Below the pieces are notes generated by a model, which was not told where the DNA came from, made no database searches, and was given only the letters and a program-made list of their open reading frames with translations. Position numbers and translations under genes: made by a program. From IMG/VR virus record IMGVR_UViG_3300022555_000016: 64,000 nt of DNA; one strand, 5' to 3'. Source of the DNA: an uncultured virus (IMG/VR IMGVR_UViG_3300022555_000016) (taxonomy: Duplodnaviria > Heunggongvirae > Uroviricota > Caudoviricetes). Below, piece after piece: positions 1 to 64,000 of this stretch; positions within the stretch are counted from its first letter, which is position 1; each line of letters opens with the position of its first letter.

Positions 1-1256
1 GTTAGACATGTAGTCAAGCTGATTTTTAACCCAAGTCTGATCATTGCCTAGTCGGTGGAAGATGCTAGACAACAGCAAAGCAGCCGGATTAAGTGTTGTT
101 TGACTCTCTGGAATTACTAAGCAAAAGGCTCCGCGATCTTTGCTAAACACTAAAGCCGAGTCAAAGCACCCCAGATCAATGTGGTCGTCCTTTAGAACGA
201 TGTTCTTAACTTTAGTTGACATTTTTGTTCCACTTTTTTGTTAGAGTTCTTTTTGAACCTTGGAAAACTTGATATGATTGACTTGCCAGCCGTTAGAGCT
301 ACGATCCCAAACAAAGACGGTATCATCTACTTTATTTCTAGAGATTAGCAACCCAGTTTCATTTAAAGCGTCAACCAGCGATTCAAAACTTTTCCAAACA
401 GGATCACTAAAATCGGTACCGGTTTCCACTAAAACATGGTAGCCCTTGGCCTTTTCCTTAGCATTGACGTATTTAGCGTACAAGGTTTCTTCTTCTGCTG
501 TTAGAGACATTTTACAGTTTCCTTTGTTTTTACTGGTTAAGATTCACGAATCATAGCTAATGTATGCTCTTGTTCCCACCCTCTAATCCAAGCACGGATT
601 AAAGGGCCGTCAAACTCATGCCGTAGCCAATAGGCAGGAGTGTTAAACTCACCATCAGGAGCTTCTCGGTCAACTTTATAGACTAATTTATCCCAGCCGT
701 TGCTTCCTACGCCGTTATTAAAGTCTTCCCTACCTAGTTGTTCAAGCTCTCTAGCTCGATCATAGTTGGAACTTGCAACAAGATAGTCTGATTCACCACG
801 AGAGGCTTGACACATTAAGAACACCTGTTATTTAAGGTATTGTCTTCAGTCTGTAGATTTGCACCCTTGCTCTCCAGAAAAGGAACCAAAACGTTATTAA
901 AACAGTCGCAACAAATATCAAAGAACTTAGAGGTTGTCTCATAGGAAGCGCCTGTGTATTGTCCTACGGTTAGCTTGACTTCAGTTAACGCCCGATCAGG
1001 CCAGTCAGTATTTGACCAATCACCCACATGTTCAACACTATCTTCTTTAACAGTCACTACTCCACACAGGTCACATTTGAACTCAGTTACTACTGGTTTA
1101 GTGCTAGTTACGGTGCTAAGTTCAATTTTTCTCATGATATGCCCTCCAGGGTAATTTGTTTAGTTTCCAACCGTCGAATCCATCAATTACATTAGGGTAC
1201 CCGTTAATAAATAACACCTCGGCGGCTAGTTGCTTACATTACTGAAGTTAAGAGGT

Positions 1257-1347
1257 TGGCGCCCTCGGGTGGGTCCTGCCCCCACCCTTCTACGAATAGC
1301 CGCGTCGCGACAACCAGCTACCGTATTACCCCAATCTCGGGGATGGC
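1257..1347 (-). ncRNA. tRNA-like/tmRNA-TLD-like structured RNA ending in CCA
   Basis: Minus strand reads GCCATC-[CCCG AGAT TGGG]-GTAA-[TACG GTAGCTG GT TGTCGCG AC G CGGCTAT T CGTA]-GAA-[GGGTGGG GGCAGGA CCCACCC]-GAGGGC-G-CCA. It is a GC-rich intergenic island with no ORF. Confidence 0.6.
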
Positions 1348-1626
1348 ATAAACTACAAGACTTAACTTATGTGGTCAGTTAATTAAAATTAGGTTTTGGT
1401 CTTGATGTACTGTTTTGCAAGCTCGGCTAGGTACTCAGGATTCTTGTACCGACTGTCTATATTTTCCCTGAACTTCTTAGCAGTTGCGTCTCTTGATTTT
1501 TTCCAAAGTTCGCCAACTTTACCGGTAAGAATTACTGCTTGTACACCCTTTAATTTGTACTGTAACTCCAACTCTTTATTTTTTAAAGGAGTCGTCAGAC
1601 ATGTACAAACCTCCTAACTGTTAAAT

Positions 1627-1722
1627 TTGCTACTGCACCAGTTACGTTCAGGTTATAGCTTAGACCAGCTCTGAGGCTATGCAGACAAGTTCTGCAACGT
1701 CTCCCTTCCAGTGCAGTAGCAA
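1627..1722. ncRNA. candidate structured RNA closed by a 12-bp perfect stem
   Basis: TTGCTACTGCAC(1627-1638)/GTGCAGTAGCAA(1711-1722) encloses ACGTT/AACGT, ATAGCTT/AGGCTAT and GCAGA/TCTGC stems; intergenic. Confidence 0.45.
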
Positions 1723-2331
1723 CTAGTACAGAAACTATTTCTTAACGGCCGGTTCTGGTTCGCTTGAGAACGGAATAGAATTAGCTGCTTGAAATCCGCT
1801 GATTGGAGGAGAGTACTCTACTTTATCAGAGACTTCGTAAACCACAGTTACAGAGTAACGACCTATGCGTACCTGGATTCCTTCGTATAGCTCTGGAGTC
1901 AGCATAATTGCAAATTCGGCCATTACAGAGTTTGCAATAGCTATTGCAGCTTCTGGCCTAATGACTAAAGATGCCAAATGAGCATCGTTTATAAGTAACG
2001 AGTGACGGTACATAGGGGAGATTAGAAGCTTCTGGTCTAGAGGGATCGCGATAGGCGACCACTCCCGAGTAATGGTAAAATTACCGGCGGTGACTGGGTT
2101 ACTAGCTAAAGTACGAACTTCAACTCGGAAAGCGTGACCTGAGAAATTACTATCAGCCATTTGGTTTAACCTCTTGTTCTACGATTGCTGAAACTAAAAC
2201 ACCGTTAATGTAGTAGGGACTCTTTTTAAATTATATGACCACAACCTGCTAAACAACACAACAACATAACAACATAACACAAGTTTACCTGCGTTTTTAC
2301 CAGGGCGCTTAGGACAATCTTGAGTTAAGCC

Positions 2332-2601
2332 TCATGCTAAACCTTTACTAGACAAAGCTAGGTTAACCTGAAAATTAACCAGATCAACGGATACATTTAA
2401 CCTAAGAGATAACTTCTTAGTTAGGTTAAGCCTATTACGAGCTTTAAACCCTTCAACGGTTACACCACAAATAGCATCACTATCATAAGCGTAGAGTAAA
2501 AGTAGACCTTCTTTATTCACACCATAAGCTGGTACAGGAGGTCCAAGAGAAACGTACATTACGTCAGACTCTGCATCGTAAGTAGCTAGTAAAGCTTTCA
2601 T
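2332..2601 (-). CDS. DUF2283-like protein (toxin-antitoxin-associated)
   Basis: YDAESDVMYVSL...ICGVTVEGF signature. Confidence 0.65.
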   Translation of the reverse strand: MKALLATYDAESDVMYVSLGPPVPAYGVNKEGLLLLYAYDSDAICGVTVEGFKARNRLNLTKKLSLRLNVSVDLVNFQVNLALSSKGLA

Positions 2602-2615
2602 CTAGGTCCTCATAG

Positions 2616-2813
2616 TTAACCAGGAAAACTAGATTGCAAAGAATCCATGTTTTCATTACTGCTGCTGGAGTCAACTACAATAGTTAAAGTGTTATCTTCG
2701 TTCTTAATAAGGTCAACAACAGAACCTTCAACAATCCCTAAGTCAGCGCAAAGCGTACGAGGTAGTCTTACAACTAATCCTTTATATCCCCACTTATTTA
2801 CGATAGTCTTCAT
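2616..2813 (-). CDS. AbrB/MazE/SpoVT-family DNA-binding (antitoxin-like) protein
   Basis: KWG..GLVVRLPRTLCADLGIVEGSVVDL swapped-hairpin motif. Confidence 0.75.
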   Translation of the reverse strand: MKTIVNKWGYKGLVVRLPRTLCADLGIVEGSVVDLIKNEDNTLTIVVDSSSSNENMDSLQSSFPG

Positions 2814-2817
2814 TTGG

Positions 2818-3081
2818 CTAAATCCTAGTCTTCTTAGTTTTTGGAGCGGCTAATGGCGAAAAAGGCTTCATTAAGTCATCAAAACTAATAGGTGTGTAGG
2901 TGTGCTTAACGTCCATTGTTACTAATTCGGGTTCCTTGGGAGGAACTTTAGTCACTACTAGACTGGAGTTTTCAAAGTCTAATTCAACAAAGTCACCATT
3001 CTTCAAGGATAATTTATCTACAACTTCTTTTGGAAGTTTAATAGACAACGAGCCTGCTGATTTAGTTAGTTTAACTTGCAT
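2818..3081 (-). CDS. AbrB/MazE-family DNA-binding (antitoxin-like) protein
   Basis: MQVKLTKSAGSLSIKLPKEVVDKLSLKNGDFVEL; start placed at ATG 3081. Confidence 0.75.
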   Translation of the reverse strand: MQVKLTKSAGSLSIKLPKEVVDKLSLKNGDFVELDFENSSLVVTKVPPKEPELVTMDVKHTYTPISFDDLMKPFSPLAAPKTKKTRI

Positions 3082-3260
3082 TTTTGGTATCCTTGATAGG
3101 CTTAGGTTTACGTCCATGGATAGGAACAAGCTTAGACTTAACTTTAGTTACAACTGGAGTTCGTAGTTCTTTAACCAATTTATCAATGTCAAGAGTTGGT
3201 ACAAATTTCTCAGGTCCCATCTGTTTAATGTTCCTTTGAACTTAACGATTATAGTTTTCA

Positions 3261-3289
3261 ACAGTACACCAAACAATTCTGAATGTCAA
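3261..3289 (-). promoter_or_regulatory. sigma70-type promoter
   Basis: TTGACA-17nt-TACTGT upstream of the AbrB/AbrB/DUF2283 cluster. Confidence 0.65.
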
Positions 3290-3528
3290 GAAGTTTTTAC
3301 CCTATTTATCCTAAGCCTTTTTAGCTTATACAGCCTGCGAACACGGAAGAGAACATGCAAAATATTAGCGAGTAAAACACATACAATAAGGACTAGAGTA
3401 TTGAAGAAGACCTTACCCAGCCAAGGCTCAGGAAGCAATTGACTAAAAATTAAAATTAAACACAAAACGATAAGGCTATAACCAACTAAATTACCTGCTT
3501 TTCTATTGCTCATTGCAAAACCCCTCTA

Positions 3529-3570
3529 AAGAGAACTTGAGTCAAATTCAAAATTGACTCAAGTTCTCTT
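3529..3570 (-). terminator. hairpin terminator after cyclophilin
   Basis: 17-bp inverted repeat AAGAGAACTTGAGTCAA/TTGACTCAAGTTCTCTT. Confidence 0.6.
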
Positions 3571-3579
3571 GCTACAAAA

Positions 3580-4038
3580 TTAGATTAGTCGTATGGAAAT
3601 AATCCGGTCAGGATTGACAACCATGCCTGTATCCTGCGGTCCTAACTTGATCTTGTCAATAGATTCCATGCCAGAAATAACGTGGCCTAGATGAGTGTAT
3701 TGACCGTTAAGGAACGGGGTGTCTGCGGTACAGATAAACATTTGACTAGAGGATGAATCTACAGATTGTGACCGAGCCATTCCTATAGACCCACGAACAA
3801 AGGGCGTGTTAGAAAACTCTGCTTTGACAGTAAAACTGACCCCTCCAGCACCATTTCCCAAGGGGCAGCCAAACTGAGCCATGAAATTTTGGATAACGCG
3901 ATGGAAAGCTAGGCCATCATAGAATCCACCGTTGATCAAATGCTTGATCAACTCACAGTGGTTTGGTGCCAGTGCTGGATTGAACTGAAGAATAGTTGAG
4001 CCGTGGATAGTGGTTAAATTAGCTTGCATTTGAAGCAC
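3580..4038 (-). CDS. cyclophilin-type peptidyl-prolyl cis-trans isomerase
   Basis: GFYDGLAFHRVIQNFMAQFGCP, RGSIGMARS, SQMFIC, FLNGQYT motifs; start may be ATG 4029. Confidence 0.95.
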   Translation of the reverse strand: MLQMQANLTTIHGSTILQFNPALAPNHCELIKHLINGGFYDGLAFHRVIQNFMAQFGCPLGNGAGGVSFTVKAEFSNTPFVRGSIGMARSQSVDSSSSQMFICTADTPFLNGQYTHLGHVISGMESIDKIKLGPQDTGMVVNPDRIISIRLI

Positions 4039-5681
4039 TTTCTTGAATTAGTTCTGGTTGCGTAGACTGTGGAACAGATTGACCCATTGCTTCCAGGTCG
4101 GCTACGTTAGTCGGTAGATTCGGCGGCGGCTTTTGATGCTTCTTATTACGACGCTCGTCAGCTTTCATCCGGCGGCGGGTAGCCCGATTCTGCTTACCGT
4201 CAATTTCTTCCTTGTAGGCCATGTAGGCCAGATTAACACAAAAAGCCCGGCGCAGGATACTGTCTTTATCAATAACCTTAATGTACGACTTGTGGTCCTT
4301 TTCGTACTTAGGAGTTTTGTACTCAACAAGCTGGTTACCTTGCTTGTCAAAAACGTGAGCGGTTCTAGAGACACGAATACTACCGGTCATCAATAACATG
4401 AAGAACGCCATATTGTTCTCCTGTGTATCTTCAGGAGCAACATACGGGTCTTCTACGTCATAGACAGTATCTACTGTCAACTCGTTAGCTGATTCACTAG
4501 CTTCGATCATCACTTACTCCACATTTTATAACAAAAAGTAGTTATTCCCATGATTACACTATTAGTTGACCCAAAAATAGAACGTACTGTACTTACGGTT
4601 ACTTGCGTAATGAGGTTATAAAGACCTTGTGTAGCAATCATGCTAAGAACAACTATAAAAAGAGCTATAGACAAAAACAACCAAACTATTCCGGAAATAG
4701 GCAACATTATTAAAAATAGTCTTCGGTATTTTCTCGGCCAGTTATAAACTTTCAAAAAATCATGCCAGGAGTTAATTATCGTATTTATCATGGTTATCAT
4801 GGTTACTTCCTATTATAACAATTATTAACAAACCACTCGTGGGAGTGTTGAGCACCACAGAAGACTAGAGGTGTGTCCAGACTTTCAACGAACAAAGGGT
4901 CGGCAAAGTAAACTACCGTACCTTGACTATCTACTAAAGGTTTACTCCCACACACGGCACAAGTTACATTAGACCAAACCATAAAAACCGGAGCCCCTGT
5001 TCTTTTAGCTTTCCAGTTAAATGTGACAAAATCAACCAATTGTGGTTTACTCATTCTGAGGGTTCTCGTTTCAAATGGAGAAAGTTAGACCAACCTATCC
5101 AATTATTCCATTGAGAATCTATGCACTGACCCCACTCAGCTATTAGTTTCAGATGAAACTTGTCTGCTAACCCAGTTCCTTTACAGGGAATGCAGAAAGC
5201 TGTGCGAAACGGTTGAACAGAACCAACAATAGTACCGTTACCGCCGCACATTCGGCACAAACACTTCAAATTACACCTAAACGTAGTTTATCAACCTCTT
5301 GTTGAAGGTTAACATGTTGATTAACTAGTTCCTGAAGTTTCTTCGGAACCAACTCTTCCGCTACAGACAACAACTTACTGCAAGTTCTAACTAGATTACG
5401 TTCTTGCTTAACAGTGGTCCAGTTACTGTTGATAGTGGATTCAACTGTATTATTTACAGATTCTTTCTTTGGAGAGGTTAAATTTAAAATATCGGAGTAA
5501 TGGAAATGTTTACCTACAATTTCTACCTTTATTGATAGAACGTCATCACTTTGTTCTATGATGTCTATGTCAACAATGGAGTTGGGATTAAGTTTCCTTA
5601 GATTGGAAAACAGGACAGCCTTTTCTGGGAAATCGTCCAGCGTTAACATTGTTAGCATGGTTATCATGGTTAGCAGCCTCT

Positions 5682-6620
5682 CTAAATCAAGTGACGTTTC
5701 AACTGGTTAATCCGGTCTAGAGTTAGATTACCAGGGTCTTCTTTCTCTATTCCGGCTTCTTTGTCTTCAGGGCACATTTTGAATCGCTTTACGTCTAGTA
5801 CGTCTTTCAGAGTTTTGTTAATCTTAACTGTTCCTAGGTTTCCTGCTTGATCTGGGTCAAGGGCGGTAATAACACGAGTTGGATCAAGACTTAAAACTAG
5901 AAGTTCTTTAATCTTGTTCCAAGTACCGGCACCTAATAAAGCTAAAGCAGGAATGTCGTGTTGTAAAAGGTTCAAGGCGTCTCTAGGTCCTTCCACAATG
6001 ACTACAGTGGAATTAGAGAAGTTGTCACGGACGTAATCGTAAGGGTAAAGCACCTTGGAAGTCCAACCACCGTCTGTGTTAAAGTAGTTAGCCTTTCCTC
6101 TTTTGACAATGTTAGCTCGGATACCACCGATATGAACATCATTGACATGACAAGGAAGGTACAGTTGGCTGCCTCTAAACTTCTCGTTAAAGAATACGTG
6201 ACCGCCAACGTTCCTAACTAATTTACCACTAATACCACGCCATACTTCTTTAGACTTCCACGGAGTCATAGTTGACAAATCTAGACCGTAAGTTTTATCA
6301 TTATGACCTAACATTTCGTCAACTTCGTCCTGAGATATTGTGGTTATTACTTCTTCAGGAGTAGATACTGTGGAAGAAACATAACCAGGAAGACCATAGG
6401 CCGCAGCAATGTCATTCATTGAAGCTGTTTTACCACAGGAGAAGCACTTGCCTGTTCCTGCTTGATATCTAGCTCCTGGAACAAATGAGACTTTCATAGA
6501 AGGTGAGTGGTCGTTGTGCCACTTACACACTATTAGTGCGTACTTACCTCTAAATTGAGCTTTAGCTTCTGAAGGAAGCTGGTTAATAAAGGCTTTGTAA
6601 AACTCGGGATTCTGGAGCAT
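5682..6620 (-). CDS. DNA primase (Zn-binding domain + TOPRIM)
   Basis: CKWHNDHSPS..CFSCG zinc motif; VEGPRDAL and DPDQAG TOPRIM motifs. Confidence 0.88.
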   Translation of the reverse strand: MLQNPEFYKAFINQLPSEAKAQFRGKYALIVCKWHNDHSPSMKVSFVPGARYQAGTGKCFSCGKTASMNDIAAAYGLPGYVSSTVSTPEEVITTISQDEVDEMLGHNDKTYGLDLSTMTPWKSKEVWRGISGKLVRNVGGHVFFNEKFRGSQLYLPCHVNDVHIGGIRANIVKRGKANYFNTDGGWTSKVLYPYDYVRDNFSNSTVVIVEGPRDALNLLQHDIPALALLGAGTWNKIKELLVLSLDPTRVITALDPDQAGNLGTVKINKTLKDVLDVKRFKMCPEDKEAGIEKEDPGNLTLDRINQLKRHLI

Positions 6621-6671
6621 TTTGACAACACGGCTCCACTAGCAATGGAAGTAGGTAATTCGTCTTGAAGC

Positions 6672-7202
6672 TTAACGTCTAGTCTGTCCTTTTACATATT
6701 CTTCTGAAATCCAAAAGGTTATGTTGTCATTGTTACACGCTGTGTGTATCATATCCAGGACGATCCAGAAGTCTAAACCACCTTTACCAATTCCTGGTAT
6801 AGGACAATGGAGTCTTCGCTTCTCTTTGGTCAAGGCTTGCTGAACTGCCCAAGTGTCCAGGTGACGGAGAGAACACAGGATTAAGTCGGAAGGCGAAGGG
6901 TCTTTCCAGTTAACTTTAGTCTGAATTGCACCAATAGACCACTCGCTGCTAACATGTCGGTCGGGCGGTGGATCAACTTGCATAGGAGGAATGATATGAT
7001 AACAGTCTTTGTCTTTGTAATGAGTGTTAATGTAGTGAGCGAAATAAGCAGGAAGTTGAGGGTACCGTTGCTTAGCTTCTAAAGCAATCCCGGCACCCAT
7101 TGTCAGAGTGCCGTCTTTCTTTATGACTCGGTTAGTAGTGATGAAAATATCAGCTTTAGGTGATACGTTGTGGAACAGATTACCTATCTTTATCGTCGCC
7201 AT
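6672..7202 (-). CDS. macrodomain (ADP-ribose binding/hydrolase) protein
   Basis: ITTN..MGAGIAL.AK.RYP, QTKVNWKDPS, PIPGIGKGGLD macrodomain motifs. Confidence 0.8.
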   Translation of the reverse strand: MATIKIGNLFHNVSPKADIFITTNRVIKKDGTLTMGAGIALEAKQRYPQLPAYFAHYINTHYKDKDCYHIIPPMQVDPPPDRHVSSEWSIGAIQTKVNWKDPSPSDLILCSLRHLDTWAVQQALTKEKRRLHCPIPGIGKGGLDFWIVLDMIHTACNNDNITFWISEEYVKGQTRR

Positions 7203-8059
7203 TTGTAGACTCCTCTGAAGAGGTAGGAAGCCCTAACATCTGTCTAGCCTTTTCTAGGTCAAACATGGAAAGACACCGTTCTAGCGACATTTCATGTTGA
7301 TTATAAAACACACACAGGCTAAGAACTAAGGCTGTAGCTATGTTGGTAGCATTCTCAGGCTGGTCTAGGAGTAAAGCTAAAGTAGTTTTAAGCTGATCCG
7401 GAGAGGCAGATTCTAAAAACTCTTTTACGCTAGGTTCCATGATGATCAACTCTTTAAGTTAAGGACTAGTTTAAACATTACATAGAAAGGTGTGCCACTT
7501 AGTAGGATTATTAGGATTTTGATTGCTTCGTATTTAACATGCTCAGGAGGAGGTTTCATCTTAAGGCTTAGCCTTTTCCTCTAATTCTGCTATTCTACGT
7601 TTAAGACTGCGTACAGTGTAGTTAAGGTTAGTGTTAAATAGTTGAATCCTCACATCGATGAGTAATTAACATAACGGACAGGGTAGTTGTCTAAACCGAA
7701 ACTCCAATGAACAACTACCACTGTACCGTCAGAGTGTTTGTTAACATCAAGAATCCTCTCCCTGGGAATGTCCTCTTCAGAAACCCAAAGGTTATATTCT
7801 TGCATAGTGGAGAAAAACTTAGTGCTTTTCTTCAAGACTCTAAACTCCTACTTGGTAGTAGTTCCATTAGTTCATCAAGATGCCCATGACCTTCAGGATA
7901 TTTAACGTTTTTGATAGCTTCCCAAGCGGATTCCGGCAAATCTTCTACTAGGATAGCTTTACGGTCTGACTTAATCTCGGTAGGAGCAACAGTTGTCTGT
8001 GACACATTAGACATATTAGACATTTTAGACATTTTAATAACCCTTTGTCTCTAAGGTAT

Positions 8060-8133
8060 TGGTGGACCAGGAGGTAATCGAAACCTCCTATTCCGATTAA
8101 AAGTCGGGCGCATTACCACTAAACTACAGGTCC
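8060..8133 (-). tRNA. tRNA-Lys(UUU) with encoded CCA
   Basis: GGACCTG-TA-GTTTAGTGGTAATGC-G-CCCGA CT TTT AA TCGGA-ATAG-GAGGT TTCGATT ACCTC-CTGGTCC-A-CCA; one acceptor mismatch and a weak D stem. Confidence 0.85.
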
Positions 8134-8162
8134 ATTTTACCAATTGCACCAACTGAGAACCA

Positions 8163-8191
8163 AGAATAACAGAACAAATCCTGAAAGTCAA
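8163..8191 (-). promoter_or_regulatory. sigma70-type promoter for tRNA-Lys
   Basis: TTGACT-17nt-TATTCT. Confidence 0.7.
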
Positions 8192-8210
8192 GCACATTTT
8201 TACTTAAGAA

Positions 8211-9338
8211 TCACAATTCGGCTTGACGGATTTCGGCTATGATATTCTGAATGATCTGAGTTCCTTTTAGGACCCGTTCGTCATCAAAACCTTTACTCAA
8301 CAAGAAAGTGTCCAAGTTACGAACTACAACTTCGGAAGAATCAGCTAACCGAACTTCGTCTAGTTGAATGTTGGAGTCACCTTCTTGCAAGGCTTTAAGT
8401 TCACCTTTGCTTTTGAATCGGAAGGGGTGATCGGTAATGTTGGGGTGTTCTACTAAGAAGTCATCAGGCAGAACAAAGTCGGAAGGAACAAACAGTTTGT
8501 AGAAGTTAGTTTCAAACTTACCTACGGTGGGTGGCTTGATTTGACCAAGGTCTTGTAGTTCGTTGATTACTAACGTGTGTAGTTTGAACGGTAACTTAAT
8601 CGGAATGAACTTGTGCTTAACAATCAACTTAGTTTTGGACCACTTGATTGTACAGTGGAGAAAACCTTTGTTGAAATCGTTCTCTTTGGTGTAAATTTTA
8701 CTGTAAAGCATTCCTGGGTAAATAGTTCGTTTACCGATACTTTGTAATTTGTGGTTGTGCCCGATAATATTAAAGTCTGACGAGTCTTCTAACTTAATAC
8801 CTTTAGATACAACCCGACCAGAAGTTTCAAACTTAGAACCAACCACATCAACATGTAAAATGTTAACTGTTGGGTACTTGGTAGGTTTAGTCTTGACGTT
8901 AGGGTGAGAACAGAAGACAAAAGGTACACCCTCAATCTTGACCTGAGTCTCTTTTTCAAAGATTTGTAGGTTAGGAGTTAGTTTCTTGTTGGCTAAAAAG
9001 TCAATTAAGTGACTAGAGTGTTGAGCGTCCGATGAAAAGTCATGATTACCTAGGATAAAGTGGAAATTAAGACCAGAGTGGTGCAGGAAATAGCCTAGTA
9101 AATCAGATATTGATTGCTGGGTAGGATTAGACGAATCAAAGATATCACCCGTTTGGATTACCGTCTTAATCCCGTTTTCCTTAGCGTAGTCTAATGCCTG
9201 ATCTACACAAGCCTTAATCTGATCATTTCCGTTTGTTTCGTAGAACCTGTTTAAGGAGTCCCAGTGCAGGTCTCCTATTACAATACATTCCATTTCTAAC
9301 AGTGAGGTAGTTGGTGCAGTTGCAACCATTGCAGCCAT
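8211..9338 (-). CDS. sbcD: SbcD/Mre11-like (T4 gp47-like) metallophosphoesterase recombination nuclease
   Basis: GDLH, GDIFD, GNHD, GHNH motifs; start uncertain (9293-9410). Confidence 0.85.
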   Translation of the reverse strand: MAAMVATAPTTSLLEMECIVIGDLHWDSLNRFYETNGNDQIKACVDQALDYAKENGIKTVIQTGDIFDSSNPTQQSISDLLGYFLHHSGLNFHFILGNHDFSSDAQHSSHLIDFLANKKLTPNLQIFEKETQVKIEGVPFVFCSHPNVKTKPTKYPTVNILHVDVVGSKFETSGRVVSKGIKLEDSSDFNIIGHNHKLQSIGKRTIYPGMLYSKIYTKENDFNKGFLHCTIKWSKTKLIVKHKFIPIKLPFKLHTLVINELQDLGQIKPPTVGKFETNFYKLFVPSDFVLPDDFLVEHPNITDHPFRFKSKGELKALQEGDSNIQLDEVRLADSSEVVVRNLDTFLLSKGFDDERVLKGTQIIQNIIAEIRQAEL

Positions 9339-9369
9339 GTTATGAGCGTCCTTAAAAATACCTTGAAAG

Positions 9370-9687
9370 TTAATCAACGTGTTTAAAAGTGCCGTCGGCT
9401 TGTCGTACAAAGGTACGACTTAAATTAACGTCAATCTTATGATCAATAGCACCAAGCAACAAGTGGATGTTGTAACCTGACTTTCTCGCAACGCCTAAAA
9501 GACATATGAAGCAATCAGCAATTTCAGTGAGGTCTTCAGGAGTACTATATAGTTCCTCAGCCTCTTCTTTTAGCTTTAACACGTAACGATCAGCAGCAGG
9601 GTACTCAAACTTTGCGTCTAACAGTTCTAGCTTTTCCTCAATGTTATGAATCAATTGAGTATAAGTAGTCAAATGAGAGTAGGACAC
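9370..9687 (-). CDS. MazG-like/DUF550 dNTP pyrophosphohydrolase
   Basis: KLKEEAEEL..PEDLTEIADC...KIDVNLSR all-alpha NTP-PPase pattern. Confidence 0.7.
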   Translation of the reverse strand: MSYSHLTTYTQLIHNIEEKLELLDAKFEYPAADRYVLKLKEEAEELYSTPEDLTEIADCFICLLGVARKSGYNIHLLLGAIDHKIDVNLSRTFVRQADGTFKHVD

Positions 9688-9701
9688 TTTTAAGACCCTT
9701 T

Positions 9702-10235
9702 CTAGCTTTTAATTTTCCTTTTGACTCCGAAGGGAACAGAAATAACGTTTCCTGTTGTAGTTGGTGTTGAGCTAATTGAATCTGAAGTAGAAGAAGTTAC
9801 TGAATCGGTAGGTTCAGACGAAGCGGCTTTATCAGACGAAGCGATTACTTGTTTAGCAGCACTTAGGATAAATTCTATATTAGCGGAGGGGTCACCGAAG
9901 TAAACAATAGAGTCAAACGGAATAGTTAAAATTTCCTTTACACCGTTGAAGTAGAGACCAATAGAGAAATAGAAGTCAAAAACTTTCAAATCTGACCACT
10001 GATGTTGAATTACTATTGTCATCCAGCCTGGGTATTTTTTGAGTAGAAAGTCTGGAATTAGTACACCTTTAGCAGAAGTGTTGAAGGTTATTCCAAAATA
10101 ATGTTCTCCAGGAAGGTATCCGTGCTCAGCTACCTTAAAAAGGACAGACTTAACCACTGATCTTAGTGCTACCTGTATCTCTGTAGCGTAGGCTATTGTT
10201 GAGAAGGGAGTTTGAAGTGATGTTGACATGGACAT
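9702..10235 (-). CDS. sspB: alphaproteobacterial-type SspB (ClpXP adaptor)
   Basis: ALRSVVKSVL..LPGEHYFGITFNT..GV..P..L..KYP..MTIVIQHQW..L.V...F.I.LYFNG..E.LTIPFDSI..FGDPS; Ser/Thr linker and C-terminal NVISVPFGVKRK tail. Confidence 0.88.
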   Translation of the reverse strand: MSMSTSLQTPFSTIAYATEIQVALRSVVKSVLFKVAEHGYLPGEHYFGITFNTSAKGVLIPDFLLKKYPGWMTIVIQHQWSDLKVFDFYFSIGLYFNGVKEILTIPFDSIVYFGDPSANIEFILSAAKQVIASSDKAASSEPTDSVTSSTSDSISSTPTTTGNVISVPFGVKRKIKS

Positions 10236-10630
10236 GGAACCTTAATAGCATTATGTTGTGTGGGAAAGTTCTAACTCATAAACGATTTTGACATTTAAGT
10301 CTAGGTAGTTAGTGTTTAAAGCTTTACGGATTAAAACCATGGCTTCAGCGTATTGCTTATGATTACGGTTGCTGATAAACAAGTGCTTACCTAGCCATGG
10401 TAGGTTGTTGCACTTGTCTTTGGGAATAGAAGGCATAGTCGCTAAAATTGTTAATAGGTCGCGACGGTCCTTCTCTGAGAACTTTAGTGTTTTTTGCATC
10501 GATGCCATGATAGACCGAACCATTGGTTGAACCGACCTAACCAACCAATTTCTGCTCCGCACCGCTGACAACAATAGCTAGGCCACTTTGTTGATGCTTC
10601 ACCATAAGACATGTTTGCTTCTCTCATCAA

Positions 10631-10660
10631 GGGTAGGGCTAACACAACTTAGCCCTACCC
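10631..10660 (-). terminator. hairpin terminator
   Basis: GGGTAGGGCTAA-cacaac-TTAGCCCTACCC. Confidence 0.55.
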
Positions 10661-10676
10661 GTTGTCGTTCCAAAAA

Positions 10677-11477
10677 CTAATCCAAGTCTAAGGCAGCCTT
10701 GCCAATCCGACGAAGCTTACCCCAGACCATCCAATCCTTGGCTTCCAAGTCAGCTATAGACCAAGGTACAGCAGTTAAACGGATAGGTAGACCGATTACA
10801 GGCTTGATTCCTGGGTTACGAGGATTGATGTCTTGGTAGTAAAACTCGCCGGTTGACGGGTTCATAGCATAAGCTTGAATCGAGTCAAACGATTTGTTAT
10901 CCACCCAGGCACCACGAGTAACCCAGTGACCTTGACGCATTAGTTCTAGTGCATGGTCAATCGGACTATTACGAGTAACGTTGGCCTGATCAAATACAAT
11001 TTGTAGAAACGCTTTGGCAGCTTGGGTGTAAGTTACCTTGTCAGTAAGTAGTACATCTAACTTACCGTCGCAAGTCTTAATCAGCCTAAATAGTTCCTCT
11101 TTCGAATCATCAAGGAATAAGAAAATGTTAGGCGTATTTGACTTGATGTTAACATCGTGGCTACAATCGTCAACTTCTACAACAGCTTGATTACCGGGAG
11201 CGTTCTTGTTTTGCTCGTTTACGTAATCTTGTAACCAAGCGATACGAGCGATTTCAATGTAAGCACTTTTAACTTGCTGAGGTAAGTCATCCCAAGAATA
11301 GTGAGCAATGTTCCGACGAGTCATCTCGGCAGTGAACACCTCTTGAGCTTTAGAAATAACCTTTGACACTTCCTCTTCTGGATCAAAGGGAAGCTCAAAC
11401 GGAGCTACTTCTGGAGTTTGCGGAGGTGCAGTTAGATCAGTAATATCTGACAAATCTAAAACTGGAACTGAAGACAT
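10677..11477 (-). CDS. hypothetical protein with C-terminal DUF2829/Tad2-like domain
   Basis: ALELMRQGHWVTRGAW ... PWSIADLEAKDW. Confidence 0.55.
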   Translation of the reverse strand: MSSVPVLDLSDITDLTAPPQTPEVAPFELPFDPEEEVSKVISKAQEVFTAEMTRRNIAHYSWDDLPQQVKSAYIEIARIAWLQDYVNEQNKNAPGNQAVVEVDDCSHDVNIKSNTPNIFLFLDDSKEELFRLIKTCDGKLDVLLTDKVTYTQAAKAFLQIVFDQANVTRNSPIDHALELMRQGHWVTRGAWVDNKSFDSIQAYAMNPSTGEFYYQDINPRNPGIKPVIGLPIRLTAVPWSIADLEAKDWMVWGKLRRIGKAALDLD

Positions 11478-12915
11478 AACTAAGATTCCTTGTTATTATT
11501 ACACAAAACAATAGTTCAAACCGGAGGAAGCGGTGTACCTTCACGACTTACTGGGTACAGAAGGAAAGTAGGCGATCCGTCTTCCTTGTTAGTGTAGTCA
11601 ACAGTTATGGAGTTTATAGAGTGACCTTTGGAAATAATGTGCTTACTGTCAAGAGCAACAGAATCCTGCCAACGCTGTGTAGCATTTTGGGCACGTGTGA
11701 TTGCAGTTGACGGTAGCTCACCAGTTAGAAACTGAGCATTAAGCCAATCGCGAAACTCTACAAGATCAGTAGTATTAGGAAACTCGGCCATTTTAATGGT
11801 GTCCTTATTGTTAATGGTGACAAACAATCACTGCCGCAACCGGCTAATGAACATCTGAATTGTGTTACCAATAGCAGATTCGACAATCTGCGGAATGCAC
11901 TCTTTAACTATTGCCTTAACGGCTTCAGCAGGCAAAGACATGTTGCCAGAATAGTTAGATGACCAGTATTCAGGTTTAGCAACTTCGGTCTTGATCATAT
12001 CTTTGAATTGGTTTTCCAACTCTTGCTGAATCATAGCTCTAAGAGGAGAAGGTAACTTTACGTCATTCCGATAGTAGGTAGGGTTTGCGGTAGTGTCAGT
12101 GATAAACCATTTGATCTCCGTTTCCACCATCGCGGTGAACACTTCGTCAGGGATCAAGGCGGTAAATGAGTCCTTGATCCGCTGCTTGATGTTGTCCTTA
12201 GCAGACTGCATTACGGAAGAGAGGTCAACAGTTAAGTTATTAGACATTGTAGGATAGTCCTTATTGGTGGTGAGACAGCACGAAGACTAAGGTAGTAGGA
12301 GAATCACTAAAATTTAAGGTAACTTTGGCGTAGACCGCCGTGTGTGGACAGGTTAGTTCAGCTTTGTACAAGGCTACAGTGTGGTGCTCAATAGCAGCAA
12401 ACAGAAAATCCCAATCTTTAGTTAAAGAGATAGAATCATCAGTTGCCACATTGGATAAGTCGGATTGAATCAATGACCAATCATGTCTCACTACAGATTG
12501 AGCTGTAATTGGGAAAAGCTTGTGAGTCCAGTGTGGTTTATCCGTAGGAATAAACTTACGGTCAATTAGCCAAGCACCAACCTTAGCCCAATTACGAATG
12601 AAGAAATTTGGCTGCAAATCTGTCCAAGTTAAAAACTTGTTACTGATAGTTACCGAGCCAGACCACGAGATTCAAAATGATCAATCTTATCTTGAATGTT
12701 AGCAGCTAAGTTAGCTTGAACCTTTTCTTGCAGGACAGAAGCTAAGCGACCCTCAAGTAAGTCTTTTATTAGGTCTTGAAAGAATAGGATTACTCGCTTA
12801 CGGTTGATGTTATTCAATCCACTTTTACTGTTTAAGGTGGTATCGTTCCATAGAGTCATAGGTATTGAAGTCATTTTAAAGGTGCCTTTTGGGTTAGAGC
12901 ATAGACGTAGAAAGG

Positions 12916-13704
12916 TCAAAACAAAGATTTCAACCCAGGAATTGGTTTAGCCATCGGTACAGAAACTGGTATCTTTAAAGCTGATTTTATACGATTGACT
13001 GCGATATCAAAGTATTTTTGCTCTTTCTCGATACCGATAAAGCGACGACCCGTATTGACACAGGCTACCCCAGTGGTACCCGATCCCATGCAGTTGTCTA
13101 AGACCCAACCGTTAGGCTTAGAATAAGTTTTAACTAGGTATTCTACTAGTTTGAGCGATTTCTGGGTCGGGTGTAAACCAAATTCACAATCAAAGTGCTG
13201 TACAGAGACAGGTAGAAGTTTACCTTCTGGATTGTCTTTGTGCTTACTCTTGGACTTACCGTAGACTTCGCCTAGTTGTTTATCTGCACTAGAAAACCCT
13301 GAGTAAGGTTTACCGTTTCTCATGATCGGATTGTAGTAGGGAGTCTTTAGACCAAAGACAAGGATGTCTTCATGCTTTTTTAGCGGTGCGTACTTTGCAG
13401 CAAAAGGGTTTGTTCCCCTATTTTTCACCCATATCCAACCGTGTCTGTACAACTTAGGCTGAGACATAACCAGAGCACTGGTAAACGGTTGACTAGCGTG
13501 AAGGACAATAGGGCAGTTTGGTTTAGCAATTCGTTTGTAGTGCGCCCACAATTCGTCGAAAGGGATGACAGAATCCCAGTGTGCGGCAGTGGTGCCATAA
13601 GGCAAATCACAAAGAATAAGGTCAATTGACTTGTCTTTTATATCCTGCATTTTATCAAGACAGTCGCCTAGCCATAAATGTATTCGTCGGTCTCCTAGAA
13701 TCAT
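12916..13704 (-). CDS. N6-adenine/N4-cytosine DNA methyltransferase (beta class)
   Basis: GDCLD, DLPYG, HPTQK, VLDNCMGSGTTG, GIEKEQKYF. Confidence 0.93.
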   Translation of the reverse strand: MILGDRRIHLWLGDCLDKMQDIKDKSIDLILCDLPYGTTAAHWDSVIPFDELWAHYKRIAKPNCPIVLHASQPFTSALVMSQPKLYRHGWIWVKNRGTNPFAAKYAPLKKHEDILVFGLKTPYYNPIMRNGKPYSGFSSADKQLGEVYGKSKSKHKDNPEGKLLPVSVQHFDCEFGLHPTQKSLKLVEYLVKTYSKPNGWVLDNCMGSGTTGVACVNTGRRFIGIEKEQKYFDIAVNRIKSALKIPVSVPMAKPIPGLKSLF

Positions 13705-15705
13705 AACTAATATCCTAGTTAAAAACTACTCAATGTCAAAAGGTTCCAGAGTATCGTAATGAATGTACAAAGTAGTAATTACCTTATTGTCTGTAGATTT
13801 AGTCAGTTTAACTTTAACAATTTTACAATTCAGCAAAGTGGCTGACGAAGCTAAAGATGACGGTAAGGGTGAATAGGAATCAAACCGGTTCAGGTGAATT
13901 TCTCCAAAATTAGGTTCCACCCAGTCTTGGAGAAAAGAGTAGGCAGTACGAATAACGTCTAAATTAGGTGTTTCTAGGTAATTAAGCTCTAATGAGTTTG
14001 AATCATCTTGACAGTAGGAAGTGGAATTGTCAGTAATGTGTTTAAGGTTATAGCTAATTAGCTCTTGATCAGCCAGTAACTCACCACCAAAGTCAATAGA
14101 ATGATCGGTTGCATAGGTTTGATAAAGTAGCATTGGAGGTGTATCCTTGGTTAAGGAGTTTCTAGGAAGTTACTGAGGTTGCTGGGATAAAGCCGCAACT
14201 TAATTGGTAGGTTCTTTAACCAGATATCAAAAAGGAAGTGGTTATTTTTAGAAATTGAAACATGAATGGAGTCAACTGTACCAAATAAGGTCGGTAAGTC
14301 TGTGTGCAAGTTCAGCCAAGCGTCCACTAATCCTTGAGCTAAGTTGATCGTAGTTAAATTAGAAGGAAGTTCGTCAAATCTAGCATGTAGCCAGAGGTAC
14401 AGTTCACCTATATTAGCAGTATCTGGCAGAATGTCAGGATGAAACATCGAGTCTAGATAGGAAACTTTAGTTACCTTAGCTTGATCGGGAGTCAACTTAG
14501 GTGTAGTTATAGTGGATCGCTTGGGTTTGGAAAATAAAGACAGCAAACCTAACAGGTCAGATAGCTGAGGAGCATGGAACGTGTGCAACAAATAGGACAT
14601 GACTAGGCACCCTTTTAGGTAGATGTGATGCCTTCTTGACTAAGTTTCCTCTAGCTTAGAGAAGCTTTTAATTTTTCTTCTAACACGGTAACTACTGCTT
14701 GGATTCCCGCTTCATAACCTTCCAGGTACTCTTGACTAGGATAGCCTTTAAGGAGAACCAACGGACGAACTTCAGCAATAGCATCATCTAATCCTTGCCA
14801 ATAACCAGCAACTAAAGCTTTGGCTACTACGGCAGGGTCCATAGAAATAGTAGGGAAAGATGTGATTATAGAATTTGACATGACTAAAACTCTTTGAACC
14901 TTTTGTGGAGTTGGCGGGTTAAGTTAACGCACTAATGCCTAGCAACTTGTTAGTCAAGGCAGACAAGGAGTCTTTGACACCTTGAGAGTAGCGAGGGTCG
15001 GTTTCAGAAGTTCCAAGGGATAACAACGACCTTGAAAATTCAAGCAATTCTCTAGTTGTTTCAGCCTTTATTGCTTGACGCTCATCAGAAACAAGCTGTT
15101 GAAATGCTTCCCAAAAAGACTTGGTTGCCGTATCTAAATCAACAGCAGAGTCTAAGGTTAGTTTACCGGTGTCTAAATTAAACTCACCACCGTAGAAATG
15201 CAAACTACCACGTAAATAGGCTGCAGCAGATACTGTAGTAGTCTCAAAATGTTCAAGGTTCGTTAAACTCAAGCTACTCTCCTTTTGTTAAGTTAGCTAC
15301 CATGTCAGAGGCAGCCGTTGGGTATTTAGTTATTAGTTTTTCCAAGGTTTCTAGCTCTCGTGTGGAGATTGACTTTTCTACAGAGAGGCTACGCTCTATT
15401 CGTTGACGATGTTCTTCAAAGGTCTCAGGACGCTTGTAGCGTATTTCAAAATTAGTATAGTAGTAATTATCCTCATCACAGTCAATGCAAGCCATTACAT
15501 TTAGACTATTGCGGTAGTCTGGATGTACTGAATTAGCTATGTCGGTTAACCACTTTACAAAGCCAGTTAACTTGTAGGGCGCTTTAGCTATCTCATAGCT
15601 ATACGGAATAGGAATAGAAGACCAGTTATTATCATACACTGTGCATTCTACTAATTTCCAGTCGTGGTTTGGGTTAGGTTCGGATTCTGGCATTGTTAAC
15701 TGCTC

Positions 15706-16446
15706 CTACAAAAGATTGGTCTGAACGAACTTAACTTCTTTGGGTAGATCAGAAGTAACCCAAGATTCCACAAACGCATGGTCCAGTTTCAAGATAGCAT
15801 AGACATTATTCATCAAGTAGAGAAAACGTATATGAAGGTTTGGGCCTTCTGCTAAGCTATCTTGGTGATTGTTACTCTCGTCACACACCACATGAGTTTC
15901 ATAAAAAATTGGATAATGGCTACGATTCACAAAACGGGCTAAAATTTCATTTGATTCTTTAACTAAATCAAATCTAGTTAGCGAATCGTTTAACCCTCGG
16001 AAAGTAGGAGCAAGATGTCTAATTAAGCCGTCTACCAAATTTACCGTTAACATAATAGGGACTATGCGCCGGACTACACTGTCTAACACTAAGTCAGTAC
16101 CCCACAAGTAGTTGTTGGAGGCTCTGTGGACGATTGGGTTAATTCCGACGTTAGTTAAAGCGTCCCGTACTTCTACTGAGTACGTCGCAGTTAGTGGTGT
16201 TGATACCTTACCACGAACTATCCCAGCAGGCGGTGATGCTTGACTTTTAATTGACGATTTAATAATAGTACGAATTTCATAAATCAAGGCTTCAATGGCA
16301 TCACAAGATGTCACTGCGTAATGGATACCATCTGCTAGATTTGATGGAATCTCAGAAGTAGAAGAGATAAGATGAATGAAAACAGGAGTTTGATCAACAT
16401 CTTTTATAGTACTAGTTAGTATTGACTCTACTACTTGATGGGTCAT
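15706..16446 (-). CDS. protein with tail-sheath C-terminal-like domain
   Basis: RDALTNVGINPIV..LWG...VRR...NDSLTR...VVCDESNN resembles the myovirus sheath C-terminus. Confidence 0.55.
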   Translation of the reverse strand: MTHQVVESILTSTIKDVDQTPVFIHLISSTSEIPSNLADGIHYAVTSCDAIEALIYEIRTIIKSSIKSQASPPAGIVRGKVSTPLTATYSVEVRDALTNVGINPIVHRASNNYLWGTDLVLDSVVRRIVPIMLTVNLVDGLIRHLAPTFRGLNDSLTRFDLVKESNEILARFVNRSHYPIFYETHVVCDESNNHQDSLAEGPNLHIRFLYLMNNVYAILKLDHAFVESWVTSDLPKEVKFVQTNLL

Positions 16447-16483
16447 TTTTGTTAACCTTTTCTTATGGGTAATTATTAAACGT

Positions 16484-16512
16484 AGTGTAGCAAAATTAAA
16501 CTAGGAAGTCAA
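16484..16512 (-). promoter_or_regulatory. sigma70-type promoter
   Basis: TTGACT-17nt-TACACT. Confidence 0.65.
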
Positions 16513-17159
16513 GAGTTATTTTAGAGAATTTTAGTTGGTTGAGTTGGTTGAGTTGGTTGAACCGAAAAGTTCAGTTAAACCGGATAGTGTTGTATTTGAA
16601 AGGACCACCGCAAACGATACCATGGACTACTATCCCGTTGTAGTTGGTAGCGGTGAACTTGGTGTGGTACGGCTCATCAGAACAACCGAGGTAGCTATAA
16701 CCCTCGATGAGTATGTTACGGAAACCGGCGTCCGTTAGAGTCTTAGTAGCACTGGCATCATCCGAATGCATAAAGCAAAGTGCAAATAAAAAGAAAGCCG
16801 CAAAACCAACGCAAAGAACAATAATTGAGACGTTCTTTGCATTTTGTTCTGAATAGTTTGACATTATTCATCTTCCCAAGGTTCAATTACGGTTATTTTA
16901 GTGACTACTGGTTTAACTCCGGGATTAGGCCAGTCGTAGTCAAACTCTATTACCTGTTTAGCTGTAGCACAAGCGTCTGGTAGCATTGGATGAGTTACGT
17001 GTACAAAAGTCTGAGGTGGGTAGTAATCTTTCCCGGACTCTACTTTTAAAACGGTGAAACCTAAATCCTCTAATAGAGTACAGTCTTCATCTACATAATT
17101 TAGTGGGTAGGTACCATCATCCTCATCAAACTCGCTTTCGTACACAATTACTGCTTGTT

Positions 17160-17678
17160 TCATTTATTAGAACCTTTGGTCAAAGAGCTTTTAAACTCAA
17201 TTATCTCGTCAAGAGTAGCGGGAACCATGAGGTCATCCCACCGACTGAGTGGTAGAGAGTAGTTATTAGCTTTACTGTAATAAGAACGCCCAAAAACTAC
17301 TGTAGGTTCTGAATTGAACTGATCATCTAGATCAATTACATTGATTACTTGATAGAAAACGCTATCGTAAGCTCGGTGACAAGAATCAATAGGCGTAGGT
17401 CGCCAAATGGACTTTTCTCTTGGGCGGGATAGAAAATCTTGATCTGGAATGTAGTTCTCTAGGTCTAAAGGATGATCACTGCCATATGTATAGATTTCAC
17501 CGTCAACGCCGTACAGACGATAGATATCAGGAGCATCAGGAATGAACCAAACTTGGTGGGTGCGAGAATCATGGTGATATTTGGTGTAAGAAGAATCTAA
17601 CGGTTTTACCATAAAGACAGGTTCACTGGGAAGATTAGGTCCACCTTTAGTGCGTAGCGGTTTAGTCCAGTCTAACAT
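17160..17678 (-). CDS. hypothetical protein with DWxKPLR domain
   Basis: MLDWTKPLRTKGG...DLEN; the same module is repeated in 49909..50898. Confidence 0.5.
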   Translation of the reverse strand: MLDWTKPLRTKGGPNLPSEPVFMVKPLDSSYTKYHHDSRTHQVWFIPDAPDIYRLYGVDGEIYTYGSDHPLDLENYIPDQDFLSRPREKSIWRPTPIDSCHRAYDSVFYQVINVIDLDDQFNSEPTVVFGRSYYSKANNYSLPLSRWDDLMVPATLDEIIEFKSSLTKGSNK

Positions 17679-17697
17679 TTTATTGATTCCTCATGAA

Positions 17698-17727
17698 GGT
17701 CCGGGTAATTAACAGATTACCCGGACC
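17698..17727 (-). terminator. hairpin terminator
   Basis: GGTCCGGGTAAT/ATTACCCGGACC. Confidence 0.55.
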
Positions 17728-18553
17728 CTTTTTGGTAATTAGGTAAACAACCGTTTGTAATTGTTATACTCGGAGGCTGTTACGCGACTGCTAGTTAGTA
17801 CGTCTTCAGCACAAGTCCAAGAAAACTTGTAAACAACTCCAGGACCTGTACTGTATGTCTTAGACACAAGAGTAACAACTACTGGGAAGAAGGTGTATTT
17901 GCCAGCACCAAAAGCAATTACTATGCCGTTATCTAGGTATTGAACATCGCCACAAACACAACACGTACCAGTAAACTCTTCACCGGTAACTACTGCAACT
18001 AGCTCAGAATCATCGTTGAACAGAGCTAACTTCTTGGTTGAAGTTATGAAAACTGGCTGATCAGCGGTTTTATAGGATGGAGCTAACGCTGCTTCTAAAG
18101 TTTCGACGCAAGGGATGCAATCGTAGGCCATAGTTTTTGAGTCCTTGTTACTAGGACAAATAGTCGTTAGGAGTACCACAGCAACCGCACTTACTTCAGG
18201 CCACTGATTACTGTATTGGCGTAGTAGTTATTAAAGGTGCTGTGGTTAAAGGTGCTGTGGTTATAGTAGCCGGAGCCGGAATGGTCGGTGGATGCAAAGG
18301 GAGGAGGTATTCTGATTTATAGCTTACGTTATGATCGCAAATCCGAAGAATACCCTTAGTGTCGTCTGGAGACTGCTTGAACCTAACAATACCGCCTATT
18401 GAGGCACTCTTACAAATGTCAGGAGGACCTAGATCAACTTCCTCAGTTTCTGGGTTCAAACCGTGGAACAGTCGTAGAAAATCAGATAGTTTCATTTTTA
18501 GAGCCTTTAATAATGATGAGAGGGAGAATAGGTTAATCTCCACTAGATTCAAG

Positions 18554-19978
18554 TCAAGAGTTGAAACTTAGCCAAGTTTCTTCCTTAGTCTGGTTGTTAC
18601 GCAGACGGACTTTAGTACCTTGAGCGGTTAAACTGTAGTCAATTACTTCGTAGCCCGGCACTACAGTCTTCATCAGGTCAGGTAACGACTTTAGCAGTTG
18701 GTCCAGGGGAGATTTTAGAGTGATTGTGGTAGTTGGACCACTGGTTAACATGTTAGTCAAGGTGACCTCTCCAGATAGGGTTACGTAAGAAGTGTTAGCA
18801 GAGGAGTTACTTGGGTCTTTTGCCACTTTGTTAGCGTCAACGTTGATAGCGTTATTGGAACACTTATAATCGGGAAAGGGTTGTTTGGGGCTACTTGGCT
18901 TAGCAGCAAGATTCGGTTCGTCAGTGAGGGAACCGTGACAAGAACACTGGGATTTAGAAGTAGAAGACTTGGAACGACCGACATCCTTTGTCGCGTTAAC
19001 ATGGTCGGAAACGTCCACGTGGATAATAGCTAGTTGGCTAGTTAACTGTAGGTCGTAGTAGTTATTGTCACCACCACGGTACGGTAGCAACTTTTCCTGG
19101 CGGAGGTGGGCAACCATGTCGTTAAAGGTGATAAGATAAAGTTCATTATTGTACATAGTATCAATAACAGACAGTTGGTCTGTTTGATTGAGCCAAGCAC
19201 GTAAGGCTTGATCTACTTTGAGATAGTGGACCGTGTGACCGCTGAGAAGACGGTTGGTGCTTAGGAAAATACCGCAACTTTGACGAAGGACTACGGAATT
19301 GATGTTTTGTTGTTTTAAGCTGTCTACTTGGTTAGGCAGGAGAGGGTTGAGAAGGTGTATAATGTCGGAAACAAATAGGGAACCATGAGGGTAGTTATGA
19401 AACTCTAGGAGGTTTTCTAGAACGAACAAGGTAATAGGGACCGTTTCTACTTTATTACTGAAGACGTTGAAGAATACAGCACTATGGGGAGCGTAGTAGG
19501 CTAGGGTCGTAGAATCAAAGACTTCACCTGGGCGGGGATAGTTAGGTAAGGTAGAGTCTACCCTACAGGACATCAAAGCTACACAACGGTTGTTGTACTT
19601 GTTCCGTTGTTGTAGTACGAATTCGGATAAGAGTTTAGTAGCGGTTAGAGTTAAATCAGTAGGAGGAAGAATGTATTTGAAACTGAAGGGGGTCAGGTTG
19701 GTCAGGTACTCACAGACGTTTAGGGGATTCATATTACTAGGGTAGACTAGGACTGTTATTTCGGCTCCGTGCTTTGTTATCAAGTTGTAGCGGCAAAACT
19801 GAACTATGCTAAGGTTAATGTTTGACGCGGCTGATAGGGATGATAGCAAGGCGTCACAGGAGTTTAGGTTGGAGCGACCTAGCTTGAACTGTGTTATCTC
19901 TGAAACCTTGTCCGATTCAACCATTACTAGGGCGGTTTGTGGATTTGAGGTTTCGGTCCAGTTAAAAGAGTTGGTCAT
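18554..19978 (-). CDS. hypothetical protein, divergent tail-sheath-like central region
   Basis: NQVDSLKQQNINSVV..GIFLSTNRLL and RCVALM segments resemble sheath proteins; weak. Confidence 0.35.
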   Translation of the reverse strand: MTNSFNWTETSNPQTALVMVESDKVSEITQFKLGRSNLNSCDALLSSLSAASNINLSIVQFCRYNLITKHGAEITVLVYPSNMNPLNVCEYLTNLTPFSFKYILPPTDLTLTATKLLSEFVLQQRNKYNNRCVALMSCRVDSTLPNYPRPGEVFDSTTLAYYAPHSAVFFNVFSNKVETVPITLFVLENLLEFHNYPHGSLFVSDIIHLLNPLLPNQVDSLKQQNINSVVLRQSCGIFLSTNRLLSGHTVHYLKVDQALRAWLNQTDQLSVIDTMYNNELYLITFNDMVAHLRQEKLLPYRGGDNNYYDLQLTSQLAIIHVDVSDHVNATKDVGRSKSSTSKSQCSCHGSLTDEPNLAAKPSSPKQPFPDYKCSNNAINVDANKVAKDPSNSSANTSYVTLSGEVTLTNMLTSGPTTTITLKSPLDQLLKSLPDLMKTVVPGYEVIDYSLTAQGTKVRLRNNQTKEETWLSFNS

Positions 19979-20373
19979 TTTTGTTGGAGTCCTTTAGGGG
20001 TTAGAGAATAACTGTGGTGCCGGTTACTACATAGTCTGAGTCGTAGGTTAAGGGTGTAGCGGTAGAAGGGTCACCTGGAGTAGACACTACAACCATCTTG
20101 TCGGCCAATTGTTGCAGGGATTCTTTTGACGGTGAGACTTTGGACGCCGGGACTTTGGACAAGTAGTTAACTACTTCCGATTCTGGGACACCTTTAGTCA
20201 TTCCTACATCCACCCCTTTGTTGTGCAACGCTTGACGCATTGAGCGAAAGGTGGAGTCTGGAATAGGTAGATAGGATTCTAGTGTATCGGACATTTTTGT
20301 TGTGGCCTTTAGGTTAGAGTCCAGTTGGTCATTTTCGCCTTCGGCGTTTTTGACCAACTGGACTTTTTAGGTT

Positions 20374-21858
20374 TTAGTCGGCTTCTAGGTCGGTCTCTAC
20401 AATCTCTTCCTTAGCAGAGATTCCCTTGCTCTGATTCTTCTCGGTCATTTTTTTGAAACCGACTCCACTGCGAATCTCAGCAAAGAAAGTCTCACGAAGA
20501 TCAATGTAAGACTTGTAACCCAACAGCTTAGCAGCTTCCTTCTTCTCGTTAGGACCAAGCTGTGCAGCTAAGATATATTTCTTGAACTCCAAGAAGGTTA
20601 CCTTCTTAGGTGTAGCTATGCTCTCGTTACCTACAAGACGGAATCCGGTACGCTTACCGTCAGCCAACCCTGTCATTAGACAATATTGGTAAGCGTCATA
20701 GGCAGGGCAGTAACCACGACCTTCTCCGTTACTATCCTTTGTCCAGACCCGCAAAAGACCGGTAAACCCGGCTGTACCGGCAGATTTATTCTTCGTAATT
20801 GTACAGGACTTATAAACATATTTATCATTGGCATCATCTACCCACGAAGCAGGCTCTAACTCGTCAACTTTGTACGAGGAAGCGTGAGGTACCCCAGTAG
20901 CAAAAAACCGGATACGCAACCCTGAGTAGAATTGAAGTGCCCTACCTCCGCATTCATATAGGGATTTGACCCTCCCCGGCCTCTCCCGTATCTGATTTAT
21001 GCCTAACAAGATAAATCCCTTGGACCTAAGCTTCCCTACAACCTTAGGTAGAAAAGTAGAAAATAGCCTAGCCGTCTCCGCAAGACCAGAAGTACCGGAA
21101 TCATCGCCAGTTTCGTCATGTGATTCTCCGAGGAGGGCCGGGAAAGAATCGCATATAACTATACCAGCAGGACCTGTTTCCTCGGTTTTCACCCAGTATT
21201 TGCCCGTACTCGAAAACAGCTTAGCACTAGGAGTCATCCCTAACGTCTTTAGCCGTTCGCGCACGCCATCCTTAGCAGAAGGCCACACAAGAAACCAAGA
21301 TTTCTCTTCTGGCATATACCTACGTTCTGGTAAGCTTAACAGCAAATCACGAGTATGTAAGAAAAAGGACTCAAACCCTGAACTATCACTATAAAAAGCT
21401 CGAGGACGACGTACCCAAGAACCATTAGAATCTTTAGTGCCAAAAACCTCCTCAACAGGAACTCCTAAAATATTACGTGCGTAGATTTCGTTTAAACTGT
21501 TCTCGGGATCCGCTAGCCTTATCAGCATGTTTTTCGTCTTAAGAGCCTCTCCGAAGACGTGAACTGAAGCTGTTGTTTTAGAGCTAGCCTCTTGACCAGA
21601 AAACTGTGTCATTGTACCACAAGGCAACCCTCCGCCCGTAAGTAAATCAAGAACTAAGTTTCCAGTGGAAAGAGGATTAAGGGAAGTTAACGCCGAAGTT
21701 GTAATGTTGTAAGCTTTGTTCAAAGACTCAATCTTATCAAGATAATAGTTGAGTAACGGATTGTCCATGTCAGCTACAGCAGCCGCTTCAGCATTTTTGG
21801 TAGCTTTTCGTTCTGCTAGAGTAGGCTTAGGTGGTGCATTTTTCTTGGCGAAAGCCAT
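20374..21858 (-). CDS. recA: RecA/UvsX-like recombinase
   Basis: LSTGNLVLDLLTGGGLPCG, Walker A GQEASSKTT, DPENS, CDSFPAL, INQIRE, GGRALQFYSGLRI, KNK. Confidence 0.9.
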   Translation of the reverse strand: MAFAKKNAPPKPTLAERKATKNAEAAAVADMDNPLLNYYLDKIESLNKAYNITTSALTSLNPLSTGNLVLDLLTGGGLPCGTMTQFSGQEASSKTTASVHVFGEALKTKNMLIRLADPENSLNEIYARNILGVPVEEVFGTKDSNGSWVRRPRAFYSDSSGFESFFLHTRDLLLSLPERRYMPEEKSWFLVWPSAKDGVRERLKTLGMTPSAKLFSSTGKYWVKTEETGPAGIVICDSFPALLGESHDETGDDSGTSGLAETARLFSTFLPKVVGKLRSKGFILLGINQIRERPGRVKSLYECGGRALQFYSGLRIRFFATGVPHASSYKVDELEPASWVDDANDKYVYKSCTITKNKSAGTAGFTGLLRVWTKDSNGEGRGYCPAYDAYQYCLMTGLADGKRTGFRLVGNESIATPKKVTFLEFKKYILAAQLGPNEKKEAAKLLGYKSYIDLRETFFAEIRSGVGFKKMTEKNQSKGISAKEEIVETDLEAD

Positions 21859-22076
21859 GGTAAAGATACCTTTCTAGGAGGATAATAGGGTTTAAAAAGT
21901 GTAGAAAACTTTGGCACTAATAAACAAAAATTGCGAAGTTGGTTGAAACACTAATAACTGGACGTTAACCCTTGCTAAATCAAACGCAAACATCAAAAGT
22001 TGAAATTTCTCATTTTACGTTTTGGGAATAACTTAATTTTGTTTAGTGAGAGAAATTTAAAAATTTACTGAAGGGT

Positions 22077-22499
22077 TTGACTATGTTAATCAAGAATAAG
22101 CGTAAAGCATATCATACAGTTGAGCAAAGGGTCTACTCTTGCCAATATCATGTAGTTTTATGCTCAAAGTTTAAACGTAAAGTTTTTGAAGGTGATGTTA
22201 AGAAAGCCTTTGAAAAATGGCTAAAAGATCAACAAGAGAACATTGGCTATACCCTTGTAGACTGCGAGATGGTTGTAGAGAGTATACACCTTGTACTAGA
22301 CGTAGACCCTAAAGTCGGAATACATAACGTAGTGGTTAGGATCAAGTCAGGCTCCTCAAACTATATCCGAAACAAATTTAAGGACGTAAAGACTAGGTTT
22401 CCATCCCTATGGTCACGCTCGTATTTTATTGCGTCTGTTGGGTCTGTTGCTCTACTAAGTATCAAGTCCTACATCCAAGCTCAAACAAAGTCCCAGTGA
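22077..22499 (+). CDS. tnpA: IS200/IS605 TnpA (Y1 HUH transposase) homolog, HUH degenerate
   Basis: VYSCQYHVV.CSKFKRK, IKSGSS, LWSRSYFIASVG, YIQAQ; the canonical DHVH reads ESIH. Confidence 0.9.
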   Translation: MTMLIKNKRKAYHTVEQRVYSCQYHVVLCSKFKRKVFEGDVKKAFEKWLKDQQENIGYTLVDCEMVVESIHLVLDVDPKVGIHNVVVRIKSGSSNYIRNKFKDVKTRFPSLWSRSYFIASVGSVALLSIKSYIQAQTKSQ

Positions 22500-22523
22500 C
22501 TTTTCAAGAAGGAGTGAACTAAT

Positions 22524-24611
22524 ATGTTTATAAATAGCTTAGGTCGTGTTTGTATAACTCCTGAAGAAGCTCAGGAAAAGGAAAACAAACTAGTTGAGAT
22601 GATTGATAAGGGTATTACAGATATAGCGGAATTGGCAACTCATTGGAATTGTCACTATGTTTCTATGTTACATTTCCTTAGAAGTAGGACTATTACTAGA
22701 AACGGACAAGACATACGGTTAGATATAGTGCTTAAAAATATTAGAGATGTTAAAAAGAAGGAAGCACATGATAAGATGATGTCATCAGTCAAAGCTTTAA
22801 TTGATGAGGGAGTAACTTCTATAAACGACTTAGCTATTAAACTAGAAGTTGACTATAACTTCATGTACCGTTTTCTAAGAAATAATAAACTGCTAAACCG
22901 GGGAAATGACGCAGGTCCTGTTAACTTCTTAAGAAACCGGACAACTTTAGACAAGACTTATGTTCTAAAATTGATAAAATCTGGTGTGGATTCTATCAGA
23001 GAATTAGCTGAAGAGGCGGGTGTTAATTATGAGACTATGGTTGACTTTCTTGATGATAAAGGTATCTCTAGAGAGAAGTTACTAGGTAGACGAGAACAGA
23101 ATAAAAGGGACTACCGAGATAACGTAGACAAGATAATAGAATTACTATCTAAAGGCTATACTAAAAAGGCGGTTGAGAAAGAGCTTGGTATAGGACGTAA
23201 AGGGGTTGATGTTATTTTAGACAGCCACCCTGAACTAAAAGATAGCTTTGAGAAGTCTCAAACCTCATATAATCTAAGTCTATACACTAATAGCATTGCA
23301 CCTCTGCTAAAAGCGGGAAAGTCTACTATAGAAATTAGTGAATTACTAAATCTTAAAGTAAGAGCTGTGCGTAGGGCTATAAAGGAGTTTAAAGAGAGTA
23401 AAAAGCCTGTTAAAACTAGGTTACTCGACAATAAGACTATGTCGAGGTTTAATAAACTGTTGGTTAAGGGTAGGTCCCTAGATAAAATTGCTAGAATTTT
23501 AGACTTACCTGCATCTTCTATGTTAGGCTATATCTATAGTAACCCACAGCTAATGGACTCTTATAACATTGTGGAAGACAAGTTTGGTTTAGAAAAGCAA
23601 ATAGCAGAAAAACTGTTTGCTTTATTAAGGTTAGGTACTACAGTAAGAGATATAAAAGATAGACTGAATATAAGCCACGCCTTATACTTTAGACTCAGGA
23701 AACGTTACGCAGAGGATTACGAAAAGGCTTTTCTAAAAAGCCACAATTTCGTAAATAAAATAGATACTGACACCAGAATGCTTCGCATAAAAGCAAACTA
23801 TTCCGCTCTTAAAAGTCGCTGCAAGAAACGCGGAATTCCTTTTGCTATTGAAATTGACGATGTTGAATATCCAGAGTATTGTCCAGTTTTAAATATAAAA
23901 CTAAACTATTTTGGTAAACGTGGTGAAGGAGATATGAGAAATTATTTTTCTTATGACAAATTTTACCCACGTAAAGGTTACCTCGTAGGTTTAGTATTTT
24001 GTATGAGTCACCGAGCTAACACACTTAAAAATGACCTTAAATCTTCAAGAGAATTAGGGTCAATAATTTCAGCTCTTAAAGGTGACCCTAAGTTTAAAAC
24101 TAACTATATCACAAACGATGACTACCGTATGAGTATGTACCGTAGGGCCAAGCACAGAGCTAAAAAGAAGGGTATGCCGTTTACTATAACGCCAGAAGAC
24201 ATCAAACTTCCTGCGAGATGTGTCGTGCTAGGCATACGTCTATGCTACACTAACGATACTATGAGATACAATTCGCCTTCACTTGATAGAATTGACAATT
24301 CGAGGGGGTACGAGCCCTCGAACATCTGGGTCATATCAGCGCGTGCTAATGGGCTAAAACTTGACGCTACTGTTGAAGAGCTTAAACTGTTGTTTAAGTG
24401 GATGCGTAAAGTAGAAGACGTTATGCTTATTAAGACTTTTAGAGACCTTAAACTCAACAAAACTAAAGGTGTTCCTCTATCATCTAAACCTAGAATTTCT
24501 ACAACACCTGTTGTAAAAGATCATCTTACTAAGTCTAAGGTGAATACTCCAGAAGACATTAAGGCAGAGATTAGTAGGCAGAGCCTGCTGAAACAACGAT
24601 CTCTATTTTAG
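22524..24611 (+). CDS. multi-HTH protein with two C-terminal HNH-like (beta-beta-alpha) nuclease domains
   Basis: About 6-7 HTH-like repeats; RxKKxGxPF..CPVL..SYDK/SLDRIDNSRGYEPSNIWVISARAN domains. Confidence 0.75.
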   Translation: MFINSLGRVCITPEEAQEKENKLVEMIDKGITDIAELATHWNCHYVSMLHFLRSRTITRNGQDIRLDIVLKNIRDVKKKEAHDKMMSSVKALIDEGVTSINDLAIKLEVDYNFMYRFLRNNKLLNRGNDAGPVNFLRNRTTLDKTYVLKLIKSGVDSIRELAEEAGVNYETMVDFLDDKGISREKLLGRREQNKRDYRDNVDKIIELLSKGYTKKAVEKELGIGRKGVDVILDSHPELKDSFEKSQTSYNLSLYTNSIAPLLKAGKSTIEISELLNLKVRAVRRAIKEFKESKKPVKTRLLDNKTMSRFNKLLVKGRSLDKIARILDLPASSMLGYIYSNPQLMDSYNIVEDKFGLEKQIAEKLFALLRLGTTVRDIKDRLNISHALYFRLRKRYAEDYEKAFLKSHNFVNKIDTDTRMLRIKANYSALKSRCKKRGIPFAIEIDDVEYPEYCPVLNIKLNYFGKRGEGDMRNYFSYDKFYPRKGYLVGLVFCMSHRANTLKNDLKSSRELGSIISALKGDPKFKTNYITNDDYRMSMYRRAKHRAKKKGMPFTITPEDIKLPARCVVLGIRLCYTNDTMRYNSPSLDRIDNSRGYEPSNIWVISARANGLKLDATVEELKLLFKWMRKVEDVMLIKTFRDLKLNKTKGVPLSSKPRISTTPVVKDHLTKSKVNTPEDIKAEISRQSLLKQRSLF

Positions 24612-24633
24612 ACTGGATGGAATCCAAAGGTGT

Positions 24634-24894
24634 CTAACCCAACACCTTGTAAAACTTTCCCTTAAATGCTAAACCTCTAGAGTAGTCCAAAGGTGTTCCT
24701 AAAACAGGACAATGTGTTACACTAGCTGCCTTTTTAATGTCCGCTGCACAGAGCCCAAAGGGTACACCTTCTAGTTTAGCCTGCGCTTCAATGTCTGTTA
24801 ACATTCTAGCTATTTCGCTCTCGTTGAATACTACGTTCTCAGACTTTTCCAACTTGCTAGTCTTCAACTTCTTCTTAAGCTTGCTTTCACCCAT
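24634..24894 (-). CDS. small protein with truncated CPVLG nuclease-associated module
   Basis: AKLEGVPFGL..DI...THCPVLGTPLDY; lacks the DRID..N catalytic part. Confidence 0.55.
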   Translation of the reverse strand: MGESKLKKKLKTSKLEKSENVVFNESEIARMLTDIEAQAKLEGVPFGLCAADIKKAASVTHCPVLGTPLDYSRGLAFKGKFYKVLG

Positions 24895-24961
24895 GTTACC
24901 TACTCCAGTTGTTCACTACACCCAATGTACCAATACAACCAACCTCAAAAGGAATCTAATC

Positions 24962-25111
24962 ATGACTAGCCAAAAGACTCCAGTAACCACTGAGACTTTC
25001 AAGCAACCTACCAGCCGTGCAGAAATTCTTGCACTTACGGGTATGAAAGAGCTTCCTACTCACTGTCCAGTTTTGGGTATCAAGCTGAACTACTCTAACC
25101 TACGTGACTAA
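24962..25111 (+). CDS. 49-aa protein with truncated CPVLG module
   Basis: AAGGA RBS, then MTSQK...ELPTHCPVLGIKLNY; followed by a terminator. Confidence 0.55.
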   Translation: MTSQKTPVTTETFKQPTSRAEILALTGMKELPTHCPVLGIKLNYSNLRD

Positions 25112-25134
25112 CCACTAAAAGCTAACACCACCCC

Positions 25135-25170
25135 AAGGGAGTAATTGGCACATTAGCCAATTACTCCCTT
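25135..25170. terminator. bidirectional-type hairpin terminator
   Basis: AAGGGAGTAATTGGC/GCCAATTACTCCCTT followed by a T run. Confidence 0.65.
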
Positions 25171-25185
25171 TTCTATTCTACCTAG

Positions 25186-25214
25186 ATATTAACACACCAA
25201 TTCTAGAAAGTCAA
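25186..25214 (-). promoter_or_regulatory. sigma70-type promoter
   Basis: TTGACT-17nt-TAATAT. Confidence 0.55.
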
Positions 25215-26240
25215 CTAAAAAGTTGCTGACTTAAAAGAAAAGTTGTCACGCCGCAAACTCTGGCAACTTAATCCAGTCACTATTTAGCACCGTGTAGATT
25301 TCAACCCAGGAGATGTCAGTGCTATAACGAATAACACACTGAACATCCCAAATGGACCCGGCTAACAAAGGCTTCAACTTGCCCATGATGAACTTAGCAT
25401 GGTGTGGCGTAAGCTGCTCTTCCAATCCAGCGGGTCCAGCGATATTACCCTCAAAGTTAACAGTAACATCGACATCAGGATTGTTTTTCGCAAACTCAAC
25501 CAAAGGGTTAGGAAAAATGTAAAGCCAGAGGGACAACTTTTTCTTAAGCCCACTCTGCAAATTGGTGTTATCCCAATCCGGCTGGTAGTTATCAATTAGG
25601 GTTAACAACCCCGCGAAGATACCTTCCAACTCATCATCGGAGTAAGGCCAGTTTTCTAGTTTTAGGACATTCCTACGCGTTGACAAGCTCTTAGCAATTG
25701 CCAGATTAAGCTTGGCGTCTAAACTACGAACGATAGTCATTGTTTTACCCTCCATCACACCACAAGTTCAACAAAACCAATGACTCTTTTAACTGATTTC
25801 TTCAGGCTCTTACCCAAACACTCAACCTCTTTGAACACGATCCGGTCCAGGACTAAATCGTCCAAGTAGTAACCCCAAATACCGTAAGGACCGTTGCTCT
25901 CTTTCCTGTTTCTCAGTCCGGTCATACGGCCAGGGTCACCAACTTCTTCCTCTTCCTTGTCATAAATACGAGAATAACCTAAATTAACACACTTGAACAA
26001 AGTTAACCTGCTAAACCCGGCTTTACACTTGAACTTCAGGTCTACTTCTCGCCGCAACGGAAACGTGAACCGTAGCACAATTTCACCACTATCTATTAAC
26101 ACCTCGTCACTAATAGGCAAATCGTCAGAGTAATCTACCACCTTCGGCGAATCTTCAAATTTAATCTTGATCATTATTTCTCTACCCCGAACCCGGTTGT
26201 TCAACTAGGAACAACCGGGTCCTTTTATCTACAGGTGTAT

Positions 26241-26423
26241 TTATTTTATTACCGGCTTGCCACCGTTAGCCTTTTGTTCAGCTCTAACTTCCTTAAGTAT
26301 TGAGTTAAAAGCTTCTTCCTCAATTTTTCTAAACTCTTCCTGAGTGTCATGAAACCGTTGACACACCCTTTTAGCCTCCTCAAATGAGTAGACTTTCTCT
26401 TGCTTATCTCCGCTGCGAGCCAT
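26241..26423 (-). CDS. hypothetical protein, tandem module copy 3
   Basis: KVYSFEEAKRVCQRF..EEAF..IL.EVRA. Confidence 0.6.
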   Translation of the reverse strand: MARSGDKQEKVYSFEEAKRVCQRFHDTQEEFRKIEEEAFNSILKEVRAEQKANGGKPVIK

Positions 26424-26428
26424 GACTT

Positions 26429-26599
26429 TTATTCTTCTTTATTACACTTACGTCGTGCCCGCACTCTCAATAAAACTTCCTGAAAAGCCTCTTCTTCTGA
26501 CTTTCGAATCTCTTCCCGATGCTCTTGAAACCACTTACAAGCTTCCTTAGCCCCTTCAAGAGAGTATATTACCTCAGATGTATCATCCGAACGAACCAC
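26429..26599 (-). CDS. hypothetical 56-aa protein, tandem module copy 2 (not in ORF track)
   Basis: GTG start; MVRSDDTSEVIYSLEGAKEACKWFQEHREEIRKSEEEAFQEVLLRVRARRKCNKEE. Confidence 0.65.
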   Translation of the reverse strand: MVRSDDTSEVIYSLEGAKEACKWFQEHREEIRKSEEEAFQEVLLRVRARRKCNKEE

Positions 26600-26604
26600 G
26601 ACTC

Positions 26605-27309
26605 TTACTCTTCTTTATTAGACTTATCTCGCGCTCTAACTTCCATTAGAATAGAGTGGAGCATTTCTTCCTTAAGTTTTTCAAAATCTTCCCGTGTGTC
26701 ATCAAACCACTTACACACTTCAACTGCTTCCTTAAAGGAATAGATTTTACCTACTTCTTTGTCCACATTACGAGCCATAACCTTTACTCCAGGTTTAGCA
26801 AAATGATAAAACAACTCTTTAGAGTTAAAAGTTGACTTAACTGGAGAAAGCTTATATCCTATAGAGTCAAGAACTTCAAATAACTCAAGGTAACGAGTCT
26901 TTGTGACTTTTTCATCCGTTAATTTTAAAACGAGGTAATCTGGATTCCCTGACTTAATCAAAACTACAGGTACCAAAGAATTTATCAATTTACTGATTTT
27001 AGTACTATCATTTCTTAAATCATATTTATCTATTAAAGCTTGAGACTCGGAGGTTACACCATCATGAACTATGATGTATTTGCCACTAACATTATCATTG
27101 ATAAATAAGCCGTAACCTAACTCAACATAAGATAACTTATAACGTAAACTAAAACAAACGCTTAAGGTTGGAAAAGAATTCGCATATTCTGCTACTTTCT
27201 TAAGGTAAACTATTGCACCTCCTGATTCTCTAACCTCCCAATCAGCTTTATCATTAAACTTCCATTTGGACAAGTGTGCTTCAATGTACTGGTATAAGTC
27301 TTTAAACAT
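26605..27309 (-). CDS. hypothetical protein carrying tandem module copy 1 at the C-terminus
   Basis: C-terminal MARN..KIYSFKEAVEVCKWF..EVRARDKSNKEE. Confidence 0.6.
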   Translation of the reverse strand: MFKDLYQYIEAHLSKWKFNDKADWEVRESGGAIVYLKKVAEYANSFPTLSVCFSLRYKLSYVELGYGLFINDNVSGKYIIVHDGVTSESQALIDKYDLRNDSTKISKLINSLVPVVLIKSGNPDYLVLKLTDEKVTKTRYLELFEVLDSIGYKLSPVKSTFNSKELFYHFAKPGVKVMARNVDKEVGKIYSFKEAVEVCKWFDDTREDFEKLKEEMLHSILMEVRARDKSNKEE

Positions 27310-27324
27310 AGTTACTACTCCTTC

Positions 27325-27600
27325 CTAACAACCTAACCCTGCAACACAGGCACAAACATCAGAACTGGAAATTGGGCTAGAGCCTTTCCAAGTAGACTTC
27401 TCTACAACGTCTACGTTATTATCAGAGTTGTCAGGATCAATTGAAGCATTGTACATTACCCACTTATTACCAATAGCAATGTACGCTTGATCGCTATTCT
27501 TATCATAGTAGATGTCATAGTCTTTAAAAGTAGTAGGTTGCTTATCTAACACGCCTAAAAGATTTAATTCAGTCATTGATTTTACCTCCCTACGAACCAC
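27325..27600 (-). CDS. small protein with C-terminal CACVAGLGC motif (paralog A)
   Basis: Paralog of 28036..28323; start may be the later Met (MTELN). Confidence 0.6.
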   Translation of the reverse strand: MVRREVKSMTELNLLGVLDKQPTTFKDYDIYYDKNSDQAYIAIGNKWVMYNASIDPDNSDNNVDVVEKSTWKGSSPISSSDVCACVAGLGC

Positions 27601-28035
27601 TAAAACTTTAGAATCTCTAGTGGTTCGTCATATAAAACTAAACTTACTCTACAAGAACCAGTGTACCAGCATCACCAAGAACTGATTCTGCCCAAGCATA
27701 CAACTTTTCCCGAAGGTCAGGATCAATAATATCCAGAAACACGTAGTCACAAGGGTTTTCGGGTAACTCTCCAATGTTTTCGGCCGTAAACGAACCCCAA
27801 ACTATTAAATCTCCTTCTTTAACGAGATCGTTGTACGCTTTAGCAAAATGTGTGATTAACTCTTTAGTTGTTGATTCCTCGCTGAGAAAACGAAGCCTAA
27901 GCTTGGAATCAAACAAAGTTAAACCTAGAGCACTAGCCATTGCTAATTTTACTTTACCATGACCAACTTCAGCAACAATTTTAACTGTACGCATAACTTC
28001 TCTCCACAGACTAGATTAAAAATTACGAACCCACC

Positions 28036-28323
28036 CTAACAACCTACTCCTGCAACACAGGCACAAACGTCGGAACTATTTGAACCACTGTCTCCGACCC
28101 AACTACTAACTGTAGCGTCTGTACCACGTTGAACGCTAGAGGCAAGTGGAGTGTATGACAGGTTGTACATTACCCACTTACCGTCAATAGCAATGTACCC
28201 TTGACCCGTATTCTTATCATTATAGAAATCATAGTCATCAAACTTAGTAGGTTGCTGGTCTAGTTCACCTAAATAGTTTAGCGCATTCATAACAACACCC
28301 TTTCCTAGATTAAAAACTACCAA
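28036..28323 (-). CDS. small protein with C-terminal CACVAGVGC motif (paralog B)
   Basis: LG.LD.QPT.F.DYD.Y.DKN..Q.YIAI..KWVMYN.S shared with paralog A. Confidence 0.6.
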   Translation of the reverse strand: MVVFNLGKGVVMNALNYLGELDQQPTKFDDYDFYNDKNTGQGYIAIDGKWVMYNLSYTPLASSVQRGTDATVSSWVGDSGSNSSDVCACVAGVGC

Positions 28324-28678
28324 CGATGTCCGATTTGGACAACGCAGCGTATTTCAAAAACCCACGAGCAACGTCCCAGTCAAGTTGGGTTATTAGTTTT
28401 CTATTGTACTCCCACCAGTCAGGCAACCAGTCTGGAGAAAACAATAAAGGTACTACTTCATCAGCAGCTTGCACCAAATAATCCGGGATGCTATAGCAAC
28501 CTTCCCTAGCCTCCCAGGTGTCAGGATCATGCCTAATCTTGAAGTCTTCTGGGTTAAGCTCTGGTTTGTCTACCTGACCACTCCAATAGTCTACAAGAGT
28601 GCAGCATACCCTAAAGTTTAGGGACTTAGTGTTGGGACTATCTCCAGCAAACATTATTGCACCCACAACGCAAACTCC

Positions 28679-29113
28679 TTAACTCAACCAAGCTTCTTCT
28701 AAAGTCTTCACTGGAACCGGCTTTGGTTCCTTACTGTCGTAGGACATGTCAACCACATTGACAATCCTACCTATATTTACAGGAAAACAGCCAAAGAACT
28801 TGGTACCGTCAATCTCAACAGTCTGTTTACAACCGACCCATGTTTTATGATCCATTACCCTAGTAAACCAACTGTAGAAATATTCTTTTGATTCCTTACA
28901 GCCTGTTAGATCAAAAGATAGTTTTCCTGGAATGCGTCTAAGAGGTATGCCAGTCTCCCTATCACCAACATGCTCTTCCCTAAAGACAGGAATCACGCCC
29001 AATATCCAATCAGTCCTACCTCTAGTTATCTCTTCTTTAAGGTACTCTTGCTCATCAGCAGTTAGATTAAAACTGTTGATCTCTACCGAATCGTTACCGA
29101 TCTTGATAAACAT
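28679..29113 (-). CDS. hypothetical protein, T4 gp19 tail-tube-like segment
   Basis: IPGK.SF...YFYSWF...FFGCFPVNIG...MSYD. Confidence 0.4.
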   Translation of the reverse strand: MFIKIGNDSVEINSFNLTADEQEYLKEEITRGRTDWILGVIPVFREEHVGDRETGIPLRRIPGKLSFDLTGCKESKEYFYSWFTRVMDHKTWVGCKQTVEIDGTKFFGCFPVNIGRIVNVVDMSYDSKEPKPVPVKTLEEAWLS

Positions 29114-29790
29114 GAGCTATTTCTCCTCTAGGAAAATTACGGCCTACGACTATCCACGACGATTGTTGTTTCGTACATAGAGATAATCCAAAACAATCAT
29201 TACCGGCCAGAAAGTCCAGGCAAGTAAGACTAAACAAAATAGCTTAACAATAGAAGCTAAACCCAACCAAAAATTATGATGAAACATGTAGTTAAACAAC
29301 ACTGAAAAGTTCAAATCCGCCATATTTCTTAAATTACCGATCATATAGACGAAAAAACCAAAAAAGTAAATAGTCCAAAAATAAATCATCACCAAACTCC
29401 TCAACTACCGATTAGAATCAAAAACAACAACTTGCCAATAAACAACCCACTGATGAAAGCACCCAACAAACAAATGTAGGCTTTGTCCACTTCAAACCCC
29501 ATTACCAAAAACCGTTAACTAAAAACTCGGACACGTTTTTGATCCGAACGTTGGTTTTAACCATTCTACTATCCCTGGAACCCGCAGCGTCCGTGTAGTG
29601 TTCTTCCTCATAGACTAGGCCGCAGTGTTTACACACATAGAAATATGGCTTTTCGGGATAGACCAATTGATCATTAACTACCGTTAGGAGTTTACCAAGA
29701 AAAACAAAATCCTCATGTATTTCGCTACAACAAGAACGACGATGAACAGCTGTTACCGTTACAGACATAACACCTCCTTAATTACGAGGT

Positions 29791-29928
29791 TGGTCGCAGG
29801 AGAGAATCGAACTCTCGTCTCGGCGCTGACCGTGTTCTACCATTGAACTAGAGAGTGCAAACACTCCCGAACGGAATTGAACCGCTCATCTCGGTAGGGT
29901 CCGTGTTTTACCATTAAACTACTGCAAC
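29791..29928 (-). ncRNA. double tRNA-like RNA (two D arms, two T arms, no normal anticodon arm)
   Basis: GTTGCAG-TA-GTTTAATGGTAAAAC-A-CGGACCCTACCG-AGAT-GAGCGGTTCAATTCCGTTC-GGGAGTG TTTG CACTCTC-TA-GTTCAATGGTAGAAC-A-CGGTCAGCGCCG-AGAC-GAGAGTTCGATTCTCTC-CTGCGAC-CA. Confidence 0.85.
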
Positions 29929-29973
29929 ACAGAGGGTGAGAGTAAGTCTAAGCTGTACTCCCACCCAAAATAG

Positions 29974-30483
29974 TTAGACTACAGTTCCATCAACTTTACC
30001 AATTAAAACCTCTCTAGCGGTAAAACTAGAACAACCTGTACCACCACCAATAGGTACAGTCTGATTTGTCAAGTTGTCAGAACTAATAACTCCTATTGCT
30101 GTAGTAGAACTCAACTCTGACCGAAGACGATAACCTTCCAACGGCCAAATCTGAGTAACTGCGTCTTGCCTAGCAATCTTACGACCTAGCTCCGCGTCAA
30201 AGTTCTCAGGGCTAGCACAAGCGGACTTACCGACCACTGTGAAACCGTTCTTGAGAACTAAAACACACAAGGTCAAGAGGGATAAGGCTACGGGAAGTGA
30301 AGCTATCGCTTCAGGCTTAGTTGCTTCCTTTGGAAGAGAATCGTAGTATTCCCCAAACACACCGTCAGAGGCTAAAAAATAAAACTCTTGGGTGATGGTG
30401 TTTTCAATGTCTTGAGGAGTAATCCTAGGAGCAGTTAAACCCTTAGCCTGAATTTCTGCTTCAATTTGATTGTTAGTAGACAT
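29974..30483 (-). CDS. N4 gp49/Sf6 gp66-family phage protein
   Basis: TAPRITPQDIE, LTLCVLVLKNGFTVVGKSACASPENFDAELGRKIA...IWPLEGY; start at MSTNN. Confidence 0.85.
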   Translation of the reverse strand: MSTNNQIEAEIQAKGLTAPRITPQDIENTITQEFYFLASDGVFGEYYDSLPKEATKPEAIASLPVALSLLTLCVLVLKNGFTVVGKSACASPENFDAELGRKIARQDAVTQIWPLEGYRLRSELSSTTAIGVISSDNLTNQTVPIGGGTGCSSFTAREVLIGKVDGTVV

Positions 30484-31100
30484 GGTTACTTGTTCCTTTG
30501 AGATGGTTGGCGCCACGGAGCGTTTAACAACAACGGAGCAAACGTTAGAGCATAATGAGAGTGTTGCTTCATTACAGCAGTACACGTCAACTCTTCTAAA
30601 ACTTTTTGAAAAGCCTCTTTGTCTCCAGTTACTGAACCGTCCGCATTGATTTGTACGGATATCCCAGGAAACGATATAGCGTAAGGATAAGCCGCCGTGA
30701 CTTCATCAGGCTTATTGCAATACATAACAGAATTTGAACCTTCCGACATGGTTACTTGACCCTTCTGACTAGAGTTAGACAGATTCAACAAGCAAGTCAA
30801 CGCCTAAAACTTTACCTACATAGGTTGTACCCTTATAGTTAAGTAAGTGCTTAGCCATAGCCTCAATATAAGTGGAGTAAGTACGCGGGTGTTGCATGGC
30901 ATACTTAAAACCTTTTAGACCGTCTTCCACCTTCTGGTTAGCGTCAAAAAAGTTTGCAAATTGAGGATCAGTGCTCAAGTCAACAAACTGTTTAGGAGGA
31001 ATTGTTAACTGTTGAATATGCTTACCTCTCACCTTAGCAGTTTCCATCTGCTTACAAAGAATTTCCAATGCTGACATAACTACTTGGTCCTTCCGACATG

Positions 31101-31916
31101 CTACTTATCCTTGGTTAAGACGACCGGATCAGCACCATCAAAGATGACTTCGACCCGGTTGGTGACGGTAGCGAAGGAAGGCATATCCAACCTAACAATC
31201 TCCCACCGTTCAATTGGACCAACAGGACGGTGTTTCTCTGGTATTTTACTCAGAACAGTAGCGTCCAACTCTTTAACTACTCGGCGCTTTTGCACGAAAG
31301 TTCCACGTTTAAAGAATGCTGGGTAGTTGTTCCAGTTGACACCTTTCTCAAAAAGCATCTCTTGGATGACACGGCAGTTCTTCTTGAACAACTGCTTAGA
31401 CGAATAGTAGTGCCGACCAGCCATCTCTATTGAGTTGCGGGTAGCGTCCCGTTCCCGCCACAGGATCATGTTTGCAGTTTCAATCAACGTCGGTAGGTTG
31501 ATTATTCTAGCGTCAAAGTGTGGCAGTAGTTTAGCTACCCTATCCGGCCAGTGCTTAACGGCCAAAGAAGTAAACTTTGCCGTGGTCATGGCTGCTAGGA
31601 CTGAGTGCAACTTGCTAAGCTTACCGTTGAAGAACGTTTGACTGGTAGGGTCAGGCTGGTACCACACTAGAGAGATTTCGTCAGACTGGGTGTAGCCCAG
31701 ATTAGCGTTAGCCTCAGCAACCAACCACTCAGTTGTTTGAATCATACACTCTGACAGGCGAAGATCGTAAGGCCGTTCCATTCCATGAGTAAACTTAGAG
31801 AAAGAACGACCGTCAACCCTAGCATAAATAGGGATCAAAGGAAGAAGGTGTCGGTCAGTTTCCCGCCGCTCATAGTCCTTCATCCTATCGCCAAAGTCAT
31901 CACGACGGCTAGACAT
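31101..31916 (-). CDS. thg1: tRNA(His) guanylyltransferase Thg1-like 3'-5' polymerase
   Basis: GDRMKDYE, RVDGRSFSKFT, YTQSDEISL, FDAR, WRERDATRNSI, FKRG. Confidence 0.95.
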   Translation of the reverse strand: MSSRRDDFGDRMKDYERRETDRHLLPLIPIYARVDGRSFSKFTHGMERPYDLRLSECMIQTTEWLVAEANANLGYTQSDEISLVWYQPDPTSQTFFNGKLSKLHSVLAAMTTAKFTSLAVKHWPDRVAKLLPHFDARIINLPTLIETANMILWRERDATRNSIEMAGRHYYSSKQLFKKNCRVIQEMLFEKGVNWNNYPAFFKRGTFVQKRRVVKELDATVLSKIPEKHRPVGPIERWEIVRLDMPSFATVTNRVEVIFDGADPVVLTKDK

Positions 31917-33180
31917 CAGGTTCTACCTCACTATCAACCAAGTCGTCCATGGAATCCTCGGAATCTGGATGAACAGCTTTCAAAAACTCAATGAAAACAT
32001 GAGCCAACTCTACTATGGCTGTAACTGAGTAGTCTAGTAGCTTGTCGTTGTTATTATTGAATAAGCTCCAACTACGATCAGGGTGGTGGTAGCACAAACG
32101 ATGCCTAACACCGTCAACATTGAAGTACAGGCCGCACTGCCGAATGAACCCTTTCTTGTTTTCGCTGTAGTCCCAAGTTATCTCCTTAGGATTATCAGCA
32201 ACAACGAGCATGGCTCCAGTTATTACGTGGAACAGCCGCATTGCAGCGTTGGGGTCATAGTCATAACTGCCACAATCCCCAATTATCCTATTGGTCAAAG
32301 CAGCTAGGCAATAGGCAATTTCTGGTTCCGCGTAGGGATCAGAGTTTACTAAGTCTTTAACCAACCAGACCTTATGTTCCATATCAGTTATAGGCTTTAG
32401 AGACATGGTGTTTGCTCCCTTACTCAGCAGTTATAGAGTGTGGATTATCGCAACGTGTAACTTTTACACGAGGAACCTCTTGATTAACTAATTGAACCCA
32501 CAAGGCCGACAACGTCTTAAATACTAAAGTTTTCTTACCTTGTCTTGGGTCAGAATTGTCCCAACCACGACTGACTACCATCTCTTGTTGGTTCAATAAC
32601 TCTGCTTTTGCCTGCTCTACGGTAACAGTTTTGCCACCAATTCCAAACAGGCTTGGCATTAAGGTAGTTATTTTCTCGTCATCGTCTAGAATGTCTGAGA
32701 AAAAGAACTCTATTGTCTTATCTTTACACTCCGGGCACAAAGTGTGAAGGTACATGTTGCCAGAGAACCAATGATAGCTCTTACCGCACTGCGAACACTC
32801 GCTAGGATAAACTCCCATCTTTAATTACTCCTTGTTGCTGTCATCGTAATTAAACGTAACTTGAACAGTAACTGCATCAGAGTCTACAGGTTTAACGTTA
32901 TGCTCATCGTAACCTGAAAGCGTAACTTTCTGATAGATAGTATCGTCCGCCAGCATGAAGTCGCAAGAACCGTCAGCGTTATGTTTAACTTTGACCAGGG
33001 AGGATGTTAACTTACCATCTTTGTCAACAACAGCAATAGGCTGTTCCAGAGCATGAAAGGTTTCGTCTTGTTCAACGTTAGCAACATTGTCACCGTCAGC
33101 AGTACCGGCAATATAGTTAGACCACATTTTAACATAGTTGCTAACGCTATTAACCGAAGATGATTCGGTTATAGTAAGTT

Positions 33181-33866
33181 CTACAGACATGTCACATTCT
33201 CCTTGTTAAAGAGACTATCTAAACTAGAGTGTAAGTCGGCAATTGACCCATTATTTTCAACGACGTGGTCAAAAGGCCAACCGATCCACTGCCACTCACT
33301 CTCATGAACTACGTTGTCGTCTTTATCTCTAATTACTACAGGACGCAAGAAATTCTCGCTATAGGTGGACTTAAGATAAACAACTTCGTCGTGCCAATCA
33401 GGCAATGGACCACGTTGACCCAGACTAATATGCCGCCTAGTTCTTTAATCATCTGAAGTTCATTAACGAATCTACAGTCAGTAATAACAACTTTGTCTTT
33501 ATTTAATAACCGACGTTTCAACGATAAAACCCAAATGTCAGGATGTAGACAGTCCCGGAAGATTTCAGTACCTAAGTACTGTAGAGCAAAGCGCGGAGTA
33601 AACCTCGGTGATATTTTACTGCCTTTGTGATTAGGCCAATCAAGGTGCTGTTCCCACCAATGGTCTGGAGTCTCACGCCACTACCTAGACTCTGGTGTAT
33701 CACCTTCCAATAACTTCCGGTCCCAACCGAACAAAGCAGCAGTTATGTTTTTAAGCGACTTGGCAAACGAGTCTTTGGTGAAACCTTTATTCTCGGTTAA
33801 CCAGTTACCGATTGTGTCTTTACCTGCCGACTTCCAACCGCAGATTCCAATAATTTGTTTGGTCAT
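33181..33866 (-). pseudogene. deoxynucleoside monophosphate kinase, disrupted by an in-frame TAG (33681-33683) and a 1-nt deletion near 33416
   Basis: IIGICGWKSAGKDT..SFAKSLK..ESR*WRE..TPRFALQYLGTEIFR..DIWV..VITDCRFVNE..GGILVWV/RGPLPDW..HESEW..NNGSI. Confidence 0.8.
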
Positions 33867-33888
33867 AGATATTACCTACTGTTAAAAC

Positions 33889-33917
33889 ATAGTACCACAA
33901 CGGTACAAACAAGTCAA
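33889..33917 (-). promoter_or_regulatory. sigma70-type promoter
   Basis: TTGACT-17nt-TACTAT. Confidence 0.7.
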
Positions 33918-35110
33918 GCGGAATCTTTTTTAAAAGATTCCGCTTTTTCTAATCCTTCAATCTTTCAGGCGTCCGGTTTTGTCTAGCCATAAACCACGCT
34001 CTGCCATGAACCCAAGCCAGTTGTAGCAACGTTGGTTTTGTAACCACTTGCGTGGGTAGGTAGGGAGTTTGCCACAATCAACTCCGTTACCTTCTTCCAA
34101 TTGTCTTTTGAAAGCGGTACGTCCTTGCCTGAACCAAATAACATATTTGGACACGGTAATAAAGTTAGTCCCATCTTTTTCGTCTATTAAAGGCATAAGG
34201 TTAGTCCTTTACTCAGAGTCATGACAGAGCCACCTTACACCGTAAAGATATAAGGGTAGAGAAACTTCGCTGACTTGTGTCTGATCAAACTTGCCAGTAG
34301 CTTTGATATAGTTGGCTACTGTGAGGGCTTTATCAACGTCTCTCAATCTAGCGGAATAGATACTCTTTTGACGAGTCTTTCTAGCTAGAAAACTCTCAAG
34401 AGCTGATTCTTTGGTTGGACAGGCATGTTTCTTGTTGTGGCTGTTTAGGACTAAAACCTCGTCTGATCCTGAAAAATCGCCAAACCACCTACGTAGTTTT
34501 ACTCCTTTTGGAGTTAACTTAGTTACCCTAAACTCCAAAAGATTAACTTTAAGAGTGCTTGATCCTACGATATTATCAAACTCATCAACCGGCGGTGCGT
34601 AGGATTGGTCCTCGTACCTGTACCAGATGTCCCCAACTTGTGGTGTAAACATGATTATCTACCTCAACCGAGAAAGAAGCTTGTTATATCGACGATCAAA
34701 CAAGTCAATCTTTAACTTGGAGTGGTTACTGCACGACAAGTCCAAGGCGTCATCTCGAAAACCTAGACACTGCAAAGACATAGCTTGAAAATGTTTGATC
34801 TCAAGGTTAACTTTTTGAATCTCGTTGAACGTATCCATGGCGACTCCTAGTTAGGACGAAGGTCAATAAGCCTAATGATGCTATGGCTCCCAAACAAACG
34901 TTGTGCAAACACTTCTACCGCTTCAGCAACCTCCCTACAAGCAAAACCTGTAGCTTTACTGAAATCATCACTGTTGTTTGAAAAAGGCACCCATTCATCG
35001 GTAGTTACATTGTACAAATAGGACTTATGGAACTCTAAAGTTTCCAACTCTTTTAACAAGACCTCCTTAGACTCAAAAAGCTTAACCAAAGTTTCAGCAC
35101 TAACATCGGC

Positions 35111-35293
35111 GCTACACAGATAGAACATATATGACACACCTCTCGCTAAAGCTGAGAGGTTTCTTCCTGTGTGCTCTTGGGTAGCTAAGCCAAGATAACA
35201 GGCAGCCTCCTACTTTCAAGGGAATCTAGACCCTCTCTTAGGAGTTGAGGCGTTCCCGGTGTCCTCCGGTACACTGTCCGTTTCAGTGGACGA
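35111..35293 (-). ncRNA. free-standing IS605/TnpB right-end omega-RNA-like element with putative guide
   Basis: TACCGG-AGGACA-CCGGGAAC, GCCTGT...ACAGGAA, CCTCTC-AGCTTTAGC-GAGAGG-TGTGTCA; GACAC/GTGTC pseudoknot. Confidence 0.7.
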
Positions 35294-35299
35294 TAAAGC

Positions 35300-35328
35300 A
35301 TCGTAACACAAAAGAATCAGGAAGTCAA
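35300..35328 (-). promoter_or_regulatory. sigma70-type promoter driving the omega-RNA-like element
   Basis: TTGACT-17nt-TACGAT. Confidence 0.7.
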
Positions 35329-35397
35329 GGAAACTTTTAGTACAGGTAAGATTCTATTGAACTAGGATTCTAGAAGTAGTTGGCTAAAATGTTAGAA

Positions 35398-35560
35398 TGG
35401 CGGGAATACCCGAAGGTGTTAGGTTTTTAGTCCTTATATCTCCGCCCTAGTTGTGCGTAGCACAACGTCGAAGAAGGGCTGGAGCTTTACGGACGATACA
35501 GTAAACTCCTTACAGGGTTAACTTTGAAGTTCTAAAACTGTTCCTGGCGGGAACAAGCCC
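35398..35560 (-). ncRNA. candidate pseudoknotted structured RNA
   Basis: GGAGTTTAC/GTAAAGCTCC stem whose loop TGTATCGTCC pairs with GGAGATATA; GCCCT/AGGGC and GTTGTGC/GCACAAC stems; ACC-TTCG-GGT; no ORF. Confidence 0.5.
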
Positions 35561-38500
35561 ATGATTTTAATCCTTATCTGATAACACAGGGATCGTGTCT
35601 TTGCCTAAAGCTGCTAGTTGTTGCCGAGTGTAAACCAGTTCTTTCAACCAAGCAGCCAATTGAAAATGTGCAGCAGAGCACGCGCCTGTATAAGTAGTAC
35701 TTACCTTCAGCGCATGAATTATGGCTTCATTTAACTCTTTGGAGTCATCAAACATTGATATTATCCTTACCTTTAGTTACCTTATTACTGCGAGGCCCGA
35801 AGTTCATGCAGAAATGAAACTCGTCAGTAGTGGACTTACAGTCACAGTCACGTTTATCAAACCGACAACTGCTAACGTAGTAGGCATTTTTTTGAATCTC
35901 AATGTTCGTTAAGCTCCGATTGCTAATGTCCCAAAAGACACAATTATGACAGCAATCTTCTGACGATAGACCGTAACCACGTTTACCCAATAAATGTCTA
36001 CCCCAAGAACTCATTGTAGGTTCTAAACGAGGCTTAAAATTAACGATGTTGTCAGACATTCTTCTTCCTTTCTTAATAGCGGTCTAAACATCTCGCTTTA
36101 GGTTCTGTACTGGAACAATTATTATTTTACCTTCGAGATTATCTTCAAACCATTTAATGGTATCTTTGTCAGACCACGTTACCCAATCAGGAGAATAAAC
36201 AGAATGAAGGGCAGCGTTTCCTCTGTGTACCCCTAGAAGGGTAGCTCTAATGTTCAAGGGTTTACCTAGATAAAACCCCTCATGGACAACAGCAGAATTT
36301 ACCCCTAGAAACGAGGAAATACACAAGCCAGCCGCAGACTCTACAGAAGTAACGAAATCCCTGGAAAACTCATAACAGTCCTCAATAGGGTTTTGACTTA
36401 TTTTGTCTATCAACCTAGCTAACGTGTTGAGATGATTTTGCCAAGACTTATGAGGCATCCCAGAAATAATCCAAGCAGTGTCTAATTGACGCAAAGAAGA
36501 TTTTGAGCTTTCTCGTTCTTTAGGTGTAGTCCTGGAAAAATCGATGTTGAAAGACTCTTTAACATTCTGAGCAGAGGCTATTAACTTATCCATACCGTCT
36601 AAAACGCGTTTTGGAAAAGCTAAACAAACTTCCTGTAGCACCTTACTCGCATTACTTTTGTGCAAATAGAAATCGGCCATTAGTTTGTTCCTTTGTCAAA
36701 AACCTACAAATCCCAACCGTGCCTATCAGCAAGGTCACAACTTAAATTTATTGCTCTATCCTCGGCTTCTTGCTCTGTTTCCGCTTCAATTTCATAAATA
36801 GGTACACCATCCCCATGTTCAAGTAGAGCAGCTTCTTTAGTTTGAAAAATTTCAGTCCTAGACCAAGTTAAAACCGCAAAAAATGTTGCCATTACTGTTC
36901 TTTCTTAGCTGCGGTCTCTAAAACCGCTAGACAACCGTGAGACAAGTACGGTTTGCCTTGATAATGGACGGTAAAAGGGTTGTCAACTACTACGTTGCAA
37001 TTTGGACACCAAGCTTTACCAGCCGCCAGGGCATCTTCTCTTTGCTTGTTTCGCCTCAACATCTCCCAATGTTCCGCCCAGCCGTAATGACTATGAGAAG
37101 TTGATAGATTACATAAATAACACATTGTTTACCTCTGTAGTTAACTTGGCAGCTTGTTCCGCAACGCTGATAAGGCAGCTGGAATGTCGTCAGGGTGGAT
37201 AATTCCTGTTTTAACGTTAAACTCTGACTCATCAATGATAAAAATATCACCACGCTTAGCTACTTCTGTAGCCACCCACTTGAATCCAGTTAGAGTTTCT
37301 AGTAGTCTCAACTGCATCTTTTGGAAAACTTCAAAAGTTAATGGTAGTTCTTCTTTATCAGGAACAGTTGAACTTTGAGTTAAACAAGCAGTAAGAGTCA
37401 GTTCAGACAACTTGTTGTTTAGCTCTTCTGACAGTTTGATTGGCTCTGCGTATTTGGCGTATTTGGTATATTTGAGGGTAGGAATCATGGTTAACAACCC
37501 TAATTTTTAATAAGAATCAAACGTCCGTTTATGTTAGCCATAGCTTCTCTCAAAAGACAAGCTACCCTATAGGCAGTACCACAGTCTGAAACGTTAATTA
37601 TTACAGTGTCAGCAACTACATCAAGTACCTTATTACTTAATAATCCTTCAATGTCATCTATTATTTTAAGGTTGCTAGGATGGGAACCCAGTACTAAATG
37701 ATCAATATCGGTAATAAAAGTAACTTGTTTACCAGCACGAGTTACTGCACAGCCTATAGCAAGCTCTATTGAGAGTCCAAATAAATGAGTTACTTGATTT
37801 TCCGCAGAAATGTTAATTACGTGCATAACAAGTCTCTCCTATTTTAATGCTTCAAAATGATTGAACAAGAGTTTAATCTAATCGCGTTGCTGGACAAGTA
37901 GTAACTATTCAGGCAATCTAAGTAGACTCGTTCCGGCGAACTGGGGAAATAATACAAGTTAGCCACGTAGCCGAGGGTTAAAGCTAGAACAACCGAGCAA
38001 AAACAGATAGTTATGGCTTTGTTACGGGGCATGGAAGAAACTCCTGGTATGGTAGTCAGGGGAGAGTTGGTTGTTCTCCCCTGACTATAAAACCTTAGCC
38101 TAATTCGTTAATACTTGTTTTAACAGCCTTAAAAGACGCGGTGTCTTGACTGCTTGTTAGCGTAACATCAGACTAAATTGGAAATCCAACCTTCATAGTT
38201 ATGGAAGGGTCTGGAATATCCGCCTTATCGGCTAAAAGTTTAACAATTACCAGGCGACCATTAGCAGTAAGTAGGGCGCGTTTAGCCATGTCTGCTATTT
38301 CGGCAACTAGCTTCGAGTCTTCTACATCAACAACAACTAGGTTTAGAGTGTAACTCCTAATACCAGTCCTAATGCTATCAGTCTTAACAACTCTAAGATT
38401 GTTAGCAGAATGACTATCAAGGTAATGGTCTGACACCAATACAACTTGATGATCTGGATTAGCCGTAGCATAACCCATCGCCATAGCAACTGCTAATTGC

Positions 38501-38576
38501 GCTTTGCCACTTTGACTACTTCCGCTTAGTTCTAAAACTTCAACCATTGACTAGACTCCTTCTTGAGATTATTAAC

Positions 38577-38605
38577 ATGTTACAACAATCGAACGATGAA
38601 GTCAA
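38577..38605 (-). promoter_or_regulatory. sigma70-type promoter
   Basis: TTGACT-17nt-TAACAT. Confidence 0.65.
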
Positions 38606-40911
38606 GGAAATTTTTACCAAAAAGCCCAAGGTGTAGTTTGATTTACACCTTGGGCTTTTCAGTCTATTTAGATAGGTTAACTGGCGTCTTTAATGGACTT
38701 GATGTAAGTGTTGAACCAGTCAGTAGGAGACATCCACTTAACACCACCAGTACCGTCAGCTACAACAATTGAGCCTTCAGCAACAGGATTTTCTTTTTTG
38801 AACACTTCACCAATAATTCCAAAGGTACCGTAGGAACGAAGCTGAGAAGCATTAACTGCCATACCGGTGTTATAGTTACTAGCCATGGTAGCGTCCTTTA
38901 AAAGGAGATAGTTACAGAAAGGTCAAATGACCAAAACAATTAGTTAGGTTAACTAAGTGCTTAGTCCAGCACCCAAGGATGTCGTTTGTTGAATTAAAAC
39001 CCAACGACCGTTGTCAAACACGACGTAGCAGTTAATTAACGCTTTACCTTCGTAGCGCAATGTCCTTAAATCACCTTGCTCACCGCTAGAAGGCGTGCGG
39101 TCTAGTTCATAGTAGCCTTTGTAGACAACTTGTCCTTCAACCGGTTCCTTGGACTGACTAGAAGATTCTTCAGTAGTTTTGTTTGAACGGGCTTGGTTTG
39201 ACAAACCGACAATATCGCCGCTCCACTTACCACACCAGTCTACTGCTTTAGTTGTCGGCCAAGTTCCTTGAGGACAGGGTGACTTTTGCCTACACAACCC
39301 ATTATCATTATAATTAAAGGCTTCCCAATAGTCGCAAGTTGAGCATCTCATTTTGTGCTTGATCTTGTTAGACATGTCGTGCTCCACGAGTTTGCATTTC
39401 AGTTAGAGTTATTTCCATGGTTTTCAACCGATCTATTAAAGTTGATTCGTCTAGGGACAACTTTGCACTTAGCTGAGGATCAGCATGTTGAACTGTTACC
39501 TTAGCAGCACCTAGAGATTCAAGGTGCTTGGCTAGAAGGACAATTAGAGAAGTCTTACCAGAGTGTTCTGGTGCTGAAATTTGAATTGTTACACGAGCAT
39601 TAGGCATCTAAGGCTGTCCTTTTATAGGTCTATAAAGTTGAGTGTTAGGTGGAGGCGGGCGTTCATAACGTTTCTCGTCTGGACACAAGGTTTCTAGGTT
39701 ATGGAACCCTGCGACTACGTGGACACAGAGAGAATCAACCTTCCAGAACAACAACTTGCTTTGGTGGATTAAGCACCTGTGGTTCTGTCTGTTGAAGTGT
39801 ATGCAGTTGTAGTTTATTCCCACTTGGGACTCCTTACGTACAAAACTTCATAAGTTGCCGGTGTCTACACAAACCGTAATAGAAACCTGAATCCTTATGA
39901 CTTTCTCTCATCTTAGCATAGGGCATAGCGCGGAAGGTCACTTTAGACGGCTGCTTAAGTCGGGTTCTAAAGTTAGACAACCATGGTGTGTACAGTCTAT
40001 GATAGAGGTTCTCTGGTGGTCGGCGTCGTTCAAAGGCGTATTTAGACATTACTTATTACTCCATAGCGACCAGGGCCAAATAGACATTACCACAAAGAGA
40101 AAAGTCAACTCTATAGTACTAAACTGATAATTATGGTACCACAAGGCTAGGACTATAGAGCTTACACCGATACCTATTAGGTTTACTTTGGAGAACATTG
40201 GCTTCCTTTGGTTGGAAGAGAAGGTGGTAGATTTTACTGTCTACCCCCTTCTCTTTAGGTTACAAGGTCAATGACTCAGATTGCTGGTAGATAGCATTGG
40301 CGACAAGCTGTGTTGTTGCTATTACCGTAGGTGGGGCGTTATGGTCAACTAACAACAGGTTCACGGCTAACTAGTTCCTCTTTATGAAGAGACAGGTTGA
40401 CTATCTCAAAACAGGCAAATTGAGAGTTTTCAAAAGGCCACCCTGAAGACAGGTTCCAACCGTATAGTGGATTTACTGACATGCTATTGCTCCTTTGGAT
40501 AGCCGTTCAGATTTAGACTCTTGAATCATCTCTTCCAATCTAGAAGTTGTATCATTTAGGTCCTTGGTTATAGCTTTCAGTCTAGTTGAGTAATTGTTGA
40601 AAGCGTTAATTAAACCCTTAAGGGCGTCAAGCTGTTTGTCAAAGGAGGACATGACTGGTTAATCCTAATCCATAGCTGTTTCTATGATGATAGTTAAAGA
40701 TTACTTAATTAGGAGACAACTCCAAACTTGACAATCTCATGGTCTTCGGGATTGAGGTTGTGGTGGATTAGTTCTAGAGTTAGAGCGTTGACGGAGTTTG
40801 AAAAATGCGCGTGGTGAGCGTTAGAGGTGTAGCTGTAGCTAGCGTTACCTGTGAACCATTCACCGTGCTTGTTCCGGGCAGCATAGATTATTTGGTTATT
40901 AGAGTTGGACA

Positions 40912-41574
40912 TTAGGTACAAACTCCTTTACCGGATAAGTAGTTAACGTGGGCTTCTTTTTTCTGAGCAATTGTCTTATGATACCACTCCCTGGTGGCGG
41001 ATAGACGGACTTCTGAGTTAGGATCGTTTTTCAACTTTTCCAGAACGTAGTCAGGAGTGTTAGGGTGCCAAGCAACTTCGCGACGAACCGACCAATCAGG
41101 ATCGTTAGCGAGTTTTTCCAAAGTAGCAGTTGCGGTTTTAAAATTGGAAGCTACAGAACAACGAACATGAATATCACCATAACTTGCTAAAACCTCTAAA
41201 ATAGAAATAGGTGTACGGTAGCTAGTTGCTAAAGCCGTAGCAACTCGGTAGTCAGAATCTTCCACTAGTTTAGATAGGATTTCTAGTGGTACGTTGGGAT
41301 TGTCTACTAGAGCAGCACGAACTTCCCAATTAGGACTTGAAACATAGAGGTCAAAATCTGAGGTTTCTCGTGCAAGAGAAACTTCTTTAGTTGTTTCCCG
41401 GAACGTTAAAAACTCGTTTTGAATACAGTCCAGGCAATAGGCTACTGAACCGTACTCACCTTCTGATGTGTCAACTTCTAAGCAGAGTTTGTCTTGACCA
41501 CAGTTATCACAAGTTGTTTGGTTTATATCAGTTGTGGAGATTCTGCTATAGTCCAACTCTACGGATTTTAACAT
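40912..41574 (-). CDS. HEAT/leucine-rich-variant repeat protein
   Basis: Repeats of VR.A.A.NP.TP..VLEKL..D. Confidence 0.75.
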   Translation of the reverse strand: MLKSVELDYSRISTTDINQTTCDNCGQDKLCLEVDTSEGEYGSVAYCLDCIQNEFLTFRETTKEVSLARETSDFDLYVSSPNWEVRAALVDNPNVPLEILSKLVEDSDYRVATALATSYRTPISILEVLASYGDIHVRCSVASNFKTATATLEKLANDPDWSVRREVAWHPNTPDYVLEKLKNDPNSEVRLSATREWYHKTIAQKKEAHVNYLSGKGVCT

Positions 41575-42004
41575 GATTAGGAGTCCTGTGTTAAAGTAGA
41601 AAGTTTAATCCAGCCGAAAGCTATACAACCACCGATAATATCTAAGTCAATAGAATTGGTACCTTTTTTTATTACGGACCTACCCTTTACAGACAACAAA
41701 GTTTCACCGTCAGCAATGTAGTTGAAAACCCACAGAGGGAGCAGCCAATGATTATTGGGCCAAACGCGGAAACCTAAATTTTCTAAAGTGGTTGTAGGTA
41801 GAGAGTCCAACTCGGCAATTGTAACTTTACGAGAGAATTGTTTCCTAGTAGGGAAAGGCGCGTCTTTCCAAATATAGGCTACTTCATCAGACCAATTATC
41901 TTCATAGGCAGCACCACAAGCTGCTGTATTGGCTAGAGTAGTCAGTACATCAAACAAATAAGTGTCAACAGGTATATTACCCATGGCTAGGTTGTCCTAA
42001 TAGG

Positions 42005-42057
42005 AAAAGCCGGGTGGTCAATTTTCGCTAAACTGCGAGAGTGACCACCCGGCTTTT
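42005..42057 (-). terminator. long hairpin terminator after the SSB-like gene
   Basis: AAAAGCCGGGTGGTCA/TGACCACCCGGCTTTT. Confidence 0.7.
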
Positions 42058-42078
42058 ATGTTACTTGCTACGCGAGTT

Positions 42079-43449
42079 TTACCGGCGCTTCTTAGCTACA
42101 GGCTTACTTGTAACCTTTGGGGCAGGCTTCTTAGCCTTAGCTGACTTGCTGGACTTCTTAGGCGCGTCGTCATCGTCGGAGGAATCGTCCGAGTCGTCGT
42201 CTAAATCTGACAAGTCTAGCGAGTCGTTGTCAGAGTCATCCGAGTCGTTGTCTTCTTCAACTTGGCGCTTCTTGCTGGAAGACTTTTTGGAAGTCTTAGC
42301 AGGAGGGGCGTCATCGTCATCGTCCATGTCATCGATGTCTGACAGGTCGAGGTCCGAATCATCGTCGTCTTCAACGACTTTTTTACTCGACTTCTTGACG
42401 GTTGACTTACTGGACTTCTTGGGCTCGTCGTCTAGATCATCATCAAATTCGATGTCTGAGTCGTCTTCATCCTCGTCCCGAGACTTTTTCTTGGACGTGG
42501 ACTTTTTGGGAGCAGGAGTGTCGTCTAGATCGTCGTCGTCAGAATCGTCGAGATCAATGTCTTCTTCAACCTGACGCTTCTTGGACTTCTTAGATTTGGG
42601 TGAATCTTCAAGGTCCTCAGGTAATCCGTCGTCGTCTTCAGAAGAGGAAGAAGACTTCTTTCCAGTGTAAAGAGGCTTACCTTCACGCGTGCAAAGTTGC
42701 TTCTCAAGACGAATTGCTTCAGCCTTTGCTTCAGCCTCCGGCTGTACCAGAGTGTCAATTAGACTAAGGTCATAGACAAAGTAGGACTTCTCTTCGTCAG
42801 TCAACTTTGACTTGGTTCCGATAGAAACATCAAATCTCGCGGTGCCTTTCTCTTGGGGGTTGCATTTGTAGTTGACCTCAAAACCATAGGTTGCATGAGA
42901 CGGACCAAACTCTTTTACGGTACCGTCTTTCAAAGTACGCTCGTTCATACCCTTAAGATTCTGAGTCTTAGATGCACAAGTACCATTAAGAATGGCTACT
43001 TGTACAGGAGTCCAAGTCTGGCTATCCTTAGTGATAAAGCCAGTTTCCTTCTCTTCTCGTGTAGGACGAGGTAAATTTTCAGGCTTAGACTTCTGTAACT
43101 TACGGTTAATAGTATTAGTGACCACATTCTTAGTCAACGGAATAGTGTACTTCCCGGCGAGTTCTTGATACGGGCAGTATTTAATACGAGTCTCACCAGA
43201 CTTCTTATCCTTAACCTTAATGAACTCACCAGTAGTAGAGTCTACGTTTAGCGCCTGCTTAAAAACTGAGATAACCTTAGTCTTAGTCTGAATGTTAAAC
43301 CAATAGCCAGCTTGGATACGAATGTCTCCAATGTGACGAAGAGGAAGCCATTTAATTGCATCTTTCTGAATATCTATGCAATTAAATAAGTCCTGTACAT
43401 ACTTGCGCTCTCCGAAAGAACTGACGTTAACTGACTCCCAATCGGCCAT
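42079..43449 (-). CDS. putative single-stranded DNA-binding protein with a long Asp/Lys-rich tail
   Basis: Folded N-terminal half (CPY, YGFEVNY..GTARFDVS, YDLS) and a ~190-aa tail of alternating acidic/basic blocks; own promoter and terminator. Confidence 0.45.
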   Translation of the reverse strand: MADWESVNVSSFGERKYVQDLFNCIDIQKDAIKWLPLRHIGDIRIQAGYWFNIQTKTKVISVFKQALNVDSTTGEFIKVKDKKSGETRIKYCPYQELAGKYTIPLTKNVVTNTINRKLQKSKPENLPRPTREEKETGFITKDSQTWTPVQVAILNGTCASKTQNLKGMNERTLKDGTVKEFGPSHATYGFEVNYKCNPQEKGTARFDVSIGTKSKLTDEEKSYFVYDLSLIDTLVQPEAEAKAEAIRLEKQLCTREGKPLYTGKKSSSSSEDDDGLPEDLEDSPKSKKSKKRQVEEDIDLDDSDDDDLDDTPAPKKSTSKKKSRDEDEDDSDIEFDDDLDDEPKKSSKSTVKKSSKKVVEDDDDSDLDLSDIDDMDDDDDAPPAKTSKKSSSKKRQVEEDNDSDDSDNDSLDLSDLDDDSDDSSDDDDAPKKSSKSAKAKKPAPKVTSKPVAKKRR

Positions 43450-43560
43450 TTTAAGCTCCCTTTAGCCTAGTTTTAGGCTTTGTTGACGATACACGAAAAA
43501 GTTAGAAACTTTCTATCAAACTAACTTGTTTCAAAGTTAACTTGAGTATTTAGTGTAGGT

Positions 43561-43589
43561 ATACTAGCACAGGAAAATCTGGAAGTCAA
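43561..43589 (-). promoter_or_regulatory. sigma70-type promoter
   Basis: TTGACT-17nt-TAGTAT. Confidence 0.65.
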
Positions 43590-45529
43590 GAAAAATTTTA
43601 GCACTATTAGTGTCACTAGCCTTCACAACTTTGAAGTCCTCTATGTTCATCACGAAACTCCCAGCACCTGTCTAATCTCGGATTTAGCTGCTTGTTTACC
43701 GTTCTCAAAAGTTCGCTGCATAGCCCTGGCTACCGACTCGGCCAAGTGAACATTAGGCAAAGTTACATAGCTAGTCTCTCCACGCCAAGGGTAACAAACT
43801 TCAAACTCAGTCGCCTCGGGATCCTGTCTATCACAAATTTCTCTAGACGAACTGTTGGCAATAGACTTGTATGCCACAACTTTAATATTTGACATTATGC
43901 AGCACTCCTAGCAACAGCATCCAATCATCCAACCACCACACCGGCCCAAGAGGTCAAACGGCTTAACAAGTACTCGTACAAAACCCAAAACGGGTTGCTA
44001 TCCAGCTGCTCCTGTTCGCGCTGTTTCTCGAAAACTCGATTGACCTCGATAGCAATAGCCTTAGCTGATTCAGTACAACCATTAGCATCCAAACCAAAAG
44101 ACGGCAGGTACAGTAGTTCGGGGTTCTCGTCTGAGAGTTCTCTTAGTTCGAGGTTGACTCGAGATAGCAAAACGTCCGAATCAACCTCCTCTCCAGATGC
44201 CAGAAATAAAGGATAACCCATGATTCCACCCTATCAATAAACAATATCTGAATAATTAACTATTAGTTGTCCAAGGTCATCTATCTTCAAACGACAACCC
44301 TGTAGTTCAACTTTGTCGTCACTAATTAGTGAGAAACTACCGTCAAAATTCCGTTTGCCTAAGTTAAAAGTGATCAACCTGTTATGTCCGTCCAAGTTCA
44401 ATATTACACCTAACGGGTGCTCTAACGGAGCATAGTCGTAGCTCTTAGGAACAGAAACAGGCTGCCACTTGTTAACTCTAAACGAATCGGACACGCCAAA
44501 CTCCACAACTGGTTTCTACAGCAACTACGTTAGCCAACTAACAACAAAAATAACGACCAAATATAATTGCACAGCTTACCAAAGCCGTATATCCCTCCTA
44601 AAACCAATAGGAACAAACCTAACAAGTAAAATACCGTTGACAAGTCAGTAGGTGGTTGCTTTTCTGGATCAAGAAAATCAAACTCGTGCAGCATTACAAT
44701 CTACTCCTTACTCCAGGGTACGTTCAACAACGTAGAGATGAAAACCTTATTGGCCCTTTTAACCAATTGAATTAACAGCCTAAGTACACCAATTACTGTG
44801 TTAACCGCTAAAAACACGGCAACCAAGGTGATTATTCCTAAGTTGCAAACTACAACTCTCAACCTAATCACCGCGCTAATTTTCTTAGGCTTAAGTGCTG
44901 ACATTAACTTTTATGCCAAATAGAGTGCAAGAATGCTGCAAATGTTAAAACGGCTAGAGTTACTCCGACTCCTACCAAGATTACTATCCCGACAATATGG
45001 AACAACCCCATTACCAGCAACCACAACGGAATCGAGATAGGAAACGTTAAAACAAACAGTTTCCTATAGAACATATGCCAAGACATTGGGTTTCTCAACA
45101 ATGTGAACCAATTAACAGCTGTGTCAACAAACTGCACCATTTGACAAACTCCTTTAACTACTATAGGGCTAAAGAATAAACACAGATTCATGACCAAACC
45201 GTGGCTCAACTTCGACAATGGATTGTATATGGACATCTGTGTTGTCTGTGTCAGACACAACCTTTAGCCTAAAAGTCTTGTAGGAATTATTTGACCAGAC
45301 ACTGTCCAGCAGTAGTTGTTCCACTGGCTTGTCTCTATAGGCAAAACTTACGCGGAACTTCTTAGCTACTGTTAAAGACTCTAGCACGGGAAATCCTCTA
45401 AGTCAAGGACAATTTTACAAGACTTTTACTCACGCTTTTTGACTATGATTAGGACTAACCGTTTTTAAAATTCCTTATTCTTGTCGGCAATAGTTCCTAG
45501 AATCAAAATTAAGATTCCTCAAAAAAGAG

Positions 45530-46552
45530 TCAGTTATTAGTGGCACGCAACTTGTCAATTTCATCTTCGTTTAACGAATAGTGGATACCCATAAGCAACA
45601 TTGCGATGCCTGATTCGTCCGCGTAACGAACTATGCGAGACATACGGTGCTGCCGCTGTCTCGCTATCAATGAGGCTTCCATATCAGAATTTTCGTTGGG
45701 GTCCTGAAGATCAGCTACTGATTCCAAATCAACGTAGAAGTTGAGTAGTTGTTGACCTTGATTTTGTAACTTACGGCGCTGAACTGAAGGTATACTGTAA
45801 GCAGTACCAAATTCATGACTACTAACCGCAGCATGAACACCGTCTTTAAACCAAGCCTCAATGTAACTGGTTAAAGCTCCTCTATCAGGATCGTATTTAT
45901 CAATACCTTTAGATATACTAAGGAGTAAATTACCTATCAAATCTACTTGAGAAATGTGCAGCTTGGTATGCTTCATAGCACTACGACTTTTATTGCAAGC
46001 ATTACGCACATGTTTTTCAATAATATACCCTTTAAACGTAGAACTAAGCTCGTAGCTGATTTGAGCGTTTCTAATTGTGGTATACAAACTACCTTGGCAG
46101 TTAAATACTGACCGTTCAATAACATTGAGCTGCTTTAATAACTTAGAACGCTCCTTAACATCTTGAATTGTCCAAAGCTTAAGGTACAATTCTTCATATT
46201 CCTTAGTGCGCTTGAAAAACTCAGCTAACATGTCAAACCACACATTTCGCTCGAGTCGTAACTCAGTAAGGAGCAGCTTTTTACGAACTTTGGATGGAGT
46301 AGCAAGCATCGTAAAAAGCTTACAAATGAAGTCTGTTCGTTCTACGTTGGAGTACTTTCGCCTATTGTTAGAGTAAATGCTAGTAAAAAGTTCAGCAATC
46401 GTATTTTCAACAAAGTTTGTATTTTCCAGAATAGGTGTAACGGCAGACATCAAAAGAGTATCAAGTACTGCTACAATTTGCGACCCTGATAGATTGTAAT
46501 TAAGTTGCTCTTTAATGTTAAGAAGAGCGTGTAAACTATCTGTATCTGACAT
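45530..46552 (-). CDS. phage RNA polymerase sigma factor (sigma70 region 2-like)
   Basis: DLIGNLLLSISKGIDKYDPDRGALTSYIEAWFK; start placed at MSDTD. Confidence 0.75.
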   Translation of the reverse strand: MSDTDSLHALLNIKEQLNYNLSGSQIVAVLDTLLMSAVTPILENTNFVENTIAELFTSIYSNNRRKYSNVERTDFICKLFTMLATPSKVRKKLLLTELRLERNVWFDMLAEFFKRTKEYEELYLKLWTIQDVKERSKLLKQLNVIERSVFNCQGSLYTTIRNAQISYELSSTFKGYIIEKHVRNACNKSRSAMKHTKLHISQVDLIGNLLLSISKGIDKYDPDRGALTSYIEAWFKDGVHAAVSSHEFGTAYSIPSVQRRKLQNQGQQLLNFYVDLESVADLQDPNENSDMEASLIARQRQHRMSRIVRYADESGIAMLLMGIHYSLNEDEIDKLRATNN

Positions 46553-46597
46553 GTTTAAAACCTTACTGTGCAAACTCTCCTACACTTAATTAAAATT

Positions 46598-46626
46598 AGT
46601 ATAACTTACTAAGAAGAAAAAGTCAA
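46598..46626 (-). promoter_or_regulatory. sigma70-type promoter for the sigma factor gene
   Basis: TTGACT-17nt-TATACT. Confidence 0.7.
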
Positions 46627-47702
46627 GGAGTATTTTTACCTCCTTGACTTTTTCTGTGGTTGTTATTTCTTCTCAACTAAGGTCGAGACTAGCACATGGT
46701 CAACTCCTTTAGCATCAACACACTTGATGTCAGGATCATAGACTGAGTAGTCGTTAGCCAGGAAGAACCCAAACGATTCGCAACTCTGTCTAGAAGACTC
46801 ATTCTTGGAATGAGTTATAGCTGTGGAGGAGATAATGATAATAGACAGAAGCAACATTAGGACAGGGAACATGTTTAACCCTTTCTCTGTTTAAGTAGTT
46901 TAAGTAGTTACAGAATCGACAACTGCTTTGATGTTAAAGACTACGCCATCTGGACAGCCGCATGTTACCGTGCAATCCAAATCTATTGACAAGACTTCTA
47001 AGTCAAGGTCAACTAAGTGGCCTAGCACCTCTGGCTCGTTTTGGAGTCTAAACCGGACAGAACTAGGTAACTTGTGGCTAGAGATATAGGTACCGTCACA
47101 ACCAATCTCCTTTTTATGAAATTCTAGAATCTCTATTAACCTAGAGACTGTTAGGTTGTTTGACTCAATCTCCGTTGTTAACCTCTTTGACTAAGATCGG
47201 ATAGACGGCACCGTGACTCTCCAGTCCAGTTACGTCAAGCCGGTGGAGAATAAGAACCAAGTCGTTAACTGTTACAGAGTTGTCAAACTCTTCTAGCACA
47301 GCAGTTACCCACTTAACCCGAACTTTCCAAGCAGGCCAAGTTTCTCCTGGAGGGATTAGATGAGCTACCTTATCTGACAAACCGTAGCAAGGGTGCTCTT
47401 CAGGTACATTTTCTGCTCGACAAAGAGCGCGTGCCAACTTTTCAATTAGTTTGTTTGAGAACATTTATAGGTTACTCCTTTAGTCTTGAAGCATCTCTTC
47501 TTTAACTACAAACTTGTGCCAGTGAGCGTCATCGTGCTTATGGGCACAGGGTGGTTGCTCTCTGACAAACTTTTTAGCACTGTCAGGATTGGAGTAGATT
47601 CCAACCAAAACTTCTGTATAGTTACGGTCACGGTCAGGGTAGCAATAGCTGTAGGTTCTGCGAACTACGGTATAAACAAGACCAGCCATGATTGGTTGCC
47701 TC

Positions 47703-48128
47703 TTACTTCAACCATTCTTTGGGAAACCCCAAAATTCTTACGTCTAAGTTTATCACGTCGCAGAGTTTCTTAAGATCATGAACATCGCTGCGCTTGGAAC
47801 GCTGCTCTGCTCTAACAACGAGTTCTACAGAGACTCCTGACTTAAACGCCAAGTCTTCTACAGACAACCCGGCTGCCAATCTAGCGTCCTGGATATCTTG
47901 TTCGCTATTAGGTAGAATAGCAGTACCTTTGTCAAAAATCTCCAAGATCATTGCTTTAAACGCTACTGGAGTCATAATAGTTTTAAGATAATCAGCAGTA
48001 ATTCTAACTCCGGTAGCAGGCTGACTATCTATAGCAATGTGATCTTGACACCTAACAAAAACATCAGGTGTTGTATCAACACCTTTACTGTTTGTAATAA
48101 CGTAGTCCATAACGAACCTCCTGCTCAA
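47703..48128 (-). CDS. XRE-family HTH protein
   Basis: IQDARLAAGLSVEDLAFKSGVSVELVVRAE. Confidence 0.75.
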   Translation of the reverse strand: MSRRFVMDYVITNSKGVDTTPDVFVRCQDHIAIDSQPATGVRITADYLKTIMTPVAFKAMILEIFDKGTAILPNSEQDIQDARLAAGLSVEDLAFKSGVSVELVVRAEQRSKRSDVHDLKKLCDVINLDVRILGFPKEWLK

Positions 48129-48168
48129 CTGGACGACTCATCCTAACAGGACGAACTCCAAAAGTCAA

Positions 48169-48657
48169 CTACAATTTACACCAGTCGTCCCACAAGTTAA
48201 TTACTTGTTTACCTTCCGACAAAGCGTAACGGACAGCGTTTGCTGCCCCACCTTCAGTTTGACCGTTCCACAAAGCTAATACAACGTCACCGTGATCTAC
48301 AACCCAGTGGTCGCGTTCTTTCCAACGGTCTTTAATATGCTGCCCTTGGTTCTTAAACACACCGTCATGGATATGAACTGTAGCGTAGGTCAACAAATCA
48401 TCTAATTGTTGCTTAGCTTCAATCGGCCAGTTGTGACCTTGTTTTGAATGAGATAAAGCAGCGACTAGCGGAATTCCTAACTGCTTAGCTGCACGAGCTA
48501 CAGCCCAATCCCAACCTGGAGCCAACCCAGAGATAACTTTGTTTACTGACTGTTGAGGTAGCAACCAAGTTAAGGGTAGGTTAAAGAGTTTGATATCTAC
48601 CTCGGGAGTAAAACCACCGAGAAGTGGTGGTTGGTGTCCGGTTACTGAGAGGTTCAT
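48169..48657 (-). CDS. YspA/SLOG-family nucleotide-binding protein
   Basis: VTGHQP, ISGLAPGWDW, RDHWVVDH..VLALWNG..GGAANAVRYA. Confidence 0.8.
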   Translation of the reverse strand: MNLSVTGHQPPLLGGFTPEVDIKLFNLPLTWLLPQQSVNKVISGLAPGWDWAVARAAKQLGIPLVAALSHSKQGHNWPIEAKQQLDDLLTYATVHIHDGVFKNQGQHIKDRWKERDHWVVDHGDVVLALWNGQTEGGAANAVRYALSEGKQVINLWDDWCKL

Positions 48658-48749
48658 GATTCAAGCTGCCATTAAAGTCGCTATCCCAGAAATCCTGGCG
48701 GTTCTCTCAGGTAAACTAAGAACATGAGCCAACAACTCTTGCTCAGTAG

Positions 48750-49595
48750 TTATTGCTTTTGGTTCCATAGTTTGAGTGCCTCCTTGTTGGCCGCTTGGAC
48801 CAGCAAATCCAAGTCAGCCGCGTACCAACCTGCACCATTAAACCCTTGAACCTCAAGAAGATAGAGGTAACCATTAGATTCACAAACATCCAAGGTAAAC
48901 ATTGAACAAGGGTTATGGTTTAAGATAACCTTCTCGCCAAAATCCAGCACATTATCAGGGACAATAGCACTCTTGTACGGGTAACCACGCCTACGATACT
49001 GACTTCCAGTTACTACTTGCCCATCAGCAACAAATAACCGCCACTCATTGGTGATTTTGAACGGAATACCCAGAACTACTTTAGTGTCACCGGTCAAACC
49101 AAATAGTTTTCCTTCCATTACGTCGTTGTAGAAACTTTTTAGTTTGTCGTAGGTGTAAACCTCCCCAACAATAGATTTGGAATCATTGAAAGGTCTGACA
49201 AACAACTCGGTTAGGTATTCTTGAATAGTTTTGCTAGAAGACATTACTTCAGGAATATCTTTTATCGGCAAAACCCAAGTGGTTCTTGAAGAGTTTAGCA
49301 AAAACTCTTCCCAATGTTCTACCCACACAGCGTAGTTAAAAAAGTCAATAGTAGAAAATATTCCAGGATACCAATTAGGTCTATGTTTAACAGCATTGTC
49401 ACAAAAAGATGTGCTACCTGACAATAGTACAGGACCATCATAATCAATAGTCGGCAGATACTCCGGCAAGTCAGAAGTAAAAGGTTTAATGACTACTTCT
49501 TCTGCAATAGCGTTGTTTCTACGAATAGCATCCAACAACTGCTGATTGTCAAAAGAGTTTCCCAAGCTGGTTTGAACTATCCACAGAGGTTTCAT
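48750..49595 (-). CDS. ATP-grasp (DUF4343/R2K-like) protein
   Basis: FVRP..DSKSIVGEV, EWRLFVADGQVVTGSQY, FTLDVC..LLEVQGFNGAGWY. Confidence 0.8.
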   Translation of the reverse strand: MKPLWIVQTSLGNSFDNQQLLDAIRRNNAIAEEVVIKPFTSDLPEYLPTIDYDGPVLLSGSTSFCDNAVKHRPNWYPGIFSTIDFFNYAVWVEHWEEFLLNSSRTTWVLPIKDIPEVMSSSKTIQEYLTELFVRPFNDSKSIVGEVYTYDKLKSFYNDVMEGKLFGLTGDTKVVLGIPFKITNEWRLFVADGQVVTGSQYRRRGYPYKSAIVPDNVLDFGEKVILNHNPCSMFTLDVCESNGYLYLLEVQGFNGAGWYAADLDLLVQAANKEALKLWNQKQ

Positions 49596-49908
49596 GATTT
49601 ACTCCAAGGTTAAAACTGTATTAAAGCGATTGCCCGTAGTTGTCAATTCGTAAGCAACCTGTACAACGTTGTAGGAAAAATAAGCTGTTTTTAATTGATC
49701 ATCTTCTTGGACCCTTACGATCTCTCCTACTCTAGGAAGGAGATTAAACTTTGTTTGTTTTCTAGTGTTTGTCTTGCGGAAAAACAACTCTACGTCAATC
49801 ATAGCTACTCTCCTGGTTATCGTTTGTAGTGCCTAACATGGTAGAGGCTACCTGAACAGAACAGGATGACTCTCACTCACCCTGTTTTGTTTTGTCTAGG
49901 TGTGTTGA

Positions 49909-50898
49909 CTAAACTTCCCTAACAACTACTATTGTCTTAATTTCAGTAGTTACTTCAGCCACAACTTTAGCAATTTTACACCTTGAGAAAATAGTGTCTT
50001 TACGCCCAGCTAACTCCTTAGCTTTGCCTAAAGCGGAATCATAGTCAGGGTATTCACCCTTAAGAGCTACCTCGTTTTCAATGACAAAGTAGCTTACTTT
50101 GACTTTGGCTTCAGGTTCGTAGTTTTCCAACTCAGAGATTACTTGATTATCCTTACCCCTATTTTTACCGTTCAAAGAATAGCTATCTTGCGAACCATCA
50201 GTGAATTTTACTATGTTGTCATGAGCAAACTTAGCTGTGTTATGATAACTAACGACTAACCCGTCGTGTTTCCGACGCAAAGGTTTGGTCCAATCAATGA
50301 TACTGGTCGCCATAGCTTTAACTTCCTCTTGTTGGTAGTTGATTACGTCGTAGTCACAAACTCTATCTGGAAACACCCTACCCGTAATAGAATCTACGTC
50401 ATAGTCCGGCGTAGATACGTCTTTAACCTTGACACGAGTCTTTCCTGGGTAAAACATACTGGGAGGATAGGAGCCAGCTACTTCTACCTCGTACCTAGTT
50501 TTTAAAGGCTTAGAAAAATCAACGTTTGGTAGCTCAGCTAGATCAAAGTTTTCCAAGCATCCTCCAGGAGTTATGGAGTTTTCAGCAATTCCGTAGAAAC
50601 TAACTACTTTGTCAGTAGTAGAGTTGAAATCTGGCCTGAAAGTAGAGACCAACGCACCGTCCCGCTTACGGCGCAGTGGTTGATTCCACTGCAAAGGTTT
50701 AGTACAGTTTTCTATGTCATAGGTGTAGTGTTCAGAGTCTAACCGACAACCGTCAACCGCGTAGACTGCACTGGTTCGGTCAGAAAAGTTAACCTTAAAC
50801 TTATCACCAAGAATCGGCTCAACGGATATAGCCGGTGTGCCGTCAATTTTAAGTCGGATGGGTTTGTTCCAATCTATGTTAGCCACTGTAGTAGCCAT
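49909..50898 (-). CDS. protein with four DWxKPLR repeats
   Basis: IDWNKPIR, LQWNQPLRRKRDG, VDFSKPLKTR, IDWTKPLRRKHDG, each ending ..EN/IN. Confidence 0.6.
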   Translation of the reverse strand: MATTVANIDWNKPIRLKIDGTPAISVEPILGDKFKVNFSDRTSAVYAVDGCRLDSEHYTYDIENCTKPLQWNQPLRRKRDGALVSTFRPDFNSTTDKVVSFYGIAENSITPGGCLENFDLAELPNVDFSKPLKTRYEVEVAGSYPPSMFYPGKTRVKVKDVSTPDYDVDSITGRVFPDRVCDYDVINYQQEEVKAMATSIIDWTKPLRRKHDGLVVSYHNTAKFAHDNIVKFTDGSQDSYSLNGKNRGKDNQVISELENYEPEAKVKVSYFVIENEVALKGEYPDYDSALGKAKELAGRKDTIFSRCKIAKVVAEVTTEIKTIVVVREV

Positions 50899-50996
50899 AT
50901 TGGCAACTCCTTGGTTTGTTAATAAACAATAACCGCTACTTTTGCCGTTGCTGCCCAAGTAGCTAAAGTTTTTGAAAGACTGCCGTGCTTGTTGCT

Positions 50997-51239
50997 TCAC
51001 AAAAAATTCCTAACTAAACTTCTAATTTTATCTTGATCATAATTTACCAACATATCTTGAATAGTTTTAGGATAATTTTTATTAGCTGACTCTAACATAG
51101 AGTTAAGATAATCTTCTTGAATAATGATAAAATTATTATTGCTACGTACAACTCTAACGGCACCTTTCATGGCTAAATCTAAAACTTTACCGGAGGTTTT
51201 GTTTAGCTCAGTCGCAGATACTTGATGTTGAACGATCAT
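50997..51239 (-). CDS. Phd/YefM-family antitoxin-like protein
   Basis: VSATELNKTSGKVLDLA..G.VRVVR; AT-rich; own promoter TTGACA-18-TACAGT at 51267-51296. Confidence 0.7.
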   Translation of the reverse strand: MIVQHQVSATELNKTSGKVLDLAMKGAVRVVRSNNNFIIIQEDYLNSMLESANKNYPKTIQDMLVNYDQDKIRSLVRNFL

Positions 51240-51348
51240 AAGTCCCTCCGTTGTTGAACATTTAACACTGTAGCACAGCAGTGGCTAGTCTGTCAAGAAG
51301 AACCAACTAACCACTGCTGTTTTGTGCAGTTAAGGTTAAACGGATAAT

Positions 51349-52353
51349 TTAAACAGCAGCTAGAGTTTGCTTCATTAGAACCCGAATATTTTTGGGTAGC
51401 GACTCTTTGTCCAGTAGGTATAAGGAAAAAGCTTCAGCAAACAAGGAGCGGGCTGACTTCATGGCGCTATCAGAGATAATGACGGACTTAGCACCTATTT
51501 CCAGTGGGTTTTTGGGAGATATCTCGTCCAGGTTGGCTTCTTTATCTTCCAACATGAAGTCAATATCAGCTTTTTCAAGAGCATGAACCCGTTTAAAGAA
51601 GCGGAATATCTCTTTGGCTAAGAGAAGGCGAGATTCATCCTCCTTTAATGAAGCTAGTAACTCCTTGCAGGAACCCGTTTGCTTCAAGTCTTGAATGATA
51701 CTTTTTATATCAACATCTGTAGTCTGCGACAACACCGTCGATTTAATAAAAACTGCCACCCACTTACTTTTAAGTTCTGCTGTAACTAGATTGTACCAGA
51801 GTGAGTTTCCGGTCTCACGTCCTACGTAGGAATCTAGCGACTCCAAGTCTTCATCTTTTGGTCGCAGAATGAAAATGTCGTCTTTGTCATCCTTGCGATT
51901 ATGCTTGTAAGAAGCCACCAACTTACCTGCTGGAGGGCGAAGTTCGACTCGAATTTGCTTAGAGGCGAACCAGCCGCGCTGTTTGGCTATACCACCGACT
52001 TTCTGTAACGATGTGGTTATAACTTCCAAGTCGGCATCAGACAACTCTGTAAATACGTGTACTTCGCCCCAGGGCTGTATTTTTATACTCTTGGCATAGG
52101 TCTCAATTTTTACACCGAAAACAGACCCGAAGCAAAACGGAGATGAGCCCAAATTGGCTACAGCTTCCCTCTTAGCAAACTCCACTTCCGTCTTACACTC
52201 AGAGTTGTACATATCAGCGTTATTGATTACACCGCTATACGTGGTATCAGTACCACTGTCTTTAGGCGCTTTCTTAACACTTTCAACTAATACCAAATGT
52301 TTCTTGTTTTTCTCATCAACAATGACAACGAAGTCTTTTTCTTTTATGATCAT
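51349..52353 (-). CDS. conserved hypothetical phage protein, possibly a degenerate zincin fold
   Basis: C-terminal LFAEAFSLY; the HExxH position reads RETGN. Confidence 0.3.
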   Translation of the reverse strand: MIIKEKDFVVIVDEKNKKHLVLVESVKKAPKDSGTDTTYSGVINNADMYNSECKTEVEFAKREAVANLGSSPFCFGSVFGVKIETYAKSIKIQPWGEVHVFTELSDADLEVITTSLQKVGGIAKQRGWFASKQIRVELRPPAGKLVASYKHNRKDDKDDIFILRPKDEDLESLDSYVGRETGNSLWYNLVTAELKSKWVAVFIKSTVLSQTTDVDIKSIIQDLKQTGSCKELLASLKEDESRLLLAKEIFRFFKRVHALEKADIDFMLEDKEANLDEISPKNPLEIGAKSVIISDSAMKSARSLFAEAFSLYLLDKESLPKNIRVLMKQTLAAV

Positions 52354-53053
52354 GCCACAAACTCCTTAAGTTATTAAAAGCCAACGCTAGTTACCCAAAC
52401 AAGTCAAACTACTTTAACTTCCGGCCAGCCCAAGTGCTGTGCTACAACCTGTGCTTCTTGAAACATCTCCTCCCTGTATCGGAACAATGAATCACTATCT
52501 TTACTTACCCAGCCACGAGCAGCTATGTTTAAGGCTGAGTAGTTAGCCTCCAGGAGCTTAGAATCGTCTACCAACTTTGACCAATTAGACTCAAAGTTAA
52601 AATTACCACTACGACAATTCAAGACAGTCTTAGTCCCTACATCAAAAATAGCTTCAGCCCTAATTTTGATAGATAAAGACAAGGAAGGTTGGTCAGAGAC
52701 AGGGCTGATTATCGGGTCTACTATGACACCGTTACCGTTTAGAGCAACGACAACCAAACGGTTACTGTCTAGTAATGACGGTTTACAGGTCAAAATTGTC
52801 GTTCCTATCACATTAGAAGTCAGCAAAGTTGCTGCGGAAGCAACTGTACCTATTAGTACTGAACTTCGAGTAAGATTCATTATAGCTATCTTTCTAGAGT
52901 TGATTGTAGCAAATAGTCGCAGGTCTTACGTAAGGTTGTTAAGCTATTATAAGTCCTGTCTTTAGGCCACAAATTACTGGAGACCTGGGATGTACTACTA
53001 GACACCCTTTACCTCGAGTGCATGCACCGGGCTATTAGTTAACCTTAAACAGT

Positions 53054-54787
53054 TCAACCGACGTAGTGATTGCCTCTAATTAACCGTGAGTCCTTCTGAA
53101 TCTGAATCTTGAAAGGTGTTGTTAGTACCTTCTTGACCCAGTCTTGGTCAACCGTAGGCAATCCCATACGAGTCTTGAACTTTCTAAGGACGTTTACTGA
53201 GGATTGAACGTCAGAGTGAACATGAATCCCTTTAGCGGTGATATACAAGCCTCGTCGGACCCGTGTACCACTGTAATGAGGACTGGGAGCACCCTTAACA
53301 TAGCATGGAGGGAGATAGTCACCGTCCATAGCAGACCCTTTACTAGTGTGTGATTCATTCTGTAAGTGGACTGTAATACCTACTGCTACGCACTTGTAGG
53401 TTAACATTTCCACGAACCGATTGAAGGGGAGCCTAGTAAAGTTCTTCATACCCTTAGCAAACTGTTTCCAGTCTAGATTCCTACCGATAACTAGGATTAC
53501 GACACCCTTCTCCACGAGCAGCTTCACTAGCGTGCTGGAAACGTTGTGGAGGTAGTGGTCCAGTCTATTTCTAAGCTTATTGTAAGCGGCTTGAATCCTC
53601 TTTGAAGAGTTCTGTGGGACTTTAGAAGTTAGAATCTGACTCAACTCCTGATCGTACTCAGGAGGCTCGGGGTACAATGAATCGTGAGTAGCAAAAGCTT
53701 GCTGAACCATCAAACCTAGCATAAGGTAGTTAAACGGGTTGGACTCAGGGTCTTTCAACTCCCTAAGACGTTTCCTCTTCAACTCTAGCTCTTCTTTAGC
53801 TTTAGTACGTTCGTCTATTAACTGACGTTCCCTAGCCGGTTTAGACCAGTAGAGGTCCCGTTTAAGCTCTTCTATCTGGTAGTAGGACCAAAGTAATAGA
53901 GACTTCAGAATCCAACCGTTAAAGGCTATAGGCTTTGGATTACCTTCGATTACCCCAGCGGCTGTAACGTTTAACCCTAGGTCAAAGCTTGCTATGGCTT
54001 GTAGTTCTTCCTGCTTAGCAGTCCAGTTACCTGTAATCTCTTCGTTGTAGACTACTTCTACGTTGTAACCACCTACTATTGGTATGTAGCGTACTTCCGT
54101 GATTCCAACGTCTCTTAGGACAGGTTTACCCCTGGAATCCTTCTTTATAGCTTGTTTACCGTTAGCGTCGGTAACAACTTGAGGTTGCATGTGGAGGGTG
54201 AAGGGTATTTCCTGTTTAAACTCAGGATTCTTAGGGCAAAGGGTGATGATTCCCTTGGGAGCAATAGACTCTGATAACCTAGCGCCTTTGACCTGTTTCC
54301 TATCAGAATCAATGATCTGACCACCGGACATGGTCTGGTAGGTAAATTTAACAGGCTTACGACTGTCAGTCCTACGGATGTACTTATCACCCTTGAATCC
54401 AGGCGGTTGAGGGCAAGCCTTGTACTTCTTAGGAAACTGTTTCTGGAGTTCCTTGCTTTTAGTCCACTCCCAGAAGTCAAACCAAGCTGCTTCGAAGGAC
54501 TTCCAGTCGTCATGGAGCATCTTAACGGTAGCTTGAGCTACTTTAGCAGGTAACCGTTGGTACTCTAGAGTCGGTTTTAACAGCTTAACTAGCTCTGGTA
54601 GACTAGGAATCCTACGCCGTTGGAAGCCTGGTTTCTTATAGTTGTCTTGGTTGTAATTCCAGATTTCTAGTAGAAGGTGGAGACCTACATGATAGAGTTT
54701 GGAGGACAAAAAGCAAGTACGATCAATACTCCTATCCCAAGGGTGTTTTGGACCTACAAACTGTTTTTGAGTCCTAGTTTCTAACAT
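53054..54787 (-). CDS. tnpB: TnpB-family RNA-guided nuclease, enlarged (577 aa), zinc-finger-less clade
   Basis: RuvC-I FDLGLN; RLDHYLHNVS; LVIGRNLDWKQ; NF..LPF..F..MLTYKC..VGI; NESHTSK; SGTRVRRGLY; RuvC-III HSDVQSSVNVLRK. Confidence 0.9.
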   Translation of the reverse strand: MLETRTQKQFVGPKHPWDRSIDRTCFLSSKLYHVGLHLLLEIWNYNQDNYKKPGFQRRRIPSLPELVKLLKPTLEYQRLPAKVAQATVKMLHDDWKSFEAAWFDFWEWTKSKELQKQFPKKYKACPQPPGFKGDKYIRRTDSRKPVKFTYQTMSGGQIIDSDRKQVKGARLSESIAPKGIITLCPKNPEFKQEIPFTLHMQPQVVTDANGKQAIKKDSRGKPVLRDVGITEVRYIPIVGGYNVEVVYNEEITGNWTAKQEELQAIASFDLGLNVTAAGVIEGNPKPIAFNGWILKSLLLWSYYQIEELKRDLYWSKPARERQLIDERTKAKEELELKRKRLRELKDPESNPFNYLMLGLMVQQAFATHDSLYPEPPEYDQELSQILTSKVPQNSSKRIQAAYNKLRNRLDHYLHNVSSTLVKLLVEKGVVILVIGRNLDWKQFAKGMKNFTRLPFNRFVEMLTYKCVAVGITVHLQNESHTSKGSAMDGDYLPPCYVKGAPSPHYSGTRVRRGLYITAKGIHVHSDVQSSVNVLRKFKTRMGLPTVDQDWVKKVLTTPFKIQIQKDSRLIRGNHYVG

Positions 54788-55136
54788 CTCGTGAGTCCAA
54801 TTTAAAAAGAGTCTAGGAGAAAATTTACAACCAAAATTAAGATTCTGACTCGAGGTGAATCAGAAAAAGATTCTAGAAAGATTCTTACAAAAAACTTAAG
54901 GTTCTTGTAGAAACTAAGTTAAGGTATTCAATACTAGACCCATTAGGTTTTGTCCTTACCTCGATACTTATCCAACAACTTCTTCTCGTCTTCATCAAGG
55001 TGGTCATAAGGAAGACCGCCGGACATGTTGAGTAGAAGATTTTGTAGTTGAGCTTCTTCTGACTCAGGTTCGGACAATAGGGCACAGTTCTGATCAAGCT
55101 CAAGGCCAAAAGTTTCTGACATGACAAACTCCTTTA

Positions 55137-55608
55137 TTACACCAAATATCTGTAACCGCTACAATTAAATCCAAAATTAAGCCACTTTATTTGCTCCTTT
55201 GTTAAAGGAGAAAGTAATTCATTAGTCAATATAACTTTACATTTAATAATTAAAACCATTAGGTTTACGTAACCTTTTCTCTTAACCTTTATGTCCGACA
55301 AGGACCACTCTTCTCCAGTTATCTGGTAATCAGAAACAGATTCAGGAACTATTAGTTGTTTTCTAGTTACGTAGACCGTAGGATTTTCTATTACTTGCCC
55401 CTGACCATACAATAGCTCGCGGATTATAGTTCCGTAGTTTGGTTTTACATGCCCTGTAATAGCGTACAAGCATTGCTTGACAGTAGGACAAAAGCAAACT
55501 CTTCTAGTAACCAAGTCCTCTGGTTTTACTGCGGACCCTGGAATTCGTGCTGACAGAATAGGATTCTCTCCTAAGTCTTTAGAGGATACATGGTATCTAG
55601 TCTTAGCC
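55137..55608 (-). CDS. hypothetical protein, possible ADP-ribosyltransferase-like fold
   Basis: YHVS..ARIP..ED..TRRVCFCPTV..CLYAI..TGEEW. Confidence 0.35.
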
Positions 55609-56835
55609 ATAAAAGTTACCTTCCTTACGATTCTTGATAGCACACCACCAATCAGTTTTATGACGCAAAACACCCCAAGATAAAGCTACCAACTGACCGT
55701 CTACCCAATAAGACTTATAGTTACCAGTAGAAGCCTCTACTTTAACCGTGGGGTAGTGGTGTCTAACATAGTCTAACACCGAGTCAATGCTATTAAGGCG
55801 TTCCTTCTTTCCACCGTTTAACAGTCTCCATCCTACGTTTCCTACCATTACAACCACCTTTTTATAAGAAGTCTACAGGTCAGGCGACATCTTCTATATA
55901 TCTTACCAGCCAACACAGTGTCTGCAACACGACGAGGCCATTCTGTATCACAGGTATTGGTGTCGGCAATAGTTTCAAGAGCTTGGCGACAACGATCTCG
56001 TGCTGCACACAAACCTTCTATCACTGCGTGAGAGGCTTACCTTTTGGGCCAAAAATCTTTCCACACAACTTTAAAAGTTGAAACCTCAACAATCTGTGCA
56101 AAGGCACAATCTGGAAAATGTAGCTTCTTGCGATAGTCCTCAACAAACGTTAAAGCTGACTGAAAATCAGCAAACTTGCCACGAAAAGAGCCCCAACCCC
56201 ACAAACTAGTGTCGGGGCTATCTTCATAACCACCAACAAACACTAAATATTGGTATAGCATGTTACAAACTCCACACCTGAGATCAAGAGTAGACACTGC
56301 TGATCTCTTGATCTCAGGTTTGTTAAACTAGGTTATGTCAAGTCAGGTCTTGGATTTTCCAGCCTGTGGAAACCAAGGTGCGAATTAGAGATTCTTTATT
56401 GCTCACCAACTGAGCTTCAAGCAACTGAGGGCAGCTATCAAAGTCATCCTCGTCGTCGTCATATAGAGAAATGAGGTCATCCTGAGCGGCGATCATTTCA
56501 GAGTTTATAGAGGACGGACCTCTAAACAAAGTTTTGACTAGCAAGGTGTTTGTTGCCAAGTCAAACGTATCCGGGTAGATGGAGAACTTAAGATCGTTAA
56601 TAATAACGTCGATTCCTAGTTGTTCTCCTGACATGAGCCAGCCAGGCAAGTCCACTTCCTTAGACAGAAGTTCAAAGGAAGGGTTCCTATTTTTCTTGAT
56701 GTCCTTCCTATTGGCAAAGAAGACCAAAGGTAGAGACAAGAGGCAGTGTACGTTAGACATAGGTTATATTTCCTTGCAGTGTTTTGTTGAAGGTCCTGAT
56801 CATGACAGAACAAAAACCGAATGTCAAGGGGAAAA

Positions 56836-57078
56836 TTAACACTGACTGAGTTGTCTTTTTTCAAGAGGTAGAGAACGGACAAAACGCTTGATATCTGAGC
56901 GCCAGTTCTGGATTCCCAACCGATCTGACGGAGTTCCTGCTAGGGGAAACTTACGACCGGCGACAATTAAGTGAGTATGCTTTCCTCCATCTTTTAGATC
57001 GTAAGGAATATTGTGCTGAGACAATATCTTCTCAGCTTCACGAACTCTTTCCCGTTCGTGCTTATTAAGAACAATCAT
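56836..57078 (-). CDS. HicA-like dsRBD-fold small protein
   Basis: GGKHTHL....FPLAGTPSDR....N.RSDIKR. Confidence 0.55.
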   Translation of the reverse strand: MIVLNKHERERVREAEKILSQHNIPYDLKDGGKHTHLIVAGRKFPLAGTPSDRLGIQNWRSDIKRFVRSLPLEKRQLSQC

Positions 57079-57126
57079 GATAAAACCTTAGTAAAGCAAT
57101 TAAAGAAATAACTTATCTTGGTAGAC

Positions 57127-57155
57127 AGTTTACCAGACTTAAAAACGAAAGTCAA
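57127..57155 (-). promoter_or_regulatory. sigma70-type promoter
   Basis: TTGACT-17nt-TAAACT. Confidence 0.65.
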
Positions 57156-57228
57156 GAGAAATTTTTCACAAAAAATAAACCTAGTAGACTCTATTAACTA
57201 GAGTCTACTAGGTTGTTAATGAGAAAAG

Positions 57229-58296
57229 TCATGGCTTACTTGGCTTACGCTTCGAGTTAATGTCAACTACGTTAGGAGAAGCAAACTTCTTAACTTTTGG
57301 TTTAGTAGTTAACTTCTTCAACTCAGTCTTAATTGTTGCCAACTCTGTACGGTATCCCTGCATCAAAGCATCAACTTCTGTCTTAAAGGTCTCATGCTTC
57401 TCGGTCAAAACGTTGATTCTCAGTCGTAGATGAGAGTTGGCAGATTGTAACTTACCAAAATCAACAGCTAACTTAAGACAAACATCTAGGTTTGAACGAG
57501 TCATAGTCACAGTCTGGTTTAGATCGTTTGCTAAATCAGCCACCTTAGCAGGAATTGGAGCAGAGAGTTTCTTGACACGTAGCCCCAACTTTTTAGTTCT
57601 AGCGGCTGACTTAGCTACATCGTCCACACAGGTCTCTGTGTCAATTACTGCGTTCGCTACTTGCTCAGCCACAGAAGTCTTAATCTTTGAAGTTACTTCT
57701 GGAGTTAGTTTGTTGAGAAGCTTCATCAGCGTAGGCTCTTGTTCGGCAAGAACCGTCTTAATTACATCCTGAACATCTCCCATAGTCATGTAGCGAGGGT
57801 ACGGCTCAACCTCCTTTGAGTTTGAGTAGGGAGGATGCCACATGTCCTGACGAGGTGGATTGTTAGCGGCGTCAAACTTACCAATTTTACGGATAGAAGG
57901 AAGGACGGTTCCTGTAACCCACTTACGAAACTTGTGCGGCGTCGTACCTGCCGTAGTAGCTAGACGACAACGGAGCGTTAAACTATAGAACCCTGATTCG
58001 TTAATCAAAGTAACCAGTTTAGCACCACTTACCAGACCCTCCGTTGAACCGAGGGTCGAGGCCAACCCATTGATTTTGCTCATTATATCCTGAAATCCAG
58101 GCTCACCGTACTTAACTAGTGAATGCTCATCCTCGTCTAGTTGGTTCTTAGCACTACTGGGATTCTTGATGCCTAGGAACTTGCACACGTCAACCAACTT
58201 AAACCAAGGTTCATCATTCTTAATAAAGACGATTAGTGGGTTACCAGCAAAGTCAAACGTCTGCTTGTCGTACACGGTAGTAGCCTTACTAGTCAT
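57229..58296 (-). CDS. BRO-N domain (antirepressor-like) DNA-binding protein with coiled coil
   Basis: FDFAGN..EPWF..DVCKFLGIKNPS, INESGFYSL, FRKWVTGTVLPSIRKIG; promoter TTGACA-17-TAGGGT at 58352-58380 supports the start at 58296. Confidence 0.88.
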   Translation of the reverse strand: MTSKATTVYDKQTFDFAGNPLIVFIKNDEPWFKLVDVCKFLGIKNPSSAKNQLDEDEHSLVKYGEPGFQDIMSKINGLASTLGSTEGLVSGAKLVTLINESGFYSLTLRCRLATTAGTTPHKFRKWVTGTVLPSIRKIGKFDAANNPPRQDMWHPPYSNSKEVEPYPRYMTMGDVQDVIKTVLAEQEPTLMKLLNKLTPEVTSKIKTSVAEQVANAVIDTETCVDDVAKSAARTKKLGLRVKKLSAPIPAKVADLANDLNQTVTMTRSNLDVCLKLAVDFGKLQSANSHLRLRINVLTEKHETFKTEVDALMQGYRTELATIKTELKKLTTKPKVKKFASPNVVDINSKRKPSKP

Positions 58297-58539
58297 AGTG
58301 AACAACCCTTTCTCAAGGGAGGTCAAGCTGATTCCTGACCTACCGACTATGACCCTACACCCTTCCGAATCCTTTGTCAAGAAAAATCTAAAATTTTTGT
58401 TAATAAGAAAATTTGTCAAGCAAAATCAAAGGTTTGTCTGTCTATGAGAGTTTGATGAATCAAAAAACCCAGTAAACTCTAGTTAAAGAGTTTACTGGGC
58501 TTAAGAGCTACTAAACTACTTAGACAAGCAGACAGCGGT

Positions 58540-59586
58540 CTAGTCCTCTAAACTGTCTTCATTCCTACTACGGAAGTATTTACGTAGAAGGTCACGTAAG
58601 GTTATATTGTTTCCAGATAGTACGGGGAGACCTTGCCAATCGTCTACTAAGTCTACATCAGGATCAAACTTTGAATCAACGATTACGCTTCTACGAGAAA
58701 CATAGCCTCGATGCTTCTTAGAACCATGATGGTTGTGTGCTATAGTACCGGAAATATAGCCTATGTTCTTACGAACGTACTGGCTACATAGCTGTACAAA
58801 CCTAGACAAGCGGCGACGATAACCTGGAGTAATAGTGTCTGGATCAATGAAGTCTACTGAAGAATGATCTAAATTTAACAAACCTGCAAAGGAGAGTGCC
58901 ATGACATAGTCTGCTGCTCCAGTAACACACCAGTCTAAAATGCCAATCTTGTCGTAAATCTCTTTACGAATTGCCCAGGCGTAGCCATAATGACTCTTAG
59001 GAGCTTTAAAGCTATGACCGTAGTCAGCGTTAGGTACTTCCCGAAAGTCCCCGTCTACCCACGCCGCACAGAATGACTTATCTACGGTAGAACCATGCTC
59101 ATTTTGAATAATCTCTCCTTTTGCGGAAAGATCAACTGAATTGGACCAAGGTTGCACGACTGCGTAGTGCTGTAAAGCAGCAATCGTTTTACTAGCCCAC
59201 TGAGCGTCAAGAAATGTCAAGTCAGCATCAATCCAAGCAATGTACTTAGCATCATGAGGGACAGCACGACTAATTCCTACTTTAATTAAAGCCTCTTTTA
59301 ACCAAGTCTCATGGCGTTCATCACCACGCAGTTGGACATGGAAAGGATTAGCAGCGTCAGTTACTTCCCACGGACGATTACCGAAAGCGTGCTCTACACG
59401 AATAACTTGAACGTTAGGTGTAGACTCCAAACGCTCAACACATTGGAGAAATAGAGGAACACGACTTTTCCAACCAACGGGATTAGACAACACGGCGATA
59501 CAGTAAAGTGTGTTTTCTGGGTCTAAACCGCTACGTGGGTCTTTAGGATGACTATAGTGTAAACCAACATTAAGTTTGTTTGACAT
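58540..59586 (-). CDS. GT-A fold glycosyltransferase-like protein
   Basis: WLKEALI..G, YIAWIDADL (DxD), HYGYAWA, GAAD, HNHHGS..R.Y. Confidence 0.65.
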   Translation of the reverse strand: MSNKLNVGLHYSHPKDPRSGLDPENTLYCIAVLSNPVGWKSRVPLFLQCVERLESTPNVQVIRVEHAFGNRPWEVTDAANPFHVQLRGDERHETWLKEALIKVGISRAVPHDAKYIAWIDADLTFLDAQWASKTIAALQHYAVVQPWSNSVDLSAKGEIIQNEHGSTVDKSFCAAWVDGDFREVPNADYGHSFKAPKSHYGYAWAIRKEIYDKIGILDWCVTGAADYVMALSFAGLLNLDHSSVDFIDPDTITPGYRRRLSRFVQLCSQYVRKNIGYISGTIAHNHHGSKKHRGYVSRRSVIVDSKFDPDVDLVDDWQGLPVLSGNNITLRDLLRKYFRSRNEDSLED

Positions 59587-59723
59587 TTCTTGAAACCTTC
59601 TTAAAATTATTAACCTCAGCCCTACGATCAAAATTAAGAACCAATAGTAGTTTTTAAAGACGTTGTTACAAAACGACACAATTTTTCTTAGTTTTACCAC
59701 AATTTTGTAACATTACTACCAGG

Positions 59724-59778
59724 CGTAAAAAGAGTCCAGTAGCACGAAAACTACTGGACTTCAAGGACACATTGACTG
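59724..59778 (-). repeat. composite repeat copy 1: CGTAAAAAGA-hairpin-CACATTGACTG
   Basis: Same flanks as 62191..62249 around a different hairpin (GTCCAGTAG/CTACTGGAC). Confidence 0.6.
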
Positions 59779-59800
59779 GAAGATAGCTAGTAACACTAAA

Positions 59801-60814
59801 CTAAGTTTGTTCTCTAAGTTTTGCAGCGTTTAAGTAGTCAATGGCACGTCTGATTAGTTTAGTCTTGTCTCTAAACTCACCTAACGCTACATTGCATGTG
59901 CGACAAGCGTAGCCTCTAATTAAACCTGTAGTGTGGCAATGTTCAATTTCAAGGTAAGGAACGTCATTACCACAGATAGCGCAAGTGCAGTAAGTAGATG
60001 ATACTTTATCAAGTAACTTTCTTAAGTACCTACCATGAGCTGCGTTGTTTTTACCTTTAAAACCATTCAAAACCGTATGGATCATTAGCCTAACCCTAAT
60101 GGAAAACTTAACGTTCTCTATTACAATTACAGCAATTTTAGACCTTGAAAAGTTAAGCAGCTTACTAATAGTTTTAGTTGACTTGCCAGATTCCCATAAA
60201 CCTATTACTTTTTTAGCAAAGTCTATTTTAATAGCTCTACGTGTAGCACTTCCCTTATCAATACTCTCCTTAAGAGGAGATGCTCTTTTTAAGATATTAT
60301 TAGGAATACTGTTTTTAGTAAGAGCCTTGCTAACAGTATTCACAGAAATATTAAATTTTGCTCCAACTTCAGCCTTGGTAACATTAGGTTCAGAAAGATA
60401 AGCTTTACAGATTTGTTTTTCCAGCTTACCTGTCAACTTCCTAGAATTTGGCCTACCTGCGGCGTTAACTAGTCTAATAACTATACCGTTTTCTTCTAAG
60501 ACTTTCCTTATGGTATGCTTGCTTACCCCGTAGTCTTTAGCAAGTTTAACCAAGTTTTGTAATTTAATATAGTCTTTTGCTATGGCGGCTTCCTCCGCCT
60601 CAGAAAAAACATGCCTACCATTAACCATAGGACGTGTAAACTCTTTTTTACGATCTTTCCTAAACTGCCTACGCTTAACTACCCTTACGCCGTGCTTTGC
60701 CCGCACTTTGCGTACAATATAACCACTAACATTACAAATCTTACCTGCTTCTTTTAAGTTAAAGCAAGAATTATAGGCGTTTATTATAAGAAGCTCATCT
60801 TCTTTGGACAACAT
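59801..60814 (-). CDS. multi-HTH protein with C-terminal endonuclease VII domain
   Basis: About 4 HTH repeats; CAICG..IEHCHTTGLIRGYACRTCNVALG. Confidence 0.85.
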   Translation of the reverse strand: MLSKEDELLIINAYNSCFNLKEAGKICNVSGYIVRKVRAKHGVRVVKRRQFRKDRKKEFTRPMVNGRHVFSEAEEAAIAKDYIKLQNLVKLAKDYGVSKHTIRKVLEENGIVIRLVNAAGRPNSRKLTGKLEKQICKAYLSEPNVTKAEVGAKFNISVNTVSKALTKNSIPNNILKRASPLKESIDKGSATRRAIKIDFAKKVIGLWESGKSTKTISKLLNFSRSKIAVIVIENVKFSIRVRLMIHTVLNGFKGKNNAAHGRYLRKLLDKVSSTYCTCAICGNDVPYLEIEHCHTTGLIRGYACRTCNVALGEFRDKTKLIRRAIDYLNAAKLREQT

Positions 60815-60842
60815 GTGTAAATCCTTTATACTTAAGGTTAAA

Positions 60843-61651
60843 CTAAAGCGGATACTTTAAGTAAAGTATCGCCGATTCCATATAGTCAGTATTGTCTTTA
60901 AGCAGCCCTAATCCCGAGTTGCAACAGTAACATAAGTAACCTCTAATAGCACCACTTACGTGGCAATGATCTATAGTTAAAGATTCTACTTCTCCACAAA
61001 TGTCACACGCTCTAGGTTTAATGTCTAGCATACGTCTTAAGTACTCCTTACTAGATTCATAACTGGTACCTAATAAATTTGTTGTAACGTAAGTTATTAG
61101 GCTTTCAATCTTCTTAGAGAAGTGCCTATTTTCACAAATGTAGTCTGCTACGTTATATATAGGCTTCCTAATGTTAGCAGAAATAGTGTCAATATTAACA
61201 CCTTCATCCCACATAGTTAGTATACTATTAAACGTATCTTTATGCTTACGGACTCTTTCTTTTAAAGCTTCCTCAGAATTAGCGTGTTTTATAGATTCTT
61301 CATGTATAGCTTTACGTTTATTACGTTGAAATTCCGTATTAGTAGGTATTCCAAAGGAATTTAAAATTCTACTAACTGTAGTACAACCAACATTATATTT
61401 AATGGCTAAAGAACTAATGTTAGCGGAGGGAGTTTCATACTCACGACATAAGGCTACTTTTTGCTCATAAGATAAAAAGGTTTTAGACTTACTTTTAATA
61501 ATTGAAGTGTCTAAACAAAAATCTATATCATGTTTCTTAAGCACTTTTTAATCTTATAAACTGTAGTACTAAACCTAACAGCCGTGCCATTTAAGTTTGA
61601 ACTTTTGGTATAGAAATCGACAATGGTTAATTCTTGCTCTTGAGTAAACAT
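60843..61651 (-). CDS. multi-HTH endonuclease VII protein, N-terminal HTH joined via a frameshift at 61545-61549
   Basis: CDICG..IDHCHVSGAIRGYLCYCCNSGLG; upstream ATG 61651 with AGAAGGA RBS encodes MFTQEQELTIVDFY..KIKK out of frame by one nt. Confidence 0.8.
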
Positions 61652-61670
61652 AACTAAAATCCTTCTAGGT

Positions 61671-62084
61671 TTACAGTTTGCGTTGAAGTTCAATGAACGC
61701 TAGAATCTCTTTAACGGAGGAGGAACCTACTGTAGCAATGAAACAATTCTTGGTCCACATGCAAGGGATTCGACTCTTTAGGTCAGGAAACTTGGACCGT
61801 AGAATCCTAGCTGAACCATCTTTGATCTTATCAACTATAGACATAATAGTTACGGTTGGGGGTATGTCTACTACTACGTGAACATGGTCGTCTGTAATCT
61901 CCACTCCCAATAACACGTAACCAAACTCTACTTGTTTGTCTCTAATGAATCCCTTTAATACTGTAGAAATACCGTCAACCAAGACATGACGACGATACTT
62001 GGGGCAGAACACTATGTGGTACTGACAGGAGAAAACCTTGTTGTTTTCCTTACGGTAGGCTTTCTTGGGAGGCTTTACCAACAT
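61671..62084 (-). CDS. tnpA: IS200/IS605 TnpA homolog, catalytic Tyr replaced by Phe
   Basis: VFSCQYHIVFCPKYRR, intact DDHVH, IKDGSARILR, MWTKNCFIATVG, FIELQ instead of YIxxQ. Confidence 0.92.
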   Translation of the reverse strand: MLVKPPKKAYRKENNKVFSCQYHIVFCPKYRRHVLVDGISTVLKGFIRDKQVEFGYVLLGVEITDDHVHVVVDIPPTVTIMSIVDKIKDGSARILRSKFPDLKSRIPCMWTKNCFIATVGSSSVKEILAFIELQRKL

Positions 62085-62190
62085 TTTAGAATATTCCTTA
62101 TAAGTAGACTCTTAGTTTAACATAGCTCCTATCTTAAAATTAGATTATTACCAAATTTTAAAGGCTGATAGTAAAAGAAAATTTTACTCT

Positions 62191-62249
62191 CGTAAAAAGA
62201 CAAAAGCCTTAGGAGATTATCTCCTAAGGCTTTAAGATCACATTGACTG
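62191..62249 (-). repeat. composite repeat copy 2 / terminator after hfq
   Basis: CGTAAAAAGA-CA-AAAGCCTTAGGAGA/TCTCCTAAGGCTTT-AAGAT-CACATTGACTG. Confidence 0.6.
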
Positions 62250-62303
62250 AGTCATAGTAGATAAACTGATGATAGTAAGTTACTAGAGAAGTTGAATAAC
62301 GTC

Positions 62304-62504
62304 TCAGTTACTCGCGCTACACGGTAGTACTGTCGATACAGCTTGGATGAATACTATTTGCTCAATACCTCTCCCAAATAGCTTGATAACTTTAGCATCA
62401 AATGCGGTGATCTGACCTTGAAGCTTAATTCCACTATTTAGGAAGATTGTGACTTCGGCTCTACGAGCTACCAAATCAGACAGAAAATCTTCTTGTACAG
62501 ACAT
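62304..62504 (-). CDS. hfq: Hfq-family Sm protein
   Basis: VQEDFL..VTIFLNSGIKLQGQITAFD..EQIVFIQAVSTVLP; start at ATG 62504. Confidence 0.9.
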   Translation of the reverse strand: MSVQEDFLSDLVARRAEVTIFLNSGIKLQGQITAFDAKVIKLFGRGIEQIVFIQAVSTVLPCSASN

Positions 62505-62737
62505 GTTAATAAGTCCCTTTATTATGAGGCACTTTTTCAAAAGTGACCTTCTTTGTTGAAAATAGATAAAATTTTAGTCATTATAGCAAACAACCAAACC
62601 CACACCCTTAAACTAAAATTAGGATTATTAAAAATATCTATTATAGTTAACTTATAATTTAACGGTACGTATAGCTACTTAGTCATTAAAATCAAGGCAT
62701 TATAGGCAGATAAACATAGTAGAATTTAGACAAAAAG

Positions 62738-62771
62738 AAACCCTGTTGGACAATTAAGCCCAACAGGGTTT
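62738..62771 (-). terminator. hairpin terminator after nrdJ
   Basis: AAACCCTGTTGG/CCAACAGGGTTT with a T tract on the minus strand. Confidence 0.65.
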
Positions 62772-62795
62772 CAGGTTTACAGAGTCAAAGTCAAG

Positions 62796-64000
62796 TTAAC
62801 CACATTTAGAGTAACCGCAGTCTAAACAGGATTGGCACCCTTCTTTACGTATTAAACTAGGCTGTTGGCACTTTGGGCAAATTTCACCCAGCACCTTAGG
62901 CTTAACACTAGAATCAACCTGTTCAATGTTAACTAAACGGTCCTTACTGGTGTCGTGATAGTTAATACTTTGTAAGTGCTGATGTATGATTATACCGATG
63001 TACGCAGTTAAGGATGGGATATATTTACCCTTAACCCATTGACCGCCTTGAGGAGAGTGCGTCTGCAAAAGCTCTTCAATTACGAAACTAGCATCTGTTC
63101 CGTCATCAGCGGAACGACGGAAGATTCCAGATATCATCCGGGTCAAGGCTACGATTAACTCTAGGCTCTCTACGGCTTTAGTATTAACAAAAAGCTCAAA
63201 GGGAAGAACCTTACCGTCTTCCGAAATTATATTGTTAATAGTTATGTAGTAAGCGCGTGAAGAGTCTACACCCCACTTTATCTTATAAGACTTACCTTCC
63301 AGAACATCAGGCCGCTCAGGCTTACCGTTCTTGCTCATTTTCTTAGTAACCTTTTCTTCTTGAGGCAAAGCTTTTAGCTCGTCAGCAGTTACTGCTTCAG
63401 AAGTGACACTTAATATACTACCACGATTAGGATTGGGGCGATAGGTAGTAACTCCCTTACACCCCGTATCGTAAGCGGTCATGTATACAGACTTAAACTC
63501 ATCAAAAGTTATAGACTCAGGACAGTTAACAGTTTTACTAACAGCAGCGTCAATATACGTCTGACAAGCAGCTTGCATAGCTAAATGTTCATCAACAGTA
63601 AGTTCTAAGGCTGTAACCATACTATTAGGCAAACTGCTTAAAGAAGCAGTTACTGGGTCAAGCTTGTTTACTGAACAATATAGCTGCCATCCGCGATCAC
63701 AAACAGCAAACTCCTTAAATGACTCGTCTAACTGGCGAACTTTCCTATAGTACCTGAAAGAAAAAGTTGGCTCCAACCCTGAAGATACATTACCGTAGTA
63801 CAGACTAGTTGTACCATTAGGAGCACAGGTCTGTAGCACGGCATTACGGATACCAGTCTTCCTTATTAACTTTTGAGTATCCTTAGGTAAGTCTTTAAAG
63901 AAATGATTATCACACCACCCTTTACTGTACAAAGGAAAGGCTCCACGCTCTACAGCTAATTCAGCGGACGCGTGATAAACAGTATCACGCCAAGTTTTTA
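62796..64000 (-). CDS. nrdJ: class II (adenosylcobalamin-dependent) ribonucleotide reductase, 5' end outside window
   Basis: ELAVERGAFP, GIRNA..APNGTTS..SSGLEP, HL.MQAA.Q.YID.AVSKTVN, GCKGVTTYR, RP..LEGK domain, CPKC..EGC..C.DCGYSKCG. Confidence 0.93.
   Translation of the reverse strand, partial: KTWRDTVYHASAELAVERGAFPLYSKGWCDNHFFKDLPKDTQKLIRKTGIRNAVLQTCAPNGTTSLYYGNVSSGLEPTFSFRYYRKVRQLDESFKEFAVCDRGWQLYCSVNKLDPVTASLSSLPNSMVTALELTVDEHLAMQAACQTYIDAAVSKTVNCPESITFDEFKSVYMTAYDTGCKGVTTYRPNPNRGSILSVTSEAVTADELKALPQEEKVTKKMSKNGKPERPDVLEGKSYKIKWGVDSSRAYYITINNIISEDGKVLPFELFVNTKAVESLELIVALTRMISGIFRRSADDGTDASFVIEELLQTHSPQGGQWVKGKYIPSLTAYIGIIIHQHLQSINYHDTSKDRLVNIEQVDSSVKPKVLGEICPKCQQPSLIRKEGCQSCLDCGYSKCG

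Follow-up and report, generated by a model that had tools for sequence, protein, structure and literature searches.

We herein show that positions 59724-62249 of the window (the whole analysed stretch of 64,000 nt) hold, on the minus strand, a three-gene accessory cassette of a large uncultured freshwater phage with a genome of about 208 kb. The first gene, tnpA-2, encodes a TnpA-like protein with an active-site lesion, the two following genes encode HTH-EndoVII nucleases, and both borders are intrinsic terminators with identical flanks around unlike hairpins. We postulate, with a probability of about 0.6, that this cassette (cassette 2) is a free-standing homing-endonuclease island which carries a TnpA-like gene without catalytic function, and that the module at its borders is a terminator of the PeSL kind that was duplicated or took part in recombination. 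Cassette 2 would be read as one minus-strand unit, with transcription presumably starting behind the upstream terminator copy (U) and ending at the downstream copy (D). Its nucleases would cut cassette-free genomes in mixed infections, and recombinational repair would then spread the cassette.

Cassette 2 and its flanking genes

The order on the minus strand is hfq, hairpin U, tnpA-2, two HTH-EndoVII genes, hairpin D and a GT-like gene. The upstream neighbour, hfq (62304..62504, minus strand; Pfam Hfq, 4.1e-14), has its stop at 62304, and copy U starts 54 nt beyond it. The downstream neighbour (58540..59586, minus strand) has 474 homologues, all at 59% identity or less, and no match in Pfam or PHROGs; the sole basis for calling it a glycosyltransferase, as the first-pass annotation did, is the label that one source attaches to a 41%-identical homologue. 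The two nuclease genes have GC contents of 32.8% and 36.7%, vs 41.1% for the whole window, and Rfam and tRNA scans found nothing near cassette 2. The hfq promoter stretch is present again at 4675-4720, so regulatory modules recur in this phage genome.

The borders are terminators with identical flanks

Copy U (62191..62249, minus strand) is the intrinsic terminator of hfq and reads CAGTCAATGTG-AT-CTT, hairpin 62233-62203, TG-TCTTTTTACG, and copy D (59724..59778, minus strand) is the intrinsic terminator of the cassette and reads CAGTCAATGTG-TC-CTT, hairpin 59760-59733, C-TCTTTTTACG. The flanks are identical over 11 nt on the 5' side and 10 nt on the 3' side, and the similarity runs about 12 nt further upstream. 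The hairpins are unlike: U has 14 pairs and a loop of 3 nt (it is inverted repeat I8, 15 nt, 100% complementary), D has 11 pairs and a loop of 6 nt, and their stems do not align. Since CAGTCAATGTG and CGTAAAAAGA occur exactly twice each in the 64-kb window, at these two borders, exact counting and stem comparison bear out the earlier observation that the flanks match while the hairpins differ. Both copies form stable folds (U, -26.7 kcal/mol, z -5.33; D, -24.0 kcal/mol, z -5.88) that none of 200 shuffles equalled. Each is a G+C-rich stem-loop followed by a T-run, on the coding strand and downstream of a stop codon, that of the last nuclease gene lying 22 nt before D, as expected of rho-independent terminators. 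Of the two origins first suggested for the repeats, a duplicated terminator module fits: hfq and the last nuclease gene are each followed closely by a strong hairpin and a T-run. Nearly all genes of this region end likewise, with five consecutive cases on the minus strand (57178-62772). Related stems are also found in the nearby GT and BroN terminators; a likeness between the RNR terminator and U scored 10, inside the noise of unrelated pairs, and was set aside. Terminator shape alone is compatible with an old transposon end, because the left end of IS200 has a terminator-like hairpin.

Whether the flank match exceeds chance depends on how it is asked. Over the whole window, a loose test for any 11-mer and 10-mer that recur in matching order gave no significance, with 3.4 such composite pairs expected per simulated window. 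When the comparison was anchored on terminators (210 pairs in the window), U/D alone matched at length on either side, over 11 nt (5') and 9 nt (3'); after it, the longest 3' match was 8 nt, accompanied by a 5' match of 4. One further terminator pair has a common 11-mer on the 5' side alone, and the 5' 11-mer by itself is therefore not unique evidence. These figures bear on the view that two terminators without common origin happen to have identical flanks, and that the cassette is no more than selfish genes in decay. The window-wide expectation, the second 11-mer and the inflation of 3' matches by T-runs are in its favour, as are, for the decay part, a frame-split nuclease gene and a dead TnpA (see below). 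We nevertheless find it unlikely, given that the matches keep register to the left and right of both hairpins, that these hairpins enclose exactly one cassette, that this is so for one of 210 pairs, and that the similarity continues upstream of the flanks.

In the preferred reading the borders are copies of one module: on entry of the cassette between hfq and the gene downstream, the terminator module would have been duplicated or would have been the place of recombination. We liken this putative entry route to that of the PeSL promoter-terminator cassettes of T4-like phages, in which, according to excerpts of PMC4122927, variable genes lie next to short conserved regulatory stem-loops, the proposed recombination points for gene cassettes. 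PeSLs join a terminator stem-loop to a promoter and occur in many copies in variable regions. Here the 64-kb window has two copies, with matching flanks but unlike stems, and the terminator half alone is seen; no sigma-70-like promoter of at least 9/12 matches was found on the minus strand just after U or D, which counts against the likeness. In a contig at the phage's own depth the 3' flank of U stands in another context, a weak observation with a joint side of 30 nt.

TnpA-2 lacks the catalytic tyrosine

The tnpA-2 gene (61671..62084, minus strand) encodes 137 aa with an IS200-like Y1/HUH fold. It matches Pfam Y1_Tnp (PF01797) at 1.2e-29 and 103.3 bits, far above the curated cut-off of 23, over profile positions 2-121 of 121, which places it in the fold family, and residues 9-135 match IS608 TnpA in the PDB at 3e-31. 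The HUH motif is kept (H67-V-H69). IS200/IS605 transposases combine this motif with a catalytic tyrosine on helix alpha-D (H64, H66 and Y127 in IS608), and both the alignment and the match to the IS608 structure place F130 of TnpA-2 (codon 61697-61695) at Tyr127. A contig of a third study covers this codon with zero differences. As described in excerpts of PMC3597680, Y127F is the standard catalytic knock-out of IS608 TnpA, inactive yet still able to form the synaptic complex. From its residues, TnpA-2 is predicted to be non-catalytic: because the tyrosine nucleophile is missing, it should be incapable of peel-and-paste transposition, and it may still bind hairpin DNA.

The succession of hairpin, tnpA, cargo and hairpin resembles the layout of IS608 in the excerpted text of PMC3201880, with a small Y1/HUH TnpA-fold gene first, a nuclease gene next in the same direction and hairpins near the borders, as also in ISDra2. 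Together with the clear TnpA fold and with TTAC, the IS608 target, in the T-run after both hairpins, this could speak for a working or recently working IS200/IS605-type transposon, with U as left end, D as right end, TnpA-2 as transposase and the nucleases as cargo or helpers. We regard such a transposon as highly improbable. The nucleophile is replaced by F130, and the border hairpins have neither stem nor loop sequence in common, matching in their flanks instead, the reverse of known ends; in IS200/IS605 elements, as far as excerpts of PMC3201880 describe them, both ends carry similar subterminal imperfect palindromes that are recognised by one TnpA. Given this, along with the Phe at the Y127 position, the initial idea that the repeats are the element ends does not fit. 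Additionally, the motif pair has no further copy in the window or in IMG/VR, and no excision joint was seen in the contigs. The partners here are protein-guided HTH-EndoVII nucleases, not TnpB or IscB, whereas 112 of 160 loci with an intact TnpA have a TnpB-like neighbour and none of the 160 has a relative of the cassette nucleases.

The nucleases are putative free-standing homing endonucleases

The 19-nt gap after the tnpA-2 stop contains AGAAGGA and leads to ATGTTTA at 61651, as originally described. Three-frame translation shows that this ATG, behind AGAAGGA, opens an HTH leader ORF of 42 codons (61523..61651, minus strand), which ends 22 nt within the following ORF, endo7_a (60843..61544, minus strand). 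The first nuclease gene is thus split by a -1 frame change between an HTH ORF and a nuclease ORF, and its whole product requires a -1 shift, a point against the favoured reading; U-AAA-AAG at 61550-61544 could be the site of such a shift. The endo7_a ORF encodes an HTH part and a C-terminal EndoVII-type (DHHRN-like) nuclease (Pfam Endonuclease_7, 1.2e-16; PHROG endonuclease VII, 5.8e-20) with the motif CDIC...DHCH...R...CYCCN. The second gene, endo7_b (59801..60814, minus strand), encodes a multi-HTH protein with a C-terminal nuclease of the same type (Endonuclease_7, 1.9e-15; HTH_23, 3.6e-7) and the motif CAIC...EHCH...R...CRTCN. The two are 31-32% identical, and for both the closest solved structure is Hpy99I (2.9e-6 and 2.2e-5, respectively). 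The first-pass annotation had listed two AT-rich multi-HTH endonuclease VII genes; the low GC and the Endonuclease_7 and HTH matches of both agree with this, but the first gene is not a single frame. As direct repeat D1 shows, the HTH modules resemble one another.

Both proteins have the residues of EndoVII-motif (DHHRN) homing endonucleases, i.e., CX2-4C, DH(D)H, R and CX2C-N, and the C-terminal placement of CX2C...(D/E)H.H...R...CX2C-N is that of the 'endonuclease clade' in the excerpted part of PMC6083498; endo7_b has E for D40, a position that the same excerpts call 'conserved in most'. Judged from these sequences, endo7_a and endo7_b are most likely free-standing homing endonucleases. They share with F-CphI and other EndoVII-motif phage homing endonucleases, as excerpts of PMC6083498 present them, the C-terminal motif, the free-standing position between conserved genes and the low GC, and differ from them in the long N-terminal HTH arrays, in being two tandem paralogues, in the E for the first D of one and the split frame of the other, and in having no group I intron (none by Rfam scan). 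Cassette 2 also resembles the T4 Seg/Mob islands, whose nuclease genes are wedged between conserved genes and which, in the excerpted text of PMC13565253, have no discrete ends and should spread when, in a co-infection, their nucleases cut the genome that lacks the cassette; unlike them, its operon is headed by a TnpA-like gene and bracketed by terminator copies. A word search of 5.8 billion clusters returned no relatives of endo7_b, and in tblastn searches of phage records with both nucleases the catalytic domains alone matched (19-35% of the query).

TnpA paralogues and the pairing with nucleases

A second pair of this kind, cassette 1, lies on the plus strand. TnpA-1 (22083..22499) shares 38% identity with TnpA-2; it has lost the first His of the HUH motif (S-I-H) and retains the Tyr. 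The nuclease that follows (22524..24611, 695 aa; Pfam HTH_7, 2.2e-12; phrog_3322 endonuclease, 2.1e-45) has many HTH units and two HNH-type stretches, the phrog_3322 match falling in two stretches. The same junction style had been claimed for both cassettes, and a nuclease gene does stand close behind each tnpA, but cassette 1 has a gap of 24 nt instead of 19. In P0147, a third paralogue that apparently belongs to this 208-kb genome as well, Trp occupies the Tyr site. The three paralogues assigned to the phage genome are all full length, each with a different active-site lesion. Among 150 library relatives, 39 are non-Tyr at this site (F in 24, W in 5), an aromatic bias that suggests the fold is kept, in a library whose 50%-identity representatives over-sample odd sequences. 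Of the TnpA-like representatives, 57 are defective. No supported clade unites the three paralogues, and the rows nearest to them are intact proteins; each may thus simply have decayed on its own. Intact relatives dominate elsewhere (80 of 80 matches in IMG/VR and 74 of 81 in GTDB); a GTDB scan with P0139, the nearest Phe-bearing homologue, and P0162 returned mostly intact IS copies, and P0139 had no match in IMG/VR. Besides the TnpB-like neighbours (within 1.5 kb), IscB was found at one of the 160 intact loci, and relatives of the cassette nucleases stood beside TnpA relatives at none of the 49 + 160 comparison loci. The proposed family of TnpA with interchangeable HTH-nucleases accordingly holds for both cassettes seen in this phage genome, but not at the comparison loci, and both of its TnpAs have active-site lesions. 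The phage records with TnpA matches (Nodularia, Geobacillus E3, Saccharomonospora) are ordinary TnpA-TnpB elements and were rejected as parallels. A search of the openly accessible literature returned neither a paper describing TnpA in a pair with EndoVII/HNH homing endonucleases nor one describing a catalytically dead phage TnpA.

Given these paralogues, the TnpA-like protein could be an exapted pseudo-transposase, binding hairpins or ssDNA to target or regulate the HTH-HNH nuclease, or else one half of a heterodimer in which complementary lesions leave one rebuilt active site. We consider this possible, if doubtful. Each of the two TnpA-like genes of the window is followed, after 19-24 nt, by a multi-HTH nuclease gene with a strong ribosome site, all three paralogues have stayed full length despite differing lesions, and aromatic residues are favoured at the Tyr site. 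Moreover, in excerpts of PMC3597680, Y127F IS608 TnpA still binds the ends, and two monomers contribute to each active site in trans; the lesions of TnpA-1 (S-I-H with Tyr) and TnpA-2 (H-V-H with Phe) would complement each other. However, the adjacency is known from one genome and from the context of two paralogues, the nuclease types differ between the two cassettes, the Tyr-site counts carry the sampling bias of the library, and the lack of a supported clade leaves room for independent decay. It is also conceivable, though improbable, that the cassette is a two-part selfish or defence-like system in which the pseudo-transposase recognises hairpins or ssDNA (e.g., the conserved-flank terminators) and the HNH nuclease cleaves, or in which the paralogue pair is a nickase, not a transposase. 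The TnpA-REP (RAYT) domesticated Y1 transposases are likewise IS200-type TnpA folds outside classical IS elements; according to excerpts of PMC8266576 they keep HUH and Tyr and act on REP hairpins, whereas here the active site is broken and no repeated hairpin family is seen.

In the homing-endonuclease island that we favour, the two paralogous nucleases would be the working parts. In IS200/IS605 elements, TnpA is accompanied by TnpB or IscB, an RNA-guided nuclease that serves the element as homing endonuclease. The same gene order recurs here with protein-guided HTH-HNH nucleases and TnpA-like genes of intact length that lack catalysis, with three such paralogues in one phage. Should TnpA-like protein and nuclease function as a pair, they would form an independent equivalent of the TnpA-TnpB partnership, guided by protein, and would show a pseudo-transposase turned to another use in a virus. 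If they do not, the cassette is a warning that a Y1_Tnp match with flanking hairpins does not make a transposon until the active site and the ends have been inspected.

Search for relatives and for an empty site

Positions 58500-63000 had no Megablast match among 50,697 phage records, and no empty hfq-GT junction was found in relatives among phage records, IMG/VR and metagenome contigs; since no relative with an empty site was found, we infer the insertion route of cassette 2 from its borders. IMG/VR scans for close relatives returned none for the GT-like gene, RNR at 37-40% identity and, for hfq, two bacterial-type genes, and the IMG/VR motif scan gave six matches, approximately the number expected for 17 fixed bases, none at a hairpin. 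No contig skipping cassette 2 was present in four runs from three studies, with the proviso that rare forms can hide in contigs; a joint 58380>62169 in two runs (X1 and X2) has a shorter side of 30 nt and was discounted as evidence. Among the 80 loci of a GT profile scan of metagenome contigs, one (L059) alone has hfq, RNR, tnpA or the nucleases nearby. It is the same phage, 100% identical over 15,458 nt, and the motif pair occurs once there, as it does in the window.

Results

The two repeat copies that bracket the cassette, U (62249-62191, minus strand) and D (59778-59724, minus strand), are intrinsic terminators on the coding strand. Their stems comprise 14 pairs (U) and 11 pairs (D), each followed by a T-run, with folding energies of -26.7 kcal/mol (z -5.3) and -24.0 kcal/mol (z -5.9), respectively, and none of 200 shuffles was as stable as either fold. 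U lies 54 nt past the hfq stop and D 22 nt past the endo7_b stop; hence, of the two readings offered by the first-pass annotation, the duplicated terminator module is favoured over transposon ends. Moreover, a terminator-like hairpin closes each of five successive genes in this region.

The window is phage-like, with almost all of its 106 ORFs on the minus strand, and encodes RNR, RecA-like, Bro-N, Thg1, DNA methylase and other phage-type proteins. A metagenome contig (L059) matches it at 100% identity across 15,458 nt, and the longest contig on record for the clusters of cassette proteins is 208,448 nt. On the minus strand, RNR with its own terminator (62796-63998) and hfq (62304-62504) precede U, which is followed by tnpA-2 (62084-61671), a 19-nt gap with AGAAGGA (61670-61652), a 42-codon HTH ORF (61651-61523), the endo7_a nuclease ORF (61544-60843), endo7_b (60814-59801), D and a glycosyltransferase (GT)-like gene (59586-58540); tnpA-2 and both nuclease ORFs have domain matches. 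The initial description of the region was accurate on all points but two: a -1 change of frame divides endo7_a in two, and the junction gap of cassette 1, thought to be the same as the 19 nt seen here, measures 24 nt. Within 61550-61523, where U-AAA-AAG lies, the HTH ORF of endo7_a shares 22 nt with the nuclease ORF, the latter being in the -1 frame. Since no insertion or deletion is listed at this split in any of four metagenome assembly runs, the split reflects either a frameshift site or a genuine lesion, not an assembly error. Judging from the sequence, a whole endo7_a product can only arise via a -1 shift at U-AAA-AAG, which would be either an expression throttle or a lesion.

As had been claimed, U and D share flanks around unlike hairpins: CAGTCAATGTG and CGTAAAAAGA each have only two sites in the window, one in each copy, and the hairpins between them differ. 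In a loose window-wide test (any 11-mer and 10-mer in the same order within 60 nt) such a pairing was not significant, with a mean of 3.4 pairs per simulated window and at least one pair in 181 of 200 simulated windows. We also anchored the comparison to 21 terminator-like hairpins, taking 30 nt before and 14 nt after each stem (210 pairs). Here, the longest runs in common were those of U/D, 11 nt on the 5' side and 9 nt on the 3' side; the second-best 3' run was 8 nt, in a pair with a 5' run of only 4 nt. The hairpin at 48066 (plus strand) has a 5' 11-mer in common with U and only 4 nt on the 3' side, so the 5' match by itself is not decisive. The two-sided, in-register flank match of U and D is unique within the window, and the likeness extends about 12 nt farther upstream. 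A 17-base version of the motif had six matches in IMG/VR, none of them at a hairpin; thus, it is not a widespread element. Within a coding region, a 10-nt inverted repeat (GCTTTTTACG / CGTAAAAAGC, 24-nt spacer; 46276-46319) has the 3'-flank word of the terminators without terminator context, probably by chance.

The terminators of the GT-like gene (58465-58502) and the Bro-N gene (57178-57214), both on the minus strand, have 16-pair stems that are alike apart from paired changes, which, beside U/D, gives a further example of neighbouring genes ending in related terminators. The hfq promoter region (62588-62640) shares two 12-13 nt runs in the same order with 4675-4720, 58 kb apart, and is probably a repeated promoter module. 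Together, these stems and the recurring promoter stretch indicate that short regulatory modules are reused in this genome. In two of the assembly runs, one contig joins the U 3' flank (62169-62198) straight to the Bro-N promoter region (58318-58380), at approximately the phage's own depth and with unrelated sequence on both sides (the shorter side is 30 nt); possibly, this is another site in the same genome reusing both modules.

The first-pass annotation had also considered the repeats as element ends. IS608 TnpA is described as binding similar imperfect palindromes at both ends, cutting at 19 nt on the 5' side of the left hairpin and at 10 nt on the 3' side of the right hairpin, with 4-nt guides 5' of each hairpin, Y127 as nucleophile, and the HUH histidines and Q131 as metal ligands (PMC3201880, PMC6006769). 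Whereas the IS608 hairpins are alike, the cassette shows the reverse pattern, with matching flanks around unlike hairpins. Moreover, TnpA-2, aligned to IS608 TnpA over residues 9-135 (E 3e-31), has Phe at the Y127 position, where the other 17 rows of an 18-row alignment have Tyr. A contig of a third study spans the Phe codon (61697-61695) with zero differences. Y127F is a laboratory catalytic mutant of IS608 TnpA that, according to PMC3597680, still forms the synaptic complex. No contig skipping the cassette was found in the four runs (three studies), although contigs cannot exclude rare forms. Owing to the unlike hairpins and the Phe at the catalytic site, we reject U and D as transposon ends.

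TnpA-1 (cassette 1, 22083-22499, plus strand) is 38% identical to TnpA-2; it keeps the Tyr and has S-I-H at the HUH motif site. An exhaustive search yielded a third paralogue, P0147 (137 aa, 39% identical), with H-V-H and Trp at the Tyr site. Its sources and longest contig (208,448 nt) are the same as for TnpA-1 and the cassette proteins, which makes another position in that genome very probable. All three are full length, and, judged by sequence, each is broken at a different catalytic residue. H, H, Y and Q were present in all of the best 80 IMG/VR TnpA loci, and 81 GTDB matches in 80 loci comprised 74 intact, 4 substituted and 3 partial ones. From a 1.84-billion-protein library we aligned 151 rows (the 150 best representatives and TnpA-1, a duplicate of P0143): the Tyr site held Y in 96, F in 24, W in 5, another residue in 10 and a gap in 16, the first His of HUH was H in 118, and 57 of 125 full-length rows were defective, counts in which 50%-identity representatives over-sample odd sequences. 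The excess of aromatic residues among the Tyr replacements points to retention of the fold. On a tree of these rows, built without the trait columns and in which long branches may attract, the defect required 29 changes (shuffled mean 41.2; none of 500 shuffles as low), of which well-supported branches force only 7; thus, catalytic loss is recurrent in this part of the TnpA family. No supported clade unites the phage paralogues, and the rows closest to them, P0140 and P0138, are intact.

Both endo7_a and endo7_b carry a full C-terminal endonuclease-VII motif (CX2C, D/E-H-x-H, R, CX2C-N), and their closest solved relative is Hpy99I. This arrangement is that of the 'endonuclease clade', described as including F-CphI, intron-encoded enzymes and Hpy99I (PMC6083498). 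In the cassette 1 protein, numerous HTH units are combined with two HNH-type stretches.

The proposed family of TnpA with HTH-nuclease partners is seen within this genome, but no such partner occurred at any comparison locus. Neither tblastn of the window's nucleases against 49 IMG/VR TnpA loci nor phmmer against 1120 neighbour ORFs of 160 further loci gave a match, and an EndoVII-motif pattern hit one of those 1120 ORFs, an IscB-type protein. Among 41 of the 84 listed neighbour ORFs of the 49 loci (repeats of one element omitted), Pfam assigned 15 as TnpB-type, one as GIY-YIG and none as EndoVII or HNH. With a profile built from these TnpB ORFs, 112 of the 160 further loci had a TnpB-like neighbour within 1.5 kb. 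The window itself encodes a 577-aa TnpB-like ORF (53054-54787, minus strand; OrfB_IS605 5.3e-9, Cas12f1-like TNB 8.8e-7) with no adjoining tnpA. In each of the four runs, numerous short and divergent contigs of raised depth cover its 5' part and the region upstream (54012-54935), a pattern expected of a multi-copy IS end common to other genomes.

Discussion

The locus is best read as a homing-endonuclease island with an IS200-derived gene, both of known kinds. We propose that the cassette is a single transcription unit bounded by two terminators, and that endo7_a and endo7_b are most likely free-standing homing endonucleases that favour the island's own inheritance during mixed infection, a mechanism reviewed in PMC13565253; such islands do not depend on a transposase. 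U/D is best read as a module duplicated, or used for recombination, at island entry, the same route as that proposed for the PeSL cassettes of T4-like phages (PMC4122927). The collections searched contained no relative with an empty site, and this entry route is inferred.

A genuinely new system of two parts has a modest probability here. By analogy with the trans active-site arrangement reported for IS608 (PMC3597680), a heterodimer of TnpA-1 (Tyr) and TnpA-2 (HUH), if it forms, would rebuild one active site. The puzzle posed by this genome is that three seemingly dead yet intact TnpA-like genes persist, two of them heading nuclease operons. Cassette 1 (22077-25111) is the sole sizeable plus-strand block of the window; directly behind its 695-aa nuclease gene (22524-24611), small ORFs at 24634-24894 (minus) and 24737-25111 (plus) carry fragments that weakly resemble the nuclease domain of the 695-aa protein (E 0.01-0.02).
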